Assembly (NCBI RefSeq): GCF_964188315.1
Contig: NC_135662.1
Coordinates: 7,440,001-7,504,000 of the forward strand
Source: Podarcis muralis
Taxonomy: Eukaryota
Direction of reading: 5' to 3'
DNA length: 64,000 nucleotides
In this document: positions 1 to 64,000 of the stretch, in pieces
Layout: the number at the start of each line of letters is the position of its first letter
Numbering within the stretch: position 1 is the first letter of the stretch
The notes under the pieces: generated by a model
The model's database searches: none
What the model was told of the DNA's origin: nothing
What the model saw: the letters and a program-made list of their open reading frames with translations, nothing else
Translations under genes and position numbers: made by a program

Positions 1-538
1 GATTTCTCCTGCTTCAGAGACAGGACATGACCCAATGGATTCAAGTTGCAAGAAAGGAGATTCCAACTAACTATCAGGAAGAACTTTCTGACAAGAAGAG
101 CTGTTATACCTGAAGGAGTGTCTCCACCCACATCGTTCTGTCCGGACACTGAGGTCCAGCACCGAGGGTCTTCTGGCGGTTCCCTCACTGTGAGAAGCGA
201 GGTTGCAGGGAACCAGGTAGTGGCACCCTCCCTGTGGAATGCCCTCCCATCAGATGTCAAAGAGATAAACAACTACCTGACATTTAGAAGACATCTGAAG
301 GCAGCCCTGTTCAGGGAAGTTTTTAATGTGTGACATTTTAATGTATTTTTAATCTTTGCTGGAAGCCTCCCAGAGTGGCTGGGGAAACCAAGCCAGCTGG
401 GCGGGGTACAAATAATGAATTATTATTGTTAACCTTGGAGGTTTTTAAGCAGAGGTTGGATGAAAATCTACACTGCAGGTGGTTGGACCAGAAGACCTCC
501 GGGGTCCCTTCCAACTATACAATTCTATGTTTCTATGT
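1..538 (+). mobile_element. CR1 LINE 3' end, interrupted by an L2 fragment (106-430)
   Basis: 1-105 and 433-538 match the CR1 3' end seen intact at 5283-5808 (aagaactttctgac..gctgtt / ttggaggtttttaagcagaggttggatg..ttccaact), ending in a (ttctatg) tail. Confidence 0.8.
106..430 (+). mobile_element. L2 LINE 3' fragment
   Basis: Encodes ..VAPSLWNALPSDVKEINNYLTFRRHLKAALF*, a typical L2 ORF2 C-terminus, followed by a 3' UTR and (tta) tail. The same family occurs reversed at 8474-9110. Confidence 0.8.
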
Positions 539-824
539 ATCTGGAATATATATATTTATTTACATATTATCCTCAAATACTTCCCTGCTTAACCTTGTTT
601 GGTTTTAGCGTTATAGAATGTTTGGGAGTGTAAATGGCTGAACTGGACAGCCAACCTCCCCGTTTCTCTTCTACAAGCTGCTATAAGTGTGAAGCCCCAC
701 CCTAACTCATGAAAACATGCAGAGAGAAATTGCCACAGTATCAGCAAACAGGCACCTAAATCAGCATCATGTAAAAGCAAATGGGGAAGCAATTAAAAGG
801 GAGCTTTTGTTTAGGAGTGCTTAC

Positions 825-854
825 CTCGTAATCATCCATCATGGGATAGTCCAT
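825..854 (-). CDS. Putative first coding mini-exon (MDYPMMDDYE) of an MRGPR paralogue lying left of the window
   Basis: Reads ATG GAC TAT CCC ATG ATG GAT GAT TAC GAG|gtaagc. The exon and donor are conserved with 7627-7644 inside a duplicated block. Confidence 0.5.
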
Positions 855-1974
855 AAAATGTACTGGTCCCCCAAGAAACCCAAGCTACAGTTGCAGCTAG
901 AACAGCCTCCAACACATAATAAGCTAGTTAGCAAAATAATTAAGTGGAAAACTAAAGAGGAAACTGAATCACCACCTAATTTTGAAACGCATCCTGGTAT
1001 TGTTCCAGCATCAACACAGGAAGTAGGTGTTAGAGAAAGAAGAATTGAGCTTGTAATATTTACTGTGCTTGATGCCAGGCTATGCTGCTGTGGGTCGCCC
1101 CTTCCCCACCTCACTTGACCTCCGCACCGATGCGTCAAGTGAGGAGACCCCCAGCGGCAGGCAGAGAAGGACAGGAAGCTGGGGACAGGGCCTGCCAGAA
1201 CATGCCTGGGTGGAACAGAAATCCCTATGGAAGATGGCACCTGTGTTGGGGCACCTGGTTCACACCCTCTCAAAATTGTGTGCCTGGGGCCATGCCCCCT
1301 CCCGATCTGTCTATAACCCTTTCCTTTCCTTCCTCGTGGATAACAAAGTACAGTAAGTAACCCATGGGATATGAGGTGGTCTATCATCTCTAATCCCCTT
1401 GGCCCCCAGTATGACTCTGGCTAACTGGTTTGATTGATTAGCCACTTGCTACGTATGATATATGTTCGGAGGCATGTAGAGGAGTGTTCATAGTGGCAAG
1501 TCCAGGTGTAGGAATTCCATCAAATTTTATCTGAAATGAACATTCAAAGAAAATGTTGGGGTAGTTCTTTCATGCAAAACATCTAAGCAATATTTTGAGT
1601 TTTATACATCAAGTCTTAAAGATTGTGTGGTGTTGATTTTTCTTGTGCAAAGGTTCTTCCTCATTTTGCTGAGAGATTTTCCCTTGAGGAAGCCCCCCTC
1701 TCCTTTTTTTACTGAAGATTCAGTTTCTGCAAAAGCTTGTGTTTTTCAAGAAGTTTCCTTGATATGAAGTTTGTTACATATGTTTCATAATCAGCTTTCA
1801 CCCACAGGAAGTATCTCACCAGTTAATCTGCTGATTTCTGTGCATAGTTGCCATGACTTCAAAAACTAGCATTGTCTTGTCCAGAGCATTCGTCTTGTAA
1901 CTGCATGTGTTTTGGGGTGTGTATCAGAGTGCAGAATCAACAATATGGTTTATCCCCCTCACAAATAGTAGATA

Positions 1975-2570
1975 CAGTGGTTACGAACTCTGGTTACAAA
2001 CTTAATTCGTTGTGGAGATCCGTTCTTAACCTGAAGCCGTTCTTAACCTGAAACTGTTCTTAACCTGAGGTACCACTTTAGCTTGTTGTTGTTGTTGTTT
2101 AGTCGTTTAGTCGTGTCCGACTCTTCGTGACCCCATGGACCAGAGCACGCCAGGCACCTCTGTCCTCCACTACCTCCCGCAGTTTGGTCAAACTCATGCT
2201 GGTAACCTCGAAAACATTATCCAACCATCTCATCCTCTGTCGCCCCCTTCTCCTTGTGCCCTCCATCTTTCCCAGCATCAGTGTCTTCTCCAGGAAGTCT
2301 TCTCTTCTCATGAGGTGGCCAAAGTACTGGAGCCTCAGCTTCACGATCTGTCCTTCACGATCTTTAGCTAATGGGGCCTTAACCTGAAACTGTTCTTAAC
2401 ATGAGGTACCACTTTAGCTAATGGGGCCTGCTGCCACTGTGTTGCCGCCGTGTGATTTCTGTTCTCATCCTGAGGTAAAGTTCTTAACCCGAGGTACTAC
2501 TTCCAGGTTAGTGGAGTCTGTAACCCGAAGTGTTTGTAACTCGAGGTGTTTGTAAACTATGTTACCACTG
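1975..2570. mobile_element. Tc1/mariner-type MITE (TA TSD) with internal tandem repeats and a nested RTE
   Basis: Ends are ta|cagtggttac ... gttaccactg|ta. Same family as 22131-22356. The paralogous site at about 9712-9720 is empty. Confidence 0.8.
2084..2361 (-). mobile_element. RTE (BovB-like) LINE 3' fragment
   Basis: Encodes KLRLQYFGHLMRREDFLEKTLMLGKMEG..KSRTRLND* with a (CAA)n tail. 8-bp TSD CTTTAGCT at 2076-2083 and 2362-2369. Confidence 0.9.
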
Positions 2571-4076
2571 TATTACAATCTAAAATCTCTGGCTGAGTCT
2601 TTTATCTGGATAATGACACTTGCGGTTTTTTGTGTTATGATAATGGCCCAGCCACTTGAAATTCTGCTGCTCCCTGCACTGATGTCGCTTAGATATAAGC
2701 TAAAAACAGATTTTTCCATAGACTTTTGGAGATAGTGGTTAACATTCAGCAGCCCTGGGTTTGATATACTTACAGCATCATTCTAATCCAAGGCCTGTTA
2801 GAAGTAGCAAATTTGGAATAGATGGACTTTAGGCTACAGCAACATAGCTCAACGTGGCTCTGCTCCTGGTCCGGCCAGAGGTCCACTGCACTGTAAGATC
2901 TGACAAATCTTGCCATATAGGCTGTTAGCGATATGCAGGGTAGCCTGAAAACAGCTTGCTCCAGTGAGTATTAGGGAGTCATTCATCCACAAACAGGGAG
3001 AAGATTCCAGAACAGTTGCATATAAGTGGGAGAGGCACTCTGAGCATGCAAAGCTTCAGCTGGAAGTGCCAATAAAAGGAGAACTAGAAGACTGACCAAA
3101 CTGCTGCTTCATGACTGCCGATAGACTGTGTCTGCCTCCATCATTGCTTAAAAGAAAGAAGGACTGAAACTTAAGTATGTCATTACAGCTATTGCTATAA
3201 TGATTGTGAATAGTGCTACTGTGAAGTGTTTATGTCCAGTCAAGAAATAATTCACTTGACTGAGTGTTATGGTGTCTGTGTTTCTACTCAAAGTGTAGTT
3301 TCAGTTGCTGACTACTGCTAAATGGTTGGAAGCTGATAACAAGCTGCCTACACATGAGTATACCCATGCAGTGAAAATGTGATGGACTGTGACCTTCAAT
3401 AGTGAGTTGTTGTGTGCTGTTCAGAAAGGACCGGAGTCAGATGCAAAGTACAATAAAATTGAAAGATTTATTTAAATTGCAGCTGAGGAATGATTAAGAT
3501 AAAACACTGTGGTATAAGAATGAAAAGAATACATAAATGGAATGCAAGTGAGCAATGGAGAAATGAAAAAGAACAACAGAGAAACGAAAAAGAACAATAT
3601 AAGATACATGTAATTATTATAATTATTTCATTCTGCATTAAATTAGTATACGACCCTATACCTTTAGATATCAAGGCGGTTCACAGCCACTGCAGTCAGC
3701 GTGAGCAAGGGACTGTGGTCATGTCCCACTGCTGTCTAGCTTGGAGATGTGTGCTTTGTCCAGTCTACTTGTGTACTTTCTGAAAGGATGAAACGCCAAT
3801 CAACATTATGGCATGGGGAGGTGGTGGGGAGAAAATCTTTAGCCCAACCCTTCAAAAAATATAGGGGTGAAGAAGACCTGACCTTCTCTCCAAGGCCCAT
3901 CTCCACAGTCTTACTCTATCCACAGCAAATGTTACAATACAAAACTCCTAGTTTAAATTTCCTATGTTGGACATGAGATAGAAAGGCATTAAAAGAAGTC
4001 TTCCACGCCAAAGACTACCCTCTGTACATTATTGTGCTTATGATAATAAAGAATTGGCCAGTCCTGCCTTAAGGCA

Positions 4077-4968
4077 TTAAGTTGCTATCATAACCGAGTT
4101 TTCAGTTTTGGATGCTGATTCTTCCTCATCCTTGAAAATCCTCTGGAGTGCAGCTTTCATGGAGACCCTGGACTGGCCCTTTTTCTGTCTCCTCCCAACT
4201 AGGAAATAGATCAGCGGGTTGACACTACTATTCAGAGAGGCACACACAAAACCAACTTCCAATAGAATCATATTCTTCTCATTAAAATAGATGGCAGTGT
4301 AAATGGCATTTAGTGGGAAAGCAAAGATGAGGAAGAAAAGAAGTGCAAGCAAAATGGTGGTGAGCAGCTTCCCGCGTTGATTCTGCTCTGATTTGCAACA
4401 GACTTTGAGGGCCAGTATCAGAGTGGAGGTGACCATCAGAGGAGTGCAAATGAGGGCGTTTACAATAAGCTGGTACACTAAGTTAGAGTCTGGAAAGCTC
4501 TGAGTCAGTAGGAGAGTAAGGTGAATGCCTGAGAGCAGGAAAGAGAGGGTCCATATCAGGGCACAGATAATGGTGGATAAACGTGCCGGCCGGTGGCATC
4601 GATGCCAAAGTGGGAAGAGGACAGCCACAGACCTGTCGATGCTGATGGCGGTCAGTAGAAACTGGCCCGCAGAATACGTGAAGAAAAATAGTTCAAATAA
4701 TACTTTTCTAATCAAAACAGCAACATGGGATTTCTCATAGAAAGTTACAACAGGCAAAATAATAGTCAGGAGAACTGTAAGGACACCAAAGTCAGCGATG
4801 GAGAGGTTCAGGATGTAGGTGGTGAAAGGATTCCTCTTAATGTGGAAGCCCAGAAGCCGGATGACCATTCCATTCCCCAGGAAGCCAAAGATGCAGATGA
4901 TGATAATTATGCTGTTGGCAATGCTTTGGATTACATTTCTATCACGTATTTCCTCAAAATATAATTCC
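4077..4968 (-). CDS. MAS/MRGPR-like GPCR 1, main coding exon (predicted 320 aa with exons 6597-6649 and 7627-7644)
   Basis: 7TM motifs FLGNG, KRNPFTTYILNLSIADF, AISIDRS, PLM, FPLN, NSSVNPLIYF. The frame is open upstream of the tracked ORF to the acceptor ccttttatctctttcag|G at 4969-4970. An in-frame TGA lies just upstream and there is no ATG before TM1. Confidence 0.9.
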
Positions 4969-5282
4969 CTGAAAGAGATAAAAGGATCTCAGTACCTGAT
5001 ATGATGTCTAGGTTCACCTTCATTAACTCTAAAGTCAGCATGACCCAATCAGTGATCAATCTAAGCAGCAAAGAGATAATACCACTTTCTTCTTGTCTAG
5101 ATCAATACCTGTGTAGCTATGGCAGTACACATTTTCCTGGAATCTTCAAAGTAAACGGTTTGGTAGCTTTTCCATTTTTACAACTATTGAGTAAATATTG
5201 ACACAAAGTAGGTGAAATGTTGAGGTTCAATAGCAAATTAGGAAATAGCTAACACTATTCTAGACTGCATCAACGGAAGTAT

Positions 5283-5808
5283 AGTGTCCAGATTGAGGGA
5301 AGTAATAGTACCACTCTATTCTGTCTTGGTCGGACCACACCTGGAATACTGTGTCCAATTTTGGGCACCCCAATTTATGAAGGATTTTGACAGGCTGGAA
5401 CGTGCAGAGGAGGGCAACCAAGATGATCAAGGATCGGGAAACCAAGCCTTATGAGGAGTAGTTGAAGGTATGTTTAGCCTGGAAAAGAGGAGACTGAAAG
5501 GAGATATGATAGCCAGCTTCAAATATCTTAAGGGCTGTGACATGGAAGGGAGTAGGACTCAAACCAATGGCTTCAAGTTGAAGGAGATTCTGACTAAACA
5601 TTCAAAAAAAGCTTTCTGACAGAGCTGTTCGACAGTGGAACAGACTCCTTCAGGAGATTATGGACTCCCCTTCATTGGAGGCTTTTAGGCAGAGGTTGTA
5701 TGGCCATCTGTCATGGATGCTTTAGCTGAGGTTCCCGCATTGCCGGGAGTTGGACTAGATGACCCTTGGGGTCCTTCCAACTCTAAAATTCTATGAATCT
5801 ATGATTAT
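5283..5808 (+). mobile_element. CR1 LINE 3' fragment, degenerate
   Basis: gaccacacctggaatactgtgtccaattttgggc ([11 protein letters not shown]) through to a (ttctatga) tail. Confidence 0.85.
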
Positions 5809-6596
5809 GTGTTAGGAAATGATTTTCAGAAAAGGGGAAGTACTTCCCTGTGGTCTTCCCCTCCATTTTTAGTAACAACGGCCCCAAACATTTTCTTTAA
5901 TCCAGGAAATTTTAAATAAAGGTAAGGGGAGTGAGTCTATCAGTGGTATTTATTCCCCTCCACTTTTTCTGACAAAGGGCTAAACCTTTTTCTTTAACCC
6001 AGGATTGTTGCATCAAGCTGAGATTGTTGCTATGATGGTTTTGCTAATCGCAGAACTGGAGATGGGGGATAGATTTGAATTTCTTTGCATTTTAATTAGA
6101 AACTATCTAATTTGAACTTCCTGAAGCAATACACAAAACAACAGCACATTTTTTTCTTTGAAATTCACACTTATCTGCATTTTGTGATGCAGTTCTCCAG
6201 CCAAGAAATTCCTACAAAAATGCATGTATTATGGGAAAACTGCACACAATATTCAAAACTGCACACAATTCAAAACTGCACACAAAATATATTAATATAT
6301 TTCTTTTAACAAATGTAACTTTCTTCTAAGTTACATTAAAATATTTTTTAAAATACATGAGGAAATCATTTTTTAAAAAAATCAAAACTCTGCAGAACAG
6401 GAAACATGAGAAATTGAGAGAATCCAAAATGGAAATCTCTGGCTATTGTTATTAAAACTCTATAAGATATTGTTCTGCATTAATCACTTATGCTTTGTCA
6501 CAGCTACATTCACTGTATCCATTCACTTCACTTTAAGTGAAGTGAATGGATACAGTGCTTATCCTGAACATGAAATTATTTTAAAAATGCACTTAC

Positions 6597-6649
6597 CCCA
6601 GTAAATCTACACCTTCTTTATACTGAATGCTAGAAACATTTTCTGATAT
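6597..6649 (-). CDS. Predicted internal 53-nt exon of GPCR 1 (ISENVSSIQYKEGVDLLG)
   Basis: Flanked by ttttatttag|ATA and GG|gtaagt. Phase 0 in and phase 2 out, matching both neighbouring exons. Encodes an N-V-S sequon. Confidence 0.6.
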
Positions 6650-6989
6650 CTAAATAAAATCACAATTACAACCCAGTTACAGAGAGTACTTTAGGTTTAA
6701 GAGAATAGATGTTAATAACAACTGACCAAATAAGCAAAGAGGGGAAGGGGAGGGAGGATAATGCAAAAACAAAGTAGTTTAATTATAAAAAAATACTTTG
6801 CAATTTCACAAATCAAATATCATTTTTCAACAAATAACATTGCTGAACATTGTATAACAGCATGGTGTATGTATGATGAATTTAAGATGAACTTCACAGA
6901 TTGGAGAACCAACAAATGAATTGGAATAGGTACCAATGTCAGGCAGAAACAACCAACTGCATAAATATAAGACGGATAGCACCTGACTT

Positions 6990-7310
6990 GCCAGTAGTAC
7001 ATGCGAAAAGGATCTAGGGGTCTTAGTAGACCAGGTTTCCTCAACCTCAGCCCTCCAGATGTTTTTGGCATACAACTCCCATGATCCCTAGATAACAGGA
7101 CCAGTGGTCAGGGATTATGGGAACTGTAGTCTCAAAACATCTGGAGGGTTGATGTTGAGGAAGCCTGTAGTAGACCAAAAACTTTACCTTGGTCTGATCA
7201 AACATGGAGTCCTGTGTCCAGTTCTGGGCACCTGAAGACTGAGAGGAGAGAGAGAGGAGAACAGATTACCCTCAGGGTCCTTTCCAACTCTAAAACTCTT
7301 TGATTCTATG
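6990..7310 (+). mobile_element. CR1 fragment, internally deleted, hosting a hAT MITE
   Basis: gaaaaggatctaggggtcttagtagacc, tgtgtccagttctgggcacc, and a ttccaactctaaaactctttgattctatg tail. Confidence 0.7.
7032..7167. mobile_element. hAT-type MITE (136 bp)
   Basis: Long imperfect TIRs cagg(t/c)ttcctcaac..ccctccagatgtttt. Perfect 8-bp TSD TAGTAGAC at 7024-7031 and 7168-7175. Confidence 0.9.
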
Positions 7311-7626
7311 TATCTAGAAATACATATTTCTATTACACATTAGCTTTGCATGCTTACCCCCTTAACCTCATTTGGTTAATGGTTATGACAAGGTTGTTTG
7401 TTTGTTTTTACAATGTTTGGTAGTGGAAATAGCTGAAATGACCAGCCAGCCTATCTGTTTTCTCTTTTACAAGCTGCTATACATCTTAAATTCAATCTCA
7501 AGCCTAACTCATGAAAGCATGCAGAGAGAAATTGCCACAGTATCAGCAAACAGGCACCTAAATCAGCATCATGTAAAAGCAAATGGGGAAGAAATTAAAA
7601 GGGAGCTTTTGTTTAAGAGTGCTTAC

Positions 7627-7644
7627 CTCGTAATCATCCATCAT
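7627..7644 (-). CDS. Predicted first coding mini-exon of GPCR 1 (MMDDYE)
   Basis: Reads ATG ATG GAT GAT TAC GAG|gtaagc, a phase 0 donor conserved in the paralogous copy at 825-842. Confidence 0.6.
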
Positions 7645-8005
7645 GGGGTAGTTGATAAAATGTACTGGTCCCCCAAGAAACACAAGCTAGAGTTATAGCC
7701 GGAACAGCCGCTGATGAGCTAGTCAGCAACAAAAGTAAGCAGAAATCAAAAGAGGAAACTGAAGCACCAGAAGATTTTGAACTAGATCTGGATAACAAAC
7801 TTCATAGGAAGTAGGCGTTAGAAAAGGAAGAAAAGAGCAGACACAGAATTCAAACCAATGGAAATGGTAGCTAGATTGTTTTAGTGGCTAATTTGATTAG
7901 ATAATTCAGATTGAGTAAGCCTATATTTTTATTCACAAATGAATTTGAGGGATGTACAAGATGGTGCATAGTAAACAGTATGAATGGCCATTTGAAACAG
8001 ATCAA

Positions 8006-8013
8006 TTGTTTGT

Positions 8014-8093
<80 letters not shown>
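8006..8093. repeat. Compound (GTT)n(ATT)n microsatellite
   Basis: Visible directly; a similar compound repeat lies at about 28445-28527. Confidence 0.95.
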
Positions 8094-8096
<3 letters not shown>

Positions 8097-8473
8097 TTAT
8101 TCAATTTATATACCACCTTCCATCAATGAGTGGTAATTGTAACCCTGGTCTCTTATGCACTGCTCCATTTGATATTCTGCCACACTTTCTGGAAACAAAA
8201 TGTACAAGTAAATAAGTTGGGGTGAGAGATGATATTTTTCCAGAGGGCTGAAACTTTAATGGGTACCTAGTTAAACATTCTGTGTGGCACCTTTCAGACT
8301 AACTAATTCAGGCCCCAGTCCTATCTGGGAGACATGCCCATGAAATTTAGTAGGTCTTACTTCTGAGTAGTATGGTTATACTGATATTAAGCTACACTAG
8401 AAATTGCACAACAGGGACCCCTCCTAAACCAAGGTTAGATATTGGTCAGTTTACTACTACTACTGCTTATAAT

Positions 8474-9110
8474 AATAATAAAAATTTGTTGGCTCCCAAC
8501 AAAATATTTGAAACACAATCAAACATCAAACATTAAAAACTTTCATATACACAGCTGTACTATGATGTCTTCTAAATGTTGTGTAGTTCTCTATCTCCTT
8601 GACATCTGATGGGGGGGGGGGGCATTCCACAGAATGGGCCCCACTATTGAGAAGGCCCTCTGCCTGGTTCCCTGTAACTTGGCTTCTTGCAGTGAGGGAA
8701 CCGCCAGAAGGCCCTCAGAGCTGGATTTCAGGGTTTGGGCTGAGCTATGGGGATGGAGACGCTCCTTCAGGTATACAGGTCAGAGGCCATTTCAGGTTTT
8801 AAAGGTCAGCACCAAAACTTTGAATTGTGCTTGGAAATATACTGGAAGCCAATGTCAATCCTTTAGGACTGGTGTTATACGGTTCTGGAGGCCACTCCCA
8901 GTCACCAGTCTATATGCTTCATTCTGGATTGCTTGTAGTTTCTGAGTCATCTTCAAAGGTAGCCCCACATAGAGGGCATTGCAATAGTCCAAGTGGGAGA
9001 TATCCAAAGCATGCACCACTCTGGCAAGACAGTCTGTGGGCAGGTAGGGTCTCAGCCAGATAGGGCTGGTAGACAGTTGCCCTGGACACAGAATTGACCT
9101 GCATCTACAT
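8474..9110 (-). mobile_element. L2 LINE 3' fragment
   Basis: Reverse complement of the family at 106-430. The degraded frame reads PYLAETLPAHRLS..YLPLGLLQCP. Confidence 0.75.
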
Positions 9111-9143
9111 GAACAGGAGGATGAACAGGGGGTCCCCCATATC

Positions 9144-9245
9144 CAGTGCTATTTTTCTAGAAAAAGAGGTGCTGGAACACACCATGAACACCTCCCCCAT
9201 TCTCTTAGAATGGCAATGGCGACCATTTGAGAGGATAGTGTTGGT
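9144..9245. mobile_element. Short MITE-like element (cagtgctatttttctagaaaaagaggtgc family)
   Basis: Reverse complement of the element at 35467-35592 and of its copies near 44572, 49833 and 58658. Confidence 0.55.
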
Positions 9246-9318
9246 TTTTCCTTAGGCAAAGGTATTTCCACAGGTGAAACATTTTCCTGACAAGTTTCCT
9301 GACCCCTCCTTTACTGAA

Positions 9319-9358
9319 AATAATAATAATGATGATAAGGATGATGATTATGATGATG

Positions 9359-9411
<53 letters not shown>
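9319..9411. repeat. (AAT)n/(GAT)n microsatellite
   Basis: Visible directly. Confidence 0.95.
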
Positions 9412-9412
<1 letters not shown>

Positions 9413-9939
9413 TCAATTTATTATTTATACCCCGCCTCTGGGCGGCTATTACTATATTTAGTTTCTGCAAGAGTTTGTGTTTTTCAACAACTTTCCTTGA
9501 TATGACATTTGTTGCACATGCTTCATTATCAACTTTAAACCACAGGAACTATCTCACCAATTACTATGCTCCTTTCTGCTCACAAAGTAGCTGTGATCAA
9601 ATCTCTTCATTTTGCTGTGAAGGGCATTTTTTTGTATCTGCATGCATTTTGGGTGTGCGTATCAGAGCACAGAATCAACAATATGGTTTATCCCCTCACC
9701 CACAAATAGCAGATACTACAATCTGAAATATCTGTCAGGATCTTTAAACCGGATAATGACGCTTATCTTTTGTGATGGTGGCAGCCCAGCTTTTGTAACT
9801 TCCTGCCACTTGAAATTCTGCTGGTGTTTCCACTCAGCAGCCATAGGTTTTATATACTTACAGCACAATTCCAATCAGAGGTCTGTTGGAATTAACAAGT
9901 TTGGAATAGGTGGACTCCAAACCTCCAGATGTCCCCACA

Positions 9940-11010
9940 GTGGTTTTATGTAGATGTTAAACAATGTGGGGGATAGGCTTGAGCCTCATGGAACCCCACA
10001 TTGTATGGGTCTGAAAAGCATTTCCCAAGCAACACCCTCTGGGAATGACCATCCAAGTAGGACTGGAACCACCGCAAAGAGGTACCACCCACTCCTAGTT
10101 CGGACAGTCACTTCAGAAAGATAACATGGTCAATGGTATCAAAAGCCACTGAGAGGTCAATAAGAATTAACAGGGACATGTTTCCCTTGTCTCTCTCTCT
10201 CTCAACAGGGGTCATCGAACAGGGCAACCAAAGTAGTTTCTGTGCCAAAACGGGGCCTAAACCTTGATTGAAATGGATCCAGAAAATCAGTTTCTTCCAA
10301 AAATGCCTGGATCTGGTCTGTGACCACTCATTCCAGAACGTTGCTCAGAAAAGGGAGATTAGCAACTGTCTGGTAGTCAGTTAGGATTTCCAAATTCAGG
10401 GAAGGTTTCTTAAGGAGTGGTTTTACCACTGCCTCATTCAAACAGGCAGGGACGACCCCCTCTCGTAAAGAGGACCAGCCAGCTGTTCCCTCCTTGCTGG
10501 TTTTTATCAGCCAAGAGGGGCAGGGGTCTAGAGTACAAGTGGTCACGCTGACTAATCCGAACACCTTGTCCACATACTTGAGCCTTACCAACTGAAACTC
10601 ATTTAACACAATAGGACTAGACTATGCTCTGGACACCCCATGAAATTCATTTGCTGTAACAGCAAAGTCTTGGTAGAGGCAAGCGATTTTATCTCCAAAA
10701 TGCTTTACAAACAAGTCACCCTCTTCCTTCCCAGTCAAGAAAACAGGTCCAGAGAGTGGCCTGCCATCTGCGTTGCACCACTGACATCTTGGGACAGCCC
10801 CATGATTGTCATGGAGGCCATGAAGTCCTGAGCTGCCCCAGAGCCAGCTGCCTTGGCATGGATGTTGGAATCTCCCAGAACCAGCAGTCTGGAAATCCTC
10901 AATGCCACCTCTGAAACCAGCTTTGTCAGCTCAAGCAGGGAGACTGCTGGGCAGCGAGGCGGGTGGTAAACCAGCAGAAGTCCTAATCTATCCCGATTGT
11001 CCAATGCCAG
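9940..11010 (-). mobile_element. Old L2 ORF2 remnant (endonuclease and pre-RT parts), internally deleted
   Basis: LLLVYHPP..LVLGDSNIH..AGHSLDL (APE domain) and LDPCPSWLIK..AVVKPLLKKPSL..VANLPFLSNVLE. Confidence 0.85.
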
Positions 11011-11159
11011 GAACACACACTCTGTATGATAAAGACATACAAACTCTGAAATATAAGAATGTAGTAATGAAATAAAACTGAGAAATAAAGAAATGCATTC
11101 TATATTTATATAGAAAATGCATTCTGGTATGCATTCTTTATTTATATAGAAAATGCATT

Positions 11160-11579
11160 CTGGTATGTCCCACAGAGAAACTTACGGTCTTCAAATAAAA
11201 ACATCTTGAAGGTCCCAGGCCACAGAGAGGTTAGGCTGGCCTCAACTAGAGCCAGGGCTTTTTCGGCTGTGGCTCCGATCTGGTGGAACACTCTGTCACA
11301 AGAGACTAGGGCCCTGCGGGACTTGACATCTTTCCGCAGGGCCTGCAAGACAGAGCTGTTCCACCAGGCCTTTGGCCAGGGCACAGCCTGACTCCCTCCT
11401 TCGGCAATCTGTGAGGAGCTCTGGCCGAATGGTTGCCAGTGGTTTGCTTTGAATTAATTTTATAATGAATGATTTTAGAGTGTTGTGTTGTGTTGTGTTG
11501 TGTTGTACTGTTGTACTGTTTTATTGTTGTTAGCCGCCCTGAGCCCAGCTTCGGCTGGGGAGGGCGGGATATAAATAAA

Positions 11580-11628
<49 letters not shown>
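11160..11628 (+). mobile_element. Young L2 3' fragment
   Basis: Very similar to 30642-31072 (KVPG.REVRLASTRARAFS..ACKTELFHQAFGQG), with a (TTA)n tail. Confidence 0.9.
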
Positions 11629-11629
<1 letters not shown>

Positions 11630-12298
11630 CCTAGGCTGGCACATTATGGAAGCTGTTGATGTGTATTTCTGCTCTTGCCACATTGCAAAAAAGAAAACGT
11701 TGGTTTTGCTTCTTGTGTTACTTCCCTTATCTTATATCAGCAGATTTCATATCAGTGTATTATTCAAGGCAACTGCTGTCCTCTTCTTAGAATGCAATAA
11801 GGGGATACCAAGAACTGCTGTAATAGGGAAGTGCTTCAGTTTCTTCGGAAAGTGTTTTTGGCTTGTCATCAACTGGGCCAATAGTTGCTCCTCAGCACCC
11901 ATTTTTTGTTTCAGGGAAATAAGTCACTTTGACCAAGATGGTGCTTTCCTGGCTTCCTCAGAGGTTACACAAAGGATACTGGTGAATGTGTGCTGGGAGA
12001 ACGGAGGTTAGCGACTGACACGGAAGAAGGGATCGTTGATCTGGGGGTCCCTGTAACAGCCAGGAGACGAGAGTCAGAAGCAGGTGAAGCTGCAGGTTTG
12101 GAGAGTGAAAAACAGGTGCAGAAGGAGTGAGAGATAGGTTAGGCTGGTGTAGAGTCAAAGCCTTCCACATCTTAGCTAAGAGATGTAGGGCTGAGGGGCA
12201 TGTTGATAAATTGTAAGTGTACTTTTGACAATAAAGAGTTAATTCCTCATTCTGGACATTCTTGACTGACAAATCCACACTTGACCTGAAGCTCACAG

Positions 12299-12420
12299 GG
12301 TAACCTTGGGCCAGTCTTTGTCAAACAGGGTTGTTGTGAGGTTCAAATGAGGAGAGGGGAAACCATGTACACCACCTTGAGCTCTTTGGAAAATAAACAA
12401 ATAAATGATAAGTAAATAAA
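12299..12420 (+). mobile_element. Degraded CORE-type SINE fragment
   Basis: ggtaaccttgggccagtc..gggttgttgtgagg..accaccttgagct resembles the body of the SINE at 35135-35385. Confidence 0.5.
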
Positions 12421-13607
12421 TCCAGGACTGGGGGACATACTCTCTGTTTAGTAACCAGATAGCAGCTTCATGCTCTGCCGTATTATTACTGTACTTACCA
12501 GATGCCCACCACATCACATTATGAGGAGGCAATGGATTTCCTTCCATGTTGGGATATCTAAAATAAAATAACTGCTATATATTACCAAAATAATTTTAAA
12601 TGCTGTTACTTAGTTGTCAAAGTGGAAAAGATTGAAAAAGACGTTCACTAGAGCTGTGCACAGCCCAATATATCTGGTCTATGACATTGATCCAGGGGTC
12701 ACAAACGAGGGTGGCCCACTGGCTTGTAGTGGCTCCCAAGATGTCACGAAGAACTTTCCCAAGCTGGTGAGCCAGAATCCTTCAAGCAGAACTACCCATG
12801 TACCCCTCTGCCACTCAACTGTGGTCCCCCACTTTCTTTTGCAAATGAACTACATCAGCTTGAGACATTCACATCCCTGTGAGAAACTGCTGATCAGCCA
12901 TCTTTAGACATACAGTATGTGGAGGAGACACCAAGAAGACACCTGCAAGAAGTTTAGGGCTGCATCCATTCCTCTTCGTCCGTGTTAAACAGTTTTCCAA
13001 CATTATGTGAGATGAAGGATTTTGTTCATTGGTACTCAAGATAGCTAATTTAGGGTGAGATTCTTGACAAAGGCATTATTGAGAATCATGAGTCATCAAG
13101 TCTCAGAGGATGAACCAGACAACTACTCTGCAATGTAACTAGGAGAAATCTATTTATTGATTACAGTTATTCTTTGTTTTCATGTTGCCATGCTCAGGCT
13201 GGTCAATGGGGTCAGAGATACACAAGAAACCTAAAGATATGCATGCAATATTACATAAATTATAAGAAGCAACATAAAGGAAAAAGAACTCAATGAAAGC
13301 CAGTAAGTCGGATGGAGGTCCCTTCTTTCCTGAGTTTTCAAGGTGATGTCCTAAGGCAGCAACATCAGTGGGTACTAGAGGAAAGGAGGATGGGCTCTGT
13401 CTTTGTTTTGGATTCTTCTCTGTCCTTTGATCTTGATAATTAGTCAGCCATATTCCTTTTCTTTGCACAGTAAGGCAAAAAACATTCCATTCTTTTTCAG
13501 TAACAATTCCGTTTACAGTCTCTCTGCTCATTGCCTACAGGGTATATGGTGATCTTCTGCTTTATGAATTTCCTTGGTGCGCCAGTCTATTCATTCTGTT
13601 ATTCCTT

Positions 13608-14130
13608 TTTTTTTTTATAAAATATTTATTAAAGATTTCAGACATTTATAATCACCAAACACATATAAAACCATCACCATAATACAATAAACAAAGAAAA
13701 ACACAAAAGAATAAAAAGAATAACACATAATACAAAAAACATACAACAACAAAATCAAATAGTTCATAACCATATTTTCTTTGCTTTTGGACTTCCTCAC
13801 ATCTCTCGTTCCTGTGTTCCCAATTCATAAAATTTTAAACAGCAATTTATCACCTTGTTTCAAATCTTATTTTGTGACTTTCCAATATTATGTCTCTAAC
13901 TTTAAATATTTTTATCATGAACTTAAATACTTAATCTAGACATGATATTAATCTGAAATTTATCTTTTTCTCAAATTTCACTTATTTTCATAGTCCCTTC
14001 AGCTAGTTTGCTGATGCCCTGTTATTTTCAGTCCTGCATCCTTCTTAACACTCATACAATTTACAATGTTTTTGTAAATAGTCCTTAAATTTCTTCCAAT
14101 CCTCTTCCACTGCTTCTTCTCCCAGGTCGC
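13608..14130 (-). mobile_element. L1-type LINE 3' fragment
   Basis: Encodes RDLGEEAVEEDWKKFKDYLQKHCKLYEC* with a polyA tail. 18-bp TSD TTCATTCTGTTATTCCTT at 13590-13607 and 14131-14148. Confidence 0.9.
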
Positions 14131-14792
14131 TTCATTCTGTTATTCCTTGGTACTCCAGCTGTCATTCACTTATCCCATCATTCACATATATGGATCCCCG
14201 ACCCCCTCAATTCTATTCACAGGATTTCCATGCTTTGCCACCAACCAGCAGAAATGTCTCATGCTTAACTGTCAGGTCCCCCATCCACACTCACTCATTC
14301 CTTGTTTCTCGGTATGTTCCTGGAAATTACCTTTTCCCTTCCATCTCTAAAAACCTCAGCTGACCACAGTTCTCCTGCTTCAAAAAACAACTCTGCTCAT
14401 TCTCCCTTGATACCTGCTAAATGTGGCACACACTATCTCAATATCTATTGTGGTGGAAAGCTTTTGGAAGCTGCATTCCAGTAGCAAGCATCCACACACA
14501 CATATACAAAAACAAGAAACACACCAGATCTCTATCACTCACTTGCAGTAAATTGGGCAATCACACAAAGTAGATTGAAAACACATTATCCTCCCCCACC
14601 CCCGATAATTCTGGGGACTTTAGTTTATTAAGGGCACTAGAAAATGTAGCTCTGTGAGTGGTAAGTTAAGTTCTCAGAATACTTGGAGGGCCATCATGTG
14701 CTTTCAATGTGGTTTCAGTGTATGGTGTGTACCGAGCCACACAGACATTGCTATTGGACCTAGAAATGGAGACCTTCTATATATCCCTGGGT

Positions 14793-15020
14793 TCATAGAC
14801 TCATAGAACTGTAAAGTTGGAAGGTACCCCAAAGGTCATCTAGTCGAGCAGGAATCTCAACTAAAGCATGCATAACAGATGACTTTCCAACCTCTGCTTA
14901 AAAGCCTCCAATGAAGGGGAGTCCATAATCTCCTGAGGGAGTCTGTTCCACTGTCATACAGCTCTTAGTGTCAGAAAGTTATTTCTGATGTTAAGTCATA
15001 ATCCCCTTTCTTCCAACTTG
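14793..15020 (-). mobile_element. CR1 3' fragment
   Basis: Reverse complement of the CR1 3' end, with a tcatagactcatagaa tail. Confidence 0.8.
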
Positions 15021-15579
15021 GTTTTCCCAGATGTGGAATTGAATAATAGGTTAATGACTCACTTAGACCTAATTTTGGGAGGGGTCAAATTAATTTTGAC
15101 AAAACTAGTGAATTCTTTTTAGAAGTCTTTTTGGGAAGGTTTTTGCATTCGTTGAGGATGCCTCTGAATAGCTGTTTCTGGGAACCTCAAGTGAGGAGAG
15201 TGCTATTAATCTCTTTAATCACAGAGAGCCAGAACTTTTGTACTTTCCCACAATCCCACCAGAGATGTCTGTAAGCACCCATGAGCTGACATCCCCTCCA
15301 TGACGGTTGATATTGCTGTTTATAGAGGAACGCTTGAAACCAATAAGCATTAGATTGGGAAAGTGGGAATAATATTAATTGATTATATAAACTTCATGCA
15401 CTGGAGAAGCAAAGGTACAGAGAAGAGGAGTGTAAGGAAGATGGCTATGCTGGTTCACGATGAGAAGCTATTTTTTTTACCAACCCCATGGATAGAAGTG
15501 AGGCCTGCCTATAAAAATCCATTGGGAAATCTAAGATTTCACACAGTAGGAACCCTGCTAAGACACCACTCATAGGCGG

Positions 15580-16579
15580 TCAAATCATAACTTTGCTCTC
15601 TGTTCTGGATTTCTTGTCTTCTCTACAGTCTCCCACATCCTTAAACACCCTTGAGATTGCAGCTCTCATGGATACCCTGGAAGGACTCTTCCGTGCTCTC
15701 CTTCCAACTAAAAAATAAATGATTGGGTTGATGAGGCTGTTTACAGAAGAACACCCAAAGCCGATGAGCATGAGACTGTGAAGGTGGGGGAAATAATAGC
15801 AATAGATTACATAAACTGCATTCAGTGGGAAAGCAAAGATGAGAAAGAACAGGAGGGCAAGCAAGATAGCCGTGATGAGTTTTCCTTGCTGGCGTTGTTG
15901 TGCTTTACAGCAGACTTTGATGAACAGGGTCATAGAAGAGATGAACATCAGAGGCGTACAAAGCAGAGCATTTACAAGCAGCTGGTAGTGTAAAAGGGAC
16001 GCCCCAAATCTGCCAGTCATGCGGAGAGCGAAATGGATTGCAGAAAGCAGGAAGGAGAAGATCCATATTATAGCACATATGATGGCGGATGAGTTTGGTC
16101 CCCGGTCAAATCGATGCCAAAGTGGGAAGAGGACAACTACACACCTGTCAATGCTGATAGCTGCCAGTAGATACTGACTGGTAGAATATGTGAAGCAAAA
16201 GAGTTCAAAAAATAATAGAAAAACGCTGTTGAGAATGCGAGATTCACTCGTCACACGAAGGGCAGTAGCAAATGCAGCAGTACTGATTAGAGATACCAAA
16301 AGCCCCAAAATGCAAATAATGGCAATGAAGCTGTTGATTAAATACTTTGCTAATTTGGAGAAGACCAGATCATTTGATGCTACAAACTCGGCAAAAACAA
16401 TGCTGGAGGCAGCAGTTGTGCTATTATTTAAATTTCTAAATATGATACCCTCATTTGAGTTAAGATAATCAGGTATGTCTCCAGAACCACTGTAATCTTC
16501 TGTTATTGCTCGACCATCTGGTTGCTTGGCAATACCCTTTACATAAATTTTAACTTCGGTAATCCTTTCATGCCGATAC
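15580..16579 (-). CDS. MAS/MRGPR-like GPCR 2, main exon; long N-terminus and about 33-aa in-frame TM1-TM2 deletion (337 aa with exon 16751-16764); possibly a pseudogene
   Basis: Has AISIDRC, WHR, PLM, FPLN and NPIIYF motifs. The frame is open for 90 codons upstream of the tracked ORF to a strong acceptor ctcttgttctctttctttttgcag|G (16580-16581). It lacks GNG..KRNPFT..NLA.AD. Confidence 0.85.
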
Positions 16580-16750
16580 CTGCAAAAAGAAAGAGAACAA
16601 GAGTAAGCATTATTCTGCGGTCAATCAAATGATCTACACAACGGGTACACAAACCACACTACCTACAACCCTGACTCCTCATTTGTCAAAGTCATATTGA
16701 TTTGGGTGCGACTGGGACTGGGAGCAACTTCCACTGAGTGAGTCTCTTAC

Positions 16751-16764
16751 CTGATTCCCAACAT
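16751..16764 (-). CDS. Candidate start mini-exon of GPCR 2 (MLGIR)
   Basis: Reads gaaATG TTG GGA ATC AG|gtaaga, a phase 2 donor compatible with the acceptor at 16580 (171-nt intron). An in-frame TGA lies upstream. Confidence 0.5.
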
Positions 16765-16893
16765 TTCTTTCAAAAACTCTCAAGTCAATGGTGGCCATAT
16801 CCACACCATGCCTTTACATTGTTATGATAAACATTGATGGCCGCCCAAAGAATCCTGGGAGTTGCAGTTTGTTAAAGGCACTGAAAGTGCTTA

Positions 16894-17254
16894 AAGGTAA
16901 AGGTAAAGGTACCCCTGCCCGTACGGGCCAGTCTTGACAGACTCTAGGGTTGTGCGCTCATCTCACTCTAGAGGCCGGGAGCCAGCGCTGTCCGCAGACA
17001 CTTCCGGGTCACGTGGCCAGTGTGACAAGCTGCATCTGGTGAGCCAGCGCAGCACACGGAACGCCGTTTACCTTCCCGCTGGTAAGCGGTCCCTATTTAT
17101 CTACTTGCACCCGGGGGTGCTTTCGAACTGCTAGGTTGGCAGGCGCTGGGACTGAACGACGGGAGCGCACCCCGCCGTGGGGATTCAAACCACCGACCTT
17201 TCAATCAGCAAGCCCTAGGCGCTGAGGTTTTACCCATAGCGCCACCCGCGTCCC
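16894..17254 (-). mobile_element. Sauria SINE, full length
   Basis: 5' gggacgcgggtggcgc and an (ACCTTT)n tail. 12-bp TSD TGAAAGTGCTTA at 16882-16893 and 17255-17266. Confidence 0.9.
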
Positions 17255-17394
17255 TGAAAGTGCTTAGGCGTTCCTTATTCCCACCACAGTGCTATAATTC
17301 CAAGAGTTCCATGTGCAAAGAGATTGAGCGTTAATCCACCCTAAGATTAAAGTAGGACTGGGAGAACCATGCATGGCACCATGAGCTCATAATG

Positions 17395-17395
<1 letters not shown>

Positions 17396-17444
<49 letters not shown>

Positions 17445-17750
17445 TTATTGAATTTATATATCACCCTATATCCAGGGGTCTCAGGGCGGTTCACAGAATA
17501 AAATCAAGATATAAAACCACAAAATACATAATAAAAATAAAAACAACAACCCAATAGCCCCCCCCCCAAAAAAAACACACATTTTAAAAGGGCATAGGAT
17601 GTAAATTGGATCAACCAAAGGCCTGGTTAAAAAGGAACGTTTTTGCCTGGCGCCTAAAGGTGTATAATGAAGGTGCCAGGCAAACTTCCCTGGGGGGAGC
17701 ATTGCACAGATGGGGAGCCACTGCAGAGAAGGCCCTGCTCTTGTGTTGCC
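17396..17750 (-). mobile_element. L2 3' fragment with (ATT)n tail
   Basis: gggcggttcacag, ggcctggttaaaaagg and gcagagaaggccc motifs; related to 24905-25145. Confidence 0.7.
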
Positions 17751-18614
17751 CGTTCTCTTTAGAGAAAAAGGTGTGAGATAAATGTGATAAATAAACAAAA
17801 AACTATAAAATAAATCTGGAGGGTGGAATTCTGAAGGTCACATCCTCTTTTTAGTAACCTGACAGAGGCCGCATTCTCTGCCTTATTATTTTTTTTATTA
17901 TTGTATATAATAAATGTCCGTCACATCCAGTTCCCTTGTGATGTTAAAATGATGTATAGAATTTCCTTCCATTGTGGGATGCCTAAATAAAATAACTACT
18001 ATAAACTATGAGAATGGTTTCAAGTGTTGTAAATCAAAGTTATGACTTTATTAAAAAGTAGAAGAGATTGGCAGATGTTCACTAGAGCTGTGCACAACCA
18101 TCCGCCCCATGACATTGATCCAGGGGTTCCTGAATCAGGGCAGACCATGCTGGTTCAACCTGAAGATGAACTGCCCCACCCTGGACCCAATTCTGAAGTT
18201 TGGAGAAGGAGTTGGACACCACACTGGATGCAGAGAGGGACACCAGAAAAGCTCAGATGGATCACACAAGTGGCCCATCTAGTGCAGCATCATGTTCTCA
18301 CAGTGGCCAGCTAGATGCCTCTGGAATAGCCAGACGGAGAAGCTGAGCCCAAGAGCACCCTCTCAGATTGTGACTGCACCCACACAAGACACAAAGGATT
18401 GGGATTAAAATGACAACAGCCTTATTAAAGTCTACTTGAAGGGTCTACAAAGGACTAGAATTACGAAATCTTCAAAGCATTCCAGGCTCCTATAAATCTG
18501 AAACAGTGTAATCTATAGCTTAATCCTTGGATATGTGGGTGAGCTCCCTTGGCTCATGGCCTCAGAGTAGTTAACTCTCTAGCCAAGCTGTTGATGTCTA
18601 GCGATTTCTATCTA

Positions 18615-18968
18615 GGGACGCGGGTGGCACTGTGGGTTAAACCACAGAGCCTAGGACTTGCCGATCAGAAGGTCGGCAGTTTGAATCCCTGTGATGGGGT
18701 GAGCTCCCGTTGCTTGGTCCCTGCTCCTGCCAACCTAGCAGTTCGAAAGCACGTCAAAGTGCAAGTAGATAAATAGGTACTGCTCCATTGGGAAAGGAAA
18801 TGGTGTTTCCATGCACTGCTCTGGTTCGCCAGAAGCGGCTTAGTCATGCTGGCCACATGACCCTGAAGCTGTACGCCTGCTCCCTCGGCCAATAAAGTGA
18901 GATGAGTGCCACAACGCCAGAGTTGGCCATGACTGGACCTAATGGTCAGGGGTCCCTTTACCTTTACC
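18615..18968 (+). mobile_element. Sauria SINE, full length
   Basis: gggacgcgggtggcactgtgggttaaacc...ggggtccctttacctttacc. Confidence 0.9.
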
Positions 18969-20226
18969 TAGGGAGAAATCTACTCTGTCACATTTAGGAG
19001 GGAGAAAATTTGTCCTCTCAACTTTATTTATTACATTTTTATCTGGTGATTATATATTTTGTTAACTTTGGGGGAAAATTAGCTCATTTGTGCTATTATT
19101 TTGATATCCAATGACAAAACTATTGTTTAAATCTGGATAACCAGATAAGTCTCTAGAACCATCATAACAGCTGAAGTTCTGAAACAATCTTGTGGGTCTA
19201 AATGAAGTCAAAGAGATTACTTTTCAGAATAGTGCTTCCATAGAGAAAGAGAGCAAGGAGAATGGCTTCCATTTATGGTGCCTGGAATCTCATGCATCAA
19301 AATATTCATAATGCTTCTTATGAAACTTCTACAGCCAAACCTAAGTAGTCAACTCTCTCTTTCTCCCTCTCTCCTTCTCTCTCTTTGCACACCTTTTCTC
19401 TTTTTCTTGATATATCATCACACCCCTTTTTCCTCCTTGTTAGGGCAACAAGAAGTCCTTCCGAAGTCTTCAATCTAGGCATATTTAGGGCCATTCAAGT
19501 GTTTGGGTTGTATTTAGCTAATGTTCACCCAGACTAAGCCTACTGAAATCAATGGCCATTATTAATTTAGATCCGTTAATTTCAATGGGTTTCAATGGAA
19601 TTTCATTTTAGGAAACTTAGAGAACGTTTTTATTTCATTTATTACAAAATAATTTGAGGTTTTGTTTTGTTTTTTTATGATCAAGCAGTACATATATTTT
19701 ATGAAACAAGTAAATAATTTTAGGAGACTTTAATTAGGCATCAGATTTTGATACAGAATAAAACTTCCCTGTCACCTGTCCTTGGAGCTTACTCACTTGC
19801 AAGTGATATGTGGTTTTCATCTAAGCAAGTTTTACCGTTATTGAAAGATACATACACACAGCTGTACACATGTATTACAAGAATAAAATTATATCAGCAT
19901 ATACTAAAGAATCAGGAGGCATTTCTCGTTTAGTAAAGGTTAAAAGTAGCAGTGGTGCCCTCTTAGCCTAGGATCCCATATGCTCCAGCTCTTTGCCCTG
20001 GTACACCAGGTCTAAAAGAATCTTCTTTGGTGATCACTTGTAGCCAAGTAAGATTGTCTTCCATAAACACAGCCTAAAAGGATCACCCCAGCCTTTGACC
20101 TGTTATACTTCTAACAGAAGACTCTGGGGATTCAAGCTGGCTGAAAAACACATACCCCCTCCCCCGCCACTCAGATATGGTTGCCTTCCAGCTTTTGCAA
20201 ACAAGCTACATCAACTTGAGACATTC

Positions 20227-20236
20227 ACATACCTGG
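20227..20236 (-). promoter_or_regulatory. Splice donor CAG|GTATGT of a putative non-coding 5' exon (paralogous block upstream of several genes)
   Basis: The same block with the donor occurs with exon ends at 29099, 33568 and 42402. The donor is altered at about 12870, 40258, 46978 and 52232. Confidence 0.5.
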
Positions 20237-21469
20237 GAGAAACTGCTGATCAGCAATCTTTAGACAGATACTTGGGAGGCAGCAGCAAGAGGTATAATAT
20301 TCTGTGCTGGAAGATGTGCAGAAATAAATGCAACTACAAAGAAAATAAAAGAACTGACTTGTCATCAAAGTTCCCTGGAAACTGTTTAGAACTCCACCCC
20401 TTCCTCTTAATTTGTGCTCAGTTTGCAAACATCATATGGCAAGAAGAATTTTGCTCGTTGGTTATCAAGATAGCTAGTTTAGGAGGAAATTTATGACTCG
20501 AAGGTCTTAGAAAGACATTCCTGAGAAATGTGGGTCAGAGAGTCACAGAGAAGGAAGAACCAGGGGATTGGTTTGTGATTGGTTTGTTTTGCTTTGGCTC
20601 TATTATGTATTTTTATTTTGTGAATCACCCCGAGATCTTTGGATGAAGGGCAGTATACAAATTTAATACATAACAAATAGTAATAATAATAGCTGTGTCA
20701 TGTAATTGGGAGAAATATCTTTATTTATTACTGAGAGTTTCGCCTTCCCCTTATTTTACCATGCTCAAACTAGTTAACAGGGTCACACAAAAACTTATGT
20801 CAAATTTAGAAAGCCTCATAATTGTGGGGACTGTAGATTGTTAGGATGCTGAGATCTGCAACTCAGAGAAAACATCCTATACTTTTTGTGGCGGCGGATA
20901 ATTTAACTTCAGTTATGGTGTATACAGAATCTCACATACATAGCAGCTCAATCTATGGGATAATTGATTGAAAGGTGTCAGATCTCATAGATGATGGCAG
21001 CTGATGGAACCTCAGCTGTCCCAAAATGGAAAAGCTTGCAGGGTTTGTGATTTTTGTTTTGGTATGAAAATATGTGCCGTTTAGCATTAGCCAAAGAAAC
21101 ACTTTACATTATTTTAAATATCCCTTGAAAGCCTGAGCTCATTCTGAGCTTTGACCTACTTGACCTTCTCCCTGCAGCTGTTGGCTACACCTGTACAGTA
21201 TACTCTTCCTTTCCGATTTTCTTTTTCTTCCATTTCATATACATTCCCTTCTTACACCTCAGCTTATCTGTAACGATACTTTCCACCTTCCTTTCTGAGT
21301 GCAAGCTGACTACACTCAGCTTTCCCATGTTTTTGTATCATTAAAGCAAACAGGTTATGTTCATTTACTTCTAAGCTTCCCAGTGCTTCCACTTCATCAC
21401 TCAGTTCCTCTCTGTTGATGAGGACCAGATCCCCTTTGTTGCTTCTTACACCTTGTGGGCATTCATATT

Positions 21470-21938
21470 GTCATGGAGGCTGATGGAATCAATGCCAAAT
21501 TGGGAAGAGGACAGCAACACACCATTCAGTGCTGATGGCTGTCAGCAGAAATTGACGAGTGATGTACATGAGGAAAAAGTAAGAGGAAAGGAACCCTTGC
21601 AACAAATCAGAAGAGATATAAAAGCATACAAGGATGCCAAGCTCAGCCACAGCCAAATTCAGGATGAAGATGGTAAAACAATTCATTTTCATGCCAAAGC
21701 CGAGAAGCCAGATGACAGTTAGATCCCTCGTAAGTTCAAAAATGCTAATAACTGAAATAAAGGCAGGGATAATAAGGTATATGATATTCCATAATTAATA
21801 TGTTCATAGTTTGGGAGCCCACTTGCATTGTCTCCTTATCTTCCTCTACAGCATCCAAAAGGGACAAGGACTGAGGGCCATAATTTCTCCTCATGTTGAA
21901 TCTCTGCTTTTGAGCTGCTTCTTGTATGAATCCTCCTC
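21470..21938 (-). pseudogene. MRGPR-like pseudogene, 5' half only (N-terminus to ICL2)
   Basis: Acceptor cctag at 21939-21940 and ATG at 21894. MRRNYGPQSLSLLDAVE resembles gene 3. There are frameshifts, a CGA>TGA change after LFPIWH, and homology then ends. Confidence 0.9.
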
Positions 21939-22130
21939 CTAGGAGAAGAGAGACAAAGTGGAGTCAGTTCCCATTAAATAAAACTCAACCATATTACATT
22001 TGTGTATAGATTTCCCACCCTTCTGATCCATTCCAGTAGCTGAAGTTGGTGGAACAAAGTCATCGGTGGAACAAAGATTTGTTGAGCAACCAGAAAGTGT
22101 GACATTCAAGAGTTTAATTAATTTGCTCTA

Positions 22131-22356
22131 CAGTGGTACCTCGGGTTACATACACTTCAGGTTACAGACTCTGTTAATCCAGAAGTACTACCTTGGGTTA
22201 AGAACTTTGCTTCAGGATGAGAACAGAAATTGTGTTCTGGCAGCGCGGCGGCTGCAGGAGGCCCCATTAGCTAAAGTGATGCTTCAGGTTAAGAACAGTT
22301 TCAGGTTAAGAACATACCTCTGGAATGAATTAAGTGCTTAACCTGAGGTACCACTG
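22131..22356. mobile_element. Tc1/mariner-type MITE (226 bp)
   Basis: Perfect TIR CAGTGGTACCTC with flanking TA dinucleotides. Confidence 0.9.
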
Positions 22357-23469
22357 TACTTTGAAATCCTGAGTAAGAAACCCTAAGCAGTTTAGGGGGC
22401 AAGAGGGAAAGACAGAAAGAGGGAAAAACTTCCAGCGGTAGGCAATTTTAAAATTTAAACCACACAGAGATAGCAAGAACAGAGGAGCAGCGCCACACAG
22501 TGGTAGGAGGGAAAATGAGGCAGAAGAGGAACACCTGGAGGATCATGACACAAAAAAGCAGGGCTATCAGGAGCTATGCTGTGTTTCCGGAGCTACAAAA
22601 TTGATTCCATGCCTTCATTTCAGAGGAGGAAGGAAGGAAGTTTTGCTGGACCACCTTTGAGATTTACAGTTGGCGATCGTAAAATATTCTTCAACATTCT
22701 CTTTTGATGAAACCCCAAAGTGGAACTCCTCGCTCTATACATTTATGCAAGAGGGAAGAATTTCTTGGGCAGGCACAGACTCTCATACAATAACAGATCC
22801 TTAATATCCATGCACAATCAGTCATGCAAACACACGCAAAACGCAGCAATTGCACACATAAACAGAGAGCTTCTTCATGTCCCTCAGTTGTTAGTGGATT
22901 TGAGTTCAGAAAACATTTGGTGGCTCTATCAGAAAACAGTAGGGTTCCATCCATTCTTAAGCAGTTTCCCAACATTGTGTTGCAGGAAGATGTTATTCCC
23001 TTTTTTATCAATAGCTAATTTAAGAGGAGCATCTTGCCTTTTAAGTCTTGATCCCATGGAAACACCATCTTCAGGAATTGTGAGCCAGTTTATCCAAAGC
23101 ACAGCTCTCAGAACCAGACACTTCGCCCATCCCTCACATATTGGGGATATCCACTCTCCACAAATTCCAGTCACTGGAATATTTCATTGTAAGGTTCTCC
23201 ATCCCCACTCTCACTTCTTGCTTCTTTGTTGTGCGTTGGCATCCATCTGTCTCATGAGTCAATGGAGGAGGACACCTTTGGAGGTGAGGTCAAGCAGTTG
23301 GGCAGTTGCAGCGCCTGCTGTGGCTGTAGCTTCTTTTTATATTCCTGTCAATTATCTCTTCCCTTCCACCTCTATCAACTGCAACTGACCCAAGTTCTCC
23401 TGCTGCAAAAATCAATCTGAATATATACTGTGGTGGAAAACTTTTGCAGGGTTCATTTCAAGAGCAGGA

Positions 23470-23478
23470 GCACACACA

Positions 23479-23533
<55 letters not shown>
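23470..23533. repeat. (CA)n(GA)n microsatellite
   Basis: Visible directly. Similar compound repeats lie at 34500-34568, about 43930, 49190, 57985 and 61795-61893. Confidence 0.95.
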
Positions 23534-23536
<3 letters not shown>

Positions 23537-24904
23537 AAACGACTAAACAACAACAGTTCCTCTTTCCCCATTCTCACCACAGCCCTGTTGCACCACTTCC
23601 TATTCTTTTGCTGTCAGCACTTCATTGTTAAGGGTGAAACAGAAAAGTGTGAAACAGGAAAGCAGACATCACAGAGTCATTCAAGAGAAATGAATGGTGA
23701 TGTTACGATGACTCATGTGGACAATTTGGTTGTGTATTTTTCATTATTGATTGTTTCTGACTACTTTTGTTATATCTGTAATTACATATTTTTCTTCAGG
23801 TGGAACCCAGCATTTAAATGGCATTGTATGTATGTATGTATGTATGTATGTATGTATGTATTTTTAAGAGTTTGGGATGTTAGGCTATGCTCCAGATCCC
23901 TCTAATCCCTGGATCTAGCAAGTGTTAGAAGTTAATCAAGGCAGTGGGCAAATTTTGTGGGCAATGATGTTACCTAGAAGTAAAGCAGCAAGCTGGAGAG
24001 AGAGAGTCAGAGTAATGTTTGAAAGCAATATTTGATTTCAGTTTGAATCCAAGGTTGTGGCTGTGGGAGAAACAAGACCCTTTTGGAGGGCTAATGCTGT
24101 GATCCCCTCGAACATAGGCGCATACTGTATATGTGTATAAGTAAACAATTTATCATAAAGACACCACAGTCTCTGCTCTGCCTCATTCCGAAAGGATACA
24201 CAGACCCTGAGTAAGTTCCCATAACTGCTGGAATTCCACATCGCTCAGAGATTGTTATGGCACGCAACAGCAGCAGCAACAACAATTGTTGTGCAGTTGG
24301 TATTTATGGTAGGTAAACTGCTTTGAATTGGTAGGTTTTCAAATTAATACTTAATTATAATAATTTAATTGTATGTATAAGACTGCTCAAATTCCCTTCC
24401 AATACCTATTTGTTGTTTCACATGCTCCATTATCTTTTTATATTTTATTTGAGGAATATTATTAATTATTTAAAAATAGTGAGAACAGTGTAAAACAAGC
24501 ACCAAAACATACAAGCAGGGCACAACAGCAGTGCCCCCCATCAATCAATCATTTTATTTTTATGCTGTCTTTCCAAAGTTAAGACCATGCTCATGACGGC
24601 TTACAACATTACGTAACTTTAAACATAACAAAAGTAGTAATAAACAATAAAGAAAATATCAAAAAGCACACAGTCAAATTAAACAATTTCCACATAAACC
24701 ATAAGATACAAAATACAGATACAAAATATTAACAGCAACAACCCCCAACAAAATTGTGCCAATCAAGTACTTCCACCCAATGTGTTGTGATGGTTCACAA
24801 CTGTACTGATTTGGATGTTTCTAGAGATGTTGCCCAAATTGGTATGAAGGTTCCTGGAAGCTGCAGTCTTCGAGTATGTTTGGAGACACCATTCGTAACA
24901 GTTT

Positions 24905-25145
24905 TGTTTATTTATGTATTAAATTTACATATTGCCCTTCTTCTGAAGATTACAGGGCAGTTCAGAACGTAAAAATTATAACACAAAATATTTAATAAAA
25001 CAAAAACAAATGAATAACCCCCCTCCATCAAACACATTTAAGGTGAATCAGCTGAAGGCTTGGGTATAGAGGAACATTTCTGCCTGGTGCCTAAACATAT
25101 GAAATAAAGGTGGCAGGCAAGACTTCCTTGAAAGAGCATTCCACC
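24905..25145 (-). mobile_element. Degraded L2 3' end
   Basis: Similar to 17450-17710. Confidence 0.55.
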
Positions 25146-25200
25146 TGATATGGTGGAACAAACCAATACTTTAGCATGACTTCACCCAATTTGGCACAAC

Positions 25201-25983
25201 TGTAAGAAATGAGGTTTTCTGGGGCTAATGTTGCAGTTTTTGTCTACATAAATGTGCCTAAATAAAGACACATTTGACTCAAATTTTAGTTTTGGTTTTT
25301 GGCAGAATTTAGGCTTTTAACTTTATTGATTACAGAAAAGTGAGTGGTTGCATAGGCTCTTGTTCGACTAGCTCCCTACACCCTCGCAGGTAGCGCTGAC
25401 CTAGAGCTCTATCATAGGTCAGCCAAGGGTGAACACCTGAGGCAGGTGAAAAGCCTGGGAACAGACTCTGTTCACTCCCCAGATGCTCCCCTGGACTCAG
25501 GCACGGGCACAACACCCTTTCGGGGGTTGACCAAACCAAGTTGAGTCCCTGGATTCCTTTAACAGAATACCTTTCACATAGGGATGGCGAGACCATTCTC
25601 CCATCCCTATCAAATGAACCAGTGCCTATCCACAACCTTACAAGTTGTGATGAATTGCTACGTGGCAGGTGAAACCCAAATGGCTACAGCCAATCAGCCA
25701 AGTGGGGAAAATTCCTGCCGTGCCCCTGTCCCAACGACAGACGATACACGACAGCATAGCAAGGTCAATCACAAAATGCCCTAAAATTAGGGAGAGGTGT
25801 GCGGGTGTTCTGATGCATGAGCCGAAAGAGGAAGCTCTGGGATGCGTGCATGAGTCTCTCAATCCGTTTGGACTGCACCCCATTGGCCAGATTAAACCCA
25901 GCAACTAGGGACCTACCAATTGCGTGTTGTAGCTATCCAATAGACCCACCCACAACCAGGAGGTCAGTCTCCAGGTCTCACCA
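25201..25983 (-). mobile_element. Putative solo LTR
   Basis: GC-richer non-paralogous island with TG..CA ends and a candidate 4-bp TSD CAAC (25197-25200 and 25984-25987). Minus-strand AATAAA at 25322-25327, about 120 nt from a ..CTTACA end. Confidence 0.4.
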
Positions 25984-26133
25984 CAACATGTGCCCTCTTT
26001 TAGGGAGGACATGATTTGTGTGTACGTAGCCCAATAATTCACAGATTGTACTATCCATTAAATAATCACAATTTGTTTTGGTTTCTTTGACTTCCTGAGC
26101 AGAAAAGTAAAGCATTCTGATTCTTTTGAAGCA

Positions 26134-27123
26134 TTATATCTGGGGACTGACTCGGAGTTCTAGCTCCTCTCTTCCATGTTCCTCCTCCTTGAAAAGCCTC
26201 CACAACGCAACCTTCATGCTCTCCCTTGAGCGACTCTGTTTCTTTCTTCCAACCAGGAAATAAATCAGTGGGTTAACACTGCTGTTTAGACAGCTGCATA
26301 AGTGTCCAACAATTAGTGAAGGTGATGAGATATCAAACCCGAGAAACAGAAGTAAAATCATGAAAGTTAATGTAAAAGTGAAAAAGAGGAAGAAGAGGAG
26401 AGCAAGAAGGATGGCTCTTAAGACCCTTCCCTTCTTCCTTCGTTGTGATCTGAAGCAAACTTTTATAAGCAGGATCACTGTGGAGATAATCATGAGTGGA
26501 AAGCAAAGCACAGGAGGAACCAGGAAGAGGAAGAAAAATAGTTTCTCAGAAAGGTACTCCAAAGAAGCATAAATGCATAATCCAATGGATAGGAAAGTAA
26601 GGATCCATATGAGAGCACAAACAATGGTAGACAAGTGCTGTGGCCGGTGACATCGATGCCAAATTGGAAAGAGGACAGAAACACACCTGTCAACGCTGAT
26701 GGCTGTCAACAGAAATTGACCAGTGATGCACATGTAGAAAAAAAAGAAAGTACCGATGCCAAAAAATATTAACGAGGTGATATTTGACAATGAGGGTAAA
26801 AATACAGACAGAGGTAGCAATATTAGCAAAGCAATGAGAACCCCGAGGTCAGCAACAGCCAGGTGCAATATGAAGGTGGTGAAAGGATTCCTTTTCATGC
26901 GAAAGCCAAGAAACCAGATGACAGTTCCATTCCCAGTAAGTCCAAAAATGCTAATAACAAAAATAAAGACGGCAATAATAATCAATGCCGTTTCTTGAGC
27001 CTTTAATTCAATATAGGGATTATTATTTTGGGGGAGCTCGGTGCCATTGTTTGTTCGGTTTGCATTCTCTACAGTATCCAAAAGGGACAGGGATTCCATG
27101 CTATTGTTTCTCATCATGCTCAA
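26134..27123 (-). CDS. MAS/MRGPR-like GPCR 3, 329 aa, intact
   Basis: Full 7TM with GNG, KRNPFTTF, LAVAD, ISVDRC, FPLM and NSSVNPLIYF. N-glycosylation sequons in the N-terminus; 5' UTR acceptor at 27159-27160. Confidence 0.95.
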   Translation of the reverse strand: MSMMRNNSMESLSLLDTVENANRTNNGTELPQNNNPYIELKAQETALIIIAVFIFVISIFGLTGNGTVIWFLGFRMKRNPFTTFILHLAVADLGVLIALLILLPLSVFLPSLSNITSLIFFGIGTFFFFYMCITGQFLLTAISVDRCVSVLFPIWHRCHRPQHLSTIVCALIWILTFLSIGLCIYASLEYLSEKLFFFLFLVPPVLCFPLMIISTVILLIKVCFRSQRRKKGRVLRAILLALLFFLFFTFTLTFMILLLFLGFDISSPSLIVGHLCSCLNSSVNPLIYFLVGRKKQSRSRESMKVALWRLFKEEEHGREELELRVSPQI

Positions 27124-28455
27124 TCTATGCTTTTCAGCTATCTCTTGAAAGGCTTCTCCTAGGAAAAAGAAACAAAGATTGAGTCAGTTCTGTCTATAAA
27201 GCTGAACCTTATTACACTGGTGCATGCCTAGATTGCAAAATACCATGGGATAGCAAAACAATGTGATATGGGGTGCAAAATTAATCCTCCTTACAGGTTT
27301 AGTTTTTATTTTATAAAAATAGAAGAGTCCTTATGGGTACTAGAAATTGCTTGAAAGTTTACAGGCAATCCCTTTTGAAATCTAGAAGATTTATTCAATA
27401 CATTTTCTAGTGATTAGAAGACTTGACTACCAAGCCATATATAAGCTTTTTGTCCTATCATGAGGTGGACTCTGTTCAGGCGTTCTTAAAACTCTGCTTG
27501 CATAGGAAGGGGAAATAGTTAATGGCAAAGCTCATCTCAGTATATATATTTTTTAAAACAACAACAACACAGAGAAGGACAAGAAACCACCATCAAAGTT
27601 TTTGGTAAAGTTTTATGCCAGACTCTCTAACAACCATATATATGCAAGGTTTCTATATATCTATATTCACTCAATGGGATTTGAACTAGTAATGAATGAC
27701 CAAGAAAGAGATATTGTGGATGTGGTGGGTAGCTTGATGAAAATGCTGGCCCACTGTGCAGCAGCAATTCAAAATGAAACTTTCAATAAAATGATGCAGT
27801 TATAAAAATCTATGGTGATTCTACACTTGGCATACTGTGGTAAAAATCCTAGTCATTTCAGAAAGGATAGCATAGAATGAATGGCTTCATCAAGTTCTCA
27901 GATGTTCATTTATTTTTCTCTTTTAGAAAATCACTGTCCATCTAGATATAACAAGAGGTAACTATGGAAAGGGACTATGGAAGGTATGGATCTTACCTTC
28001 CCTCTGCAATTTCAATGTAGGTTCATGCTTTAAAGCTCAATTTCCACACTTTAAAGCTATGACATGGAGCTTATCAGTTTCAAAGATTTAGGGGGAAATG
28101 CAGTACGGGAAGGGGTTATAGATTTTTCCTCCCAGTAAAAGAATCTGCAGGCACAGCATCAGTAAGCTAAACTAAATTTCCCCTCTTCTGCTCTCGGAGT
28201 CAGTCTTAACATCTGAAACTTACGTATTTTGTCCTAAACACTGGGAGTGGAGTGGTGGGATAGGCTCCGTGCTTCAGATCTGGAGTGGAGAAGAGGAACA
28301 GGAGAAGGAGTTGAATGGCTCTGGAGATCAGGAAAACAAAAGCCATTATGATTATTCGTACCCAGCCCATCTGACTGCATTCCCCAGCCACAGTTGACAG
28401 CTTTCAACATAAATAAAAACATAACGAAACAATGATTTGGGAACGCATATGTAAG

Positions 28456-28528
<73 letters not shown>

Positions 28529-29633
28529 AATGTGATATTTAACAAAAGCAGATTAAATAAATCTCAACTGAAATCCACTCTCCTGGTCTCCCAATGGCCA
28601 AACAGATGCTTAAGGGAAGCCTACAAACAGCTTCGGAACACAACAGTCATCTCCACTCCTCTGGTTTTCTGCTGGCCCATCAGCTCTTTAATTTCACAAC
28701 CCACTTCAGGCAACTCTGAAGAGCAACCTGTTGTTGTTGTTTTACAAGTCATTGGGGACACTTCTGTTCAATCCCAAATACATTGACATATCCCTGAAAA
28801 TTCCTCAGATGAAAATAGGGTCATTTTAAACTCCTCTCCTATTCATCCCCCTCAATCCTGATTCTTTGCCTCTTACATAGCATTTCCTATCATAAGAAGG
28901 AAAATTGCCACCACCAGTAAACTGTTGTATCCCTACTGTAGAGCACTTGTGAGGCAGATTATTAGTTTGTCCAGCCCAGTATTCCCTTCTCCAGGAATTC
29001 AACCTGGGCTTTTCTACCTGAACTGCATGCACACTTCTGCCTTTGGTTCTTCTCCCACTTTTGCAAATGAACTATGTCAACTTGAGACATTTACATACCT
29101 GTGAGCAACTGTTGATTAGCCGTCTAAAGACAAGGTGAGTTGGAGACAGCAAGCAGCACAAAATCATGTGCTGGAATGAAGAAGTAGTCAGAAGATTGGC
29201 AGAATTGACTACAGACCCAAGGAGGAGAAAATAGATGTATCACCAAGCTCTCCGCAAGATGTTTAGGGCTCCACCCATTACTCTTCATCTGTTCTTAAGC
29301 AATTTGCCAACATCCTGTGGCAAGAAGAATTTTGTTCATTGGTTGTCAAGAGAGCTGATTACACAGGAGGTTCTTGCCTCCAAAGTCTTGATGTCATAGA
29401 ATAGCATTCTTGAGATAAGTGAGAAAATAAATTGCAGGGAGGAACTGGGTGAGGGTCAAAACTACAGTGCTTGAGAGGAATGGTTGGATGAGATGGCACA
29501 CACACACACATGTATGTAAAGAGGTATGTACAGTAAATAACATGGCATGTCCTGGCTAGGTCATTTTCCTTGTTCAAATTGAGGGTTCATCCACCAGTCC
29601 CATTCCAAAAAGACACAGTTTCAAGCCTTCTGC

Positions 29634-31072
29634 TCTGGATCCATTCCAGTCCGGCTTCCGCGCTGGGCATGGGACCGAGACGGCTCTGGTCGCCCTAACA
29701 GATGACCTCCGCAGGCAGCTGGATCGAGGCGGGTCGGGGCTGCTGATTCTTCTTGATCTGTCAGCAGCCTTTGACATGGTCGATCATGAACTTCTGGACG
29801 TGGGGATCCAGGGCACAGTCCTTCAATGGCTGCGCTCGTTTCTCTCTGGTCGGGGACAGAGGGTGGCGCTTGGGGGGGAATTGTCATCGCGTCACTCCTT
29901 GGTGTGTGGAGTGCCTCAGGGTGCGATTCTCTCCCCAATGCTTTTTAACATCTTTATGCGCCCCCTCGCCCAGCTTGTCCGGAGTTTTGGGCTGGGTTGC
30001 CATCAGTATGCTGATGACACCCAACTCTATCTGTTGATGGATGGCCATCCTGACTCGGCCCCAGACACACTGACCAGATGTCTGGAAGCTGTGGCTGGAT
30101 GGTTGGATGGTTACGTGGGAGCCGGTTGAAGTTAAATCCTTCGAAGACAGAGGTCCTCTGGCTGGGGCGGGACGATATGGGATCGAGGGGGCAACTCCCA
30201 TCTCTTGCGGGGGTGCAATTAGTGCCAGCACCGTCCGTTAAGAGTTTGGGTGTAATCTTCGATACCTCCCTCTCTATGGAGGCGCAGATTACAGCTATAA
30301 CAAAGGCGGCATTTTTTCATCTCCGCCAAGCTAAGCAGTTGGCCCCTTATCTCTCTCGCCCTGATCTAGCCACTGTGATCCATGCGACGGTCACCTCCAG
30401 ACTGGATTATTGTAACTCGCTCTACGTGGGGCTGCCCTTGAAACTGACCCAGAAACTCCAGCGGGTGCAGAATGCCGCGGCGAGACTCCTTATGGGGTCT
30501 TCGCTGCGAGATCACATTCATCCGGTACTATACCAGCTGCACTGGCTCCCGGTGGAGTACAGGGTCAGGTTTAAGGTGCTGGTTTTAACCTTTAAAGCCC
30601 TATACGGCCTAGGACCCTCGTACCTACGGGACCGCCTCTCCTGGTATGCCCCACAGAGAAACCTACGGTCTGCAAATAACAACACCCTCAAGGTCCCAGG
30701 CCTCAGAGAGGTTAGGCTGGCCTCAACTAGAGCCAGGGCCTTCTCGGCTGCGGCTCCAATCTGGTGGAATGCTCTGTCACAAGAGACTAGGGCCCTGCGG
30801 GACCTGACATCTTTCCGCAGGGCCTGCAAGACAGAGTTGTTCCACCAGGCCTTTGGTCAGGGCGCAGCCTGACTCCCTCCTCTGGCAACCTGCACAGAAT
30901 TTTGCCTAATCGGTTGCCAAAAATTTGATTTTAATTAATTTTATAATGAAATGTTTTTAGAATGTTTTTAGAATTTGACTGTTTGACTATTTGACTGTTG
31001 TTAGCCGCCCTGAGCCTGGCTTCGGCTGGGGAGGGCGGGATATAAATAAAATTTATTATTTATTATTATTAT
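29634..31072 (+). mobile_element. 5'-truncated L2 with RT domain, frameshifted
   Basis: GVPQGAILSPMLFNIFM, HQYADDTQLY, LKLNPSKTE, SRLDYCNSL and a (TTA)n tail. The paralogous site at about 41490-41520 is empty. Confidence 0.95.
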
Positions 31073-31311
31073 TCTCCAGGGACCTTCCAGGCACCGGTCC
31101 AAGTGATCTTGCCTTTGCTGTGCAGCTTTCCCATGAAAAACACACTCGTTCCCTCTGAATTGGAATGAACAGCAATCTGCAGAAAACCCAATGGTCATTT
31201 GTTTCGACTCAGCAGTACACAGAGGGTTTTCCTGGACGGGAAATGGAAGGCTAAATGAGGTGTGGAGGAGCCCTGAGAACCTGTTTTTATATGCCTCGTG
31301 AGATGTTAGAG

Positions 31312-31446
31312 CAGTGGTGGCCAAACTTGGTCCTCCAGCTGTTTTGGGACTAAAATCCCCATCATTCCTGACCACTGGTTCTATTAGCTAGGGATGATGG
31401 GAGTTGTCGTCCCAAAACAGCTGGAGGACCAAGTTTGGCCACCCTG
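31312..31446. mobile_element. hAT-type MITE, same family as 7032-7167
   Basis: TIRs of about 35 bp; TSD TGTTAGAG/TGTTAGAT (7 of 8 match). Confidence 0.85.
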
Positions 31447-32089
31447 TGTTAGATGGTCAGCCATAGACATTAATGGAGACATCTGAAAGTTTGAATTGGG
31501 CAGATATGGGCATTATTATGGCCATTATTGATTTTCACAACAGATATATCAAATAAATAGTTGGGGGGAAAGACACAAATGGAGAGGGGACCCTCCAATT
31601 AATCCAATGCTCATTGAGCTCAATGGGATTTTGCAAAGTGACAGAGAAGAAACAGGGAACTGATTACTTGAAATACTCACCTATTGTTCCTGCCCAAACC
31701 CTGGACATTTGCCTCTATGTTCCAAGTATACATTTTGTGTTTCTTTGGATTTCAAGCATGGGAAAATTGCATCTAAGTTCGTTTGGCCACTAGTTCCTCT
31801 TTTGTCTTCTTGCTGCAACCTAGTTGCAAAACTAACCACCATTTCCCATTCTGATACAATCAGAACTTAGCTGTTAAGTGTGAAACAGAAATCTGATAAC
31901 AGATGTCAGGGTCATGCCAGGACACCAAGAAGAATCTCAGTTGTGAATCTAAAGACTTCCTTTGATTTCTTGGTTCTCAGTTTCGTACCTATGATTTTCC
32001 AGCTTGGCACTTATGGTGGAGTAACTCAAAGGATAACAAAAATGAGGCAATATATTGGGAAAACAACAGCAGCAGTGTTAAAAAGTGTA

Positions 32090-32970
32090 TGTAACTTTTG
32101 CGTGCACAGGCAGAGTCCCCCCAACCCCAGGTGACCCCTGAGCAGAATAATGACTCAAGACAACATGCTATGGGATTACAATTGGCCACAACTTTATTAA
32201 ATTTCAGGTGTAGGGAGACCTTGGCTCAGGCATTGGCCGTTTATCCTTCCCAGTCCGCAGCCGGGGATCTGGAAGACATCAGGGTTATCCAGAATGTGTG
32301 GGGATTGTGCTGGCTCTGAAGAACATGCGTTCAAGCAGAGAGCCCACCACCTGTTTCGCTGCCGTTGGAGGGAACAGCAATGACAACCTCTCGGCGTATG
32401 GCCAATGCCTCCCCTCAAGACCCCTTTAACAGGAAACCCTGGGATCACCGCCGCAAGGGGGGCGTGGGTCACCACTTCACACACACACACCATTTAGGAA
32501 GATAGACTAAAGGATCCCGCCCAAGGCCTGAAACTGCCAAAGTTTTGACATTTCGCTACTGGAAAGGCAAAACCTGCCAATGCTGGAAAATTCCTTTCCG
32601 GCCCTTCAACAGCGACCAAGACGTAGCAGCGCCTGCGTACCTGTGGAGAAGAGGTTAACCTGCAAAAGAAGACTTAACTGAGGGAGGGCAGGGTGGGAGA
32701 AGCTCTGGAATCAACTGACACTTTGCAGGTAGGATTCACCTTCTGTTGTGTGGGCAGGGTGGTCCCTCCCCTTACCTGGCTGAATCCCTTGTAACGCCTC
32801 CCCGGGCGGGATTGGGCAATTGGCTGAGGTAGGCGGAGACCTCCAGATATCCAGCCTGGGGAGGATGAAGCCAGCCCAAACTACCAAGGTCCGCACTGGG
32901 ATCCGGGGGGGGGGGGGGGTCTGTGTGCGACCACGCAAAAGGCACCCCCAGTTGATGTGGGGAGCGGTCA
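32090..32970 (-). mobile_element. LTR-like or tyrosine-recombinase (DIRS/Ngaro-like) terminal-repeat remnant
   Basis: GC-rich non-coding island with minus-strand AATAAAGTTGTGGCC..gtcttgagtcattatt near a ..TTACA end. No TSD was found. Confidence 0.35.
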
Positions 32971-33714
32971 TTGTTCTTATTGGTCCAATTTAAATTCTCT
33001 TTTTCATCACTTTTTATAAAAAATGAAAATCACAGACTGTGCAGCTATAATAAGAAGTGGTTCTGGAGAGGGACTATAGTTTGGGGATTATAATACATAT
33101 GTTACATGCAGAGGTGCCAAAATTTAAGCTGTGGCGACTCTAGTTCAAGGGACCAAGGGAGGGGAAATCCTGGAGATCCTAGAGGATCATTGAGAATGCT
33201 CCCCCCCCCCCTTTACAGCAGACAGTGCTGACCAAGGGGATCAGAAAGTCTGACTTGGAATTACACATCTTGGTCTGTTCCTAAATCCACATATTAAATA
33301 CACAGACAAACAATCCAGTCAGCTACTGACATATGGAAAAAAAATACATTATTTTAACCTACAGTTTATTATACCCCAATTTGCTCTCTTCCATGCTCTC
33401 TAATCACAGAATGCATATAATGAAGAATAACAACAGGACCATTTATGTCACAAAGAAACTGGTTTTGCTTCAAGAGTAGTGCTCCTGCACGTTCACCTCT
33501 GCCACCCAATTATGCCCCCCCTCTTGATCTTGCAAATGAACTTCACCAACTTGAAACATTCGCATACCTGTGTCAGTCAGTTTTATTGCACATAGCCAAA
33601 GGCTGCCGCAATGTACACAGAATCATTCAACAATTAAAAGGAAATATGCTGGATTAATTCAAAAAACTTAAAACATTATATTATCAAGACATTACCTACT
33701 CTAAACAGAGCTAT

Positions 33715-34013
33715 AGGTAAAGGTAAAGGTAAAGGGACCCCTGACCACTAGGTCCGGTCGTGGCAGACTCTGGGGTTGCAGCGCTCATCTCGCTTTATTG
33801 GCCAAGGGAGCCGGCATACAGCATGACTAAGCCACTTCTGGCGAACCAGGGCAGTGCACAGAAACGCCGCTTACCTTCCTGCCGGAGCAGTACCAATTTA
33901 TCTACTTGCACTTTGACGTGCTTTCGAACTGCTAGGTTAGCAGGAGCAGGGACTGAGCAATGGCAGCTCACCCCGTTGTGGGGATTCAAACCACCGACCT
34001 TCTGATCGGCAAG
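33715..34013 (-). mobile_element. Sauria SINE, 5'-truncated, internal deletion
   Basis: (ACCTTT)n tail, and the body matches 18615-18968. Confidence 0.85.
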
Positions 34014-34496
34014 TACACAATAAATGATATGCATACAAGGTTGTATCAAACACAAGACACATCATAATAAGAAAATGATTAATAAAACAAGCTCTTCATA
34101 AAGGCCAACTCTTCAGCTGGCCTTTATGACTTGTTTTCTTCTCACGATGTGCCTTATGTTTGATATCTATTTGTTTGACTATAGCAGCAGGATCAGTGGG
34201 ATGTGGAGAAAAGGTGGCTGGGCTTATGGACAAATACCTTCACACTCTCTCTGTCTATCTTTCACAGGGGGAAGGGTGAACTGCTCAGCTCTGAATTGGC
34301 TTGGCTGTCCAATCAATCCAACACTCAGATGTCAGAATCATTCCCTTTCCTCACCTTTCAGATTTTCTGACATCAACCCTCAATTCTATTCACAATCCTT
34401 GGGTTCACAATTCATTCTCAATCCTTGGGTTCAATCCTTCTGCATCAGTCCAACAGCAAGTTAATTCCTCTCTTTTGAATAATCAGATTTACGGTA

Positions 34497-34573
<77 letters not shown>

Positions 34574-35134
34574 GGAGCTGGGTTGCAAAACGGTAATCTT
34601 TCTCTGTCACCCATCAGGGCTTTGTGCCATTCTGATGATGAGTGTTACTTGCTCAAGCTGGTTTTTGGTTAGCTTTTTATGTGAGCAGCTTGCTGCCTCT
34701 CAATTGCATTAGAGCCTTTGCACATTGTGGTGGGTCACTTAGGTTGTGCCAGTGAAAAGCTAAGCAGCTTAAGAGGACCCCGGTCATCTTCTCCCCTGCT
34801 CAGAGTTGATTCTTTGCTCTGCAATGCAGACTGGACTGCATTGTTTCACCTGACTGCTTTATTCTCATGCCCCATCCCAATCTTTCTCAATAGAATGATG
34901 TGTCAAGGTGAGTCTTTATCCATGGCGATTTCGGTTCTTCACCATGCAAAGGAGTCCAGCGTAATCATCAAGATATAGGCTTGATGGCTAGCATTGAGTG
35001 GAAAGTGCATTGTGGCATGATATGGAACCATTTCCCCTGTATGCTCTGGTGTTTTTTTCAAAAACTTTATTGGAAAGATTGATATCATGAACCACATCTG
35101 CTAATTGTCACATTGCCCTATAAAGGTTTAGATG

Positions 35135-35385
35135 ATGATGAAGAAGAAGAGTTTGGATTTGATATCCCGTCTTTCACTCCCTTTAAGGAGTCTCAAAGCG
35201 GCTAACATTCTCCTTTCCCTTCCTCCCCCACAACAAACACTCTGTGGGGTGAGTGGGGCTGAGAGACTTCACAGAAGTGTGACTGGCCCAAGGTCACCCA
35301 GCAGCTGCATGTGGAGGAGCGGAGACTCGAACCTGGTTTCCCAGATTATGAGACTACCGCTCTTAACCACTACACCACACTGGCT
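35135..35385 (-). mobile_element. tRNA-derived CORE SINE (Squam3-like)
   Basis: A box TGGTGTAGTGG, B box GGTTCGAGTC and the gggtgaccttgggccagtcac core. Absent at the paralogous sites near 44520, 49790 and 58585. Confidence 0.8.
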
Positions 35386-35466
35386 CTCAATGGCAGATGG
35401 CAGAATTCTTTTTATTTCTATATGCACATAGTTATAATTTCTACATCACTACATCCATATAATAAG

Positions 35467-35592
35467 CAGGGATTTTTTTCAGCCAGAACTCACCAGAATT
35501 CATTTCTCGCATCTCTCAGGTGGGTGCCATAAGAGAACAAGGGAGCCCTTTATGGCGAGTTTCTGCAGCTCTTTTTCTAGAAAAATAGCAGA
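35467..35592. mobile_element. MITE-like element shared by the 3' flanks of GPCRs 4-7
   Basis: Paralogous copies at about 44572-44707, 49833-49968 and 58658-58795; a dispersed copy lies at 9144. Confidence 0.55.
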
Positions 35593-36000
35593 GCCAATAA
35601 GGATTGTACTGGTGGAATGTTCCATAATGCACTTTTTAAAAAAATCTGGGGGAAATATTTTCTTCTGTTTTCTTCAAACATTCGAGCTCTATATGTGAAG
35701 ATTTCTTTACTTTATTCCCTTGGGCAATGAATCTGTTTTCTATACCATTTAGCAAGTCATCCCACTCAATTCACACTGTTAAAGAGGCATTTCTTTTTAT
35801 TTCATTTTCTAAAACATACAAAATATTAATCCTGCCAAATGAGCAATCCATGGGGCTTTTAACGATACTCCTGAAACAAGGACAAAAATTAACAGAGTAA
35901 ATAAATCCAAAATCATAAAATAGTGAGTACAGAGGAAAACAAGTACCAAGAAATACACCAAGAGATAGAATATGACACTTTCTGAGCTATTTTGAACTCT

Positions 36001-36996
36001 TCACATCCGGGTTTGAACTGAAACTTCTCGTTCCTCTCTGCAGTTTTCCTCCTCTTTGAAAAGTCTCTGGAGTATGACCTTCATGCTCTCCCTGGATCGA
36101 GCCCTCTTGTTTCTCCCAATCAGGAAATAAATCAGTGGGTTAATACTGCTATTCAGGCAGCTGCATAAGAACCCAACAGATATTGCAACAAATTGCAGTT
36201 TATAGTCTATAACTGGAGTGAAAAAACAGATCAATACAATGCAAGTTAATGGGAAAGCTAAGAAGAGAAAGAAGAGGAGGGCAAGCAGGATGGCTGTTAA
36301 AGCTTTTCCCTTGTTCCTCAGTTGTGATCTGAAGTAAACTTTTAGAAACAGGACCAGAGTGGAAACAGTCATGAGTGGGAGACAAAGTATAGCATTCATT
36401 AGAAACAGATAGAAAAGGGGATCCATTGTAAGTGTAAAAATAAAAAGAATCATGCTGATTACAGTGAGCAGGAAAGAAATGATCCATATTGTGGCACACA
36501 CAAGAGTGGAAAAGTGTGGTGGTCGGTGGCATCGATGCCAAAGTGGGAAGACAGCAGAAACACACCTATCCATGCTAATGGCTGTCAACAGATATTGACC
36601 AGTGTTGTACATGAACAACAACAAATAGTTGAATACTATGAGCAAGTTACTATACAAAGGTAAGAATGAAAATAAATTCAAAATTGTCATAATCGAAAGA
36701 GAAGATAAGCTCATGAGAGCCCCAAGGTCAGCAACAGCCAGATGTAGTATGAAAGTGGTAAAAGGATTCCTCTTCATGCAAAAACCAAGAAACCAGATGA
36801 CAGTTCCATTCCCCATAAGTCCAAAAATGCTAATAACTATAATTAAGAAATATAGAATAATTACTGCTATAGGATTTAGTGATGATTCATGATCAAAACC
36901 GTCCTGGGGGGTTTGGATGTCAGTTCCATTTTCTGCTCCAATATCTTTCCATGAAGCATTCAAAGAGGACCAGGATTCCAGGCCATCATTCCTCAT
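36001..36996 (-). CDS. MAS/MRGPR-like GPCR 4, 331 aa, intact
   Basis: Full 7TM with ISMDRC and NSSINPLIYF; 5' UTR acceptor at 37041-37042. Confidence 0.95.
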   Translation of the reverse strand: MRNDGLESWSSLNASWKDIGAENGTDIQTPQDGFDHESSLNPIAVIILYFLIIVISIFGLMGNGTVIWFLGFCMKRNPFTTFILHLAVADLGALMSLSSLSIMTILNLFSFLPLYSNLLIVFNYLLLFMYNTGQYLLTAISMDRCVSAVFPLWHRCHRPPHFSTLVCATIWIISFLLTVISMILFIFTLTMDPLFYLFLMNAILCLPLMTVSTLVLFLKVYFRSQLRNKGKALTAILLALLFFLFLAFPLTCIVLICFFTPVIDYKLQFVAISVGFLCSCLNSSINPLIYFLIGRNKRARSRESMKVILQRLFKEEENCREEREVSVQTRM

Positions 36997-37118
36997 CTTG
37001 CTGGATCTCTACTTCTGAGCTACTCCTTCCATGGCTTTTCCTACCAGGAGAAAAGAAACAAATGTGGAGTCAGTTTTGGCTACAAAGCTCAACCATATGA
37101 AAGTGAGACACTCATATT

Positions 37119-39128
37119 AGAAATAGAAATACTTTATTGTCACCGTACCACTTGTTAAACGAGCCCCCTCCTCCCACAATCTCTCAGTCCTTGTTACACT
37201 CTGTGTGCTGTCGTACGACCACGAACCCCAAACGTCAGCTGCAATGTGGCTGTCTTCCTTTCAGCAGCCTCACAGCCCACAGTTAGAAACTGTTCTTTAG
37301 CATATTGGTGCAGCTTATCATGCTTCTATATCTCCTGCCTGAGGGCAGGAGATTTAAAAGGTGCTGGCCAGGGTGTGAGTCATCCCTGAGAATGTTCCTC
37401 GCTCTTCTGAGGCAATGGTCTCCCGCGATGACATCTAGCGGACTCAGGGGACAGCCCACAATATTATGTGCTCTCTTCACCACCGTCCGTAGGGACTCTG
37501 TCCATGGCTGTCAAACCAGTGTACCGCACCATAATACAGTATGAGAGAACACCTTCTATCGTGGACCGATAGAAGGAAATCACCAGCTGTTGTCCAACCT
37601 TGTTCTTTCGCAAGACCCTAAGGAAATGAAGTCTCTGTTGGGCCTTCCTAACCACCTAGGTTGTATTGACCTTCAAAGTTAGGTCTTCACTAAGATGGAC
37701 TCCCAGGTATTTAAAGGAAGAGACTCTCTCCACACAGCCCCCCATGATATACAACGGGGCTAGCTTCCCTCTCTTCCTCCGAAAGTCCAACACCATCTCC
37801 TTTGTCTTGCCAATGTCTAGCTGCAGATTGTTCTCTGAGCACCATGTGGATACCTTTTGAACCTCCCCCCTGTACACAGATTCGTCTCCACATATAATTA
37901 AACCCATTATAGTGATGTCATGAGCAAACTTAATAATTGCAGTAGATGGGTCAGATGAAATGCAATCATATGTATACAACAAATACAGGTACAGTGGTGC
38001 CTCGCAAGACGAAAATAATCCGTTCCGCAAGTCTCTTCGTCTAGCGGTTTTTTCGTCTTGCGAAGCAACCCTATTAGCGGATTAGCGGATTAGCGCGTTT
38101 AGCGGCTTAGCGGCTTAGCGGCTATTAAATGCTTAGCGGCTAAAAGGCTATTAGCGCCTTAGCGGCTTAGAGAAAGGGGGGAAAAGTGGGAAAAAATCGC
38201 AAGACTCGCAAGACGTTTTCGTCTTGCGAAGCAAGCCCATAGGGAAAATCATCTTGCGAAGCAACTCAAAAACGGAAAACCCTTTCGTCTAGCGGGTTTT
38301 CCGTCTTGCGAGGCATTCGTCTTGTGGGGCACCACTGTATGGACTTAGCACACATCCCTGTGGAGTGCCAGTGCTGAGCTTCAGGGAGGTAGATGTAACA
38401 GATCCAATCCTTACTCTTTGTGTCTGATCTCTCAGAAAGTCTTTAATCCACTCACAGATATTAGAAGAAAGGTCCAGGTCCCTTAACTTTCCGAAGAGAA
38501 TGTCCGGAAGGATGGTATTGAAAGCCAAGCTATCATCAATAAACAGCATTCTGACATAATTTCCTGGTTTCTCCAGATGACTCGCTGCAAGGTGAAAAGC
38601 TGTAGCAATGGCATCGTCTGTTGACCTATTTTTCCTATAGGCGAACTGGTGTTTATCAAAGCCCGGTGGAAAACATGTTCTCATGTGTCTCTCGAAACAT
38701 TTCATCACTACAGATGTTAATGCAATGGATCTATAGTCATTTAGGCAGCTAAATGCTGTTTTCTTTGGGACTGTGATAATTGTGGCCGCTTTCAAACATG
38801 ATGGAACACAAGCGGTTTGCAGAGAGATGTTAAAAATCTCTTGTCAAGACCCCTGCTAATTGATCGGCGCAATTTTTTACCACTATTCCCAACACCCCAT
38901 TTGGGACAGCAGCTTTGCAGGGATGGACCGCCCACAATGCAGCTTTCACTTGATGGTCATATAAAGCAAGTGGCTGTGAGTTTGTAGGCTAGCAGACAGG
39001 AGCCGAGATATCTGCTCATAGAGGGCGAAGTAGATGTTCAGCTCCTCTGCCAGCATATCATTGGCCGTGACCATGTTCGTCATATTGCCTTTATAGTTGG
39101 TTAGGTGCTGCAATCCTTGCCACACATT
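37119..39128 (-). mobile_element. Rex1/Babar-like LINE, 5'-truncated and decayed
   Basis: [50 protein letters not shown] and RKAQQRLHFLR. The site is empty in the paralogous introns at about 46240, 51500 and 61325. Confidence 0.9.
37992..38337. mobile_element. Tc1/mariner-type MITE (346 bp) with an internal (TTAGCGGC)-like array
   Basis: TIR cagtggtgcc(t/c)c with TA on both sides. Removing it restores the RT sequence SPYLYLLYTYDC. Confidence 0.9.
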
Positions 39129-40787
39129 CAGTAATAAAAGAGACATGCTATAGTGGGAATTCATGACTGATAAACAAAGGTTTAGGGAGGAAATGCAGTT
39201 TGCCAATGGGTTATGGATTTTTCCTTCAATAAAATATCTGCAGGCATAGCATCAGTAAGCATATCATTTCTGAACTAAAATTCCCCTCTTCTGCTCTCTT
39301 ATCAAACTACTGTACTGTGTCCAAAACACTGGGAGTGGGATGGTTGGATGGGCTCAGTGCTTCAAATCTGGAGTGAAGAAGAGGAATGGGAGAAGGAATT
39401 GAGCAGCTCTGGTGATCAGGAAAACAAAAGCCATTATGATTATTAGTACACCGCCCATCTGACTGGGTTCCCAAATCACAGTGGGCAGCTTCCAACATAT
39501 ATTATAAAAACATAACCAAATGATGCATTGGGAAGGCAGGTATAAGGTTTTTTATTATTAAAATGTGATTTTTATAAAACCAGATGAAATAAAACTCAAG
39601 TCAAATCCACTGTACTGGTCTTACGGGGCCAAACAGATGCTTAAGAGAAGCCTACAAGCAGCTTCTGAACACAACAATAGTCTCCTCTCCTGTTTTTTCT
39701 ACTTGTCAACCAGCTCTTTAATTTCCCAACCCCACTAGGGGCAACTTTGACATTGCTGCGAGACCATCCTGTGTTTTTACTGGGACATGGGACACTTCTG
39801 TTCAACCCCACATACATTAACATACTTCACATACATTCCTTACATTTTTCACTCCTCTCCTGTTGACCCTCTTTGACCAATATTATCTAATATAACATTT
39901 CCCAGCATAAGGAGACATGCCAACACCAGTAAACTGTTTATGGAGGAAACAATATGAATTATAACAGAAAAATAAAACACAAGTTAAAGTGAATTCAAGC
40001 AGTAAAATGAGAGCTAGTAATAAAAATAAAAAAATGATGATGAGCCTTACATTGAGATTTTTTAAAATTAATCTTGTATCCCCACTGTAGAGCACTTGTG
40101 AGGCAGATGATTGGTTTGTCCAGCCCACTATTCCCTTCTCCAGGGATTCAACTTGGCCTTTTCTGCCTGTAATGCATGTACACTTCTGCCTTTGGTTCTT
40201 CTCCCACTTTTGCAAATGCACTATGTCAACTTGAGACATGACTAAGAGGGGGACAACCTGTGAGCAACTCTTGATCAGCAGTCTAAGGACACAGTGAGTT
40301 GGAGGCAAGAAGCACAAAATCTTGTCCTGGAATGAGGAGGTACCAGGAAGATTGGCAGAATTGACTACAGCCCCAAGGAGGAGAAAATTTCACCAAGCTC
40401 TCTGCAAGATGTTTAGGGCTCCACCCTTTACTCTTCATCTGCTCTTAAGCAGTTTGGCAATATCCTGTGGCAAGAAGAATTTTGTTCATTAGTTGTCCAG
40501 AAAGTTAATTTAAGAGGAGGTTCTTGCCTCCAAAGTCTTGATGTCATGGTGAAGCATTCTTGAGAAAAGTGAGTAAATAAGTTGCAAGGAACAACTGAGT
40601 GAGGGGTGAAACTACCGTGTCTTTGTTTCTTTGGGGAAAATCATATGGTTTGATTGCATTGTGCATATGAAGCCCCACAGGTGTAACTATGAAACCTGGA
40701 AGGGGGAGGGGCTTTTGAATGACTAAGAAGGGGACAATGGTTAACCAGGTGGGAGAGGAGAACAGAATGGAATGGTTGGATGCGATG

Positions 40788-40837
<50 letters not shown>

Positions 40838-40863
40838 ATGTATATAAAGATCTATGTATAGTA

Positions 40864-41390
40864 TGGCAGATAAAGATGATGGACTTTATGGAGCTGGCTT
40901 ATCTCACTGGGAGAATCCGCGACCACAAAGAAGAGGAAAATCAAGAAGACTGGAAGAAATTTAAAGATTACTTGAGTAAATATTATAATATTAAAGATTA
41001 GTAGTTACTTGAAGGTACTAAACAGACCTAGGATTAAATTAAGACTAAATAAATAAATACGATATAGATATAGAATGTTAAGAAAAGTTAAGAATTTTGA
41101 TTATAATCGGAATATTGTACTTTTGAACAATGATATTGGAAAACTGCTACATTCAGTTACAAGGAAATTCAGTTGGGAGAGATTAGAGGAAGTCAGGTAA
41201 TATTTTTAAGAAGTTGGAAATTTAATTAATTAATTAACTTTTATTGTTTAAGTGTTTGTGGTTATATTTTTGGTTATCATTTGTTATATCTGTTTTATTC
41301 CTTTTTTTCTTTTTCTTGTATTTTGGTGTTGATTTTATAGTATGTGTTGTATTTGTATGAAACTTTATAAATATTATGGGGGGGGGGGAG
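40864..41390 (+). mobile_element. L1-type LINE 3' fragment
   Basis: Encodes KMMDFMELAYLTGRIRD..DWKKFKDYL. TSD AGATCTATGTA(T/C)AGTA at 40848-40863 and 41391-41406; the paralogous site at about 29520 is empty. Confidence 0.85.
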
Positions 41391-41709
41391 AGATCTATGT
41401 ACAGTAACTAACAGGGCATGTTGTGACTAGCTTATTTTCCTTGTTCAAATTGAGGGCACGCCCACCATTCCACCAGTCCTATTCCAAAAGGGCACAGTTT
41501 CACACACTTTCCAGGTACTTTCCAGGCAATGGTCCAAGTGACCTTCCATTTGCTGTGCAGCTACCCCCTGAAAAACACGCTCGTTTCCTCTGAATTGGAA
41601 TGAACAGCAATCTGCAGAAAACCCAATGGCCATTTGTTTTGAGAAGAGAAGGTTTTCCAAGTGGGTAATGGAAGGCCAAATGAGGTATGGAGAAGCCCTG
41701 AGAACCGGA

Positions 41710-43212
41710 GAATTCATGACTGATAAACAAACAAACAAACAAACAAACAAACGTGAGGAATATTGTTCATTGGAATGTTTGTCAAAACTTATCAGCTTCA
41801 AAGGCTTGCAGCGGGATGCAGTTTGCCAATGGGTTATGGATTTTTCCTCCAAATAAAAAAATCTGCAGGCACAGCATCGGTAAGCATATCATTTCTGAAC
41901 CTCTTGTGTCGTAGACATTGAGGGTGGGATGGTTGGGTGGTAGAGAAGAGGAGTGGGAGAAGCAATTGAACAGCTCTTGTGATTAGGGAAACAAAAGCCA
42001 GAATGAATTGGGAAGGCATCTGTTTTTGATAATTATTAAAATGTGATTTTAAACAAAAGTGGATAAAATAAAACTCAAGTTGAATTGAGATTATTAAGAA
42101 ATATGAAAATTAGAGAACCCCCCCCCCCAATAGATTAGCCAGGCAGCAAGATTTTTACAATGTGGAATGTATTAGACAAACCATTACTCTATCCTGCCTA
42201 GTACTTTCTGCTCTGACTGGATGTGGGAACCAAAAATTTCTGCCATCTTCACCAGCCATCCACCCGGTATCCTTCTAACAGAACACTCCATGGAGTTAGC
42301 TTGTCCCAACTATCAGCCAAAGGTGCACAGCATTATCATTCAGCTACAGATCCCCTCTTACCTTTGCTAATGAATGACATCAAATTTAGCTATTCACATA
42401 CCTGTCAAAAGCTTTGGATCAGCATCCCTCAGGCAAGGTGAGTGGGAGCAGCAAGTGGTGCTGGAATAATCAGGTAATCAGAAGATTTGCAAAAATTGTT
42501 AAGATGCCTCATCTTAGCAAGATGTGTAGGATTCTGCCCATGTGTCTTCAGTTCTGTGTAATCCATTTGCCAGCATCGTGTGATAAGCTGGTTGCTTTGT
42601 GCCTTGGGTCTCAGGATAGCATTTGGCAAACTCAGGAGGAGATTCTTGCCTTCTAAAGTTCAGTGCCCCAAGCAAGCACTCTTGAGAAGAGAGAGTTTGC
42701 AAGTGGTAAGCAAGTCTCACTTCTCTTTGACCTTATCTGGAGAAATATCTTTATTGGTTAGAGTGTCATCTGACCCATTAACAGAAAGAGTAGCTAATGT
42801 CTTAAGTGAGCTATGAGCTTTCTGTTGGTTCTGCTAGGGTGGAGAACTATATCTGAAGAACAAATGGAGAGTCCTGCTAGATCAGGTACGTGGCCCCTGC
42901 AGCCAACTGTCCTGGTCTCACAATGACCAAACAAATACTTCAGGGAAACCCACATATAGCTTCTGAACACAACAGGACCCTCCTCCCCCATGATGATCTG
43001 CTGGCAGGCCTTAATCTCCTTAATTTTCCAATCCTGTTGGGAAAACTTTGACATATGTGTGAGGCTGATAGGCTTTTTTTGGTGGGACTTCAACACACTT
43101 CGGCCCAATCCCACATGCATCAATTTTTTAAAGCCTCTATTTTTATTTATATACTCTTCAATCCATCCTGGCGACAAGGGGAAAAAAAACAAATTCTCAG
43201 TCTGAATAATGC
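41710..43212 (-). pseudogene. Ghost unit: intron and 5'-exon region of a gene 5/6-type copy without its coding exon
   Basis: Collinear with 46272-47810 and 51535-53070 but joined at 41706-41710 to gene 3/4-type upstream DNA. Confidence 0.7.
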
Positions 43213-43363
43213 NNNNNNNNNNNNNNNNNNNNNNNNNNNNNNNNNNNNNNNNNNNNNNNNNNNNNNNNNNNNNNNNNNNNNNNNNNNNNNNNNNNNNNNN
43301 NNNNNNNNNNNNNNNNNNNNNNNNNNNNNNNNNNNNNNNNNNNNNNNNNNNNNNNNNNNNNNN
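43213..43363. other. Assembly gap (151 N)
   Basis: Run of N. Confidence 1.
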
Positions 43364-45119
43364 TTCCACCTGGTTCTTAGTTTTTTCCATTCAGTCATTC
43401 CATTTCCCATTCCACTAAATTTTCCTTGGGTTGTTCTGCAGTTTTTATGTCCCTCTCAGTGCTACACAAAGCATGCCTCTTATGCAATGGTGGTATAATT
43501 TTGGATACAGGAGGGCAAACATGAGAAATATCAACTTGATATTACATGAGACTTAGATATGTGATATAGAAGACTCTGTATGAGAATGATATACTGGGCA
43601 CATGTTCATGACCGTTAAATGCCAGGACCTTGTTATCTGCCACCAGAGCTATCTTGCTTGAACTTCTGCAGAAGATAGTTGGGTGTTTCCTGTTAGAGGA
43701 GTCGGTTACAAAAGCATCAAACCCAAAACTTATATTATGCGGAAAATAACTATATATGCAAAAATGATATGCAAAAGCATTCCAAAACATTATGGGGGTA
43801 ATTAAAGTTCTGGGCCTCAGACCAAATCCCGTTCTCAATCCTTGGGTTCAATCCTTCTGCATCAGTCCAACAGGAAGTTAATTCTTCTCTTTTGAAACAT
43901 CAGATTTACTTTCATTAATCGTGCACGCGTGCACACACAGACTAAGAGAGAGAGAAAGACAGACAGAGAGATACGGAGACTGCAGGAGCTGGGTTTGAAG
44001 ACAGTAATCTTTCTCTGTCACCCATCAGGGCTTTGTGCCATTCTGATGATGAGTCTTACTTGCTCATGCTGATTTTTGGTTAACCTTTTATGTGAGCAGC
44101 TTGCACACTGTGGTGGGTCACTTAGGTTGTGCCAGTGAAAAGCTAATCAGCTTAAGAGGAGCCCAATCATCTTTCATCAGAGGTGACTCTTTGCTCTGCA
44201 ATGCACAGTGGACTGCATGGTTTCACCTGATTGCTTTATTCTCATGCCCCATCCTAATCCTTCTTAACAAGAGTTAACGAGAATGATGTGTCAAGGTGAG
44301 TCTTTATACATGGCGATTTCAGTTCTTCACCATGCTAAGGAGTCTAGTGTAGGTTTGGATATAGGCTTGACGGCTAGCATTGAGTGGAAAGTGCATTGTG
44401 GCATGATATGGAACCACCTCCCTACTGTACCCTCTGATGATTTTTTCAAAAAAATTATTGGAAAGATAGAGAAACATTGATGTCATGAATCATTTCTGCT
44501 AATTGTCACATTGCCCTGTTAAGGTGTAGATAGCAGAATTTTAACAATTTTTATAACATCCATATAATAAGCATGGCTTTTTTTCAGCCACAACTCACCA
44601 GAGCTCAATACCCACACCTCTCAGGTGGGTGCCATGGCTATAATAGGAGAACAAGGCAGGCCTTTATGGTCAGCTTCTGTACCTCTTTTTCTAGAAAAAT
44701 AGCACAGAAAATAGGGATTGTACTGGTGGAATGTTCCATCATGCATTTTTTTCAAAAAATCTGGGGGAAATATTTTCTTCTGTTTTCTTCAAACATTCGA
44801 TCTCTACCTGTGAAGATTTCTTTACTTCATTCCCTTTGGCAATGAATCTGTTATCTATACCATTTAGCAAGTCATCCCACTCAACTCACACTGTTAAAGC
44901 GGCATTTATTTTTATTTAATTTTCTAAAACATCTAAAACATTTATCCTGCCAAATGGGCAATCCAAGGGGCTTTTAACGATACTCCAGAAACGAGGACAA
45001 AAATTAACAGAGTAAATGAATCCAAAATAATAAAATAGTGAGTACAGGGGAAAACAAGTACCAAGAAATACACCAAGAGATAGAAAATGAAGCTTTCTGA
45101 GCTATTTTGAAGTCTTTCT

Positions 45120-46127
45120 TCACATCTGGGTTTGAACTGGAACTTCTCGTTCCTCTCTGCAGTTTTCCTCCTCTTTGAAAAGTCTCTGGAGTATGACCTT
45201 CATGCTCTCCCTGGATCGAGCCCTCTTGTTTCTCCCAATCAGGAAATAAATCAGTGGGTTAATACTGCTATTCAGGCAGCTGCATAATAACCCAACAGAT
45301 ATTGCAACAAATTGCATTTTATAGTCTATAACTGGAGGGAAAATACCGATTAATGAAATGCAAGTAAGTGGGAAAGCTAAGAAGAGGAAGACGAAGAGGG
45401 CAAGTAGGATGGCTGTTACAGCTTTTCCCTTCTTCCTCTGTTGTGATCCGAAGTAAACTTTTATAAACAGGACCAGAGTGGAAACAGTCATGAGTGGGAG
45501 GCAAAGTATAGCATTCAATAGAAAGTGGAATAAAATGTAATACCATGGAATGCTAAAAATAGCAACAATCAAGTGGATTGCAATGAGCAGGAAAGAAATG
45601 ATCCATATTGTGGCACACACAAGGGTGGAAAAGTATGGTGGTCGGTGGCATCGATGCCAAAGAGGGAAAACGACAGAAACACACCTGTCCATGCTAATGG
45701 CTGTCAACAGATATTGACCAGTGTTGTACATGAAGAAAAAAAGAATGGAACCCAATAATACTATCAAATGCACATAGGGAGTTAAAGATAAGAATGACTC
45801 CAGAAGATATATAATGGAAAAAGTAAATAAGCATATGAGAGTCCCAAGGTCAGCCACAGCCAGATGCAGTATGAAGGTGGTGAAAGGATTCCTCTTCATG
45901 CAAAAGCCAAGAAACCGGATGACAGTTCCATTCCCAATGATTCCAAAAATGCTAATAAGTAAAATGGAGATAAGTAAAATGGGGATAAGAATGTCTGCTA
46001 TACTATATGGTGATAATTCATGATCAAAACCATCCTGGGGGGTTAGGAGGTCAGTTTTATTTTCTGCTCCAATATCTTCCAACGAAGCATTCGAAGAGGA
46101 CCAGGATCCCAGGCCATCATTGCTCAT
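45120..46127 (-). CDS. MAS/MRGPR-like GPCR 5, 335 aa, intact
   Basis: Full 7TM; acceptor at 46172-46173. Confidence 0.95.
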   Translation of the reverse strand: MSNDGLGSWSSSNASLEDIGAENKTDLLTPQDGFDHELSPYSIADILIPILLISILLISIFGIIGNGTVIRFLGFCMKRNPFTTFILHLAVADLGTLICLFTFSIIYLLESFLSLTPYVHLIVLLGSILFFFMYNTGQYLLTAISMDRCVSVVFPLWHRCHRPPYFSTLVCATIWIISFLLIAIHLIVAIFSIPWYYILFHFLLNAILCLPLMTVSTLVLFIKVYFGSQQRKKGKAVTAILLALFVFLFLAFPLTCISLIGIFPPVIDYKMQFVAISVGLLCSCLNSSINPLIYFLIGRNKRARSRESMKVILQRLFKEEENCREEREVPVQTQM

Positions 46128-47838
46128 CTTGCTGGATCTCTACTTCTGAGATTTTTCTTGTATAGCTCTTACTACCAGGAGAAAATAAACAAATGTGGAG
46201 TCAGTTTTAGCTATAAAGCTCAACCGATTAAACTGAGACAAAGAATAATAAAAGAGACATGCTATAGTGGGAATTAATGACTGATAAACAAACACATTAG
46301 GAATATGGTTCACAGGAATGTTTGTCACAACTTATCAGTTTCAAAGGCTTTGTGGGGAAATGGAGTTTGCCGATGTGTTGTGGATCTTTCCTCTAAGTAA
46401 AAAAACTGCATTCACAACATCAGTAAGCACATCGTTTTAGAACTCAAATTCCCCTCTTCTGCTCTCTGACTCAGCCTTAAGATCGGAAACTAACCTCTTG
46501 TGTCATTGACTTCGGTTGGTTGGGTGGTGGAGAAGACGAGTGTGAGAAGGAGTTGAACAGCTCTTGTGATTCTGGAATGAATTGGGAAGGCATATGTAAT
46601 TTTATTGTTATAAAAATGTGATTTTGAACAAAAGTGGATAAATAAAACTCAAGTTGAATTGGGATTGTTAAGAAATATGAAAATTAAAAAAAAAACAAAA
46701 AAACCCCACAAGAGATTAGCCAGACAGCAAGAGTTTTATAATGTGGAATGTATTAGACAAACCATTACTCTATCCTGCCTAGTACTTTCTGCCCTGACTG
46801 GATGTGGGAACCAAAAATTTCTGCCGTCTTCACCAGCCATCCACCTGATATCCATCTAGCAGAACACTCCATGGAGTTAGCTTGTCCCACCTATCTGCCA
46901 AAGGTGCACAGCATTGTCATTCAGCTACAGATCCCCTCTTACCTTTGCTAATGAATGACATCAAAAGTAGCTATTCGCATTGCTCTCAAAAACTTTGGAT
47001 CAGCATCCCTCTGGCATGGTGAGTGGGAGCAGCAAGTGGTGCTGGAATAAGCAGGTAATCGGAAGATATTCAGAAATTGTTAAGACGCCTCACCTGGTTC
47101 TTAGCAAGATGGGTAGGATTCTGCCCATGTGTCTTCAGTTCTGTTTAATCCATTTGCCAGCATCGTGTGATAAGCTGGTTGCTTTGTGCATTGGGTCTCA
47201 GGATAGCATTTGGCAAACTCAGGAGGAGACTCTTGCCTTCTAAAGTTCAGTGCACCAAGCAAGCACTCTTGAGAAGAGAGAGTTTGCAAGTGGTAAGCAA
47301 GCCCAACGTCTCTTTGTCCCTATCTGGAGAAACATCTTTATTGATTAGAGTGTCACCTGACCCATTAACAGAAAGACTAACCAGTGTATTCAGAGAGAAA
47401 TCAGCTTGCGGTTGGTTCTGCAGGGGAAGAACGTAGGCTGGGGTGGAGAAATGTATCTGAAGAACAAAAAAGAGAGTCCTTCTATATCAGGTCAGTGGCC
47501 CTTGCAGTCAATTGTCCTGGTCTCACAATGACCAAACAGATGCTTCAAGGAAGCCCACAACAGCTTCTGAGCACAACAGTACTCTCCTCCCCTGTGATGT
47601 TCTGCTGGCAGGCCTTAGTCGCCTTAATTTTCCAACCCCCTTGGGAAAACTTTGACACGTGCGGGAGGCCAATCTGCTTTTTTTGATTGGATGTGGGCAC
47701 ACTTCTGTCCGATCCCATATGCACCAGTTCTTTAAAGCCTCTATTTATTGATACTGAGTATTCTTCATTCCATCTTGGCAACAAGGAAGAAATTAATTCT
47801 CAGTCTGAATAAGGCTGCAATTTAGTCAGGTCAAGGGA

Positions 47839-47912
<74 letters not shown>

Positions 47913-48471
47913 CACTGCATGCCGCCAAACATGGGGAGTGTCAACTCGATATTACGGCATATGTGATTGAAATATGTGGTATAGAAGACTCTGTATGAGA
48001 ATGGTGTACTGGGCACATGCTCTTGAGAGTTATATGCCAGGGCTTTGTTATCCACCACCAGATTTATCTTGCTTGAACTTCTGGGTGTTTCCTGTCAGAG
48101 GAGACAGTTACAAAAGCATCAAACCCAAAATTTATATAATGGGAAAAATAGCTATATATGTAATAACTATGTGCAAAAATATACCAAAACATTATGGGGA
48201 TGTTTAAAGATCTGAAACTCAGACCACATCCAGTTCTCAATCCTTGGGCTCAATCGTTCTGCAACAGTCCAACATCAAGTTCCTTTCTCTCTTTTGAAAC
48301 ATTAGATTTTCTTTCATCAATCATTCAGAAAGTAATGTTTTGCTGCACAACTGAACATCTAAAATAACATGAAGGTAATGCTCTTTGGAGGTCATCTATC
48401 TTAACCCCCTGCTCAATGCTAAAATCCTGTCGTCACCCTGAAATCATTCTCTTTCTGAATAAGGCTGCAAT

Positions 48472-48617
48472 NNNNNNNNNNNNNNNNNNNNNNNNNNNNN
48501 NNNNNNNNNNNNNNNNNNNNNNNNNNNNNNNNNNNNNNNNNNNNNNNNNNNNNNNNNNNNNNNNNNNNNNNNNNNNNNNNNNNNNNNNNNNNNNNNNNNN
48601 NNNNNNNNNNNNNNNNN
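48472..48617. other. Assembly gap (146 N)
   Basis: Run of N. Confidence 1.
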
Positions 48618-50379
48618 CACCTTGTTCTTAGTTTTTTCCATTCAGTCATTCCATTTCCCATTCCACTAAATTTTCTTTGGGTTGTTCTGCGGTTTTTATG
48701 TCCCTCTCAGTGCTACAGAAAGCATGCCTCTTATGCAATGGTGGTATAATTTTGGATACAGGAGGGCAAACATGAGAAATATCAACTTGATATTACTGCA
48801 CATGAGACTTAGATATGTGATATAGAAGACTCTGTATGAGAATGGTCTACTGGGCACATGTTCATGACCGTTAAATGCCAGGACCTTGTTATCTGCCACC
48901 AGAGCTATCTTGCTTAAACTTCTGCAGAAGATAGTTGGGTGTTTCCTGTGAGAAGAGACAGTTACAAAAGCATCAAACCCAAAACTTATATTATGGGGAA
49001 AATAACTATATATGCTAAAATGATATGCCAAAGCATTCCAAAACATTATGGGGGTAATTAAAGTTCTGTGCCTCAGACCAAATCCAGTTCTCAATCCTTG
49101 GGTTCAATGCTTCTGCATCAGTCCAAGAGGAAGTTAATTCCTCTCTTTTGAAACATCAGATTTACTTTCATTAATCGTGCACGCGTGCACACACAGACTA
49201 AGAGAGAGAGAAAGACAGACAGAGAGATACAGAGACTGCAGGAGCTGGGTTTGAAGACAGTAATCTTTCTCTGTCACCCATCAGGGCTTTGTGCCATTCT
49301 GATGCTGAGTCTTACTTGCTCATGCTGATTTTTGGTTAACCTTTTATGTGAGCAGCTTGCACACTGTGGTGGGTCACTTAGGTTGTTCCAGTGAAAAGCT
49401 AATCAGCTTAAGAGGAGCCCAGTCATCTTCCCCCCTGCTCAGAGGTGACTCTTTGCTCTGCAATGCACAGTGGACTGCATGGTGTCACCTGACTGCTTTA
49501 TTCTCATGCCCCATGCCAATCCTTCTTAATAAGTATTGACCAGAATGATGTGTCAAGGTGAGCCTTTATCCATGGCGATTTCAGTTCTTCACCATGCAAA
49601 GGAGTCTAGTGTAGCTTTGGATGTAGGCTTGACGGCTAGCATTGAGTGGAAAGTGCATTGAGGCATGATATGGAACCACCTCCCTACTGTACCCTCTGAA
49701 GATTTTTTCAAAAAAATTATTGGAAAGATAGAGAAACATTGATGTCATGAATCACTTCTGCTAATTGTCACATTGCCCTATTAAGGTGTAGATAGCAGAA
49801 TTTTAACAATTTTTATAACATCCATATAATAAGCATGGCTTTTTTTCAGCCGCAACTCACCAGAACTCAGTTCCCACACCTCTCAGGTGGGTGCCATGGC
49901 TATAATAGGAGAACAAGGCAGGCCTTTATGGTCAGTTTCTGCACCTCTTTTTCTAGAAAAATAGCACAGAAAATAGGGATTGTACTGGTGGAATGTTCTA
50001 TCATGCACTTTTTTAAAAATAAGGGAGAAATATTTTCTTCTGTTTTCTTCAAACATTCGATCTCTACCTGTGAAGATTTCTTTACTTCATTCCCTTTGGC
50101 AATGAATCTGTTATCTATACCATTTAGCAAGTCATCCCACTCAACTCACACTGTTAAAGCGGCATTTATTTTTATTTAATTTTCTAAAACATCTAAAACA
50201 TTTATCCTGCCAAATGGGCAATCCAAGGGGCTTTTAACGATACTCCAGAAACGAGGACAAAAATTAACAGAGTAAATGAATCCAAAATAATAAAATAGTG
50301 AGTACAGGGGAAAACAAGTACCAAGAAAAACACCAAGAGATAGAAAATGAAGCTTTCTGAGCTATCTTGAAGTCTTTCT

Positions 50380-51384
50380 TCACATCCGGGTTTGAGCTGG
50401 AACTTCTCGTTCCTCTCTGCAGTTTTCCTCCTCTTTGAAAAGTTTCTGGAGTATGACCTTCATGCTCTCCCTGGATCGAGCCCTCTTGTTTCTCCCAATC
50501 AGGAAATAAATCAGTGGGTTAATACTGCTATTCAGGCAGCTGCATAATAACCCAACAGATATTGCAACAAATTGCATTTTATTGTCTATAACTAGAGGGA
50601 AAAAACCGATTAATGAAATGCAAGAAAATGGGAAAGCTAAGAAGAGGAAGAAGAGGAGGGCAAGGAGGATGGCTGTTAAAGCTTTTCCCTTCTTCCTCTG
50701 TTGTGATCTGAAGTAAACTTTTCTAAACAGGACCAGAGTGGAGACAGTCATGAGTGGGAGGCAAAGTATAGCATTCAATAGAAAGTGGAATAAAGCGGTA
50801 TACTGTGGAACAGTAAAATAAGCAATAATCAAGTTGATTGCAATGAGCAGGAAGGAAGTGATCCATATTGCGGCACACACAAGGGTGGAAAAGTGTGGTG
50901 GTCGGTGGCATCGATGCCAAAGGGGGAAAACGACAGAAACACACCTGTCCATGCTAATGGCTGTCAACAGATATTGACCAGTGTTGTACATGAAGAAAAA
51001 AAGAATGAAACCCAATAATAAAATCAAATGCATATAGGGAGTTAAAGATAAGAATGACCTCAGAGGATATATAATGGAAAAAGTAAATAAGCATATGAGA
51101 GCCCCAAGGTCAGCCGCAGCCAGATGCAGGATGAAGGTGGTGAAAGGATTCCTCTTCATGCAAAAGCCAAGAAACCAGATGACAGTTCCATTCCCAATGA
51201 TTCCAAAAATGCTAATAAGTAAAATGGAGATAAGTAAAATGGGGATAAGAATGTCTGCTATACTATATGGTGATAATTCATGATCAAAACCATCCTGGCG
51301 AGTTAGGTCAGTTTCAATTTGTGCTCCAATATCTTCCAACGAAGCATTCAAAGTGGACCAGGTTCCCAGGCCATCATTGCTCAT
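50380..51384 (-). CDS. MAS/MRGPR-like GPCR 6, 334 aa, intact
   Basis: Full 7TM and close paralogue of GPCR 5; acceptor at 51431-51432. Confidence 0.95.
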   Translation of the reverse strand: MSNDGLGTWSTLNASLEDIGAQIETDLTRQDGFDHELSPYSIADILIPILLISILLISIFGIIGNGTVIWFLGFCMKRNPFTTFILHLAAADLGALICLFTFSIIYPLRSFLSLTPYMHLILLLGFILFFFMYNTGQYLLTAISMDRCVSVVFPLWHRCHRPPHFSTLVCAAIWITSFLLIAINLIIAYFTVPQYTALFHFLLNAILCLPLMTVSTLVLFRKVYFRSQQRKKGKALTAILLALLFFLFLAFPFSCISLIGFFPLVIDNKMQFVAISVGLLCSCLNSSINPLIYFLIGRNKRARSRESMKVILQKLFKEEENCREEREVPAQTRM

Positions 51385-53095
51385 CTTGCTGGATCTCTCT
51401 ACTTCTGAGATTTTTCTTGTATAGCTCTTCCTACCAGGAGAAAATAAACAAATGTGGAGTTAGTTTTAGCTCTAAAGCTCAACCTATTAAACTGAGACAA
51501 ACAATAATAAAAGAGACATGCTATAGTGGGAATTAAAGACTGATAAACAAACACATTAGGAATATGGTTCACAGGAATGTTTGTCACAACTTATCAGTTT
51601 CAAAGGCTTTGTGGGGAAACGGAGTTTGCCAATGTGTTGTGGATCTTTCCTCTAAGTAAAAAAACTGCATTCACAACATCAGTAAGCACGTCATTTTAGA
51701 ACTCAAATTCTCCTCTTCTGCTCTCTGACTCAGCCATAAGATCGGAAATTAACCTCTGTGTCATTGACTTCGGTTGGTTGGGTGGTGGAGAAGATGAGTG
51801 TGAGAAGGATTTGAACAGCTCTTGTGATTCTGGAATGAATTGGGAAGGCATAAGTAATTTTATTGTTATTAAAATGTGATTTTGAACAAAAGTGGATAAA
51901 TAAAACTCAAGTTGAATTGGGATTGTGAAGAAATATGAAAATTTAAAAAAGCAAAAACCCCCACAATAGATTAGCCAGACAGCAAGAGTTTTATAATGTG
52001 GAATGTATTAGACAAACCATTACTCTATCCTGCCTAGTACTTGCTGCTCTGACTGGATGTGGGAACCAAAAATTCCTGCTGTCTTCACCAGCCATCCGCC
52101 TTGTATCCTTCTAACAGAACACCCCATGGAGTTAGCTTGTCCCACCTATAAGCCAAAGGTGCACAGCATTGCCATTCAGCTACAGACCCCCTCTTACCTT
52201 TGCTAATGAATGACATCAAAAGTAGCTATTCGCATTGCTCTCAAAAACTTTGGATCAGCATCCCTCCGGCATGGTGAGTGGGAGCAGCAAGTGGTGCTGG
52301 AATAAGCAGGTAATCAGAAGATTTGCAGAAATTGTTAAGACGCCTCATCTGGTTCTTAGCAAGATGTGTAGGATTCTGCCCATGTGTCTTCAGTTCTGTG
52401 TAATCCATTTGCCAGCATCGTGTGATAAGCTGGTTGCTTTGTGCCTTGGGTCTCAGGATAGCATTTGACAAACTCAGGAGGAGACTCTTGCCTTCTAAAG
52501 TTCAGTGCCCCAAGCAAGCACTCTTGAGAAGAGAGAGTTTGCAAGTGGTAAGCAAGTCCAACTTCTCTTTGCCCCTATCTGGATAAATATCTTTCTTGAT
52601 TAGAGTGTCACCTGACCCATTAACAGAAAGACTAACCAGTGTATTCAGAGAGTAATCAGCTTGCGGTTGGTTCTGCTGGGGAAGAACGTAGCCTGGGGTG
52701 GAGAAATATATCTGAAGAACAAAAAAGAGAGTTCTTCTAGATCAGGTCAGTGGCCCTTGCAGTCAATTGTCCTGGTCTCACAGTGGCCAAACAGATGCTT
52801 CCAGGAAGCGCACAACAGCTTCTGAACACAATAGTACTCTCCTCCCCGGTGATGTTCTGCTGGCAGGCCTTAGTCCCCTTAATTTTCCAACCCCCTTGGG
52901 AAAACTTTGACATGTGTGGGAGGCCAATCTGCTTTTTTTGGTGGGGTGTGGGCACACTTCTGTCTGATCCCATATGCACTAGTTCTTTAAAGCCTCTATT
53001 TATTGATATTGAGTATTCTTCATTCCATCTTGGCGACAAGGAAAAAAATAATTCTCAGTCTGAATAAGGCTGCAATCTAGCCAGGTCAAGGGATT

Positions 53096-53132
<37 letters not shown>

Positions 53133-53543
53133 CTACTTCCATGAGGTTCTAAGTTTTTCCCATACTCACTCATTCAATATCCCATTCCACTGAGGTTTCT
53201 TTGGGGTGGTCTGAGGTTTTATGCCTTTTATGCTACAGGAGCCAAAACATGGGGAGTATCAACTTGATATTACTGCATATGAGATTGAAATATGTGGTAT
53301 AGAAGACTCTGTATGAGAATGGCATACTGAGCGCATATCTAAAATAACATAAAGTTAATGCACTTTGGAGATCATCTATTTTAACCCCCTGCTCAATGCT
53401 AAAATCCTGTGGTCAACCTGAAATCAGTAATCCACATTGAATGCAGGTCAACATGGCTACAGACAATGCAACCCAAAGTACCGCACACTGACTTACTAGG
53501 AATTAGAATGACTCATTAGGACAAGAGTGATATAGACTTCCTG

Positions 53544-54147
53544 ATGAAATTAAGAAGGTCCTTAAACGGACCTTTCCTAAGAAACCTGAGGCTTTTCTCC
53601 TGGGCATGTTTGGCCAATTGGTGTTAAGGAAGGATAGGACGTTTTTTATGTATGCCACTACAGCAGCAAGGATTCTTTTAGCGAAGTATTGGAAGACACA
53701 AGAACTACCCACGCTGAATGGCAGAATGGCAGACGAAGGTGATCGACTATATGGGACTGGCGGAGATGACTGGCAGAATCCGTGACCAAGGGAAAGAGAC
53801 GGTGGAAGAAGACTGGAAGAAATTTAAAATGTATCTTAAAAACTGTTGTAAAATTGATGAGTGTTAAAATGTCAAGGGATTGGGAAATAGAGAATTGTAG
53901 CTGTATTTGATAAGTTAGAGAAGAACCTAAAAGAAAATGAATTGAACAATTGGCTAATTGAGGGAGTTGCTGCAGAAATGTAAAAACAAGGATGCAGAAA
54001 AGGGGAGGCATGGGGAAGTCCGGGAAGTAAGGTTTATGAAAAGAAGGTTATGAAAATTATACATGTTTAATGTTTGTTTGTTTATGTATTGTGTATTGTT
54101 TGTGTTTATTTTGTGTTTGAAAATTAATAAAAAATTTATATATAAAA
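53544..54147 (+). mobile_element. L1-type LINE 3' fragment
   Basis: Encodes KKPEAFLLG..AARILLAKYWK..DWKKFKMYL with an A-rich tail. 21-bp perfect TSD AAGAGTGATATAGACTTCCTG at 53523-53543 and 54148-54168. Confidence 0.9.
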
Positions 54148-54879
54148 AAGAGTGATATAGACTTCCTGTTTCCTGCTGAGGGAAATGGCTGTCTCCCACA
54201 AGAACGGACTCTCAGCTGTTCCAGTAATTCAGGGTTGATAAGGGGGTAATCAGCCCTGCCGACCTCCCCGTGGTGGGGGAGGGCTGTCTTGCCCACAGAT
54301 CGTCCGTTATCTGTCCTCCGCAACAAGATGTGGGGGCAGGGACGCTGGGCTTGGAGCATGGAATGATGAGCTGGGCACTCTCTGAAGCCACTCCCATGAG
54401 CCAAAATACCTGTTTTCAAAAAATGAATGAGATTTGGGCAAAAAACAGGCATGTTCCAGATGGAAAGAGATAAAAGAAAAATCTGCCTAATTATACAGTT
54501 GCTGGTTGCTAAGTTTTGGACTCTAAAAGGACTCTCATCTCGACGTGTGGATTAATGAGGTGAGCGACTGCTGTCTTTTTGCATTTGTCATATTTGTTAC
54601 CTCATGTTTTGGCAAAGCTCACCCAGAAAGAAATTAATTATTCAAAGGGAACACAAGAGGTGAAATCTTAATTGAATGTAGGATGCACAGCCCTCAACTG
54701 AGAACTGGCAGAGTGAAATCTGATACGAAAGCGGCTTGGGCTGAGGATGGGAGGAAAAAAAGATGGCGGCTGTGTTGCACAGTTACAAAAATAAAGGAAT
54801 TCCTTTGGACTACAAAAGGGGGTACCTCATTCTAAGACACATCTGTCTGTATGAATTATTTTTATATATGATTTGAGGA

Positions 54880-54943
<64 letters not shown>

Positions 54944-55630
54944 TCTTTATTGTCATTGCCCCCTCTCGGGGACAACGAAATTACTTGGCTGCTCCATCCA
55001 CCCAGGTAGGGCACTCCACACAAAATCAAAACAACTATAAAAACACTAATTAAAACAATACAGTATAATACAGCAAGGAAGATTAGATGACTTTCAAAGT
55101 CTAGGCTTCCCATTCAGGGCCGAGATCGCTCTGGAGAAGAAGCTGTTCTTAAGACGGCTCGTTCTTGTCTTCATCGTCCTGTATCTCCGTCCCGATGGCA
55201 GGAGCTCGAAGAGACAGTGACCAGGATGCGATGGATCTTTTACTATGTCCAGTGCCTTCCTATGGCACCTTGTGGCATAAATCTGCTCTAAGGTGGAGAG
55301 TTGGCAGCCAACAATGCTCTCTGCTGCCTTAACAACTCTGCACAACCCCATCCTGTCCTGGGTAGTACAGCTTCCGTACCACACACATAAGCCATAAGTG
55401 AGCACGCTCTCAATGGCACAGTGATAAAAGGCAAGCAGCAGTTTCTGCGGAAGATGGTTTTTCCTTAGAATTCTCAAAAAGTACAGTCTCTGCTGCGCCT
55501 TCTTCACAAGCCCCCTTGTGTTGACACTCCAGGACAGATCCTCTTGTAATTCAATGCCCAAAAATCTGAACGTTGTTACCCTTTCCACACAGACCCCATC
55601 AATCAAAAGTGGCTGGATGATGGTGAATTC
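54880..55630 (-). mobile_element. Young Rex1/Babar-like LINE 3' fragment
   Basis: Intact ORF ..KKAQQRLYFLR..IESVLTYGLCVWYG..LLPSGRRYR..RLKNSFF with an (ATT)n tail. Confidence 0.9.
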
Positions 55631-56486
55631 TGGAGCCCTCTCAGTTCTCTTAGGACCCAGGAGAGCTGGGGGGGGGGGCTCCTTTAGAAGAACCCAAAAT
55701 AATTCTCATATTACATACAGCTCCTGAAGCATACCCCACAATACAGTACTTAATGGAAACATACAGACACACCAGCTTACTAAGAGAGATCAGAAAGAAT
55801 TTGTTGATAGGCTGCCACAAACTTCAACTTTGGAACAAAGCCCAGAGCCTTAATGAGAATACGAAGAACGAAGGAGAGATCGAAGAAAGAGGCCTGCACT
55901 TCAAAAATAATTGGACAGAGAATAATATGGAATAAGAAATGCCTCCTGTGTGTTCATAATATAAGGAACTGTTTAGAAAGATAGTAAGTCACAGAAACAG
56001 CGACTGATGGATTGAGAAGATAAGCACGGTTAAAATAAGAGTTATGAAAATGGAAAATAGTGAAGAATGCAGAGACTTTAATGCGGACAATATCTGTAGA
56101 CATCTGGAGCATGGGGACTTCCCTTTTGAATTTCTTAAATAATTGAAATATATAATTGGTGGTATTGCTATTATTGTAATATGTAATGATTTGCTTTGAT
56201 TTGTCATTAATTGGAAGATTTTTAGGGCAGTATATAAATTCAAAAAATAATATTAATATATAATTCTGCAGTTGAAAATAATGGAAAGAGGGTTTACCTC
56301 TATGTCTCCCCAGAGATATACAACCTGTGGATATTAGCAAATAGATTTATAATAATAAGATACTGAGTTCAGAGTAGAACAAGTACCTGTCACGGTCCAG
56401 TTTACAGGCGGTCAAAGTCCTGGTAGAGGAAAATAAATAAATGCTCAATCTCAATAAGGCTGCAATCTAGCCAGAACGAGAAATGG

Positions 56487-56556
<70 letters not shown>

Positions 56557-56645
56557 AGTGAGAGAGAGACCTACATCATGCCCCCTTCCACCTGGTTCTT
56601 AGTTTTTTCCATTCAGTCATTCCATATTCAATTCCACTGAAGGGA

Positions 56646-56725
<80 letters not shown>

Positions 56726-57284
56726 CATTGCATGCCGCCAAACATGGGGAGTGTCAACTCAATATTATGACATATGTGATTGAAATATGTGGTATAGAAG
56801 ACTCTGTATGAGAATGGTGTACTGGGCACATGCTCTTGAGAGTTATATGCCAGGGCTTTGTTATCCACCACCAGATTTATCTTGCTTGAACTTCTGGGTG
56901 TTTCCTGTCAGAGGAGACAGTTACAAAAGCATCAAACCCAAAATTTATATAATGGGAAAAATAGCTATATATGTAATAACTATGTGCAAAAATATACCCA
57001 AACATTATGGGGATGTTTAAAGATCTGAAACTCAGACCACATCAAGTTCTCAATCCTTGGGCTCAATCGTTCTGCAACAGTCCAACAGCGAGTTCATTTC
57101 TCTCTTTTGAAACATTAGATTTTCTTTCATCAATCATTCAGAAAGTAATGTTTTGCTGCACAACTGAACATCTAAAATAACATGAAGATAATGCTCTTTG
57201 GAGGTCATCTATCTTAACCCCCTGCTCAATGCTAAAATCCTGTCGTCACCCTGAAATCATTCTCTGTCTGAATAAGGCTGCAAT

Positions 57285-57412
57285 NNNNNNNNNNNNNNNN
57301 NNNNNNNNNNNNNNNNNNNNNNNNNNNNNNNNNNNNNNNNNNNNNNNNNNNNNNNNNNNNNNNNNNNNNNNNNNNNNNNNNNNNNNNNNNNNNNNNNNNN
57401 NNNNNNNNNNNN
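57285..57412. other. Assembly gap (128 N)
   Basis: Run of N. Confidence 1.
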
Positions 57413-59206
57413 TCCACCTTGTTCTTAGTTTTTTCCATTCAGTCATTCCATTTCCCATTCCACTAAATTTTCTTTGGGTTGTTCTGCGGTTTTTATGTCC
57501 CTCTCAGTGCTACAGAAAGCATGCCTCTTATGCAATGGTGGTATAATTTTGGATACAGGAGGGCAAACATGAGAAATATCAACTTGATATTACTGCACAT
57601 GGGACTTAGATATGTGATATAGAAGACTCTGTATGAGAATGGTCTACTGGGCACATGTTCATGACCGTTAAATGCCAGGACCTTGTTATCTGCCACCAGA
57701 GCTATCTTGCTTGAACTTCTGCAGAAGATAGTTGGGTGTTTCCTGTTAGAGGAGTCAGTTACAAAAGCATCAAACCCAAAACTTATATTATGCGGAAAAT
57801 AACTATATATGCAAAAATGATATGCAAAAGCATTCCAAAACATTATGGGGGTAATTAAAGTTCTGGGCCTCAGACCAAATCCAGTTCTCAAACCTTGGGT
57901 TCAATCCTTCTGCATCAGTCCAAGAGGAAGTTAATTCCTCTCTTTTGAAACATCAAATTTACTTTCATTCATCGTGCACGCGCACACACACACACTAAGA
58001 GAGAGAGAAAGTCAGACAGAGAGATACGGAGACTGCAGGAGCTGGGTTTGAAGACAGTAATCTTTCTCTGTCACCCATCAGGGCTTTGTGCCATTCTGAT
58101 GCTGAGTCTTACTTGCTCATGCTGATTTTTGGTTAACCTTTTATGTGAGCAGCTTGCACACTGTGGTGGGTCACTTAGGTTATTCCAGTGAAAAGCTAAT
58201 CAGCTTAAGAGGAGCCCAGTCATCTTCCCCCCTGCTCAGAGGTGACTTTTTGCTCTGCAATGCACAGTGGACTGCATGGTGTCACCTGACTGCTTTATTC
58301 TCATGCCCCATCCCAATCCTTCTTAATAAGTATTGACCAGAATGATGTGTCAAGGTGAGTCTTTATCCATGGCGATTTCAGTTCTTCACCATGCAAAAGA
58401 ATCTAGTGTAGCTTTGGATATAGGCTTGACAGCTAGCATTGAGTGGAAAGTGCATTGAGGCATGATATGGAACCCCCCCCCCCCAGTATGCTCTGGATTT
58501 CCCCCAAAATCTTTTTTGGAAAGATAGAGGAAACATTGATGTCATGAATCACTTCTGCTAATTGTCACATTGCCCTATAAAGTTGTAGATGGCAGAATTT
58601 TGTGGATTTCTATATGCACATAGTTACAATGTCTATATCACTACCTTCGTATAATAAGCAGGGATCTATTTCAGCCAGAACTCTCCAGAACTCAATTCCG
58701 GCGCCTCTCAGATGGGTGCCATTGAAATTGTAATAGAACAAAGGAGGCCTTTATTGTGAGTTTCTGCACCTCTTTTTCTAGAAAAATAGCACAGAAAATA
58801 GGGGTTATACTGGTGGAATGTCCTATAATGCACTTTTTTCAAAAAAATCTGGGGAAAATATTTTCTTCTGTTTTCTTCAAACATTTGGGCCCTACGTGTG
58901 AAGATTTCTTTACTTCATTCACTTTGGCAATGAATCTCTTTTGTATACCATTTAGCAAGTCATCCCTCTTGTCAAAGTCTGTTGAGGTGGCATTTCTTTT
59001 TATTTCATTTTCTCAAACATGTAAAACACTTATCCTGCAAATTAGGGAACCCAAGGGGCTTGTAACGATACTACTGAAACGAGGACAAAAGTTAACAGAG
59101 TAAATGAATCCAAAATAATAAAACAATAGTGAATACAGAGGAAAACAAGTACCAAGAAATACACCAAATGATAGAAAATGAAGCTTTCCTAGCTATTTTG
59201 AACTCT

Positions 59207-61209
59207 TCACATCTGGCTTTGAACTGGAACTTCTCGTTCCTCTCTGCAGTTTTCCTCCTCTTTTAAAAGTCTCTGGAGTATGACCTTCATGCTCTCCCTG
59301 GATCGAGTCCTCTTGTTTCTCCCAATCAGGAAATAAATCAGTGGGTTAATACTGCTATTCAGGCAGCTGCATAATAACACAACAGATACTTTAAAAGATG
59401 AAACATCATAGTCCAAAGGTGGATTGAAAAAATAGATTAATGAAATGCAAGTAAATGGGAAAGCTAAGAAGAGGAAGAAGAGGAGGGCAAGGAGGATGGC
59501 TGTTAAAGCTTTTCCCTTCTTCCTGTGTTGTGATTGAAACCAAACTTTTATAAACAGGATCAGAGAGGTCGGCCCTAAAGGTGTTCAAGGCAAAAGTGGT
59601 TGCCGTGCTTGCTTATGCTGCCCCGCTCTGGGCCGTGATGACAGATCCTGCTCCTCTTGAGACTCTGCAAAACCAATTCCTACGTCGGCTCCTAATGCTC
59701 CCCCTGTGCGTAAGCAATGCAGCCATGCGACTAGAATTGAAGATCGCATCCTTAGAAACTTGCCTGTGGAAGCAAGTCTTCAATTATTGGTTATCATTGT
59801 GGCATAGATTACCAAACCATTACCTTGTCCAATGCTTATGGCGAGATGAATTCTCTAGCCTTTGGACTAGTAGAATTCATGCCAAACTCCTGAGTTATGG
59901 AATCTCTCCCTCAGATTCCCTAAAACTAGACCAAATCACTGCTCAAAGACTGATCCGTCAAAGACTGGATGGCATCGACTTACAGCGAAATTATACGCTG
60001 GGGGGAGGTGTTTGTTCGCCCCAGAACATTGGTGTCACTTTAACTTACTGCGTTCCATCATACCTCTCTTCCCTTTCGACTGTTGCCCATAGACTGGCCT
60101 TCACCAAAGCGAGGTTTAACGTTTTTCCCTCCAATGTCCTGAGACATAGATTCTCAAAGGGCCAAGCCCCCGCCATGTGCGAATGTGATAAGGAGACGCC
60201 GGAGTCGCTCCAGCACATTATGTTCACTTGCCCCTTGTTCAATGTGCCACGGGCAAATTTGTTGGGATCAATCATACAGAAACTAGAGGGTACCCCACCA
60301 AAATTCCACCTTGCCCAAATCTTGCAGGATAAGGATACCCATACGACCCTGAAAGTGGCTAGGTTCCTGGTCGCTGTCCTTACCCAAAAACGACGCCAAG
60401 GAGCACTACAAGCTAATTAAGGCGTAGTATGCCATTCCATCTTATAGTATTTTATTGTTATAGTGGTGTTTTAGCGGCTGTTTTTTTTCCCCACGTGCAC
60501 AAGCTGTTATTTATGTGTTGTTTTTACCTGTATGGGCCTATGGCCGTAATAAATAAATGATGATCAGAGAGGAGACAGTCATAAGTGGGAGGAAAAGAAC
60601 AGCATTTAACAGAAGCTGGTAGAAAAGGAGGTCCAGAAAAATATTAAAAATAAAAAGAATCAAGTTGATTACAGAGAACAGGAAAGAAATGATCCATATT
60701 GTGGCACACACAAAGGTGGAAAAGTGTGGTGGTCGGTGGCATCGATGCCAAAGGGGGAAAATGACAGAAACACACTTGTCCATGCTAATGGCCGTCAACA
60801 GGTATTGACCAGTGTTGTACATGAACAACAAGAAAAACTCAAACAACTGTACACACAAACTAATATCTACAGATAAGGATGAAAATGACACCACAAGATA
60901 CACAATCAAATAAGAAGATAAGCAAATGAGGGCCCCAAGGTCAGCAACAGCCAGATTTAGTATGAAAGTGGTGAAAGGATTCCTCTTCATGCAGAAACCA
61001 AGAAACCAGATGACAGTCCCATTCCCCATAAGTCCAAAAATGCTAATAACTAGAATTAAGAAATATAGAATAATGCCTGCTATACGATATGTTGATAATT
61101 CATGATCAAAACCGTCCTGGGGGGTTAGGATGTCAGTTCCATTTTCTGCTCCAATATGTTCCCATGAAGCATTCAAAGAGGACCAGGATCCCAGGCCCTC
61201 ATTCCTCAT
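59207..61209 (-). pseudogene. MAS/MRGPR-like GPCR 7, split in TM5 by a LINE
   Basis: 5' half at 60562-61209 and 3' half at 59207-59568. Removing the insert and one TSD gives an uninterrupted frame (..LMTVSSLILFIKVWF..VPVQSQM*). Confidence 0.95.
59569..60561 (+). mobile_element. 5'-truncated non-LTR retrotransposon (RT thumb plus C-terminal CxC-x8-H-x4-C; RTE-X-like, clade uncertain)
   Basis: 279-aa uninterrupted ORF with AVLAYAAPLW..QNQFLRRLL and CECDKETPESLQHIMFTC. Tail aataaataaatgatgat; 11-bp TSD GATCAGAGAGG at 59558-59568 and 60562-60572. Confidence 0.9.
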
Positions 61210-61791
61210 CTTGCTGGATCTCTACTTTTGAGCTACTCCTTGTATTGCTCTTCCTACCTGGAGAAAATAAACAAATGCGGAGTCAGTTTTGGCTTATAAG
61301 CCCAACCATATTAAACTGAGGCACTCAAACAATAATAAAAGAGACATGCTATAGTGGGAATTCATGACTGATAAACACTTTAGGAATATAGTTCTTTGGA
61401 ATGTTTGTCACAACTTAGCAGTTTCCAAGGCTTTGGAGGGAAATGGAGTTCGCCGATGTGTTGTGGATCTTTCCTCTGAGTAAAAAAAACTACATTCACA
61501 ACATCAGTAAGCATATCATTTTAGAACTCAAATTCTCTTCCTCTGCTCTCTGACTCAGCCTTAAGATCAGAAACTAATGTCTTGTGTCGTAGACATTGGT
61601 TGGGTTGTGGAGAATATATAATTGGTGGTACTGCTATTATTGTAATATGGAATGATTTGCTTTGATTTGTCATTAATTGGAAGATTTTCAATGAAAAAGA
61701 ATAAAAATTAGTTAAAATACAAAAAAGAACAAGAGAGATATAGTTAGAAGTGAAAAGCATCGTAACTGAGTGCAGTAGGTTTGAGTTGTGG

Positions 61792-61875
<84 letters not shown>

Positions 61876-62683
61876 AACCAACACACACAGAGAGACTGCA
61901 TGAGCTAGATTTGAGGAAAGTAATTTCCTCCCAAAAGCCACTGGTTGTTTCGTGCCATTCTGATAGTGAGTGTTCACTGTTTAGGCTGACATTCTGTTAG
62001 CTGTTGATGTCACTTTTAGAATGGGTGAGCTGCTTGCTGCCGGTGGGTTGGATAAGCGCATTAGCGCATTGTGCTGGGGCAATTAGTTTGTTCAAGTCCA
62101 AAATGAATCAGTTTAAGAGGAGGCCAGTTATTGACCACCCCCCTTAGGAGATGGGGTGTGGAAGGCAGAAGGAAGTAGAATATTCTGTGCTGATAAAAGT
62201 AGGGGGACAGGGCATTTTCAGAAATGAATGTAACTCCAAAGAAACAGCAGATGTTTCGTCAAGCTTCCAGCGAGATGTTCAGAGCTCCAGCCACTAATTT
62301 TTATCTGTTCTTCAGCAGCTTCTCAATATCACATGGTAAGATTTTCCCCCACCATTGGTTATCAATATGGCTTATGTAGGAGGAGAATCTTAACTTCTAA
62401 AGCTTCATGTCATACAAAGGAGTTCTTAAGGAAAGTGGGTAAGCAAGTTCTAGGCAGAAGGAACCAGGCAACCAGTGTACAAAAATATCCTTACTGATGA
62501 TGCCATGTTTTACCTTCCCATGTTCAAGCCAGTTAACAGCATTGTTGAGTACACAATAAATGATATGCATACAAGGGTGTATCAAACACAAGACACATCA
62601 TAATAAGAAAATAATTCATAAAACAAGCTCTTCATAAAGGCCAACTCTTCAGTTTCCCTTCATGACTTATGATGTGTCTTATG

Positions 62684-62718
<35 letters not shown>

Positions 62719-62982
62719 ACTATGGCTTCAGGATCAGTGGGAAGTGGAGGAGAGTTAGGTGGACTTACGACAAATAACCATTCAGACCTTCTGACATCAA
62801 TGCCCAATTCTATTCACGCATTTCCAGGATGTTTCCAAGCACAAATACCTCATTGTTGACATTTATTTTCTCCACTCTCCGAGCTTATGGAGTATGGCCC
62901 ATTGACAATTTTTAATTAGAAAAATGCTTGACTTTCGGTCAGAGAGCCCCACCACTGTCACTGCATAAGCTGGTATAGCAGA

Positions 62983-63025
<43 letters not shown>

Positions 63026-63366
63026 AAATAATAATAATAGCCAAGAACAAAGTAAAAGAACCACAAAGAACTGCCAGCATCACTCATCTGAGACCTCCAG
63101 TTATAGGACAGTATATGAATTCAAAAAATAATATTAATATATAATTCTGCCATTGAAAATAATGGAAAGAGGGTTTACCTCTATGTCTCCCCAGAGATAT
63201 ACAATCTGTGGATATTAACAAGTAGACTTATAGTAATAAGTTACTGAGTTCAGAGTAGAACAATTACCTGTCACGGTCCAGTTCATGGGCGGTCGAAGTC
63301 CTGGCAGAGGAAAAAAATAAATGCTCAATCTGAATAAGGCTGCAATCTAGCCAGAACAAGAGACGG

Positions 63367-63458
<92 letters not shown>

Positions 63459-63601
63459 CTACATCATGTCCCCTTCCACCTGGTTATTAGTGGTGATATA
63501 GTTTTGGATACAGGAACCTAAACATGGGAAGTATCAACTTGATATTACTCCACATGAGACTTAAATATGTGATATAGAAGACTCTGTATGAGAATGGTGT
63601 A

Positions 63602-63843
63602 CAGTGGATGCTTGGGTTGCGAACGTGATCCGTGCGGGATGCACGTTCGCAACCCGCAGCATTCGCAACCTGCAGTAGTGCACCTTCGCATGCGTGGGTT
63701 GTGATTCGGTTCTTCTGCGCATGCGCAAAGAACAATTTAGTGCTTCTGCGCACACGCAACCGCCGAAACCGAGAAGTAACCCATTCCAGTACTTCCGGGT
63801 TTTGGCACGTCCGTAACCTGAAAAAACACAACCGGAAAAATGC
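63602..63843. mobile_element. Tc1/mariner-type MITE lacking its right TIR
   Basis: Starts ta|cagtggatgc, inserted at the TA of gagaatggtgta. The right end and about 25 bp of flank are missing relative to paralogous blocks (for example 47995-48045). Confidence 0.65.
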
Positions 63844-64000
63844 AATGCCAGGCCCTTGTTATCTGCCACCAGAGCTATCTTGCTTGAGCTTCTGCAGAAG
63901 ATAGTTGGGTGTTGCCTGTGAGAGGAGACACTTATAAAAGCATCAAAACCAAAACTGATATTATGGGGAAAGTAACTATATATGTAATGATGATAGACAA

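What the first reader, a model, noticed from the sequence alone, without database searches (positions are those of the whole stretch)
4077..7644. Hidden three-exon MRGPR with an acidic, Tyr-rich N-terminus built from mini-exons
The tracked ORF starts after TM1 and has an in-frame stop upstream, so it needs splicing. Joining 7644-7627 (phase 0), 6649-6597 (0 to 2) and 4968-4077 (phase 2) gives 963 nt, or 320 aa: MMDDYE-ISENVSSIQYKEGVDLLG-ELYFEEIRDRNVIQS-TM1. All junctions are GT-AG and frame-compatible, and the first exon and donor are conserved in a paralogue. MAS/MRGPR genes mostly have a single coding exon. The DDYE/ELYFEE N-terminus resembles the sulfotyrosine docking segments of chemoattractant receptors (inference).
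Basis: partly seen in the sequence, partly recalled or inferred. Interest (0 to 1): 0.75.

Follow-up and report, generated by a model that had tools for sequence, protein, structure and literature searches.

The report
Split-exon lizard MRGPR gene, mis-annotated
The transcripts seen carry one more 51-base exon born from a repeat, and the same gene layout is already in public models of sister lizards, so this is a sound re-annotation and not a new kind of receptor.

Summary
Observation confirmed, interpretation partly supported.

**What holds**
- The window comes from the Podarcis muralis MRGPR cluster.
- The ORF at 4968-4077 (minus strand) is a MAS/MRGPR 7TM core. Its first ATG (4868) lies after TM1, and an in-frame TGA sits upstream.
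- Spliced contigs from three RNA-like runs of one study use the E1 donor, both E2 sites and the E3 acceptor.

- The same contigs insert a fourth, in-frame 51-nt exon (7238-7188, SSGAQNWTQDSMFDQTK), giving 337 aa. It derives from an interspersed repeat and is Podarcis-specific.
- The direct 7627>6649 junction was not seen.
- The three-exon layout is not hidden. RefSeq models of P. muralis (older annotation), P. raffonei and Lacerta agilis have it, and a P. lilfordi model includes the 51-nt exon. Only this assembly's stored gene call is truncated, at 263 aa.
- Split coding regions are common in squamate MRGPR models.

**Other points**
- Frames and splice sites are intact in all four lacertids, and E3 dN/dS is 0.25-0.41.
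- E2 changes faster than its introns.
- Tyrosine sulfation is untested.
- The scan holds another note on this same stretch, without a follow-up.

Interest is low to moderate.

The parts
7645..7726 (-). 5' UTR part of exon 1 (minimum extent)
   Evidence: The spliced contig X3 record 21 reaches 7726. Contig depth falls to 0 beyond 7842. There is no upstream ATG, and an in-frame stop lies 17 codons before the ATG.
7627..7644 (-). Coding mini-exon E1 (MMDDYE), donor GAG|GTAAGC
   Evidence: Joint 7238>7627 in X1 and X3 (and 7240>7630 in X2). Conserved in gene B, P. raffonei, P. lilfordi and L. agilis.
7188..7238 (-). Extra in-frame 51-nt exon (SSGAQNWTQDSMFDQTK, with NWT sequon), derived from an interspersed repeat.
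   Evidence: Joints 6649>7188 and 7238>7627 with CT..AC ends on the + strand (GT..AG on the gene strand) in X1, X2 and X3. Annotated in P. lilfordi CAI5778948.1. In L. agilis the repeat is undeleted and the donor is GC.
6597..6649 (-). Coding mini-exon E2 (ISENVSSIQYKEGVDLLG-, NVS sequon), phase 0 to 2
   Evidence: joint 6649>7188; the 4969>6608 joint fits a 6597|4968 junction on a VFYLG allele. Orthologous exons are in frame. The donor is shared with gene B's 26-nt E2.
4077..4968 (-). Main coding exon E3: end of the N-terminal tail (ELYFEEIRDRNVIQS), TM1-TM7, C-tail and stop TAA at 4079-4077
   Evidence: Pfam 7tm_1 at 1e-20. MAS1 at 3.4e-48. Contig cover in all four runs. dN/dS 0.25-0.41.
3969..4076 (-). 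3' UTR (minimum extent)
   Evidence: Contigs X1 record 1 (3969-4149) and X3 record 17 (3734-4375).
825..854 (-). Coding exon 1 of paralogue gene B (MDYPMMDDYE). The rest of the gene lies left of the window.
   Evidence: L001 14015-14044.
6511..6557 (.). Perfect palindrome with 23-nt arms in intron 2, 40 nt after the E2 donor

Best explanation
This is a functional-looking MAS/MRGPR-type receptor gene of the wall lizard. Its extracellular N-terminal tail is spliced together from mini-exons onto one large exon that holds all seven helices.

Exon order on the minus strand:
- E1, 7644-7627: 6 codons (MMDDYE).
- A Podarcis-specific 51-nt exon, 7238-7188: 17 codons taken from an interspersed repeat.
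- E2, 6649-6597: 53 nt.
- E3, 4968-4077.

With the 51-nt exon the product is 337 aa. Both are in frame, so the 51-nt exon probably acts as a cassette exon (inferred).

The E1-E2-E3 layout is ancestral to this lacertid subfamily. The neighbouring paralogue B and the Lacerta orthologue share the same donor and acceptor sites.

The tail changes by exon-level events while the 7TM core is under purifying selection. These events are an acceptor shift in gene B, repeat exonization in Podarcis, a tandem duplication in Lacerta E1, and in-frame indels in E2 and at the start of E3.

The tail is acidic: 12 D/E against 4 K/R in the 55 residues before SIANS. It keeps an N-x-S sequon in E2 and has Tyr next to acidic residues (DDYE, ELYFEE). 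Its likely role is a glycosylated, possibly Tyr-sulfated, ligand-facing or trafficking segment (inferred, not shown).

The 263-aa product stored for this assembly is a truncated gene call.
For: **Anatomy.** Sequence and frames were checked. The 7TM identity rests.

**Splicing.**
- Contig X3 record 21 (296 nt) runs 4877-4969 / E2 / 7188-7238 / 7627-7726.
- The E2/51-nt-exon joint is in X1, X2 and X3; the 51-nt-exon/E1 joint is in X1 and X3, and in X2 as the shifted 7240>7630. Both have GT..AG ends on the gene strand.
- Exon contigs have depth 10-120, against 2-6 for intron contigs.

**Public models.**
- P0130: MDDYE|ISENVSSIQYKEGVFYLG|ELYFEE...
- P0124: P. raffonei.
- P0002: L. agilis.
- P0127: P. 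lilfordi, includes SSGAQNWTQDSMLHQTK.

**Orthologous loci.**
- The loci are collinear.
- All E1, E2 and E3 splice sites are conserved. Length changes are multiples of three: +12 nt in L. agilis E2 and +27 nt in its E1.
- Gene B shares the E2 donor and the E3 acceptor.

**Selection.** E3 dN/dS is 0.25 against P. raffonei and 0.41 against L. agilis.

**Origin of the 51-nt exon.** In L. agilis the repeat keeps about 128 nt more and has a GC donor. Podarcis has the deletion and a GT donor. The flank just 5' of the exon (7329-7259) has related copies in the window at 486-557 and 5757-5803.
Against: - The runs are not on record as RNA. That they are RNA is inferred from contig totals and from the spliced joints.
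- The junctions come from one study (P1). The run from study P2 (X5) covered E3 but gave no joint.
- The contigs differ from the window by about 2% in E3 and by 8 in 100 in the 5' UTR. Their E2 ends VFYLG, not VDLLG. They therefore come from other alleles, or possibly from extra A-type copies, and not from this exact haplotype.
- No second A-type copy lies between window positions -13132 and +14868.
- Skipping of the 51-nt exon was not observed here.
- The stored annotation for this assembly gives only 263 aa.
- Sulfation, glycosylation and ligand binding are untested.
Confidence: 0.82

Rival explanations
1. The reader's exact three-exon mRNA (E1 joined directly to E2, 320 aa) is the main product, and the 51-nt exon is a minor or aberrant inclusion.
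For: RefSeq models for P. raffonei (P0124) and the older P. muralis annotation (P0130) skip the 51-nt exon. L. agilis cannot make that exon, yet keeps E1-E2-E3. Both forms are in frame.
Against: Contigs from three samples carry the 51-nt exon, and none shows the 7627>6649 junction. Contigs keep the dominant path, so inclusion is at least a major form in those samples. The P. lilfordi model includes the exon.
Confidence: 0.3
2. This copy is a decaying or non-functional allele. The upstream exons are then only untranslated leader, and the product, if any, is the 263-aa six-helix fragment that starts at ATG 4868.
For: The gene call stored for this assembly is 263 aa. The window's E2 carries a private cluster of changes (VDLL in place of VFYL). 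The family shows copy-number differences between assemblies.
Against: The reading frame is open from the E1 ATG through all exons in four species, despite many substitutions and indels, all of them multiples of three. All splice sites are canonical. E3 dN/dS is 0.25-0.41. Window-like E3 contigs are present at exon-level depth in X3. A receptor without TM1 would have the wrong topology.
Confidence: 0.1
3. The spliced contigs come from a different A-type paralogue that is absent from this assembly's neighbourhood, so they say nothing about the window's own copy.
For: Exon contigs differ from the window by about 2%, while intron contigs differ by about 0.5%. Their amino-acid differences match P0130 at six sites in E3. 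The older annotation lists more genes of this subfamily than are seen here.
Against: The contigs carry A-specific E2, the 51-nt exon and the ELYFEE start of E3. No second copy of these exists between -13132 and +14868. X3 links a window-like E3 start (reference base at 4890) to the spliced upstream exons. The AA plus S haplotype seen in X1 and X2 equals the P. lilfordi orthologue of gene A. Even if the contigs are from a paralogue, the window copy has the same sites intact.
Confidence: 0.2

Closest known systems
Public gene models of the same gene or its orthologues: XP_028594319.1 (P. muralis, older annotation), XP_053251685.1 (P. raffonei), XP_033012039.1 (Lacerta agilis), CAI5778948.1 (P. 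lilfordi)
   Same: They have the same E1, E2 and E3 exons and splice sites. The P. lilfordi model also has the 51-nt exon.
   Different: The window haplotype has MMDDYE with two ATGs, a private VDLL variant in E2, and about 14 amino-acid differences from XP_028594319.1. Its own stored annotation is truncated to 263 aa.
Mammalian MAS1 / MRGPRD, E, X1, X2, X4 (solved structures)
   Same: The 7TM core is shared: MAS1 E=3.4e-48 and MRGPRD 7e-42. TM6 reads FAFP, like MAS1 FAMP, with no CWxP Trp. The NPxxY-type motif is NPLIY.
   Different: Mammalian members have the coding region in one exon (own knowledge: Dong et al. 2001; Bader et al. 2014). Here the tail is split over 3-4 exons, and other squamate models are split too.
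Sulfotyrosine-bearing N-termini of chemoattractant receptors (CCR5, CXCR4, C5aR1)
   Same: The extracellular tail is acidic, with Tyr next to Asp/Glu close to the N-terminus (DDYE, ELYFEE). Some of those receptor genes also put the first few codons on a separate exon (own knowledge; a lead only).
   Different: There is no evidence of sulfation here. The Tyr of E1 is lost in MGDCE paralogues. No paper in the library links Tyr sulfation to MRGPR tails.
Exonization of transposable-element fragments (for example Alu exons in primates)
   Same: A repeat fragment gained a GT donor, and an internal deletion brought an acceptor next to it. It is now spliced in as an in-frame cassette.
   Different: The host is a receptor's N-terminal tail in lizards. 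The repeat family was not identified here.

Membership tests
MAS / MAS-related GPCR (MRGPR) family, class A | Rhodopsin-type 7TM domain | tested here: met
   Pfam 7tm_1 at E=1e-20, covering profile positions 1-260 of 260.
MAS / MAS-related GPCR (MRGPR) family, class A | Closest characterised relatives are MAS1/MRGPR and not other class A groups | tested here: met
   Against solved chains: MAS1 3.4e-48, MRGPRD 7e-42, MRGPRE, X4, X1 and X2. The next group (chemerin, C3a and C5a receptors) scores only 1e-17 or weaker. Database names are MRGPRH-like or Mas-like.
MAS / MAS-related GPCR (MRGPR) family, class A | Family-typical TM6 without the CWxP tryptophan, plus a TM7 NPxxY-type motif | tested here: met
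   The alignment to MAS1 shows LIFAFPLN against LIFAMPMR, and NPLIYF against NPFIYF.
MAS / MAS-related GPCR (MRGPR) family, class A | Coding region on one exon (typical of mammalian members; not a defining feature) | tested here: not met
   There are four coding exons in the contigs. Gene B, Anolis MRGPRH and L. agilis P0069 are also split.
Receptors with sulfotyrosine N-terminal docking segments | Tyr flanked by acidic residues in the extracellular tail | tested here: met
   The motifs are MMDDYE and ELYFEE. The tail has 12 D/E and 4 K/R.
Receptors with sulfotyrosine N-terminal docking segments | The motif is conserved among relatives | tested here: inconclusive
   DDY is kept in genes A and B and in P. 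raffonei and P. lilfordi, and is present twice in L. agilis. It is replaced by GDCE in paralogues P0128 and P0126.
Receptors with sulfotyrosine N-terminal docking segments | Tyr is actually O-sulfated and contributes to ligand binding | not testable with these tools
   This needs labelling or mass spectrometry and Y-to-F mutants.
Exonized repeat (cassette exon) | The exon lies inside an interspersed-repeat copy, with splice sites created secondarily | tested here: met
   L. agilis has the longer repeat with a GC donor. Podarcis has a deletion of about 128 nt and a GT donor. The flank just 5' of the exon has related copies in the window.
Exonized repeat (cassette exon) | Both inclusion and skipping occur in RNA | tested here: inconclusive
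   Inclusion was seen in three samples. Skipping appears only in RefSeq models, not in the contigs.

The most novel reading that the evidence does not exclude
Lacertid MRGPRs of this subfamily use a modular N-terminal tail encoded by mini-exons as a ligand-capture segment, like those of chemokine and anaphylatoxin receptors. The tail would carry sulfated Tyr (DDYE, ELYFEE) and N-glycans. It would be diversified under positive selection by exon-level changes: repeat exonization, acceptor shifts and fast-evolving E2. This would tune recognition of cationic peptide or protein ligands.
Probability: 0.15. Interest if true: 0.55.

Novelty: already known. Interest (0 to 1): 0.3.

Why it matters
The practical value is a corrected gene model. 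The 263-aa product stored for this assembly lacks TM1. The real product is a 7TM receptor of 320 or 337 aa, or one residue shorter if the second ATG, which has the better context, is used.

It also shows that the mammalian rule that MRGPR coding regions sit on one exon does not hold for squamates. A repeat fragment has been recruited as an in-frame exon in a receptor's outer tail within the genus Podarcis. The fast-changing E2 between near-invariant splice flanks points to the tail as a place where these receptors diverge. None of this changes what is known about the family's mechanism.

Tried and rejected
- **Donor at 7358.**
- **Read-through of the E1 donor.** It hits a stop after 27 codons, so E1 is not a longer exon.
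- **Second copy of E2 in the window.** None found.
- **P0130-like twin nearby.** I searched L001 and L002, which cover window -13132 to +14868. They hold only gene B, a truncated fragment (gene C), and MRGPR ORFs on the opposite strand.
- **Logan contig L003.** I hoped it was a spliced transcript, but it is unspliced at the E3 acceptor.
- **Papers.** Searches for lizard MRGPRs and for Tyr sulfation of MRGPRs found nothing on split N-termini or sulfation.
- **Joined model.** The joined spliced model was not sent to any search or fold tool. Exons were searched by reference, and joining was done only in a local script to check frame.
Full report
**1. What is in the sequence**

- E1 is ATGATGGATGATTACGAG (7644-7627), followed by GTAAGC.
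- E2 is 53 nt (6649-6597), between TTTAG and GTAAGT.
- E3 runs from 4968, after CTTTCAG, to TAA at 4079-4077.
- In frame with E3 there is a TGA at 4991-4989.
- The first in-frame ATG of E3 is at 4868.

E3 matches Pfam 7tm_1 at E=1e-20. Against solved structures it is closest to MAS1 (3.4e-48), then MRGPRD, E, X4, X1 and X2. E3 residues 16-290 align with MAS1 residues 34-315. TM1 therefore starts near E3 residue 16, and the ATG at residue 34 lies behind it.

A local translation of the joined exons gives 963 nt and 320 aa with no stop. That joined model was used only for this frame check. It was not sent to any search or fold tool, and all searches used single exons by reference.

**2. Where it comes from**

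Protein and locus look-ups place the window on Podarcis muralis chromosome OZ076961.1 (assembly GCA_964188315.1; window position = record position minus 7,440,000).

The window is a tandem cluster of MRGPR-like genes, all on the minus strand. The product stored for this gene in that assembly is only the 263-aa ORF from ATG 4868 (P0123).

**3. RNA-level evidence**

Four runs that hold the stretch were laid on 3000-8000. They are not on record as RNA. I take them as RNA for three reasons:
- Their contig totals are 120-160 Mb, against about 1.4-1.7 Gb for the DNA runs.
- Exon contigs have depth 10-120, against 2-6 for intron contigs.
- They contain spliced joints with GT..AG ends.

Contig X3 record 21 (296 nt) reads as follows:
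- 4877-4969;
- ten differing letters;
- 6608-6649;
- 7188-7238;
- 7627-7726.

The joint 6649>7188 occurs in X1, X2 and X3 (three samples, one study). The joint 7238>7627 occurs in X1 and X3; X2 has the same junction aligned as 7240>7630. X5, from a second study, covers E3 but shows no joint.

They also hold a fourth exon, 7238-7188 (51 nt; AG|TCT...AAG|GTAAAG). In phase 0 it reads SSGAQNWTQDSMFDQTK and keeps the frame, giving 337 aa. The predicted direct junction 7627>6649 was not seen, and neither was the donor at 7358. Contigs show presence and not absence, so skipping of the 51-nt exon remains possible.

**4. Whose transcripts are they?**

The contigs are not identical to the window.
- They differ by about 2% in E3 and by 8 in 100 in the 5' UTR.
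- The ten 'letters between' at the E2/E3 joint turn ...GTAGATTTACTGGG (VDLLG) into ...GTATTTTACCTGGG (VFYLG). The length is the same, so the junction is still 6597|4968.
- VFYLG is the sequence of the P. lilfordi orthologue and of XP_028594319.1.
- The non-synonymous differences in X1, X2 and X5 match XP_028594319.1 at six E3 sites: D160N, V179I, I184V, K192N, K231N and L236M (my reading table 3).
- X3 has window-like E3 pieces (1 difference in 177) linked to the spliced upstream exons.

No second copy of E2, the 51-nt exon or the ELYFEE-type start of E3 exists between window positions -13132 and +14868. The simplest reading is that these are other alleles of this gene in other animals. The window's VDLL would then be a private, frame-preserving variant. 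An extra A-type copy in some haplotypes cannot be excluded, because the older annotation lists more subfamily members than this assembly shows here.

**5. Comparison with relatives**

Public models already show the structure:

| Model | Species | Length | N-terminal exons |
|---|---|---|---|
| XP_028594319.1 | P. muralis (older annotation) | 319 aa | MDDYE / ISENVSSIQYKEGVFYLG / ELYFEEIHDRNVIQS |
| XP_053251685.1 | P. raffonei | 319 aa | MDDYE / ISENFSSIQYQEGVIYLG / ELYFEEIRDRN... |
| XP_033012039.1 | Lacerta agilis | 332 aa | MDDYMEYPTVDDYK / ISQNFSIIHCYNGNMGGHPYMG / EIYSEKIGDSGVIQS |
| CAI5778948.1 | P. lilfordi | 322 aa | MMDDYE / SSGAQNWTQDSMLHQTK / MSENFSSIQYKEGVFYLG / ... |

The three orthologous loci are collinear with the window gene. 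All E1, E2 and E3 splice sites are conserved. Length changes are multiples of three: +12 nt in Lacerta E2, and a tandem duplication of +27 nt in Lacerta E1.

Paralogue gene B starts in this window (exon 1 at 854-825, MDYPMMDDYE) and is XP_028594382.2. It has the same plan.
- Its 26-nt E2 (EKNISRRLW) uses the donor homologous to gene A's, with a shifted acceptor and the same phase.
- Its E3 acceptor is homologous to gene A's. Gene A has in-frame deletions of 9 and 24 nt relative to gene B.

The E1-E2-E3 plan therefore predates both the A/B duplication and the Lacerta-Podarcis split.

Split coding regions are common in squamate MRGPR models in general. Anolis MRGPRH (378 aa) spans 6743 nt, and L. 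agilis P0069 (385 aa) spans 2518 nt. The rule of one coding exon is a mammalian one (own knowledge).

**6. Origin of the 51-nt exon**

In L. agilis the homologous place holds a longer repeat copy, with about 128 nt more between the acceptor-like CAG and the exon body. The donor position there reads AAG|GCAGAA.

The three Podarcis species share the internal deletion and have AAG|GTAAA. The flank just 5' of the exon (7329-7259) has related copies elsewhere in the window, at 486-557 and 5757-5803. This is repeat exonization within the Podarcis lineage. It adds 17 residues, including an N-W-T sequon.

**7. Selection**

E3 is under purifying selection: dN/dS is 0.25 against P. raffonei and 0.41 against L. 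agilis.

E2 behaves differently.
- Against L. agilis it has 17 mismatches in 53 nt plus 12 gap columns. Intron 1b has 33 in 531 (Fisher p=1.7e-7).
- The 40 nt on either side of E2 are almost invariant (39/40 upstream, 34/36 downstream).
- Against P. raffonei it has 7/53 mismatches against 17/538 in the intron (p=0.003). About four of the 7 mismatches belong to the window's private VDLL cluster.
- The frame and the N-x-S sequon survive all of this.

This pattern fits a coding exon whose peptide is free or driven to change while its splicing signals are held fixed. The exon is too short for a formal test.

**8. Function**

The shown facts are these:
- The core is an MRGPR/MAS-type 7TM domain.
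- The tail is assembled by splicing.
- The tail is acidic, with 12 D/E and 4 K/R before TM1.
- The tail has sequons (NVS in E2, NWT in the 51-nt exon) and Tyr next to acidic residues (DDYE, ELYFEE).

The inference is that the tail is an extracellular, glycosylated segment that takes part in ligand capture or surface delivery.

It is untested, and the E1 Tyr is replaced (MGDCE) in paralogues P0128 and P0126. No paper in the library connects Tyr sulfation with MRGPR tails.

The second ATG has the better context (A at -3, G at +4). This may be why the RefSeq models start at MDDYE (inference).

**9. Verdict**

The upstream coding mini-exons are real and conserved. However, the transcripts seen have four coding exons and not three, and the layout is already present in public models of this species (older annotation) and its relatives. 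It is typical of squamate MRGPR models. The useful outcomes are a corrected model for a truncated gene call, and a documented repeat-derived exon.

Limits of this work:
- The junction evidence comes from assembled contigs of one study.
- Those contigs come from runs not recorded as RNA.
- They represent alleles that differ from the window.

Noticed in passing
window 6597-6649 with flanks 6560-6690: Mini-exon E2 diverges several times faster than the surrounding introns: 17/53 mismatches plus a 12-nt insertion against L. agilis, compared with 33/531 in intron 1b. The 40 nt on each side are almost invariant, and the frame and the N-x-S sequon are kept. This may reflect diversifying selection on the tail.
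   Followed up: partly
window 7505-7690 versus 700-890: Between paralogues A and B, a block of about 180 bp is about 97% identical while its flanks are about 76-80% identical. The block covers 45 bp before the ATG, E1, and about 115 bp of intron 1. Most of the conserved block is intron, and its start is also well kept in L. agilis. It could reflect gene conversion or a promoter-proximal or splicing control element.
   Followed up: partly
window 6511-6557: A perfect palindrome with 23-nt arms and a 1-nt spacer sits 40 nt downstream of the E2 donor. The first arm is present in P. raffonei and P. lilfordi, and the region is poorly conserved in L. agilis. Contigs of X1 and X2 fold back here.
   Followed up: partly
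window 6597-6610: The reference haplotype's E2 ends GTAGATTTACTGGG (VDLLG). The RNA-like contigs, P. lilfordi and XP_028594319.1 have GTATTTTACCTGGG (VFYLG). This is a clustered multi-base change that keeps length and frame.
   Followed up: partly
L005 about 2990-3040 (Lacerta agilis orthologue): E1 carries a tandem duplication that gives MMDDYMEYPTVDDYK. That makes three Tyr next to acidic residues, where Podarcis has one.
   Followed up: no
L006 about 8420-8530 (P. lilfordi orthologue): An assembly gap (a run of N) sits just inside E3. This probably explains why the P. lilfordi model jumps from E2 straight to IANSAF. The gap was left as it is.
   Followed up: no
L002 15408-16082, 19800-20459 (-) and 23661-23972 (-), that is window about -4550 to -13100: Left of gene B lie a truncated MRGPR ORF of the same subfamily (224 aa, ending in unrelated sequence) and MRGPR-like ORFs on the opposite strand. 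The cluster changes orientation there.
   Followed up: no
window 7700-15500: There is no counterpart here of the third subfamily gene seen in other annotations (P0128 in the older P. muralis annotation; P0005 upstream of the A orthologue in P. lilfordi). This suggests copy-number differences between assemblies or haplotypes.
   Followed up: partly
window 5325-5369: Intron 2 holds another sense-oriented copy of the repeat segment that gave the 51-nt exon. At the donor position it reads ACCAAG|ACAGAA, so it has no GT and no sign of use.
   Followed up: no

What the first reader, a model, noticed from the sequence alone, without database searches (positions are those of the whole stretch)
16280..16330. 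MRGPR with an in-frame 33-aa deletion fusing TM1 to TM2: possible 6-TM receptor
GPCR 2 reads FIAIICILG|LLVSLISTAAF. Paralogues have IICIFG-[FLGNGMVIRLLGFHIKRNPFTTYILNLSIADFG]-VLTVLL, so about 33 codons (inner half of TM1, ICL1, inner half of TM2, including N1.50 and D2.50) are gone. The likely route is repair between the two tttgg/FG microhomologies. The rest of the frame is unbroken through TM7 and the C-tail, with DRC and NPIIY kept. The fused hydrophobic stretch of about 28 residues could act as TM2 with a cytosolic N-terminus, form a re-entrant loop, or misfold. It may be a non-canonical or decoy receptor, or a young pseudogene.
Basis: partly seen in the sequence, partly recalled or inferred. 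Interest (0 to 1): 0.8.

Follow-up and report, generated by a model that had tools for sequence, protein, structure and literature searches.

The report
Segregating 99-bp deletion in decaying lizard MRGPR
One copy of a wall-lizard itch-receptor-family (MRGPR) gene really does lack 33 codons, but the sequenced animal also carries the undeleted version, and with a ruined splice site and neutral-looking evolution this looks like an ordinary gene dying in the population, not a new six-helix receptor.

Summary
The MRGPRH-like gene at window 15580-16579 (-) belongs to Podarcis muralis (RefSeq XP_077789737.1). It lacks exactly 99 nt (junction 16295|16296) that five window paralogues and the positional orthologues of P. 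lilfordi and Lacerta agilis keep. The lost piece is the inner half of TM1, ICL1 and the inner half of TM2, including N1.50 and D2.50.

It is not an assembly error, and it is not fixed.
- In the run that matches the window (X1), a contig without the 99 nt (depth 25.8) and one with 99 extra letters (depth 18.5) form a heterozygous bubble.
- An independent DNA run carries the deletion on a haplotype 2% diverged from the window.
- An RNA-library run carries the 99 letters.

- The exon has no start codon. The ancestral exon 1 (17913-17972) has lost its GT splice donor, and RefSeq rescues the frame with a cryptic 14-nt intronic mini-exon.
- The P. muralis lineage shows about 10-12 nonsynonymous to 2-3 synonymous changes (omega about 1), against 6:10 in P. 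lilfordi.
- AlphaFold2 confidence falls from pTM 0.77 for the intact orthologue to 0.36.

The proposed microhomology is not supported.

Best reading: a segregating loss-of-function allele of a decaying gene. A working 6-TM receptor is unlikely.

The parts
15580..16579 (-). Coding exon 2 of the MRGPRH-like gene (RefSeq XP_077789737.1 'proto-oncogene Mas-like'), stop codon at 15580-15582. It is open throughout but has no in-frame ATG upstream of the TM region.
   Evidence: translation. P0001 is 100% identical; the NCBI gene spans 1185 nt, equal to window 15580-16764.
16295..16296 (-). Junction of the 99-nt in-frame deletion. The orthologues carry 99 nt between these two bases.
   Evidence: A3 and A1; joint at 16295|16296 with 99 letters between in X1 and X4 (arithmetic from table 8), and no insert in X17.
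16252..16356 (-). Single fused hydrophobic stretch (P0001 residues about 80-114), made of the outer half of TM1 plus the outer half of TM2.
   Evidence: one hydrophobic segment here, against two in the intact P0121; one long helix 62-114 at low confidence.
16580..16581 (-). AG splice acceptor of exon 2, conserved in P. lilfordi and L. agilis.
   Evidence: (intron alignment).
16751..16764 (-). 14-nt mini-exon (ATG TTG GGA ATC AG, followed by GTAAGA) used by RefSeq to supply 'MLGI'. The same sequence lies inside the ancestral intron of both outgroups, so it is a cryptic start plus donor and not the ancestral start.
   Evidence: the P0001 N-terminus; conserved in L002 and L001; gene span.
16893..17265 (.). 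373-nt interspersed-repeat (SINE-like) insertion in the intron, flanked by an 11-nt target-site duplication GAAAGTGCTTA. It is absent from P. lilfordi and L. agilis at this site.
   Evidence: gap in both outgroups; other copies at 72-77% identity in the window and in L002, plus the TSD. ARAGORN calls no tRNA.
17913..17972 (-). Relic of the ancestral coding exon 1 (MEGNSIHHFNITRELDVTDI...), with the ATG at 17970-17972.
   Evidence: tblastn gives 91% identity to residues 1-22 of P0121 and P0122..
17906..17913 (-). Destroyed exon-1 splice donor. The orthologues have ...CATCTG|GTAAGTAT; the window has ...CATTT----ATTAT (4 nt lost plus substitutions, no GT). Read-through hits TAA at 17898-17900.
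   Evidence: A4.

Best explanation
This is the Podarcis muralis positional orthologue of a lacertid MRGPRH-like (MAS/MRGPR-family) class A GPCR gene with two coding exons. In the assembled haplotype it carries a genuine 99-nt in-frame deletion. The joining was blunt, with no microhomology. The deletion removes the cytoplasmic halves of TM1 and TM2, ICL1, N1.50 and D2.50.

The deletion is a segregating allele, not a fixed feature. The sequenced animal is heterozygous, and both forms occur on different haplotype backgrounds, which implies recombination or gene conversion around the indel.

The same haplotype has also lost the splice donor of the exon that supplies the start codon. Coding changes at the locus have accumulated at a neutral rate.

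The most likely mechanism is therefore loss of function. The allele either makes no properly initiated mRNA, or makes a polypeptide that cannot form the 7TM bundle and is retained or degraded. In short, it is a segregating pseudogene in a birth-and-death receptor cluster.

Shown here: the deletion, its borders, its polymorphism, the donor loss, the N:S excess and the drop in fold confidence. Inferred: that no functional protein results.
For: 1. Orthology and identity. P0001 is 100% identical to the window. L. agilis XP_033012038 (81%) and P. lilfordi CAI5778950 are full length. The chromosomal position matches, 7.44-7.47 Mb in P. muralis against 7.43-7.46 Mb in P. lilfordi. A GPCR1-type gene lies downstream in L. 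agilis, as it does in the window.

2. Exact 99-nt gap with no junction homology.

3. Polymorphism.
- In X1 the two contigs are identical to the window for 695 nt on one side and at least 575 nt on the other. The two branch depths (25.8 for the deletion form, 18.5 for the form with 99 letters) sum to the flank depth of about 42.
- X17 has a 1175-nt contig that spans the junction without the insert, with 24 differences from the window.
- X4 has a 1432-nt contig with the 99 letters.
- The +99 form always comes with 16225A and 16256T.
- All four combinations of the indel with site 16152, and with site 16449, are seen.

4. Exon-1 donor lost compared with two outgroups. The RefSeq start lies in a cryptic intronic mini-exon that is also present in the outgroups.

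5. Relaxed constraint.
- The P. muralis branch has about 10-12 nonsynonymous and 2-3 synonymous changes. The P. lilfordi branch has 6 and 10. Fisher p is 0.02-0.04.
- Window against X17 within the CDS gives 14 N: 3 S. CDS divergence is 1.9%, against 2.4% in the intron.
- The X17/X19 haplotype has W4.50R at an invariant column. The window has Leu at a position where at least 90% of homologues have Ser.

6. Structure prediction with the same 70-sequence alignment. The deletion allele gives pLDDT 61.3 and pTM 0.36, with the TM core at 59-73. The intact orthologue gives 77.7 and 0.77, with the core at 85-97.

7. 20 of the 33 deleted columns are at least 90% conserved in 69 squamate homologues.
Against: - The frame stays open for 333 codons after the deletion, and DRC, W4.50 and NPIIY are kept in this haplotype.
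- RefSeq models it as protein-coding without a low-quality flag.
- RNA-library runs from two studies hold 20-66% of the CDS words. In X19 the contigs lie only inside exon 2, so some transcription is likely.
- The deletion sits on two haplotypes 2% apart. That could also fit a long-maintained (balanced) polymorphism.
- Substitution counts are small. Four 'P. lilfordi-branch' states are shared with the X17 haplotype, so lineage sorting or gene conversion blurs the branch assignment.
- MRGPR genes are known from the literature to evolve fast, so an omega near 1 alone does not prove decay.
- Whether the donor lesion is also present on the undeleted haplotype was not tested.
Confidence: 0.75

Rival explanations
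1. The deletion allele encodes a working non-canonical 6-TM protein. The fused TM1/TM2 helix would act as 'TM2' with a cytosolic N-terminus. The protein would serve as a decoy or dominant-negative partner of the intact allele or neighbouring MRGPRs, as described for some truncated GPCR splice variants.
For: - Exon 2 is an open frame with DRC and NPIIY kept.
- The charge distribution of the TM3-TM7 loops favours keeping their native orientation, which would put the N-terminus inside the cell.
- RNA libraries contain the locus.
- There is precedent: NMUR2S is a surface-expressed 6-TM variant that damps signalling (PMC4552561); 6TM mu-opioid receptors exist (PMC4676002); truncated GPCRs often act as dominant negatives by ER retention (PMC3477067).
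- The deletion is found on two diverged haplotypes.
Against: - There is no ancestral start. The exon-1 donor is destroyed and only a cryptic mini-exon gives an ATG.
- N1.50 and D2.50 are lost, as are 20 columns that are at least 90% conserved.
- AlphaFold2 confidence collapses compared with the matched control.
- Omega is about 1, with damaging changes such as W4.50R on a deletion haplotype.
- The deletion is absent from P. lilfordi, L. agilis and some P. muralis haplotypes, so it is not a conserved isoform.
- The known 6-TM variants arise by regulated splicing and keep a whole TM2.
Confidence: 0.07
2. The gene is still a functional receptor in P. muralis through its undeleted haplotypes. The deletion is then simply a recent null allele of a live gene, and the locus as a whole is not decaying.
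For: - Undeleted alleles exist in X1 and X4.
- The X4 haplotype keeps several ancestral residues: W7, A33 and S at the NSSINP site.
- The older RefSeq model XP_028594320.1 (P0122) has the 33 residues and a properly spliced exon 1.
- P. lilfordi shows purifying selection, 6 N: 10 S.
Against: - The X4-type haplotype still shares about 7 derived nonsynonymous and 2-3 synonymous changes with the window (incomplete list).
- P0122 is flagged LOW QUALITY, has Ile at N1.50 and lacks 33 N-terminal residues.
- It is unknown whether undeleted haplotypes keep the exon-1 donor.
Confidence: 0.15
3. Assembly artefact: the 99 nt were dropped by the assembler and the animal has only the intact form.
For: Contigs carrying 99 extra letters exist in the best-matching run X1.
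Against: - X1 also has a deletion contig at the higher depth (25.8 against 18.5).
- The independent 2019 DNA run X17 spans the junction without the insert in a 1175-nt contig.
Confidence: 0.02

Closest known systems
Segregating pseudogenes of chemosensory GPCR multigene families (for example human olfactory receptors; PMC2043052, PMC3462693)
   Same: It is a member of a tandem, birth-and-death GPCR cluster. Intact and disrupted alleles coexist in the population. Coding changes accumulate at a neutral-looking rate. Neighbouring copies in the same window are fragments or interrupted genes.
   Different: The disrupting lesion is an in-frame 99-nt deletion combined with loss of a splice donor, not a stop or frameshift, so annotation pipelines still call it protein-coding. 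The family is MAS/MRGPR in a lizard, and its ligands and expression sites are unknown.
MAS1 / MRGPR subfamily of class A GPCRs (nearest solved structures: human MAS1, MRGPRD, MRGPRX4, MRGPRE, MRGPRX1 and MRGPRX2)
   Same: For the intact orthologue the best PDB sequence matches are MAS1 (2e-42) and MRGPRD. All database relatives are named MRGPRH-like or Mas-like. Pfam 7tm_1 is above its cut-off.
   Different: The window allele lacks the inner TM1, ICL1 and inner TM2, and so has six rather than seven hydrophobic spans. The lacertid gene also has an N-terminal extension of about 100 aa encoded partly by a separate exon.
Truncated 6-TM GPCR isoforms (6TM mu-opioid receptor, NMUR2S; review PMC3477067)
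   Same: It would have six membrane spans. A modulatory or dominant-negative role through dimerisation or ER retention is conceivable.
   Different: Those isoforms come from regulated alternative splicing of an intact gene and are conserved between species. This one is a germline deletion allele, private to part of one species, lacking D2.50 and a normal start.

Membership tests
Class A (rhodopsin-like) GPCR, Pfam 7tm_1 | Profile match above the curated cut-off | tested here: met
   41.5 bits against a cut-off of 30.5, covering profile positions 16-260. The intact orthologue P0121 scores 57.8 bits over positions 1-260.
Class A (rhodopsin-like) GPCR, Pfam 7tm_1 | Seven transmembrane helices | tested here: not met
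   There is one fused hydrophobic span where P0121 has TM1 and TM2. 33 residues are missing compared with all paralogues and orthologues. The AlphaFold2 model has low confidence, pTM 0.36.
Class A (rhodopsin-like) GPCR, Pfam 7tm_1 | Conserved N1.50 (GNG) and D2.50 (LSIAD) | tested here: not met
   Both lie inside the deleted 99 nt. Their position was checked against the human MAS1 alignment.
Class A (rhodopsin-like) GPCR, Pfam 7tm_1 | E/DRY-type motif, W4.50 and NPxxY | tested here: met
   DRC, W177 and NPIIY are present in the window allele. W177 is Arg in the X17/X19 haplotype.
MAS/MRGPR subfamily | Closest relatives and nearest solved structures are MAS1/MRGPR; position in the MRGPR tandem cluster | tested here: met
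   all hits are Mas-like or MRGPRH-like; MAS1 2e-42, MRGPRD 1.7e-37; eight MRGPR copies or fragments in the window.
Segregating pseudogene | Both disrupted and undisrupted alleles present in the species | tested here: met
   X1 carries both forms (depths 25.8 and 18.5), X17 has the deletion, X4 has the 99 letters.
Segregating pseudogene | Relaxed selective constraint on the disrupted lineage | tested here: met
   about 10-12 N to 2-3 S against 6 N to 10 S in P. lilfordi, Fisher p 0.02-0.04; 14 N to 3 S between haplotypes, with CDS divergence about equal to intron divergence. The counts are small.
Segregating pseudogene | The disrupted allele gives no functional product | not testable with these tools
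   Only indirect evidence is available: loss of the exon-1 donor, loss of conserved motifs and the drop in fold confidence.
Functional 6-TM GPCR isoforms | Produced by regulated splicing and conserved across species | tested here: not met
   This is a genomic deletion. It is absent in P. lilfordi, L. agilis and some P. muralis haplotypes.
Functional 6-TM GPCR isoforms | Expressed as a mature mRNA or protein | tested here: inconclusive
   RNA-library runs hold the locus. The X19 contigs lie only within exon 2. The X4 contig runs unspliced through the intron and flanks at even depth, so it may be DNA or pre-mRNA. No splice joint was seen.

The most novel reading that the evidence does not exclude
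The deletion allele is translated from the cryptic mini-exon start into a stable 6-TM protein with a cytosolic N-terminus. This protein dimerises with intact MRGPRs of the cluster and tunes their trafficking or signalling. Both alleles are kept by balancing selection, which would explain why each form sits on more than one diverged haplotype.
Probability: 0.05. Interest if true: 0.6.

Novelty: new member of a known kind. Interest (0 to 1): 0.27.

Why it matters
The main value is as a caution and a small population-genetic case. A reference annotation lists as a normal 'proto-oncogene Mas-like' protein what is in fact one allele of a heterozygous 99-bp deletion, rescued with a cryptic start exon. 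Counts of 'intact' MRGPR genes in squamates taken from such annotations will be inflated.

It also gives a ready PCR-sized marker (a 99-bp length difference). That marker could be used to study gene death, gene conversion and haplotype structure in a lizard receptor cluster.

If the unlikely 6-TM reading held, it would be a natural germline example of a truncated modulatory GPCR.

Tried and rejected
- Microhomology-mediated deletion. The orthologue DNA shows no shared base at either breakpoint. The nearby CTTTT repeats would predict a different junction.
- Assembly error. Rejected on the X1 and X17 contigs.
- P0122 and P0003 as a source for the pre-deletion allele. P0003's N-terminal part matches the window fragment at 21.5 kb only at 68%, so it comes from a paralogous block. 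Whether P0122 is an allele or a paralogue could not be settled, because no DNA is on record for it.
- ARAGORN on the intron insertion found no tRNA. It is called an interspersed repeat only on the basis of its other copies and its target-site duplication.
- Literature searches for squamate MRGPR evolution returned nothing specific.
- A look-up of earlier scan notes by sequence returned nothing.
- The Kyte-Doolittle scan is crude: TM3 and TM7 fall below its threshold in both proteins. It was used only for the TM1/TM2 comparison.

Full report
**What is there**

The window is a tandem cluster of MAS/MRGPR-type class A GPCR genes on the minus strand. A tblastn search with one full copy finds eight copies or fragments.

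The copy in question has its main coding exon at 15580-16579 (-). Its translation is 100% identical to RefSeq XP_077789737.1, 'proto-oncogene Mas-like' of Podarcis muralis (P0001). That protein is encoded on assembly GCA_964188315.1, record OZ076961.1, at 7.45-7.47 Mb.

The closest relatives are MRGPRH-like proteins:
- Lacerta agilis XP_033012038 (P0002, 385 aa).
- P. lilfordi CAI5778950 (P0121, 386 aa), which lies at the matching chromosomal position, 7.43-7.46 Mb.

In L. agilis the next gene downstream is of the same type as the window's next gene. These are therefore positional orthologues.

For the intact orthologue, the nearest solved structures by sequence are human MAS1 (2e-42) and MRGPRD.

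**The observation**

The reading ...IICILGLLVSLISTAAF... is correct. All five full paralogues in the window (A1) and both orthologues (A2) have 33 more residues here.

The DNA alignment (A3) fixes the event:
- 99 nt are missing between window bases 16296 and 16295.
- The cut falls after the first base of a Gly codon and before the last two bases of a Leu codon, which makes a new Val codon.
- The lost segment holds GNG (N1.50), the KRN.FTT loop and LSIAD (D2.50). These positions were checked against the MAS1 alignment.
- 20 of the deleted columns are at least 90% conserved among 69 squamate homologues.

The breakpoints in the orthologues read ...CTTTTGG|GTAAT and CCTTT|TATCTC.

**Real, but polymorphic**

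Logan contigs of four runs were laid on 14900-16870.

- **X1** holds 99% of the locus words and is otherwise identical to the window, so it is probably the assembled animal.
  - It shows a clean two-branch bubble.
  - One branch is a 131-nt contig without the insert, at depth 25.8.
  - The other is a 230-nt contig at depth 18.5. It matches 101 letters up to 16295 and 30 letters from 16296, which leaves 99 letters between.
  - The two depths sum to the flank depth of about 42.
  - The flanks are single contigs of 695 nt and at least 575 nt.
  - This is heterozygosity, not a diverged paralogue.
- **X17**, an independent 2019 DNA run, spans the junction without the insert in a 1175-nt contig that differs from the window at 24 sites (2%).
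- **X4**, an RNA-library run, has a 1432-nt contig with 99 letters at the junction.
- **X19** has a 323-nt contig with 49 letters at the junction. I could not read them, and this remains unexplained.

The +99 form always comes with 16225A and 16256T. With sites 16152 and 16449, all four indel/SNP combinations occur. The indel has therefore been moved between haplotypes by recombination or a short gene-conversion tract, or it has recurred.

Exon 2 has no in-frame ATG before TM1. The orthologues show that the gene has two coding exons.

The homologue of exon 1 is at 17913-17972 (-) and keeps its ATG. Its donor site does not survive. Both outgroups have ...CATCTG|GTAAGTAT, while the window has ...CATTT----ATTAT with no GT, and read-through stops after five codons (A4).

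RefSeq instead starts the protein ('MLGI') in a 14-nt mini-exon at 16751-16764. The same ATG-plus-GTAAGA sequence lies inside the intron of both outgroups. It is therefore a cryptic site used to rescue the frame, not the ancestral start.

The intron also holds a 373-nt interspersed repeat with an 11-nt target-site duplication. The outgroups lack it at this site.

**Constraint**

Changes were assigned by parsimony on the three-species codon alignment.
- The P. muralis branch carries about 10-12 nonsynonymous and 2-3 synonymous changes once the junction codons are set aside.
- The P. lilfordi branch carries 6 and 10.
- With about 767 nonsynonymous and 229 synonymous sites, this gives omega of about 1.3 against about 0.18. 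Fisher p is 0.02-0.04.

Between the window and the X17 haplotype, the CDS has 14 nonsynonymous and 3 synonymous differences. CDS divergence is 1.9%, against 2.4% in the intron.

Two changes stand out:
- The X17/X19 haplotype has Arg at the invariant W4.50.
- The window has Leu where at least 90% of homologues have Ser, just before NPxxY.

Caveats: the counts are small. Four states assigned to the P. lilfordi branch are shared with X17, and removing them still gives p = 0.036.

**Fold**

Both proteins were folded with the same 70-sequence alignment.

| Protein | Mean pLDDT | pTM | TM core pLDDT |
|---|---|---|---|
| Deletion allele | 61.3 | 0.36 | 59-73 |
| Intact P. lilfordi orthologue | 77.7 | 0.77 | 85-97 |

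A hydropathy scan finds one hydrophobic span where the orthologue has two. The positive charges in the ICL2, ICL3 and C-tail equivalents would favour keeping TM3-TM7 in their native orientation. If a protein were made, its N-terminus of about 80 aa would then most likely stay in the cytosol. This is inference.

**Transcription**

RNA-library runs of two studies hold 20-66% of the CDS words.
- In X19 the three contigs lie only inside exon 2, which hints at an mRNA.
- In X4 the contig runs through the intron and flanks at even depth, so it may be DNA or unspliced RNA.
- No splice joint was seen.

Expression of a mature mRNA is therefore open.

**Conclusion**

The deletion is real and in frame. 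It is one allele of a polymorphism in a gene that has also lost its normal start-exon splice site and is evolving neutrally.

This fits a segregating pseudogene in a birth-and-death receptor cluster, as is well described for olfactory receptors (PMC2043052, PMC3462693).

Functional 6-TM GPCRs do exist (PMC4552561, PMC4676002), and truncated GPCRs can act as dominant negatives (PMC3477067). Those arise by regulated, conserved splicing and keep TM2 whole. That reading is not excluded here, but I put it at about 5-7%.

Noticed in passing
window 16295|16296, run X19 (record 23): A 323-nt contig from an RNA-library run has 49 letters, not 0 or 99, at the deletion junction. It sits on the X17-type haplotype. 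This could be a third length allele (it would shift the frame) or filler DNA. The letters were not shown.
   Followed up: no
window 21474-21788 (-): MRGPR fragment covering TM1-TM3 only, with an in-frame stop (...PIWH*FHQPP) and degraded motifs (ELTRD in place of GNG). It is a dead copy between two full genes. Ensembl's P. muralis model A0A670IG47 joins a paralogous copy of such a fragment to the 3' half of a gene like this one.
   Followed up: partly
window 59210-61209 (-): An MRGPR gene split after TM5 (...LIIIYLLRP*) by about 950 nt that carry a 279-aa ORF on the opposite strand (59581-60420). The 3' part resumes at 59566. It looks like a mobile-element insertion that killed the gene.
   Followed up: no
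window 15306-15413 (-); L002 12226-12360: A short TM7-like relic (about 56% identity to residues 300-338 of the orthologue) lies just downstream of the stop codon. The same relic is present in P. lilfordi, so it predates the species split.
   Followed up: no
window 4077-4988 (-): The neighbouring 'GPCR 1' also has no ATG before TM1 in its main exon, and a stop 40 codons upstream of its first Met. Matches to the N-terminal MDYPMMDDYE exon of its relatives lie at 7603-7656 and 801-854, so it too has upstream coding exon(s).
   Followed up: partly
window 14900-16870, runs X17 and X4 against the window: Haplotypes at this locus differ by 2-3% within the species (24 differences in 1175 nt; 17 in 512 nt of intergenic DNA). 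This seems high for within-species variation and may reflect deep lineages or exchange among paralogues.
   Followed up: no
window 15400-15559, run X1: The window-type contig here has depth 25.9, against about 41 in the flanks. X17 has an extra A after 15478. This is probably a second heterozygous site on the same haplotype, whose other form was too different to be laid.
   Followed up: no

What the first reader, a model, noticed from the sequence alone, without database searches (positions are those of the whole stretch)
16330..16579. About 85-aa N-terminal domain with a serglycin-like EDYSGSGD motif on an MRGPR
The ORF track hides 90 open codons (YRHERITEVKIYVKGIAKQPDGRAITEDYSGSGDIPDYLNSNEGIIFRNLNNSTT..) that begin right after a strong acceptor. 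This is about twice the N-terminal length of neighbouring paralogues. Acidic-flanked Ser-Gly-Ser-Gly (16477-16500) fits the glycosaminoglycan attachment consensus, and human serglycin has EDYSGSG as I recall it. The acidic tyrosines fit sulfation and NNST gives two sequons. A proteoglycan-type MRGPR would be unusual, and the motif conflicts with the cytosolic-N-terminus model for the deletion.
Basis: partly seen in the sequence, partly recalled or inferred. Interest (0 to 1): 0.7.

Follow-up and report, generated by a model that had tools for sequence, protein, structure and literature searches.

The report
Conserved acidic Ser-Gly motif on lizard MRGPR
The long N-terminal tail of this wall-lizard itch-receptor-like gene is real coding sequence, and its sugar-chain/sulfation-type motif is shared by many lizard and snake relatives, but this particular copy carries a deletion that probably makes it a dead allele.

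Summary
On the minus strand the frame is open from 16578 and follows a strong acceptor (AG at 16581-16580). EDYSGSGD lies at 16477-16500 and NNST at 16417-16428.

The genome is Podarcis muralis. The NCBI models of Podarcis (P0001) and of the syntenic Lacerta agilis orthologue (P0002) both use this acceptor. My first idea, intron left open by chance, was refuted.

The tail as a whole has no match outside lacertids. The Ser-Gly core is different. It is the best-conserved distal column pair in 32 aligned squamate MRGPR tails (S 81%, G 84%). It lies mostly about 30-37 residues before TM1 (45 in Lacerta) in lacertids, anguids, iguanians and snakes, and one Crotalus tigris paralogue has EDYSGSGDI. 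In an AlphaFold model of the Lacerta protein the motif falls in a low-confidence, probably disordered linker.

A site for an anionic modification (Tyr sulfation and/or a glycosaminoglycan) is plausible but untested. The match to serglycin is only a 7-residue coincidence, and the Asp in it is derived on the reference haplotype.

The 99-bp TM2 deletion is polymorphic, because two runs carry 99 extra letters at that site. The ancestral exon-1 donor is destroyed, dN/dS against Lacerta is about 0.86, and no RNA reads were found. The motif therefore predates the deletion, and this copy is probably a decaying allele rather than a 6-TM proteoglycan receptor.

The parts
16579..16600 (-). 3' splice site: pyrimidine tract ending in gcag. 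AG at 16581-16580; 16579 is the first exon base (third base of a split codon, phase 2).
   Evidence: Identical site in Lacerta agilis. Used by the NCBI models P0001 and P0002.
16345..16578 (-). Exon-2 part of the extracellular N-terminal tail (78 codons).
   Evidence: Open frame. 79% identical to the Lacerta tail. Codons 24-78 are 95% identical at nucleotide level with omega about 0.6.
16477..16500 (-). E-D-Y-S-G-S-G-D: the local form of the conserved acidic Ser-Gly motif. Ser32 has Gly on both sides.
   Evidence: SG columns are 81/84% conserved in 32 squamate tails. Asp28 is derived: 16496 T>G gives Ala in runs X5/X8, as in Lacerta.
16465..16473 (-). P-D-Y: a second acidic-context tyrosine.
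   Evidence: Identical in Lacerta.
16417..16428 (-). N-N-S-T: two overlapping N-glycosylation sequons.
   Evidence: Kept in Lacerta, and aligned with the NGS/NTT sequon column of other squamates.
16258..16344 (-). Single 29-residue hydrophobic segment: the N-terminal part of TM1 fused to the C-terminal end of TM2.
16295..16296 (-). Junction of a 99-bp in-frame deletion (GNG motif, first intracellular loop, most of TM2 with the invariant Asp). Polymorphic in the species.
   Evidence: Lacerta L001:11704-11802 has no counterpart here. Contigs of X5 and X8 hold 99 extra letters exactly at this junction; DNA run X3 does not.
15577..16257 (-). TM3-TM7 and the C-terminal tail, with the stop at 15577-15579.
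   Evidence: Pfam 7tm_1, E 1.8e-10. IDRC and NPIIY are present. The reference has Leu for the conserved Ser of NSSINP (15734-15735).
16751..16764 (-). 14-nt coding start of the NCBI model (ATG...AG, donor GT at 16750-16749). Unproven.
   Evidence: The same letters are present in Lacerta, where the model does not use them.
17914..17972 (-). Homologue of the ancestral first coding exon (ATG at 17972). Its donor is destroyed and the frame runs into a stop.

Best explanation
The 78 codons are genuine, ancestral coding sequence. They form the exon-2 part of the extracellular N-terminal tail of a squamate MRGPR/Mas-like receptor. EDYSGSGD is the local version of a short acidic Ser-Gly (often Tyr-containing) motif. 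A large clade of lizard and snake MRGPR-like receptors keeps this motif, mostly about 30-37 residues before TM1, inside an otherwise fast-evolving linker that is probably disordered. The linker lies between a short N-terminal helix and a juxtamembrane helix.

Inferred, not shown: the motif is a site of anionic post-translational modification in the Golgi. That could be tyrosine sulfation and/or xylose-initiated glycosaminoglycan on the Gly-flanked serine. The modification would give the receptor a negatively charged tether that captures cationic peptide or protein ligands before they reach the transmembrane pocket, in the manner of chemokine-receptor N-termini.

In the reference P. muralis haplotype the receptor is crippled. 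A 99-bp deletion removes TM2 and its invariant Asp, the ancestral exon-1 donor is lost, and there is a Ser-to-Leu change in TM7. Here the motif is therefore a relic on a young, probably null allele, not a feature shaped for a 6-TM protein.
For: Both NCBI models use the same acceptor, and the syntenic Lacerta orthologue keeps the frame, YSGSGD, PDY and NNST.

Family-wide conservation:
- SG dipeptides in 112 squamate tails number 100 against 39.9 +/- 5.7 in composition shuffles; clustered SG occurs in 18 proteins against 2.3.
- The SG columns are the best-conserved distal columns (81/84%) in an alignment covering Lacertidae, Anguidae, Iguania, Viperidae and Colubridae.
- Crotalus tigris P0108 has EDYSGSGDI.
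- In Elgaria the motif and the 7TM lie in one uninterrupted ORF.

The AF2 model of P0002 gives helix 18-38 (pLDDT about 80), residues 39-76 with the motif at pLDDT about 50, and a helix from 77 into TM1.

Published site features match. Gly at -1/+1 and acidic residues favour XT1, while basic residues disfavour it (PMC13038410). Sites are -SG- with acidic residues on the N-terminal side and always lie in disordered regions (PMC10424144). Sulfotyrosines sit in flexible N-termini of cell-surface receptors (PMC9372746).

Deletion and decay.
Against: - No modification was or could be tested, and the literature states there is no predictive consensus for GAG attachment (PMC13038410).
- The two tyrosines are 9 residues apart, not the usual cluster within six (PMC9372746).
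- Shuffle statistics ignore shared ancestry.
- Many annotated tails lack the motif (48 of 117 have it, with 29 state changes on the tree), although many of those models are N-terminally truncated.
- Between Podarcis and Lacerta the gene evolves almost neutrally (omega 0.86 overall, 0.75 in the tail), so recent constraint is not shown.
- There were no reads on the gene in bulk RNA run X23.
- The 99 inserted letters of X5/X8 were not displayed, so their content is inferred from position and length.
Confidence: 0.55

Rival explanations
1. The Ser-Gly motif is kept only as a flexible, small-residue hinge or spacer between the N-terminal helix and the glycosylated juxtamembrane part, or as an ordinary O-glycan or phosphorylation site. 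It carries no glycosaminoglycan or sulfate.
For: The motif lies in the low-confidence linker of the AF2 model. Family variants such as SGD, ESGSE and SGGN differ in their flanks. There is no predictive GAG consensus (PMC13038410).
Against: A mere linker would not need S-then-G in that order at 81-84% while its neighbours vary, nor recurrent acidic and aromatic neighbours. SG is commoner than GS (100 against 69).
Confidence: 0.25
2. The whole lacertid gene, not only the deleted allele, is a decaying or unexpressed pseudogene. The open tail is inherited sequence that has not yet been hit by a stop.
For: Omega is about 0.86 against Lacerta, and coding identity (95.1%) is about the same as in the intron (about 95%). 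Both species depart from the near-invariant RCHRPP of the second intracellular loop. No orthologue from other lacertids was returned by either protein word search. There were no RNA reads in X23. The exon-1 donor is lost.
Against: The ORF is intact at 385 residues in Lacerta. The undeleted P. muralis haplotype is closer to the ancestral state. MRGPR families commonly show high omega (own knowledge). Only one RNA run was sampled, at 12% and from an unknown tissue.
Confidence: 0.3
3. Transcripts use an internal acceptor (AG at 16404-16403, same phase), as the paralogue at 4077 and Crotalus P0108 do about 20 residues before TM1. In that case the motif would not be in the protein.
For: A ctgctgcctccag tract lies in the same phase as the neighbour's acceptor. 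The last exon of Crotalus P0108 starts 20 residues before TM1.
Against: The tail is conserved as an open frame with the motif in Lacerta. In Elgaria the equivalent region is contiguous with the 7TM in one ORF. Both NCBI models use 16579. The pyrimidine tract at 16579 is much stronger.
Confidence: 0.07
4. One reading: the deleted protein is a working 6-TM, proteoglycan-type MRGPR.
For: The frame is still open over 333 codons. The deletion is in frame and occurs in at least two independent samples, the reference and X3.
Against: The deletion removes the invariant Asp of TM2 and the GNG motif. One 29-residue hydrophobic segment cannot keep both the tail outside and TM3-7 in their native orientation. 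Deletion haplotypes carry about 7 nonsynonymous to 2 synonymous derived changes, including one in NSSINP. The motif predates the deletion.
Confidence: 0.05

Closest known systems
Mammalian and sauropsid MRGPR / MAS1-like class A GPCRs (MRGPRH-like in NCBI naming)
   Same: Pfam 7tm_1 match, IDRC and NPxxY motifs, tandem clusters, and nearest database relatives all named Mas-like or MRGPRH-like. A review notes a reptile-specific cluster near MRGPRH (PMC6504862).
   Different: Long tail of about 80-110 residues with a conserved acidic Ser-Gly motif. Mammalian MRGPRX-type receptors have short tails (own knowledge, not tested). The reference allele lacks TM2.
Chemokine-receptor N-termini with sulfotyrosines; CXCR4 additionally reported with chondroitin sulfate on Ser18 next to Tyr21
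   Same: A flexible acidic N-terminal segment of a class A GPCR with Tyr beside Asp/Glu (PMC9372746). In CXCR4 there is a Gly-Ser-Gly-Asp next to a sulfated Tyr; this is from my own memory of Farzan et al. 2002, and I could not confirm it in the library.
   Different: No sequence homology and a different receptor family. The tyrosines here are 9 residues apart. Nothing has been shown biochemically.
Serglycin (SRGN)
   Same: Seven identical residues, EDYSGSG, at the start of the human Ser-Gly repeat (PMC8359380). Serglycin's repeats carry heparin/chondroitin chains (PMC4859157).
   Different: Only two SG units rather than a long repeat. No Pfam serglycin hit and no other similarity. The Asp is derived in one haplotype. 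This is a membrane receptor, not a granule proteoglycan. The match is convergent or coincidental.
Part-time proteoglycans and syndecan/decorin-type attachment sites
   Same: An acidic patch followed by Ser-Gly in a disordered extracellular segment (PMC10424144; PMC4859157).
   Different: Attachment has not been demonstrated. The host protein is a GPCR.

Membership tests
MRGPR/Mas-like rhodopsin-type GPCR | Pfam 7tm_1 match above the gathering score | tested here: met
   41.2 bits against a cutoff of 30.5.
MRGPR/Mas-like rhodopsin-type GPCR | Seven transmembrane helices, including TM2 with its invariant Asp | tested here: not met
   The reference allele lacks 33 residues (GNG, first intracellular loop, TM2; Asp143 of the A1 alignment). 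They are present in Lacerta P0002. Runs X5/X8 have 99 extra letters at the junction, but their content was not seen.
MRGPR/Mas-like rhodopsin-type GPCR | DRY-type and NPxxY motifs | tested here: met
   IDRC and NPIIY are present. The NSSINP serine is changed to Leu in the reference only.
MRGPR/Mas-like rhodopsin-type GPCR | Nearest relatives are MRGPR/Mas-like | tested here: met
   181 hits; every named hit among the 120 listed is Mas-like or MRGPR-like apart from generically labelled entries. Tree.
Proteoglycan core protein (GAG attachment site) | Ser-Gly with small residues at -1/+1 and acidic residues nearby, mostly on the N-terminal side | tested here: met
   E-D-Y-S-G-S-G-D at 16477-16500. 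Criteria from PMC13038410 and PMC10424144.
Proteoglycan core protein (GAG attachment site) | Site in a disordered, lumenal/extracellular segment | tested here: inconclusive
   The AF2 model of the orthologue has pLDDT about 50 across the motif. The extracellular side is inferred from GPCR topology and conserved sequons. It does not hold for a 6-TM topology.
Proteoglycan core protein (GAG attachment site) | A xylose-linked chondroitin/heparan chain actually present | not testable with these tools
   Needs expression plus lyase digestion or glycoproteomics.
Serglycin family | Homology to the serglycin core protein beyond the motif, with a long Ser-Gly repeat | tested here: not met
   No Pfam family on the 83-residue tail at E up to 1. 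Only two SG units. The tail-only search found only lacertid MRGPRs.
Sulfotyrosine-bearing receptor N-terminus | Tyr flanked by acidic residues in a flexible N-terminal segment | tested here: met
   D-Y at codons 28-29 and 37-38; low-confidence linker; PMC9372746.
Sulfotyrosine-bearing receptor N-terminus | Two or three Tyr clustered within six residues | tested here: not met
   Tyr29 and Tyr38 are 9 residues apart.
Sulfotyrosine-bearing receptor N-terminus | Sulfation demonstrated | not testable with these tools
   Needs labelling or mass spectrometry.

The most novel reading that the evidence does not exclude
A large clade of lizard and snake MRGPR-like receptors are part-time proteoglycans or sulfoproteins. 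A conserved Ser-Gly site in the disordered N-terminal tail would carry a glycosaminoglycan chain (with neighbouring sulfotyrosine) that pre-concentrates cationic ligands such as defensin-, cathelicidin- or toxin-like peptides. This would give MRGPRs a two-site, chemokine-receptor-like binding mode.
Probability: 0.3. Interest if true: 0.7.

Novelty: new variant of a known kind. Interest (0 to 1): 0.45.

Why it matters
MRGPRs are receptors for cationic peptides and drugs, and how they gather such ligands is an open question. A conserved proteoglycan- or sulfotyrosine-type motif on the tails of a whole reptile MRGPR clade suggests a simple, testable mechanism of electrostatic ligand capture by a modified tail. 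It would also add a GPCR family to the few receptors reported to carry such modifications. My paper searches found no mention of this for MRGPRs.

For this locus the practical message is more modest. The reference genome carries a young, polymorphic loss-of-TM2 allele, so the reference protein should not be used as the model of the receptor. The Lacerta protein or the undeleted P. muralis allele should be used instead.

Tried and rejected
1. My first reading was that 16404-16578 is intron left open by chance, with the true acceptor at 16403. It rested on blastn finding no paralogue similarity beyond 16214 and on a same-phase AG that matches the neighbour's acceptor. The Lacerta orthologue and the family-wide motif refuted it.

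2. A tail-only word search (P0002 residues 1-105) found only P0001 and P0002. BLASTP of the tails found only the 9-residue motif against Crotalus (E 0.003) and nothing against Phrynosoma. The tail is not a conserved domain, only a short motif.

3. Mapping motif presence on a FastTree of the 7TM cores gave 29 state changes among 117 tips. This is uninformative because many gene models lack their N-terminal exons.

4. RNA evidence was not obtained. Bulk RNA run X23 (12% read) had no reads on the gene. X5/X8 are of uncertain kind and their contigs are unspliced across 16579-16750, so expression and acceptor use remain open.

5. I could not verify the CXCR4 Ser18 chondroitin sulfate precedent in the paper library. 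It is cited as memory only. The held text of the syndecan cloning paper did not contain the consensus passage.

Exon 2 was searched alone by reference, and the database proteins P0001 and P0002 were used as returned.

Full report
**What is there.**
The feature lies on the minus strand. Behind a pyrimidine tract ending in gcag (AG at 16581-16580) the frame is open from 16578 to 15580, 333 codons, with the stop at 15577-15579. There is no in-frame ATG upstream of the sixth-helix region. The ORF lister starts at TTG 16308 and so hides 90 codons.

Positions within the tail:
- The first 78 codons precede TM1.
- E-D-Y-S-G-S-G-D is at 16477-16500.
- P-D-Y is at 16465-16473.
- N-N-S-T is at 16417-16428.

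At the base composition of the adjoining intron, 78 open codons have a chance of about 0.009. An acid-flanked SGSG appears in about 0.0004 of peptide shuffles.

**Identity.**
Exon 2, searched alone by reference, is 100% identical to NCBI's 337-residue 'proto-oncogene Mas-like' of Podarcis muralis (P0001). It is 81% identical over its full length to a 385-residue 'MRGPR member H-like' of Lacerta agilis (P0002). Pfam gives 7tm_1 for the whole exon and nothing for the tail alone.

The Lacerta locus L001 is syntenic with the window over more than 20 kb. Both species have the same acceptor and the same phase-2 split codon.

My first idea was that 16404-16578 is intron left open by chance, with the real acceptor at 16403 in the same phase as that of the paralogue at 4077. 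The Lacerta protein keeps the frame, YSGSGDIPDYLNSNE and NNSTT, so that idea is refuted.

**The tail is not a domain; the motif is what is conserved.**
A word search restricted to residues 1-105 of P0002 found only the two lacertid proteins among 5.8 billion. Pairwise BLASTP of tails finds nothing except the motif.

The motif itself recurs in the tails of squamate MRGPR-like proteins:
- EDYSGSGDI in Crotalus tigris P0108
- EISGSGSE in vipers
- ESGSG and ESGSE in colubrids
- YSGDSSGDY in elapids
- FSSSGDSEY in Elgaria
- YSGDS, HSGDS and ASGD in iguanians
- YSGDSDDGS in the clade of the neighbouring gene at 4077

In 112 tails there are 100 SG dipeptides against 39.9 +/- 5.7 in composition-preserving shuffles. 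Eighteen proteins have clustered SG against 2.3 expected. These shuffles ignore shared ancestry.

In a MAFFT alignment of 32 tails from Lacertidae, Anguidae, Iguania, Viperidae and Colubridae, the S and G columns are the best-conserved distal columns (81% and 84%). Most neighbouring columns are at 12-56%. The motif lies mostly about 30-37 residues before TM1, and 45 in Lacerta.

In Elgaria the motif and the 7TM lie in one uninterrupted ORF. In Crotalus P0108 the motif is on an upstream mini-exon, as it appears to be in the 4077 clade.

On a tree of the 7TM cores, this gene and its Lacerta orthologue sit next to the Elgaria genes inside the motif-bearing clade. The four single-exon paralogues of the window (26134, 36001, 45120, 50380) fall in a separate clade with 41-44-residue tails and no motif. 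The tail is therefore about twice as long as that of its window neighbours, but ordinary for its own clade (median 63, up to 185).

**Structure.**
An AlphaFold2 model of Lacerta P0002, built with a 70-sequence alignment (mean pLDDT 76.5), gives three segments in the tail:
- a helix at residues 18-38 (pLDDT about 80);
- a low-confidence, unstructured stretch at 39-76 that holds the SG motif and NNST (pLDDT about 50);
- a helix from residue 77 running into TM1.

**What the motif most likely does.**
This part is inference. Published work states that xylosyltransferase sites have these properties:
- a central Ser, usually followed by Gly;
- poor tolerance of changes to the Gly at -1/+1;
- enhancement by Asp/Glu and inhibition by Lys/Arg (PMC13038410);
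- acidic residues mostly on the N-terminal side, and location always in disordered regions (PMC10424144).

Ser32 (Gly on both sides, Asp at -4 and +2) fits well. However, the same literature stresses that there is no predictive consensus.

Tyr29 and Tyr38 each follow an Asp in a flexible receptor N-terminus, which is the context of sulfotyrosines in chemokine receptors (PMC9372746). They are 9 residues apart rather than clustered.

My best reading is an anionic, post-translationally modified tether that attracts cationic ligands. I put about 0.6 on some anionic modification and about 0.3 on a glycosaminoglycan chain specifically.

Human serglycin does contain EDYSGSG (PMC8359380). There is no other similarity, and Asp28 is a derived state. 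Lacerta and runs X5/X8 have Ala at that position (16496 T>G).

**State of this copy.**

*TM2 deletion.* Relative to Lacerta the window lacks exactly 99 bp at 16295|16296. This removes the GNG motif, the first intracellular loop and most of TM2, including the Asp that is invariant in the family alignment.

*The deletion is polymorphic.* Reads show this:
- A contig of DNA run X3 spans the junction without extra letters.
- Contigs of X5 and X8, from another study under the same species label, carry 99 extra letters exactly there.
- The kind of library for X5/X8 is uncertain, and their contigs are unspliced.
- The inserted letters were not displayed, so their content is inferred from position and length.

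*Other derived changes on the reference haplotype*:
- Arg2 instead of Trp
- Asp28 instead of Ala
- Gly44 instead of Ser
- Arg108 instead of His
- Leu282 instead of Ser, in NSSINP

Deletion haplotypes show about 7 nonsynonymous to 2 synonymous derived changes, which is the neutral expectation, though the numbers are small.

*Exon 1.* The homologue of Lacerta's first coding exon (ATG at 17972) has lost its donor through a 4-bp deletion plus substitutions. It runs into a stop and has no in-phase GT. The NCBI model instead uses a 14-nt start at 16764-16751. The same letters exist unused in Lacerta.

*Rates of change and expression.*
- Podarcis against Lacerta gives dN/dS of 0.75 in the tail, 0.91 in the rest and 0.86 overall.
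- Coding identity is 95.1%, against about 95% in the intron.
- Bulk RNA run X23 (12% read) put no read on the gene.

*Conclusion.* The motif predates the deletion. Its 'conflict' with a cytosolic N-terminus is therefore no argument about the topology of the deleted protein, which is most likely a null allele. The lacertid gene as a whole may also be under relaxed constraint.

**Verdict.**
The modification is unproven, the serglycin likeness is coincidental, and this copy is a poor representative of the receptor.

The gene and the family are known and annotated. What appears new is the clade-wide acidic Ser-Gly/Tyr motif on MRGPR tails, for which I found no paper.

Noticed in passing
window 16295|16296: The 99-bp in-frame TM2 deletion is polymorphic in P. 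muralis. Contigs of runs X5 and X8 hold 99 extra letters exactly here. DNA run X3 and the reference lack them.
   Followed up: partly
window 17914-17972 (minus): The homologue of the Lacerta first coding exon keeps its ATG and an N-x-T sequon, but has lost the splice donor (4-bp deletion plus substitutions) and runs into a stop.
   Followed up: yes
window 16510-16578 and about 17914-17945 (minus): A divergence hot spot. The first 23 codons of exon 2 are only 81% identical to Lacerta (13 of 69 nt, both synonymous and nonsynonymous). The 3' half of exon 1 differs at 12 of 30 nt. The intron between them is about 95% identical. Together these two stretches encode the predicted N-terminal helix. 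In Podarcis the segment gained several Lys/Arg. Possible causes are diversifying selection or gene conversion; this is unexplained.
   Followed up: partly
window 15734-15735: A two-nucleotide change specific to the reference turns the conserved Ser of NSSINP (TM7) into Leu. X3, X5, X8 and Lacerta have Ser.
   Followed up: yes
window 16403-16404 (minus); L004:23442: An internal ctgctgcctccag AG lies in the same phase as the acceptor of the paralogue at about 4969. The last exon of Crotalus P0108 also starts about 20 residues before TM1, with EDYSGSGDI on an upstream mini-exon. So intron positions in the tail differ between clade members.
   Followed up: partly
window 16085-16100 (ICL2 codons): Both lacertid orthologues read R-[FL]-D-R-G-P where 90% or more of relatives have R-C-H-R-P-P in the second intracellular loop.
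   Followed up: no
window 15305-15445, 21487-21556, 59431-59566: Short MRGPR-like fragments (73-83% identity to parts of this gene) outside any long ORF. They are probably relics of further copies.
   Followed up: no
window 16890-17260 and 17396-17450: A tRNA-derived SINE-like repeat, which attracts many unrelated contigs in the read laying, and an (ATA)n microsatellite. Both lie in the intron upstream of exon 2.
   Followed up: no
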